A stretch of 8,948 nucleotides of DNA from Candidatus Odinarchaeota archaeon. GTDB taxonomy: Archaea; Asgardarchaeota; Odinarchaeia; Odinarchaeales; Odinarchaeaceae. Below, piece by piece: positions 1-8,948 of this stretch. Every line of letters begins with the position of its first letter. The stretch's first letter is position 1. The stretch lies in assembly GCA_038826135.1 (NCBI GenBank), contig JAWBON010000048.1:1-8948 (forward strand), in the 5' to 3' direction. A model generated the notes under the pieces. It was given only the letters and a program-made list of their open reading frames with translations, was not told the origin of the DNA and searched no databases. The position numbers were made by a program, and so were the translations under genes.

Positions 1-420
1 ATGAACTAGGAACGGGGAGTGGTCTATGCCAGGCCCGTGTTCATATACGGCGAAGTCTGCTCCAAACTTAAGCCCTGGTCTTACCACGTATCCTCTTCTC
101 CTGAGGTCTAAGTAAACTACGAGTTTATCTGTAAAATTATCATATAATGTAGAGGCTATATGTTTAAAATCCTCTAAACTTATAGGCGAATTATTCTCGC
201 CGAATAAATCTATCTTCTTTTCCTGAAGTAGATATGCTGTTTCAAGCACGGATAGTTCAAGCGGGCGGTCGAACTCCGGTACCTTAGGTTTCCTTATACC
301 CACCGGTTTTCCGAAGAAACCATTTTTATAAAGATAGGAACCCGCCTTAGGATCCCATATTATTACTCTATTGGTGAGGAGTTGAGCTTTTATTGGTAAT
401 TCTACTTTATCCTCTTCCAT
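1..420 (-). CDS. endA: tRNA-splicing endonuclease (tRNA-intron lyase), catalytic alpha subunit; partial, runs off the window start
   Basis: Manual translation of the reverse complement from ATG 420-418 is open for 140 codons: MEEDKVELPIKAQLLTNRVIIWDPKAGSYLYKNGFFGKPVGIRKPKVPEFDRPLELSVLETAYLLQEKKIDLF...VVYLDLRRRGYVVRPGLKFGADFAVYEHGPGIDHSPFLVH. It has the EndA signatures L.LS..E..YL, Y.DLR.RGY.V..G.KFG.DF..Y and catalytic Tyr126/His134. The catalytic Lys lies beyond the window. A purine-rich AGGGA precedes the ATG. Absent from the ORF track because the stop is outside the window. Confidence 0.96.
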   Translation of the reverse strand, partial: MEEDKVELPIKAQLLTNRVIIWDPKAGSYLYKNGFFGKPVGIRKPKVPEFDRPLELSVLETAYLLQEKKIDLFGENNSPISLEDFKHIASTLYDNFTDKLVVYLDLRRRGYVVRPGLKFGADFAVYEHGPGIDHSPFLVH

Positions 421-435
421 ATTGTTCCCTGATTT

Positions 436-1113
436 TCATTGTCTAATAGACATAGTTAGTATTCTAACCATGTCAGCTGAGGATTTAATTTGATCCGAGG
501 TTTCCTCAAGCTGCTCTATAATATTTGAAATCTTATACATCTTCTTATAATCATTTATCACTTCTAATATATCCTTCATTAAAGCCCTGTGAATAGTATC
601 TGTCTGCTCTTCAGTTTCATCCACCTGTTTCGATAATTGAGCTGCTTTGTCAATATTTTGTTCGAGCGCTATTATGCACTCTCTTAATTTATCCATCGTC
701 TCAACAACAGTTTCCATCATCTTCTTAAAGTCGCGCATAATGCTGGCTGGTAAATCCATGTTACCCGCGATGCTTATCTTATAGGCTACAGCTTCAACAT
801 TGTCAGCGATCATATCGGTCTCTATCACAAGCCGCATAAGATCTTCTCTACATATCAATGTGGTAGCGTTAGATAATTCGTCTAGAAGGCTCCATTTTAT
901 AGTGTTCGCCTCTTTCTCAAACTTTGAGATTTTACTGTGGTGTTCGCGAACTTGGTTTACATCGCCAACTATCCAGTCATCTAATAGAAGGCTCAGCTCT
1001 TTAATAGCTGACGAGATAACTCGCGCGTGATCCTGGGATATATAGAGCGCTTTTCGCTCGACACTTCTAGCTGTTTCATTATTATTAATCATCGCCATGT
1101 TCTTGGTCCCCAA
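436..1113 (-). CDS. DUF47 family protein (PhoU-like putative phosphate transport regulator)
   Basis: 225-aa all-helical ORF with the DUF47 pattern: I...E.EA..IK..L...L, REDL.RL....D.IAD..E..A, then a second repeat V...E...D..HR.L...I and E.LE..SD.....AD. The track start is TTG 1113; ATG 1098 is an alternative. The stop TGA (438-436) is 15 nt before the endA ATG. Confidence 0.88.
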   Translation of the reverse strand: MGTKNMAMINNNETARSVERKALYISQDHARVISSAIKELSLLLDDWIVGDVNQVREHHSKISKFEKEANTIKWSLLDELSNATTLICREDLMRLVIETDMIADNVEAVAYKISIAGNMDLPASIMRDFKKMMETVVETMDKLRECIIALEQNIDKAAQLSKQVDETEEQTDTIHRALMKDILEVINDYKKMYKISNIIEQLEETSDQIKSSADMVRILTMSIRQ

Positions 1114-1139
1114 TTATATTTCTATTGTTGTGTAATAAG

Positions 1140-1160
1140 CGAATATTTATAAACTATTCG
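1140..1160 (-). promoter_or_regulatory. Probable TATA box (TTTATAAA, 1146-1153) for the DUF47-endA unit, embedded in a near-perfect palindrome
   Basis: The sequence is CGAATA-TTTATAAA-C-TATTCG. The TATA lies 32 nt upstream of TTG 1113. On the minus strand it is preceded by the BRE-like CGAATAG. Confidence 0.55.
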
Positions 1161-1244
1161 AGTGACTGTTTTACCCTCTTGAAAAACTTTACTGTTTCAA
1201 AGACAAAGCTTCTCACAACAAAGTTAAATTAAAACTTAAATATT

Positions 1245-1252
1245 TTTATATA
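1245..1252 (+). promoter_or_regulatory. Probable TATA box for the uppP-dedA fusion gene
   Basis: TTTATATA at 1245-1252 follows an A-rich tract. It ends 27 nt before ATG 1280, which fits a leaderless or near-leaderless archaeal transcript. Confidence 0.5.
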
Positions 1253-1270
1253 TTTCTATAGAATAAAAAG

Positions 1271-2743
1271 TTGAATTATATGTGGTTTCTACTAATATTA
1301 GCGTTAGTTCAAGGGTTAATAGAGTGGTTACCTATCTCATCTCAGGGCCAGTTAATTTTATTACTACAAGCTGCTGGGGGATTAGACGCCTCTACCCTGC
1401 TTTCCATATCCATATGGCTGCATCTAGGCACATTAATAGCTGTTCTAGTATACTATCGCAGGGACTATATTAGTATTCTAAAACCATCCGGGAACGATGA
1501 TAAGTTAACGAGAATGTTTATGGTAACCGCTACAGTGGCTACCGGAGTTGTGGCGGTTCCTATCTATCTCTTTTTAAAAAACTCCTTCCCGTTTATTGTA
1601 GGGGATTTTTTAACATTGATCACGGGTATTCTTCTAATATTAACCGGTGTTATTATTCACTTAACTAAGCGTAAAATAGGTGTGAAAGAGATAGGCTCGC
1701 TATCAATAGTAGACGCGCTTATAGTCGGTCTTGTGCAAGGTTTTGCAATACTGCCGGGTATAAGCAGATCCGGTGTAACGATCGCCGCGCTTCTATGGTT
1801 AGGGTATAAGAATCAGAACGCTTTGAAACTTAGTTTTTTAATAAGTGCTCCTGCTGTGATAGGCGCCGTATCAATTGACGCTGTAAGCTACCCCGCCGTC
1901 ATCGCAGATATACCTGTATATATTTTAATATTAGCGTTGATTATAACCGCTATTATAGGTTTTTTAACAATTAAATACTTCACAAAACTCTCGCAGAAAA
2001 TCAACTTCTCCTATTTTTGTATATTTCTAGGCCTTATAATAACTCTAATACTAGGTCCTTTAATACTGTTAGGCGACTCTCTTAGCCTTATATCCTCTAT
2101 CAGCGATGGGTTTATCTGGATTTACAATGCCTTGAGAGATATTGTTTTAATTATAGGACCAGCTGGTCTATTTCTAGTAATGATTGTTCAAGCTGTTTTA
2201 GCCCCAATACCATCAGAGGGTATATTAATCTTAGCAGGTGGCGCTTTCACAATTTCATACGGTTTCCCCACTGGTATATTAATCGCTGTGTTATCAAGCG
2301 GCTTCGGTGGAATTTCAGGGGCTATTTTAAGTTACTTCATATCTAAAGTCGGTGGCAGACCTATAGTTAAAAAACTTTTAAGCGAAAAAACCCTCGCATC
2401 CGCTGATAACTGGTTTAAAAAATACGGAGGATGGGCTGTACTCGTAGGGCGGCTTATCCCGTTTATACCATTCGACGCCATATCTTATGGGGCTGGTCTG
2501 ACAAAAATGAAAACATCATCGTTTATACTAGCCACTGTAATAGGGATCTTCCCACGATCTTTCCTGTACACTTATATCGGATATCTTATTGAGAATTCAC
2601 TGTCAACAGGAAACCTTGAACCTTTCTATATAATTATTATGAGCGTTATAGCTTTAGCAATCCTGCTAGTTTTTCTCTATAAGCACTACTTTATTGATAA
2701 ACGAAGCAGGTCTAATATAGACGCTTCAGTTAACATTTTTTAG
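1271..2743 (+). CDS. uppP: Fusion membrane protein: N-terminal BacA/UppP polyprenyl-diphosphate phosphatase plus C-terminal DedA/VTT (SNARE_assoc; TVP38/TMEM41-like) domain
   Basis: One uninterrupted 490-codon ORF; the likely start is ATG 1280. Residues ~4-260 carry the BacA motifs QGLIEWLPISS.G, HLGTL.A, Q..A.LPGISRSG.T and SFL.S.P. Residues ~293-440 carry the DedA motifs PIPSE..L..GG, G....Y..S..GGRP, WF.KYG..AV..GRLIP..PFD.ISY.AG.T.M and F..AT.IG..P. Confidence 0.92.
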   Translation: MNYMWFLLILALVQGLIEWLPISSQGQLILLLQAAGGLDASTLLSISIWLHLGTLIAVLVYYRRDYISILKPSGNDDKLTRMFMVTATVATGVVAVPIYLFLKNSFPFIVGDFLTLITGILLILTGVIIHLTKRKIGVKEIGSLSIVDALIVGLVQGFAILPGISRSGVTIAALLWLGYKNQNALKLSFLISAPAVIGAVSIDAVSYPAVIADIPVYILILALIITAIIGFLTIKYFTKLSQKINFSYFCIFLGLIITLILGPLILLGDSLSLISSISDGFIWIYNALRDIVLIIGPAGLFLVMIVQAVLAPIPSEGILILAGGAFTISYGFPTGILIAVLSSGFGGISGAILSYFISKVGGRPIVKKLLSEKTLASADNWFKKYGGWAVLVGRLIPFIPFDAISYGAGLTKMKTSSFILATVIGIFPRSFLYTYIGYLIENSLSTGNLEPFYIIIMSVIALAILLVFLYKHYFIDKRSRSNIDASVNIF

Positions 2744-3731
2744 GAGGTAGACCCGACCTGCTTGCCTCACATGCGAAAGGCTCTAAATTATACCAGCTAA
2801 CCTCGTACCGGCTCGGGAAAGAGTTTGATCTAATGAAAAAAGCGTGCGGCGTCTCTCTGTCTTTACTTGCAGACAGGCACTCTAAGCAAACTCTCTTTAA
2901 CTCCTCCCTATCAGTTGAATTTGAGATTAACTGTTCAAAAGAGTATGTTTTATCATACCATTCAAAAACTAATTTATCCCCTCTCTCAGTTACACTCCGT
3001 ATAAGATTCCAAGGCCAAAAAGTACTCATCTGATGTAGAATACTTGGATTATCTTCACTGAAAAACTGGGCGATACCTTCTTTGAATATGTGAATTTTAG
3101 GAGGAGCGCTCTCCTCTTTTCTAGGAATATACCGCTCATACTTGTCACGGACCGGTCGCATAAAACTACTACCCTTAATCCAGTCAAGTAAGTTAACCTG
3201 ATATTCATAGATTTTCTCGCACACGTTCATAATATATTTAACAGCTGCTAAATTACCGTAGTGCGTTACTCCACTTAACTGCGGCCTACCAGTCTTCTTA
3301 AATAGAATTTCCCCAACTTTTTTAACATCATCTAAAGGTATGAAAACATCAATAGCATACCACTCTGTTTCATCCGTTGTAAATCCGAATAAGAATACTT
3401 CCCCTAGATTATAAGCCCCCCTTTCACCTATATTTAAAGGATATGATGATCTATCTGTTTTAACGCTGACAGGTAAAACTTCATAAGCTTTAATTTTATC
3501 ATAGCAAATTAGAAGCTTATGGTAAACCGTTTCTCTAAACCGCTTCTTCTCAGGTATGCTCACTTCAGCTATATTACTTCCTAATAATATTTTTCTAGGA
3601 GGCTTGAAAAACATCTCACGACAGTTATATAATATTTCACCAGGCTCCGTCTCCTCCTCTGAATCGAAAATGGAGAACACTTCCTCAAGCTCGTTATCTT
3701 CAAAAATCTTTTCCCCTTCATCTTCACCCAT
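2730..3731 (-). CDS. Hypothetical soluble protein, 333 aa; acidic N-terminus and possibly two PH-like domains
   Basis: Long ORF from ATG 3731 to TAA 2732-2730 with globular composition, filling the space between neighbouring genes. Its 3' end overlaps the convergent fusion gene by 14 nt. No family recognised with certainty. Confidence 0.8.
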   Translation of the reverse strand: MGEDEGEKIFEDNELEEVFSIFDSEEETEPGEILYNCREMFFKPPRKILLGSNIAEVSIPEKKRFRETVYHKLLICYDKIKAYEVLPVSVKTDRSSYPLNIGERGAYNLGEVFLFGFTTDETEWYAIDVFIPLDDVKKVGEILFKKTGRPQLSGVTHYGNLAAVKYIMNVCEKIYEYQVNLLDWIKGSSFMRPVRDKYERYIPRKEESAPPKIHIFKEGIAQFFSEDNPSILHQMSTFWPWNLIRSVTERGDKLVFEWYDKTYSFEQLISNSTDREELKRVCLECLSASKDRETPHAFFIRSNSFPSRYEVSWYNLEPFACEASRSGLPPKKC

Positions 3732-3805
3732 TCAACAGCACCCGCTCAAAATAGTTAGTGATCGTTAATTTAAGGTTAAGTATAAGTTTAGATATATATT
3801 CTTAT

Positions 3806-3810
3806 GGTGA
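3806..3810 (+). promoter_or_regulatory. Shine-Dalgarno-like GGTGA
   Basis: GGTGA ends 9 nt before ATG 3820 and matches the archaeal anti-SD complement. Confidence 0.55.
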
Positions 3811-3819
3811 GCGTTAAAA

Positions 3820-4944
3820 ATGATAGAGTTTTCTGAAAAAAACTTTGTTCAAGAGATTCTTAAGGCTTTTCACAAATTTTTAAGAGAGTATTTTAAAGGC
3901 GTGAATATAATCTTTAAGATTAGTAAGCTTCCGCTTAAAACCTACATGTTAACCTTTGATAATGTAAGAATAGATATAAAAATGAAAAGAGTGAAGGCTG
4001 CTGAAGACAGCTTATACTGGATTACGCTGAGCGCTCCTAAACACTATCAGATAAATATAAACGATTCTGTATTTGAACCCGATAAATTTTCTGAAATAGT
4101 TAGAATAGGCTATGAGAACGGGCTTAGAACAGGTAACCTGTTAAAAATAATAAAATACTTCGCGGAAACATGTGTTTTAACGATTATAATGAGGTTGATG
4201 TCAAATTACGGACTAGCTGAAGAAAACTATAACGTTAAAATCTCGAAATTAATATATCGATTAGAAGACTCGCCTTTTATGAGAGACAGGATTAAGAGAC
4301 TGGTTGATTTTTTAAAAACCATAGGCCACCCCTCATTCAAAGATTTAACTGATATAGAGAGCGTTAGGTTAGGTCTCATTCAAGGGCTGACATTGAAAAA
4401 CTTTAATGTTGAAGTTATAGGAGATATTGACAGTTTAAAAAGGATACTTAAACAATGGTTTGGTATTCTACAGGAGAGTGAGACAGCTGAGCTAAGTGAA
4501 CAATCATACTATATGATCTATGATTTTAGAAGCCTAATATTAGAGAATGAACTTATAAAAGCTGTAAGCAGAGTTGTTGGTAGAATAACACCGGAAACAG
4601 AAATTAAGAGGATCCTTCTTCAACCATCACTTATAGGACTCTATAAAATGTTTCTTAAAAAAGACCCGCCTCTTAAAAACTCATATACTAAGATATCAAC
4701 CCAGTTAAACGAGTTTCAACTTAAAAAACTGTTAAAAGAACTCAGATATATGAAAATCCAGGAGAGAAAATATAACAGGTTAATAATGATAAAAGATTTA
4801 ACCGCCGGTTTAACGGATGATGAGGAAATAAACCATTATATTAACCAGCTTCACAACTTTAATAGATTAAAATACGATGAAATAGTGAATAAGACAGTAG
4901 AGTACGCTTTAACAAAGAATATTATTCGTAATATAATTCTTTAA
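3820..4944 (+). CDS. Hypothetical protein, 374 aa, Lys/Ile/Leu-rich, predicted mostly helical
   Basis: 1125-nt ORF with ATG, an upstream GGTGA and a TAA stop. It is divergent from the 333-aa gene across an 88-nt AT-rich spacer. No recognisable motif. Confidence 0.8.
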   Translation: MIEFSEKNFVQEILKAFHKFLREYFKGVNIIFKISKLPLKTYMLTFDNVRIDIKMKRVKAAEDSLYWITLSAPKHYQININDSVFEPDKFSEIVRIGYENGLRTGNLLKIIKYFAETCVLTIIMRLMSNYGLAEENYNVKISKLIYRLEDSPFMRDRIKRLVDFLKTIGHPSFKDLTDIESVRLGLIQGLTLKNFNVEVIGDIDSLKRILKQWFGILQESETAELSEQSYYMIYDFRSLILENELIKAVSRVVGRITPETEIKRILLQPSLIGLYKMFLKKDPPLKNSYTKISTQLNEFQLKKLLKELRYMKIQERKYNRLIMIKDLTAGLTDDEEINHYINQLHNFNRLKYDEIVNKTVEYALTKNIIRNIIL

Positions 4945-5009
4945 ACATTAACTGTTTAAAAAGCTTAAACGTAATAGTTAAAATATATCAAAAATCCTTA
5001 TTAAACAGT
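4941..5009. repeat. Cluster of TTAAAC half-sites forming short inverted repeats
   Basis: TTAAACA (4941-4947) pairs with TGTTTAA (4953-4959). GTTTAA (4954-4959) pairs with TTAAAC (4965-4970). ACTGTTTAA (4951-4959) pairs with TTAAACAGT (5001-5009). Confidence 0.35.
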
Positions 5010-5050
5010 GGATTAAATACGGTTTATGACCGCTCAATACCCGGTAGGTT

Positions 5051-6616
5051 GTGAATCAGATGAGTGAAGACAGTGATATAAGATTTAATATGAATGCTAA
5101 GATAATCTTTAATAAAGAATTAACCGGCGCAAGGGAACTTATCAACAAACTCATAGATGAAGCTAATAAAACCGTTCTTTTAAAAGGATTACCGCGTGAT
5201 AAGTTTGAAGAAGGAGCTAAAATCTTAGACTGGTCTGTAAAAGGAGACACTCTCAGTCTGAGAATCGTCTCTGGCAGGTATCTGAGAGCTCACAGCGCAT
5301 TGCTTAGAATATACAAGACGGTGGCTAAAGAGCTGGGGAGTCGGCTTAAAATCGGCGCTAGAAGTATAATAGTTGACGAGTACACGGCAACCATGAATAT
5401 AGACTCTAGTTTAGAGTTTACAATACCTAAAATCCCGACCGTTGAGACTATAGAACGTGAAAATAACACTCTTAAAATATATTTCTCAAACCTTGACGAA
5501 GCCGCCCTTAGAGGCTCTGAAATAGACCGAGCGGTTAAACTTATTCAATCACTAAGCTTACCATCTTTAACTGAACGCGTTACTAAAATAACCCCGGGAA
5601 CAATAATAAGAAAATCTAAACCACGTGAGCACAGATTTAACGAGGATCCTACGATTAAAGCGCTTGAATTAGGATGGTTGGAGGAGTTTCCCGGTAAAGG
5701 GCAGTTCTTCTACACACCACCTATTACAAAATTATATGAGGCTATTAAAAACGTATTCGTAAAAGAGGTGGGTGAGAAACTAGGCTTCCAAGAATGCTTA
5801 TTCCCTAAACTAATACCGTTAGAAGTAATGGATAAAATGAGATATCTGGAAGGCATATGTGAAGGTATGTTCTACTGTTCAGCGCCTGAGCGGGACCCCG
5901 CTTTCTTCGATGATTTTAAAGCTGAACTATATGTGACGAGGAGAATACCTTATAAAAAGCTGAGGGACGCTCTTAAAGACCCTTACTACGCCTTATCCGC
6001 AGCTCAATGCGAACCATTCTACAACTATTTGGGGAGCAAAACTTTGAAGATTAAAAGCTTACCTATAAAATACATGGATCACTCAGGTTACACTTTCCGT
6101 TACGAGGCTGGTGGAGCGAGAGGACTTGAACGAGCATTCGAATTTCAAAGACTTGAATTAGTATGGGCTGCGCTCCCGGAGGAGACGGAGAAAATCAGAG
6201 ACGCCACCTTGCTTGAAACAGAACGCGTAGCTGATGATATTTTAGAGTTAGAATGGTGGACCGAGGTTGGTGACGACCCGTTCTATCTAGTAGGCCGCTT
6301 CTCAGAGGAGCAGGAGGTAAATCTACCTGACGTGCCTAAATACGAGCTTAGAGCAGCTTTACCGTACAAGGGAATGTTTGATAAAAAGAATAGCATCGCA
6401 ACGTCATCATTCAACGTGCACGGTCAACACTATGTTAAGAATTTTTCAACAAAAACAGATAAAGGCGTGGATGTGTGGACAGGCTGCACTGGTATAGGAT
6501 TAACTAGATGGCTTGTAGCATTCCTAGCCCAACACGGTTTTAACAGAGATGAATGGCCTAAAAAAATAATTGAATTAACCGAACCTTTCCCTCAGGTACC
6601 TGATATAAAAGCTTAA
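5051..6616 (+). CDS. serS: Seryl-tRNA synthetase, methanogen-type (type 2, Zn-dependent)
   Basis: It has the atypical alpha/beta N-terminal tRNA-binding domain (F.....I.F...L, ANKTVLLKG, SGRYLRAH.A.LR) and ECLFPKLIP. The Zn-ligand motifs are AQCEPF (Cys), EFQRLE (Glu) and GCTG.G..RW (Cys). Motif 2 reads FRYEAGGARGLER..EF.R.E, and GDDPFY is present. Start is GTG 5051 or ATG 5060. Confidence 0.96.
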   Translation: MNQMSEDSDIRFNMNAKIIFNKELTGARELINKLIDEANKTVLLKGLPRDKFEEGAKILDWSVKGDTLSLRIVSGRYLRAHSALLRIYKTVAKELGSRLKIGARSIIVDEYTATMNIDSSLEFTIPKIPTVETIERENNTLKIYFSNLDEAALRGSEIDRAVKLIQSLSLPSLTERVTKITPGTIIRKSKPREHRFNEDPTIKALELGWLEEFPGKGQFFYTPPITKLYEAIKNVFVKEVGEKLGFQECLFPKLIPLEVMDKMRYLEGICEGMFYCSAPERDPAFFDDFKAELYVTRRIPYKKLRDALKDPYYALSAAQCEPFYNYLGSKTLKIKSLPIKYMDHSGYTFRYEAGGARGLERAFEFQRLELVWAALPEETEKIRDATLLETERVADDILELEWWTEVGDDPFYLVGRFSEEQEVNLPDVPKYELRAALPYKGMFDKKNSIATSSFNVHGQHYVKNFSTKTDKGVDVWTGCTGIGLTRWLVAFLAQHGFNRDEWPKKIIELTEPFPQVPDIKA

Positions 6617-6625
6617 AAAATAGAG

Positions 6626-6633
6626 TTATATAA
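6626..6633 (+). promoter_or_regulatory. Probable TATA box for the P-type ATPase gene
   Basis: TTATATAA preceded by the A-rich AAAAAATAGAG, just after the serS stop. It lies about 27 nt before in-frame GTG 6660 and about 39 nt before ATG 6672. Confidence 0.45.
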
Positions 6634-6671
6634 TCTTCCTATTCTTAAAACATATCGATGTGCATTCAATT

Positions 6672-8948
6672 ATGGAAAAAGAATGGTACTCTATGAAAGA
6701 GGAGGAGCTCTATAAGGAGCTTAAAACCTCTCCCACCGGTCTTTCAAAAGAAGAGGCTAAAAAGAGATTATTAGAATACGGAACCAACGAGTTACAGAGA
6801 CTGAAGCGTAAATCTAAAATAAAATTGTTTATAGAGCAATTCAAAAACGTTCTGATAATAATTCTGCTTGTAGCAGCGTTAATATCAGTAATACTTGGAG
6901 AAATACTAGACGCGGCTGTTATAGGAGTAATCGTGGTTTTAAACGCGGTAATCGGGTTTATTCAAGAATATAAAGCGGAGAAAGCTATAGAAGCATTAAA
7001 AGAGATGGCTGCTCCTCAAACAATAGTTATAAGAGACGGTAAAGAGACCCCGATACCAGCTAAAGAGCTTGTTCCCGGGGATATAATACTTATAGATACA
7101 GGCGACCGGCTTCCAGCCGACGTCAGACTTATAGAAGCCTCAGGTTTGAAAATTGATGAGTCGAGTTTAACAGGCGAGTCAACACCGGTTAAGAAGAATA
7201 TCGAGCCGATTAAAAACGGTTTAGTTACATTAGCTGAGAGAGCTAATATGGGTTTCAGCGGAACCGTGGTAACATCCGGCTATGGTAAAGGGATTGTAAC
7301 AGCTACAGGTATGAGTACCGAAATAGGTCAGATAGCGACCATGATACAGGAAGAAGAGGATAAGGAAACTCCTCTACAGAGAAAATTAGACACGCTGGGT
7401 AAAAAAATAGGTCAAATAGTAATTGTTTTATGTGTGATAGTTTTCATAGCTGGCTTTCTGAGAGGTATACCTTTCATCGAGATTTTTCTAGCATCCGTGG
7501 GTTTAGCTGTAGCGGCTATACCTGAAGGCTTACCTGCGATAGTTACAATGGGCTTAGCACTCGGTATCCAGAGGATGGCTAAAAGAAACGCTATAATAAG
7601 GAAGCTACCCGCGGTTGAAACCCTAGGAAGTGCAAACGCTATATGCTCTGATAAAACAGGAACACTTACCAAAAACGAGATGACTGTTAGAAGAATTCAC
7701 TTAGCATCCACATCATTTGAAATTACAGGGCAGGGGTACGCTCCTAGAGGCGAATTCCTTAATAAAGGTGAGAAAATAGATCCGCTGTCCCACGAGGATT
7801 TAAAACTTTTAATCACGATTGGAGCGTTATGCAATAATTCAACACTTTCATTCGACGCCCAGAAAAACCGCTGGTTTATCACAGGCGACCCGACCTCAGG
7901 TGCACTAATAGTACTCGCCGAGAAAGCTGGTTTAAGGCAATCTGAACTTGTTAAACAATACAAACGGATTGCGGAGATACCATTCGACTCAGAGCGTAAA
8001 AGAATTGTAACCTTGCATGAAAACCCTGGTGAAGGGCGAATTCTATTTGTAAGCGGCGCCCCTGACGTTTTATTAGAATTATCTGGTTATTACTTGGATA
8101 ACGGTCAAGTTAAAAAACTCGATGAAGATAAGAAGAGGATGTTTCTGAAATTAAATGACGAAATGGCTGCCGCAGCCTTAAGAGTTATAGCTTTAGCTTA
8201 TAAGAAAATGGATGCCGAGAAAGTTATAGTTGAAGACCCGAATGTTGACAGGGGCCTCGTCTTTGCAGGTTTAGTCGGGATGATGGATCCGCCTAGAGCT
8301 GAGGTTAAGGATGCTATAAAATTAGCTTCAAAAGCAGGTATTAAGACTATTATGATAACCGGCGACCATCAGAACACAGCCGCTGCAATAGCTAGGGAGC
8401 TTGGAATACTAGGTGAAGGCGACATTGTCCTTACAGGCAAGCAGCTTGACGAAATGTCTATTGATGAACTTGAGAAAATAGTTGATAAAGTAAAAGTTTA
8501 TGCGCGTGTGTCCCCGAAGCATAAAATGCAAATAGTGAAAGCGTTGAAAAGGAGAGGCAGTATACTTGCAATGACAGGGGACGGTGTTAACGATGCTCCT
8601 GCTCTAAAATCCTCGGATATAGGGGTTTCTATGGGTATTGCCGGAACAGATGTGGCTAAAGAAGCCTCTGATATGGTTCTGGCTGATGATAATTTCTCAA
8701 CTATAGTCGCTGCTGTTGAAGAAGGAAGAATGGTTTACGATAATATTAAGAAGGTGGTTAAGTACCTTATTTCAACCAACTTCGGGGAAATTTTAACCAT
8801 CTTCGTAGGTATCATTATAGGCTTACCGCTACCGATATTAGCGCTTCAAATACTTTGGATTAATCTCGTAACCGATGGGTTGCCTGCATTAGCCCTAGGG
8901 GTGGAACCTGCTGAGGGTGATCTTATGATGCGGAAGCCACGTGATCCA
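6672..8948 (+). CDS. P-type ATPase, type IIA (SERCA-like Ca2+-translocating); partial, runs off the window end
   Basis: Manual translation from ATG 6672 is open for 759 codons to the window end: MEKEWYSM...[19 protein letters not shown]. It contains TGES (7170-7181), M4 [10 protein letters not shown], the phosphorylation motif DKTGT (Asp327, 7650-7652), [27 protein letters not shown]5 YLISTNFGE and M6 [14 protein letters not shown]. Absent from the ORF track because the stop is outside the window. Confidence 0.97.

What the first reader, a model, noticed from the sequence alone, without database searches (positions are those of the whole stretch)
1271..2743. Single-chain UppP/BacA-DedA fusion: candidate 'dephosphorylate and flip' lipid-carrier recycler in an archaeon
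Seen: one ORF joins a complete BacA/UppP domain (aa ~4-260) to a complete DedA/VTT domain (aa ~293-440) through a hydrophobic/amphipathic linker, with no stop or frameshift. Known: BacA converts polyprenyl-PP to polyprenyl-P. The bacterial DedA protein UptA returns undecaprenyl-P across the membrane, and the eukaryotic DedA-superfamily proteins TMEM41B and VMP1 are scramblases. Archaea use dolichol-P/PP for N-glycosylation, and the route by which the carrier returns to the cytoplasmic face is poorly defined in archaea and at the eukaryotic ER. DedA fusions to PAP2-type phosphatases are described in bacteria; I do not recall a characterised BacA-DedA fusion in archaea. Inference: this is a Rosetta-stone protein channelling Dol-PP to Dol-P and then flipping it, and it points to DedA/TMEM41-type proteins as Dol-P recyclers.
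Basis: partly seen in the sequence, partly recalled or inferred. Interest (0 to 1): 0.82.

Follow-up and report, generated by a model that had tools for sequence, protein, structure and literature searches.

The report
Odin-archaeal UppP phosphatase fused to DedA
An Odinarchaeum-related Asgard archaeon makes its only BacA/UppP lipid-carrier pyrophosphatase as one chain with a YdjZ/TVP38-type DedA lipid-transporter domain; the fusion is real, conserved and confined to one order, and it marks this DedA type as a candidate for returning dolichyl phosphate across the membrane.

Summary
Window 1280-2743(+) is one intact 487-aa gene: BacA/UppP (Pfam E 3e-50) followed by a VTT/DedA domain (E 1e-26). 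All 7 genomes of the Odinarchaeum order carry the same fusion, including 1- and 6-contig assemblies, so it is not a chimera. Every other match listed from the 400 Asgard genomes searched is a separate BacA.

In a sister family the orthologous locus (same endA-DUF47 synteny) has separate adjacent bacA and dedA genes. The fusion therefore most likely arose from an operon.

With the helices of an AF2 model (pLDDT 88), charge counts (21 K/R inside, 1 outside) put the BacA C-terminus, the linker and DedA re-entrant loop 1 outside. No extra transmembrane helix is needed.

The DedA domain is not UptA-type. It is YdjZ/TVP38-TMEM64-type, a subfamily argued in print not to flip undecaprenyl-P. Its nearest free-standing relatives (DPANN) sit in DedA-PAP2-PIG-L-GT28 operons, and one Asgard genome has bacA-PAP2-dedA.

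My best reading (0.5) is an outward Dol-PP phosphatase coupled to Dol-P return. No biochemistry supports it. It is a new variant of known phosphatase-translocase fusions (DedA-PAP2, DUF368-BacA). The scan noted this fusion before on other DNA.

The parts
1280..2743 (+). bacA::dedA fusion gene, 487 aa plus stop. The longest ORF starts at TTG 1271; ATG 1280 is the likely start.
1280..2071 (+). BacA/UppP domain, aa 1-264: ten helices, namely re-entrant pair h1/h2, H3-H5, re-entrant pair h6/h7 and H8-H10. N- and C-termini are outside.
   Evidence: Pfam PF02673, 171.6 bits. phmmer to E. coli BacA structures 5OON/6CB2, E 4e-18. AF2 model with TM-by-hit 0.70-0.88 to most listed AFDB UppP entries. Charge count.
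1310..1351 (+). BacA motif 1, QGLIEWLPISSQGQ. Q11 = E. coli E17, E15 = E21, S20/S21 = S26/S27, Q24 = H30.
   Evidence: Invariant in 13 fusions. Residue mapping from the HMMER alignment to 5OON. Translation check.
1421..1423 (+). H48, invariant in the fusions and nearly invariant in archaeal BacA. It aligns with E. coli Q53 and may compensate for the H30-to-Q change (not checked in 3D).
1754..1780 (+). BacA motif 2, PGISRSGVT. R163 = E. coli R174.
2072..2149 (+). Linker, aa 265-290: amphipathic helix with 1 K/R and 3 D/E, inferred to lie on the outer face. It takes the place of the bacA stop codon and intergenic spacer of the split form.
2150..2689 (+). DedA/VTT domain of YdjZ/TVP38-TMEM64 type, aa 291-470: re-entrant loop 1, TM, cytoplasmic amphipathic segment, re-entrant loop 2, then two TM helices.
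   Evidence: Pfam PF09335, 93.9 bits. BLASTP against E. coli paralogues. AF2 models. Foldseek hits across the DedA superfamily.
2204..2218 (+). Tip of DedA re-entrant loop 1, PIPSE. E313 is invariant and aligns with YqjA D51.
2450..2476 (+). Tip of DedA re-entrant loop 2, RLIPFIPFD. R391 = YqjA R130, P397 takes the place of YqjA R136, D399 is invariant.
2690..2740 (+). Basic C-terminal tail (3 K/R), inferred cytoplasmic.
436..1113 (-). PhoU_div/DUF47 gene, divergent neighbour. It serves as a synteny marker shared with the split bacA-dedA locus of the sister family.
1..420 (-). tRNA-splicing endonuclease (endA) fragment, cut by the contig end. Second synteny marker.

Best explanation
The gene encodes a bifunctional membrane protein that recycles the polyprenyl (dolichyl) glycan carrier.

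Shown: (a) it is one intact chain of BacA/UppP plus a DedA domain; (b) the fusion is kept across a whole Asgard order, and the orthologous locus elsewhere carries two adjacent genes; (c) Glu, Ser-Ser and Arg residues aligning with the E. coli BacA catalytic residues are invariant, as are the DedA re-entrant-loop residues E313, R391 and D399.

Inferred from the model plus the positive-inside rule: the BacA pocket opens to the outer leaflet, the BacA C-terminus and the linker are outside, DedA re-entrant loop 1 enters from outside and loop 2 from the cytoplasm.

Inferred mechanism: after the oligosaccharyltransferase AglB transfers the glycan, Dol-PP is left in the outer leaflet. The BacA domain hydrolyses it to Dol-P. 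Dol-P leaves laterally into the membrane, and the tethered DedA domain carries its phosphate head group back to the cytoplasmic leaflet. E313 (equivalent to YqjA D51) and R391 (equivalent to YqjA R130) would be the charge-handling residues. There the GT4 phosphosugar transferase starts a new round.
For: Domain calls and intact frame.

Conservation: a full-length fusion in 6 of the 7 genomes of the order, with the seventh cut by a contig end at aa 205. Every other match listed from the 400-genome Asgard search (150 of 631 rows) is a separate ~270-285 aa BacA. There are 13 full-length clusters among 5.8 billion.

Synteny: endA-DUF47-[fusion] in the Odin order against endA-DUF47-[bacA][dedA] in family f28.

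Independent association of the same DedA clade with a non-homologous lipid phosphatase: DPANN relatives at 45-50% identity lie in DedA-PAP2-PIG-L(-GT28) operons, or in DedA-PIG-L-GT28. One Asgard genome has bacA-PAP2-dedA on one strand.

Residues: E15, S20/S21 and R163 are invariant. The E. coli mechanism uses E21, S27 and R174 (PMC5852022).

Topology: 21 K/R in the predicted inside loops against 1 in the outside loops, using the helices of a model with pLDDT 88.4. E. coli BacA is N-out/C-out with a periplasm-facing pocket.

Genome content: one STT3/AglB, one GT4 (AglH/Alg7-type, which makes PP-linked carriers), no DUF368/PopT, and this is the only BacA.

Published logic: the same reasoning was applied to DedA-PAP2 and DUF368-BacA fusions.
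Against: No biochemical or genetic data exist for any archaeal BacA or for this DedA clade.

The DedA domain is YdjZ/COG0398-type, not the UptA/COG0586 type with demonstrated UndP transport. It lacks the equivalents of YqjA E39 and R136, having Q304 and P397. A published analysis argues that COG0398 proteins are unlikely UndP flippases and more likely phospholipid scramblases (PMC10127716).

The BacA domain has Gln where E. coli has H30, and Leu where E. coli has the pyrophosphate-binding R261. All archaeal homologues share the Gln.

Bacterial NCBIfam UppP equivalog cut-offs are not reached.

The genome also has one PAP2 gene and a second DedA-superfamily gene, so the fusion is not the only candidate for either step.

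Three of the eight nearest free-standing DedA relatives I looked at have no lipid-carrier neighbours.

The carrier chemistry of Odinarchaeia (Dol-P or Dol-PP) has not been measured.
Confidence: 0.5

Rival explanations
1. The DedA domain is a general phospholipid scramblase or membrane-homeostasis factor, as proposed for TMEM41B/VMP1 and bacterial COG0398 proteins. It is fused to BacA only for co-expression or co-localisation, with no product hand-off.
For: By sequence the domain is YdjZ/TVP38-TMEM64-type. It lacks two of the four charged residues used to argue for UndP transport. The published view is that COG0398 members are scramblases. Some free-standing relatives have no lipid-carrier neighbours.
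Against: This does not explain why the same DedA clade repeatedly sits beside or fused to two unrelated polyprenyl-PP/lipid phosphatase families, together with PIG-L and GT28 genes. It also does not explain why the fusion is kept at 44-71% identity across an order. Unlike E. coli YdjZ and YdjX, the archaeal clade keeps an acidic residue at the YqjA D51 position.
Confidence: 0.2
2. The DedA domain feeds the phosphatase rather than clearing it. It moves newly made polyprenyl-PP from the cytoplasmic leaflet, where cis-prenyltransferase produces it, to the outer leaflet where the BacA pocket opens. Alternatively it equilibrates both PP and P forms as a carrier-lipid scramblase.
For: The BacA pocket faces outward, while de novo C55-PP is made on the cytoplasmic side and its phosphatase there is unidentified (PMC5852022). 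The fusion, the topology and the operon data fit transport in either direction equally well.
Against: No DedA protein has been shown to move a pyrophosphate-linked carrier. UptA evidence concerns UndP. The data here cannot separate this reading from the best explanation.
Confidence: 0.15
3. The BacA domain is not a carrier-lipid pyrophosphatase in archaea. It is either inactive or acts on another phosphorylated lipid, so the pair serves archaeal membrane-lipid metabolism rather than glycan-carrier recycling.
For: E. coli H30, R261 and E17 are replaced by Q24, L250 and Q11. Bacterial equivalog cut-offs are not met. No archaeal BacA has been characterised, and the Swiss-Prot names are assigned by similarity.
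Against: The nucleophile Ser, the general-base Glu and the Arg of the SRS motif are invariant. The fold matches UppP. Q at the E17 position lies within the known (E/Q)xxxE motif (from my own knowledge). The operon partners PAP2, PIG-L and GT28 point to lipid-linked sugar chemistry.
Confidence: 0.1
4. Assembly chimera, or a read-through of two genes created by a sequencing error at the junction.
For: The window is a short (8.9 kb) MAG contig, and raw reads could not be inspected.
Against: The same continuous frame is found in independent assemblies, including a 1-contig and a 6-contig genome, and in a second family at 44-49% identity. Both flanks are syntenic.
Confidence: 0.02

Closest known systems
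DedA-PAP2 fusion proteins and dedA-uppP gene adjacency in bacteria (Roney & Rudner, bioRxiv 10.1101/2022.02.03.479048; Sit et al., Nature 2022, PMC9876793; Todor et al., mBio 2023, PMC10127716)
   Same: A carrier-lipid pyrophosphatase is joined to, or encoded beside, a DedA-superfamily transporter. These cases are read as two successive steps of carrier recycling.
   Different: Here the phosphatase is BacA/UppP, not PAP2, and the link is a fusion, not synteny. The host is an Asgard archaeon. The DedA part is COG0398/YdjZ-type, whereas Todor et al. report PAP2 fusions for COG0586. The DedA architecture sheet of Sit et al. lists only PAP2 combinations.
DUF368(PopT)-BacA dual-domain proteins (Sit et al. 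2022, Supplementary Table 3)
   Same: BacA is fused to a candidate polyprenyl-P translocase.
   Different: The translocase family is different (DUF368, not DedA), and the domain order is the opposite one. This genome has no DUF368 gene.
E. coli BacA/UppP (PDB 5OON, 6CB2)
   Same: Fold, both signature motifs and the N-out/C-out topology. E21, S26/S27 and R174 are conserved as E15, S20/S21 and R163.
   Different: About 25-30% identity. E17 is Q, H30 is Q and R261 is L, with a clade-specific His at the Q53 position. A DedA domain is attached at the C-terminus.
E. coli YdjZ and the TVP38/TMEM64/TMEM41 branch of the DedA superfamily
   Same: YdjZ is the best E. coli match (35% identity over 203 aa, 104 bits). 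The R-x-x-P-x-x-P-F-D loop-2 motif is shared. JGI names the closest relatives YdjX (TVP38/TMEM64 family).
   Different: The archaeal clade keeps an acidic residue (E313) where YqjA has D51; YdjZ has F and YdjX has S there. It lacks the N-terminal TM helix of YdjZ, and BacA supplies the membrane anchor instead.
B. subtilis / S. aureus UptA (UndP transporter A)
   Same: Same superfamily fold. Foldseek gives TM 0.62/0.68 and 27% identity to B. subtilis UptA. One of the two conserved Arg residues is present.
   Different: It fails the NCBIfam UptA cut-offs (72 against 250 bits, 51 against 300). The second Arg and the first acidic residue are absent.

Membership tests
BacA/UppP (PF02673) | Profile match above the curated cut-off over the whole domain | tested here: met
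   171.6 bits against a cut-off of 33.4, profile positions 2-255 of 257.
BacA/UppP (PF02673) | Motif 1 (E/Q)xxxE...SS and motif 2 PGxSRSxxT, carrying the Glu base, the Ser nucleophile and the Arg | tested here: met
   Q11, E15, S20, S21 and P159-T167 are invariant in 13 fusions and in 14 archaeal homologues. Mapped to E. coli E17, E21, S26, S27 and R174.
BacA/UppP (PF02673) | E. coli H30 and R261 equivalents | tested here: not met
   Q24 and L250. The Gln is shared by free-standing archaeal BacA, so it is a clade trait and not a decay of this copy.
BacA/UppP (PF02673) | Ten-helix interdigitated inverted repeat with two re-entrant pairs; N- and C-termini outside | tested here: met
   The AF2 helices match h1/h2, H3-5, h6/h7 and H8-10. 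TM-by-hit is 0.70-0.88 to most listed AFDB UppP models. The K/R count supports the orientation. The orientation is inferred, not measured.
BacA/UppP bacterial equivalogs (NCBIfam TIGR00753, NF0013xx) | Score above the equivalog cut-off | tested here: not met
   The best scores are 157.9 against 354 and 123.6 against 217.5.
BacA/UppP | Polyprenyl-diphosphate phosphatase activity | not testable with these tools
   Needs an enzyme assay or complementation.
DedA superfamily (PF09335 VTT_dom) | Profile match above the cut-off; two Pro-tipped re-entrant loops, each followed by a TM helix | tested here: met
   93.9 bits against 33.9. The loops have tips PIPSE and PFIPFD in models of pLDDT 88-90. Foldseek probability is 1.00 to many DedA proteins.
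UptA / COG0586 UndP transporters | NCBIfam UptA equivalog cut-off | tested here: not met
   72.4 against 250 and 50.8 against 300 bits.
UptA / COG0586 UndP transporters | Four membrane-embedded charged residues (YqjA E39, D51, R130, R136) | tested here: not met
   The fusion has Q, E, R and P at these columns, so two of the four are kept.
YdjZ / TVP38-TMEM64 (COG0398) branch | Closest to YdjZ among the E. coli paralogues tested; loop-2 motif RxxPxxPFD | tested here: met
   104 bits to YdjZ, against 41 (DedA), 36 (YdjX) and 32 (YqjA). Motif shown. No formal phylogeny with eukaryotic members was made.
Phosphatase-translocase Rosetta-stone fusions | One continuous frame conserved in several genomes, with a split form in relatives | tested here: met
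Phosphatase-translocase Rosetta-stone fusions | Physical contact or substrate hand-off between the two domains | tested here: inconclusive
   I could not obtain inter-domain geometry from the model, because no coordinates or PAE were returned. See Tried and rejected for the complex prediction.

The most novel reading that the evidence does not exclude
The YdjZ/TVP38-TMEM64-type branch of the DedA superfamily contains eukaryotic TMEM41B, TMEM64 and Tvp38, and has been argued not to handle polyprenyl phosphates. On this reading, in archaea that branch is the dolichyl-phosphate return translocator working directly after Dol-PP phosphatase. One of its eukaryotic descendants would then be the long-sought ER Dol-P flippase, inherited from the Asgard ancestor.
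Probability: 0.15. Interest if true: 0.85.

Novelty: new variant of a known kind. Interest (0 to 1): 0.58.

Why it matters
How dolichyl phosphate returns to the cytoplasmic face is unresolved in archaea and at the eukaryotic ER. Roney & Rudner speculated that PopT does this job in archaea and a DedA protein does it in eukaryotes. This genome lacks PopT, and it ties a DedA domain covalently to its only BacA.

The DedA domain is of the branch that includes the eukaryotic members, not the UptA branch. Together with the DedA-PAP2-PIG-L-GT28 operons of DPANN archaea, this gives comparative-genomic grounds to test COG0398/TVP38-type proteins on polyprenyl phosphates. That runs against the published expectation that they are only phospholipid scramblases.

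The protein is also a compact candidate (487 aa, from a genus first found in hot springs) for structural work on a phosphatase-translocase pair.

Tried and rejected
1. Complex prediction on the two halves as separate chains (collected) returned 'no answer' (score 0.00, with poor pLDDT of 65-68 for the chains). It says nothing either way.

3. Foldseek against Swiss-Prot models with the DedA-domain model does not separate subfamilies. UptA, YkoX, YdjZ, YtxB and TMEM41B all match with TM 0.5-0.66, so I relied on sequence for typing.

4. The protein-atlas search only returned generic archaeal VTT clusters.

5. Window neighbours 2730-3731(-) and 3820-4944(+) were examined for a pathway link. They have no Pfam family even at E <= 1, and nothing in them suggests a lipid-carrier role.

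6. I looked for other fusions of this DedA clade among proteins of 267-853 aa. Only the Odin-order family and one 412-aa VTT-only protein turned up. In the 1.84-billion representative library the only other BacA fusion in the top 150 is BacA-Band_7. Bacterial BacA-DedA fusions with weak similarity to this query could have been missed; an unchecked scan note (e1-5316133) hints that one exists.

7. BacA-domain tree: the fused sequences fall into two well-supported groups in an unresolved polytomy. A single origin is compatible with the tree but not demonstrated by it.

8. I considered that Q24 (E. coli H30) marks a dead enzyme. I rejected this as a reading specific to the fusion, because all free-standing archaeal BacA proteins share it.
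Full report
**What is in the window**

The window is a whole 8,948-bp contig (C48) of a 1.26-Mb, 105-contig, 93%-complete genome. The frame 1271-2743(+) is open throughout.

Pfam places BacA at aa 8-254 (3.2e-50, 171.6 bits) and VTT_dom (DedA) at aa 313-439 (1.3e-26, 93.9 bits). The real start is most likely ATG 1280, giving 487 aa that begin MWFLL. Homologues start there, and the database copy (P0002) has 487 aa.

The neighbours are:
- a tRNA-splicing endonuclease fragment (1-420, -);
- a PhoU_div/DUF47 gene (436-1113, -);
- two orphan genes (2730-3731, -; 3820-4944, +);
- a methanogen-type seryl-tRNA synthetase (5051-6616, +);
- a type-IIA P-type Ca-ATPase (6660-8948, +).

None of these neighbours is a glycosylation gene.

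**Whose genome, and how widespread is the fusion**

The best match (71% identity) is a protein of Candidatus Odinarchaeum yellowstonii. Among 5.8 billion protein clusters, only 13 full-length BacA+VTT proteins were found. All come from Odinarchaeia or from MAGs labelled Promethearchaeota or Hodarchaeota.

I searched 400 genomes of the phylum with the whole protein.
- The full-length match (query 1-476 or longer) is found only in the window's genus (G301 and G303, in 6 and 1 contigs; G302 is cut by a contig end at aa 205) and in the second family of the same order (G298-G300, 46-49% identity). That is 7 of 7 genomes of the order, counting the cut one.
- Every other match listed (150 of 631 rows) is a free-standing BacA of about 270-285 aa.

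In a library of 1.84 billion representatives read exhaustively by HMMER, the only fused representative is the Odinarchaeum protein, plus two fragments that span the junction. The only other BacA fusion in the top 150 is a BacA-Band_7 protein. A search restricted to the DedA part but to proteins of 267-853 aa found no other fused form.

The fusion is therefore real, old enough to have diverged to 44% identity, and lineage-restricted.

**Origin of the fusion**

In the Odin genus and its sister family the gene order is endA - DUF47 - (divergent) fusion - (convergent) orphan-333. In another Asgard family (f28, G304-G308) the same endA - DUF47 pair lies divergently upstream of a free-standing bacA. 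A separate dedA follows on the same strand after about 0.1-0.5 kb. In G306 the contig ends before the dedA position.

This is the orthologous locus in split form. The fusion most likely arose by loss of the bacA stop codon, with the spacer becoming the 26-residue linker (aa 265-290). A fission in f28 is not excluded. The BacA tree is compatible with one origin of the fused forms but does not resolve it.

**Is each half likely to work?**

*BacA.* The two signature motifs are invariant in all 13 fusions: QGxxEWxPxSSxGQ and PGxSRSGxT. Mapping on the E. coli structure sequences (5OON, 6CB2; E 4e-18) gives E15 = E21, S20/S21 = S26/S27 and R163 = R174. In the crystal-structure paper these are the general base, the nucleophile region and the phosphate-binding Arg (PMC5852022).

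Three differences stand out: Q11 for E17, Q24 for H30 and L250 for R261. They are not decay of this copy. Free-standing archaeal BacA proteins, haloarchaeal ones included, have the same Q11 and Q/N24. They also have a nearly invariant His (H48) where E. coli has Q53. Whether H48 reaches the active site could not be checked, because no coordinates were available.

The AF2 model (134-row alignment, pLDDT 88.4, pTM 0.72) superposes on AFDB UppP models, archaeal ones first, with TM-by-hit 0.70-0.88 for most rows.

*DedA.* The invariant residues include PIPSE (E313) at the tip of re-entrant loop 1, GRLxPxIPFD (R391, D399) at loop 2, and FPR (R426).

**Which kind of DedA?**

The NCBIfam UptA models match far below their cut-offs (72 against 250; 51 against 300).

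Against E. coli paralogues taken from the annotated K-12 record, BLASTP gives:

| E. coli paralogue | Bits | Identity |
|---|---|---|
| YdjZ | 104 | 35% over 203 aa |
| DedA | 41 | 24% |
| YdjX | 36 | 23% |
| YqjA | 32 | 24% |

The nearest free-standing proteins (40-53% identity) come from Nanoarchaeota/DPANN and MCG archaea. JGI calls them 'YdjX (TVP38/TMEM64 family)'.

At the four charged positions essential in YqjA (E39, D51, R130, R136) the fusion and its archaeal relatives read Q, E, R, P. E. coli YdjZ reads Q, F, R, P.

The domain therefore belongs to the COG0398/TVP38-TMEM64 branch, with one acidic and one basic residue retained. Okawa et al. place YdjX/YdjZ with eukaryotic TMEM41A/B, TMEM64 and Tvp38. 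[quoted passage not shown] Structure comparison does not discriminate: UptA, YkoX, YdjZ and TMEM41B all match.

**Topology**

I used the helices of the model and counted charges. Loops assigned to the cytoplasm hold 21 K/R in 93 residues. Loops assigned to the outside hold 1 K/R in 59 residues.

This gives BacA N-out/C-out, as proposed for E. coli BacA from the crystal structure. From there the chain runs as follows:
- linker helix, outside;
- DedA re-entrant loop 1, entering from outside;
- one TM helix, running inward;
- a basic amphipathic cytoplasmic segment;
- re-entrant loop 2, entering from the cytoplasm;
- two TM helices;
- a basic C-terminus, inside.

No extra TM helix is needed to join the domains. 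BacA takes the place of the N-terminal anchor helix seen in YdjZ. The outward-opening BacA pocket and the DedA domain are thus compatible with sequential action in one membrane. This is inferred, not measured.

**Independent genomic association**

I looked at the gene neighbourhoods of eight of the nearest free-standing relatives of the fused DedA domain.
- P0159 (47-50% identity) and P0278 lie in MscS - AsnC - DedA - PAP2 - PIG-L, and the P0278 contig continues into a GT28-type glycosyltransferase. P0271 lies in DedA - PAP2. P0279 lies in DedA - PIG-L - GT28.
- P0195 sits beside a Polysacc_synt_3 flippase-like gene.
- P0137, P0206 and P0270 show no such link.

In the Asgard genome G128 the order is bacA - PAP2 - dedA on one strand, and that DedA is 41% identical to the fused domain.

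So this DedA clade is found fused to, or adjacent to, two unrelated lipid-pyrophosphatase families in different archaeal lineages. This is the strongest argument that its substrate belongs to the carrier-lipid cycle.

**Genome context**

The genome has one STT3/AglB, one GT4 phosphosugar transferase (AglH/Alg7-type, the enzyme class that creates PP-linked carriers), one PAP2, no DUF368/PopT, this single BacA, and one further DedA-superfamily gene. Literature places Dol-PP carriers in TACK archaea and eukaryotes, and reports an Odinarchaeota Alg14-like enzyme branching with eukaryotes (PMC8993221; PMC11407970). The carrier of Odinarchaeia itself is unmeasured.

**Mechanism and its status**

My best reading (0.5) has three steps. 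Dol-PP released outside by AglB is hydrolysed by the BacA domain. Dol-P leaves laterally into the membrane. The tethered DedA domain returns it to the cytoplasmic leaflet.
- Shown: the architecture, its conservation, its split ancestor or relative, the residue conservation, and the operon associations.
- Inferred: the orientation, the substrates, the direction of transport and any hand-off.

The rivals are a generic scramblase fused for convenience (0.2), a transporter that delivers Dol-PP outward to the phosphatase or scrambles both forms (0.15), a BacA domain with another substrate or no activity (0.1), and an artefact (0.02).

**Comparison with the literature and novelty**

The following are published: DedA-PAP2 fusions (about 1.3% of dedA genes), dedA-uppP synteny in Streptomyces and Paenibacillus, and DUF368-PAP2, PAP2-DUF368 and DUF368-BacA fusions. 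They are used there as evidence for UndP translocases. The DedA sheet of Sit et al. lists only PAP2 combinations, and Todor et al. mention no BacA fusion. I found no paper describing a BacA-DedA fusion or linking COG0398-type DedA proteins to polyprenyl phosphates.

The finding is thus a new variant of a known kind of Rosetta-stone fusion. Its added interest is the Asgard host and the eukaryote-related DedA branch.

Earlier notes of this scan recorded the same fusion on other Odin-related DNA. One follow-up there reached the same reading. I reached mine before seeing it.

Noticed in passing
window 2730-3731 (-): Orphan 333-aa soluble protein with an acidic N-terminus and no Pfam hit even at E <= 1. 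It is convergent with the fusion gene and overlaps it by 14 nt. It is conserved at the same position across the order (67-70% identity in the genus, 36-39% in the sister family).
   Followed up: partly
window 3820-4944 (+): Orphan 374-aa protein with no Pfam family. It is conserved in the genus (63-66% over the part held) and only faintly in the sister family.
   Followed up: partly
window 5051-6616 (+): Methanogen-type seryl-tRNA synthetase (TIGR00415 serS_MJ, 586 bits against a cut-off of 490; tRNA_bind_4 N-domain) in an Asgard genome.
   Followed up: no
window 6660-8948 (+), runs off the contig: Type-IIA P-type ATPase, closest to the PMR1/SERCA-type Ca2+ pump models (737 and 676 bits, just under the equivalog cut-offs).
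   Followed up: no
G000:C51, locus L002 1303-2061 (-) and 2298-3224 (+): The genome's second DedA-superfamily gene (252 aa, VTT 51.7 bits). It is not recognised by the fusion-family DedA profile. It lies divergently beside an ORF whose sequence (NDxxDxxxD motif) looks like a UbiA-type prenyltransferase; that ORF was read by eye and not scanned against Pfam.
   Followed up: no
loci L045 (4001-5241), L047 (1202-4932), L046 (3247-6343); also P0159 contigs (no DNA held): Conserved DPANN/Nanoarchaeota operon: MscS-like channel - AsnC regulator - YdjZ-type DedA - PAP2 - PIG-L deacetylase - GT28-type (MurG/Alg13-like) glycosyltransferase. It looks like a compact lipid-linked GlcNAc module.
   Followed up: partly
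locus L023 1247-3966 (-), genome G128: Three-gene cluster bacA (294 aa) - PAP2 (242 aa) - dedA (279 aa, YdjZ-type) on one strand in another Asgard family. Two different lipid pyrophosphatases sit next to one DedA.
   Followed up: partly
protein P0164 (562 aa, unknown organism): BacA fused to a Band_7/SPFH domain (160 and 130 bits). This is another BacA fusion architecture not mentioned in the papers I read.
   Followed up: no
window 1349-1351, 1421-1423, 2027-2029 (aa Q24, H48, L250): Archaeal BacA proteins as a group replace E. coli H30 by Gln/Asn and carry a nearly invariant His where E. coli has Q53. In the fusion E. coli R261 aligns with Leu. This may be a relocated catalytic or phosphate-binding residue; it was not checked in 3D.
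   Followed up: partly
window 1240-1262: AT-rich TTTTTATATATTT box about 25-35 nt upstream of ATG 1280, in the 166-nt divergent intergenic region. It fits an archaeal TATA box with a very short leader.
   Followed up: no

Follow-up and report, generated by a model that had tools for sequence, protein, structure and literature searches.

The window, that is, the whole stretch of DNA analysed here, is contig C48 at its full length of 8,948 bases, and belongs to an archaeal bin of 1.26 Mb in 105 contigs that is 93% complete. Its last gene is stop-free for 759 residues and open at the contig end; the C-terminal 151 residues of the pump are encoded on contig C13 of the same genome, with an overlap of 135 bases between the two contigs. 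A second possible start, a GTG, lies at 6660, and the ATG at 6672 is the start used in the orthologs (MEKEW...). The translated protein contains the full P-type set of Pfam domains (Cation_ATPase_N, E1-E2_ATPase, Cation_ATPase, Hydrolase and Cation_ATPase_C), and its best PDB matches are LMCA1 (2e-192), SPCA1 and SERCA. Against the P-type ATPase superfamily model TIGR01494 it scores 360.9 (cut-off 62.3). Its score of 736.8 with the PMR1-type model TIGR01522 falls below the cut-off of 798.3 only because the C-terminus is absent from contig C48; a full-length ortholog (P0003) scores 825 with this model and 729.3 with the SERCA-type model TIGR01116 (cut-off 703.4). By homology and by all of its catalytic features the window gene is a putative P2A Ca2+-ATPase, and the encoded pump, predicted to carry Ca2+ (or Ca2+/Mn2+), is the single P2A type found in this hot-spring Odinarchaeum. 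Two antisense ORFs within the gene (7412-7672 and 7697-7963, minus strand) gave no Pfam match and were taken as spurious.

The sequencing runs that contain the window DNA are hot-spring metagenomes, and a pump whose source is named as Ca. Odinarchaeum yellowstonii is among the closest matches, the sole source-named one. Two other P-type pumps were found in the genome, an MgtA-type Mg2+ pump on contig C49 (TIGR01524 score 921.8, cut-off 610.75) and a more distant one on contig C98 with 30% identity; the window gene is the only one identified as a P2A pump. The sister species G002, whose genome is a single contig, likewise has one P2A pump only.

The features of the gene are collected in Table 1. 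An earlier note on this DNA had described PFDSERKR, the Arg of ALRV, DKTGT, TGES and GDGVND as intact, and every one of these motifs was located in the translation; PFDSERK, ALRV, TGDH and GDGVNDAP are present in the window protein. The ion-site features that mark membership were found in M4 (the Glu of PEGL), M5 (Asn and Glu) and M6 (Asn, Thr and Asp), and the M8 position is encoded by contig C13. We take the M5 and M6 residues to be the equivalents of SERCA Asn768, Glu771, Asn796, Thr799 and Asp800.

Table 1. Features of the P2A ATPase gene, in positions of the window
Feature	Position	Strand	Basis or state
P2A-type (PMR1/SERCA-like) cation ATPase gene	6672..8948	+	Pfam, PDB matches, NCBIfam
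TGES, A-domain dephosphorylation motif	7170..7181	+	intact
IPEGLPA, M4 ion-site motif (SERCA Glu309 equivalent)	7518..7538	+	intact
DKTGT, phosphorylation motif with catalytic Asp	7650..7664	+	intact
GDPTSGAL, Ser409 (TCA 7896-7898) at SERCA Glu442; Thr408 (SERCA Thr441) kept	7884..7907	+	translation, alignment
Phe438 (SERCA Phe487) and Lys443 (SERCA Lys492) kept; Ile445 (ATT 8004-8006) at SERCA Met494	7977..8006	+	alignment
FVSGAPD, Ser461 (AGC 8052-8054) at SERCA Lys515 (the KGAPE Lys)	8046..8066	+	translation, alignment
ALRVIAL, Arg504 (SERCA Arg560) kept; Ile506 (ATA 8187-8189) at SERCA Leu562	8175..8195	+	alignment
MITGDH	8352..8369	+	present
TGDGVNDAP, hinge and Mg-site motif	8574..8600	+	intact
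M5 (ISTNFGE) and M6 (INLVTDG) ion-binding residues	8769..8879	+	present

The window pump lacks two conserved hallmarks of the N domain, the Glu of (G)DPTE and the Lys of KGAPE. The earlier note had read serines at residues 409 and 461, in GDPTSGAL and FVSGAPD, and had equated them with SERCA Glu442 and Lys515. Our translation agrees, with the numbering correct from the ATG at 6672, and the equivalence is borne out by a phmmer alignment with LMCA1 (6zhf, 9euq), which pairs the serines with the Glu in GDPTEVAL and the Lys in TKGGPD. In the 354 homologs that lie beyond the serine-bearing clade described below, the Glu442 column holds Glu in 351 and Asp in 3, and the Lys515 column holds Lys in 352, with one Ile and one Gln. 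Lys515 is the lysine of SERCA that is labelled by FITC, and Clausen and colleagues are said to have found in 2003 that Glu442 and Lys515 are important for MgATP binding in SERCA, which counts against the explanation favoured below. The KGAPE Lys is a conserved hallmark but not needed for catalysis, and the membership of the window pump in the P2A group, by homology, stands, as a variant.

That the serines are a product of sequencing or assembly is extremely improbable. The metagenome bin is fragmented and the gene is divided between two contigs, which would leave room for such an artefact. However, contigs that had been assembled separately from four runs of hot-spring metagenomes in three studies, one of which may be the source sample of the window, cover one or both serine codons and show no difference at either, and their seven differences from the window all lie elsewhere. 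The same residues occur in independent assemblies and in two other Odinarchaeum species (83-85% protein identity), with the codons TCT/TCA and AGC, so that the Ser409 codon varies synonymously (TCA/TCT) within the genus. A fourth Odinarchaeum species (G003) was uninformative, since it has the gene as contig-end fragments only, with the N domain unassembled. The earlier argument that a change from Glu to Ser needs at least two base changes also holds, GAA or GAG to TCA being two, and its conclusion that a single sequencing error does not explain both sites is upheld by the contigs of the four runs and by the orthologs.

To place these two residues among other changes, we scanned the 165 columns with a conservation of 90% or more among the 354 homologs outside the clade. 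The query departs from the consensus at six, and four of the six are the positions of SERCA Glu442 (Ser), Met494 (Ile), Lys515 (Ser) and Leu562 (Ile). The hypergeometric P for this concentration in the pocket ranges from 7e-6 to 3e-4 with the definition of the pocket set, and is indicative only, as the set was partly post hoc. Met is found at position 494 in 351 of the 354 homologs; the Leu562 column is less strict, with Leu in 326 and Ile in 25. Every member of the clade has Ser442, Ile or Val at 494, Ser, Thr or Ala at 515, and Ile562, and all keep Thr441, Phe487, Lys or Arg at 492, Gly516, Ala517 and Arg560. The equivalents of Phe487 and Arg560 are invariant, in 354 of 354 homologs and in the clade. 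The R489 position is a Ser in the window pump, as is usual in prokaryotic homologs. A search of the N domain for new residues conserved in the clade, such as a new Lys or Arg, gave none, and only Ser442 is unique to the clade. The proposal of a remodelled pocket is thus sustained and extended, in that Met494 and Leu562 have changed as well.

All four positions have been connected with the nucleotide in SERCA. The ATP cleft has been described as E442, F487, R489, K515, R560 and L562 (PMC7313052), of which E442, F487 and K515 have been singled out as critical to the binding of the adenine ring (PMC3699649), and M494 is the residue nearest to N1 of ATP in models of SERCA1a (bioRxiv 10.1101/2019.12.17.879825). 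The retained arginine, Arg504 in the window, aligns with Arg491 of LMCA1, which corresponds to SERCA Arg560 (PMC11977196). In human SERCA2, replacement of Met494 by Ile or Leu is linked to Darier disease (PMC4221357); changes of Met494 such as the one seen here are harmful in another background, which counts against the explanation that we favour below.

The possibility that the gene is decaying, as a pseudogene in the making or as a pump that has lost ATP binding, is very improbable, although two residues reported to be critical for adenine binding are gone (PMC3699649) and the Met494 change is pathogenic in humans (PMC4221357). Pairwise dN/dS among three Odinarchaeum species is 0.06-0.08 over the whole gene and 0.08-0.10 within the N domain, synonymous sites being nearly saturated, and the window gene is under strong purifying selection. 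The reading frame is open, the catalytic and ion-site motifs are all kept, no other P2A pump was found in the genome, and the substitution pattern is retained in lineages down to 58-61% identity. Nor is the protein generally degenerate: the six departures of the query are an ordinary number, the median for the other homologs having been 5 in a first version of the scan with 153 columns. The view of the earlier note that this is a functional pump and not a decaying one therefore agrees with the dN/dS of 0.06-0.10, the sole P2A copy and the intact motifs, function being a prediction from these features.

We then asked how the serines are distributed. Of 5.8 billion protein clusters searched, only 7 have Ser at the column of Glu442, all of them Odinarchaeia-like: five are Odinarchaeum-like and Ser/Ser at the two positions, among them the cluster with the source name Ca. 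Odinarchaeum yellowstonii (P0004), one from a JGI metagenome (P0007) is Ser/Thr, and one with an Odinarchaeia source name (P0055) is Ser/Ala. A profile built from these 7 clusters retrieved no further members; the first Glu/Lys protein scored 1382, down from 1655. The best 150 representatives from a library of 1.84 billion proteins clustered at 50% were Glu/Lys except for two Asp/Lys, one Glu/Ile and one Glu/Gln, and held no member of the clade beyond those from the other searches. The next relatives, from another Odinarchaeia genus (g2) at about 60% identity, are Glu/Lys.

In a tree of 74 rows all Ser proteins form one clade (SH-aLRT 88). When the trait columns were removed, the Odinarchaeia clade had a support of 100/99 and contained a three-way split of P0055, the Glu/Lys genus and the other Ser proteins; a single Ser clade was not rejected by the AU test (p 0.42). 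The simplest reading is that the Ser state arose once in Odinarchaeia, and the tree also allows two origins. The Ser/Ser pairing within Odinarchaeia is probably a single evolutionary event and is thus, taken alone, weak evidence of compensation. Since the MgtA-type paralog of the same genome keeps both the Glu and KGAPE, the change is not cell-wide.

For SERCA and the Na,K-ATPase, Glu442 and Lys515 are described in the literature as an ion pair. Among 82 broadly sampled GTDB loci there was a single additional double variant, from an Anaerotruncus MAG (L065) with an intact pump of 883 residues that reads GDPTQTAVV and HTTGAPDV. In its nearest 120 clusters (P0363-P0482), which have at least 70% N-domain identity and some of which hold hundreds of member sequences, position 442 is Gln in 120 of 120 and position 515 is Thr in 119 and Ser in 1; the few clusters with a source name are Ruminococcaceae, Eubacteriales and Clostridia MAGs. 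This Clostridia clade retains Met494 and Leu562. In a tree of 104 rows calculated without the trait columns, the clade lies within Glu/Lys pumps of Bacillota and distant from the Odinarchaeia clade, so that Glu442 was lost twice, in Odinarchaeia and in Clostridia, with Lys515 lost alongside in both cases. Glu442 and Lys515 are the only conserved columns altered in both clades (P 0.035). As the parallel clade consists of gut Clostridia, Ser/Ser is unlikely to be an adaptation to heat.

The coupling is not obligatory in the other direction, since two single proteins (P0173 and P0261) have lost Lys515 and kept Glu442. One of them has Lys494 with Ile515, as if the lysine had moved, and the other Ala494 with Gln515. 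Position 515 thus changed four times in the sample, three of the four together with position 494; the number of independent events is small, with two at Glu442 and four at Lys515. The suggestion in the earlier note that the paired loss of charge is compensatory fares accordingly: the pairing in Odinarchaeia alone is weak evidence for it, and the part that stands comes from the two independent losses of Glu442, each accompanied by that of Lys515. The homolog search and tree mapping that the note had proposed placed the Ser pair in a small Odinarchaeia clade and the analogous Gln/Thr pair separately on the tree. Variants of this kind that are common and independent among ordinary ATP-using P2A pumps would count against the reading of the note, and in part this is so, given the analogous Gln/Thr pair in a large clade of Clostridia, whose pumps may or may not be ordinary ATP users.

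Based on these results we consider it probable (about 0.78) that the Glu-Lys pair was replaced as a coupled, selected unit in a pump that is predicted to work. In this model the charged pair at the edge of the adenine ring would have given way, as a unit, to two small hydroxyl residues, and in Odinarchaeia the hydrophobic lining would have been re-packed through the changes of Met494 and Leu562 to Ile. The two charges are likely to be interdependent, such that the loss of one favours loss of the other: once one charge is gone, its partner would be left unpaired in a partly buried pocket, where a small polar replacement would be favoured. The nucleotide would still be held by the stacking on Phe487 and by ribose and phosphate contacts through Thr441, Lys492, Arg560 and the P-domain motifs, and because these are untouched, nucleotide binding and phosphoryl transfer should go on. 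The edge of the base would be recognized by hydroxyls that can donate or accept hydrogen bonds. The binding should accordingly be less specific for adenine and probably weaker, and FITC should not label the site. The physiological substrate is most likely still ATP. An altered nucleotide affinity or preference is plausible because the adenylate kinase of Odinarchaeota uses all NTPs.

This last point leads to a stronger version, an adaptive change of energy source that we regard as unlikely, in which a rebuilt pocket would take GTP, or any NTP, about as readily as ATP. Both residues at the base edge are replaced with the stacking and phosphate contacts kept, and Ser or Gln could reach the C6 substituent as both donor and acceptor of hydrogen bonds, whereas the carboxylate of Glu can only accept. 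The pump of Ca. Odinarchaeum yellowstonii itself has Ser/Ser, and the Clostridia clade independently put a Gln exactly at position 442. On the other hand, the support is one of analogy, and the MgtA-type paralog of the same cell keeps a canonical ATP pocket. P-type ATPases already show a poor but measurable hydrolysis of other NTPs, and a changed preference may thus be without consequence in the cell. Extended to both lineages, the idea would make the Ser/Ser pumps of Odinarchaeia and the Gln/Thr pumps of Clostridia base-promiscuous, binding GTP, CTP and UTP about as well as ATP; we hold this to be distinctly unlikely. Here an acceptor-only Glu and a donor-only Lys would have been exchanged for side chains that do both, as in the Odinarchaeota adenylate kinase (OdinAK), whose universal use of NTPs goes through a Gln that is donor or acceptor to the C6 substituent (PMC9635829). 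If true, base promiscuity of the pump would mirror that of OdinAK and would hint at a broader, relaxed nucleotide economy in these cells.

The changes could instead be regulatory, affecting mainly the low-affinity (modulatory) binding of ATP or the contacts between the N and A domains in E2 states and thereby the rate of turnover and not the nucleotide bound, a reading that we consider quite improbable. In its favour, Jensen and colleagues are said to have reported in 2006 that in SERCA catalytic and modulatory ATP share one site in the N domain. Moreover, in LMCA1 Arg560 of the pocket has a further function, at the interface of the A and N domains (PMC11977196). Against it, the residues that changed are those named for adenine binding and not for the interface (PMC7313052, PMC3699649).

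P2 pumps are commonly recognized by the Lys of KGAPE and the Glu of DPTE, which count as near-invariant and are standard handles for labelling and mutagenesis. In a limited search of the literature, which returned papers on the canonical residues only, we found no description of a natural P2 pump without both. Two natural lineages have dropped them, one a close archaeal relative of eukaryotes and the other abundant in animal guts, and the Odinarchaeum pump is still under strong selection. Such pumps may serve as natural, pre-compensated backgrounds in which to probe the part that the two residues play in nucleotide affinity and base selectivity, the energetic coupling of the pair, and the running of P-type pumps on nucleotides other than ATP. 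They are also a warning for annotation, as checks for the KGAPE motif would wrongly call them defective.

The best solved relative of the window pump is the Ca2+-ATPase of Listeria monocytogenes, LMCA1 (6zhf, 9euq), a prokaryotic P2A pump of about 900 residues whose match extends over residues 9-762. The two agree in domain order and in DKTGT, TGES, PEGL, FDSxRK, ALRV and GDGVNDAP; however, LMCA1 has Glu, Lys, Met and Leu at the positions of SERCA 442, 515, 494 and 562, where the window pump has Ser, Ser, Ile and Ile. The matches to SERCA1a and SPCA1/PMR1 (E 1e-168 to 1e-182) share the conserved Phe487 and Arg560. Compared with the cleft named for SERCA, three of the six residues (E442, K515 and L562) are changed in a clade-specific manner, as is M494, and the lysine that takes FITC in SERCA is absent. 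Nearest outside the Ser clade are the sister pumps of the g2 genus (L009-L011, P0008-P0010), from the same archaeal order, in which, unlike in the window pump, the four pocket positions are still Glu, Met, Lys and Leu.

The P2-type pumps of Clostridia (L065 and P0363-P0482) resemble the window pump in the loss of both charges from the same columns, with frames and catalytic motifs intact and the pattern conserved over at least 120 clusters. They differ from it in being bacterial and from the gut, at about 43-45% identity, and in having Gln442 and the original Met494 and Leu562; they score below every NCBIfam equivalog cut-off. OdinAK has an unrelated fold and belongs to an unrelated family, and is comparable only as an analogy of working, being a phosphotransferase, likewise of Odinarchaeota, that recognizes the base through a side chain able to donate or accept hydrogen bonds (PMC9635829).

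The assembly break at the 3′ end of the window falls within the pump gene. When translated, the final 135 bases of the window are identical to the end of C13, a contig of the same genome that also encodes the pump's other 151 residues; therefore, the two contigs join at this point. In the fourth Odinarchaeum species, G003, the pump ortholog is represented only by two contig-end fragments (C58, L036 and C9, L037), and its N domain is absent from the assembly.

The pump gene lies 43 bases downstream of a seryl-tRNA synthetase gene whose product carries a tRNA_bind_4 N-terminal domain, an unusual type known from methanogens. The window also encodes a fusion protein in which residues 8-254 form a BacA/UppP domain (undecaprenyl-pyrophosphate phosphatase) and residues 313-439 a VTT/DedA-family domain; a natural fusion of this kind would tie both domains together in polyprenyl-phosphate recycling. 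Neither of the two sizeable ORFs listed below had a match in Pfam.

Features of the window and of the loci compared with it
Feature	Location	Strand	Remarks
BacA/UppP-VTT/DedA fusion protein	window 1271-2743	+	490 residues
ORF	window 2730-3731	-	333 residues
ORF	window 3820-4944	+	374 residues
Seryl-tRNA synthetase	window 5051-6616	+	tRNA_bind_4 N-terminal domain
Assembly break in pump gene	window 8814-8948; G000:C13 end (L004 1045-1635)	-	strand refers to C13
MgtA-type Mg2+ pump	G000:C49 (L002 1-2598)	-	
Clostridia P2-type pump	L065:2977-5628 (Anaerotruncus MAG)		relatives P0363-P0482

Departures from the usual residues at positions 494 and 515 (SERCA numbering) were also seen in other pumps. 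In the genome from which the window comes, the MgtA-type Mg2+ pump retains the pocket Glu and the KGAPE motif and has Ile at the position equivalent to Met494 (IPFDFTRKRI), so the change from Met to Ile does occur alone, with the lysine still in place. In P0173, a protein of 893 residues from the representative library, Glu442 is retained and Lys and Ile occupy the Met494 and Lys515 positions, respectively, as if the pocket lysine had shifted onto the adjacent strand. P0261 combines Gln515 with Ala494.

A parallel pocket was found in a large clade of P2-type pumps from gut Clostridia, in which the motifs read GDPTQTAVV and HTTGAPDV. All 120 of the 120 nearest clusters have Gln at position 442, together with Thr or Ser at 515. 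These Gln442 pumps (the L065 pump and its tabulated relatives) fall under all of the NCBIfam equivalog cut-offs.
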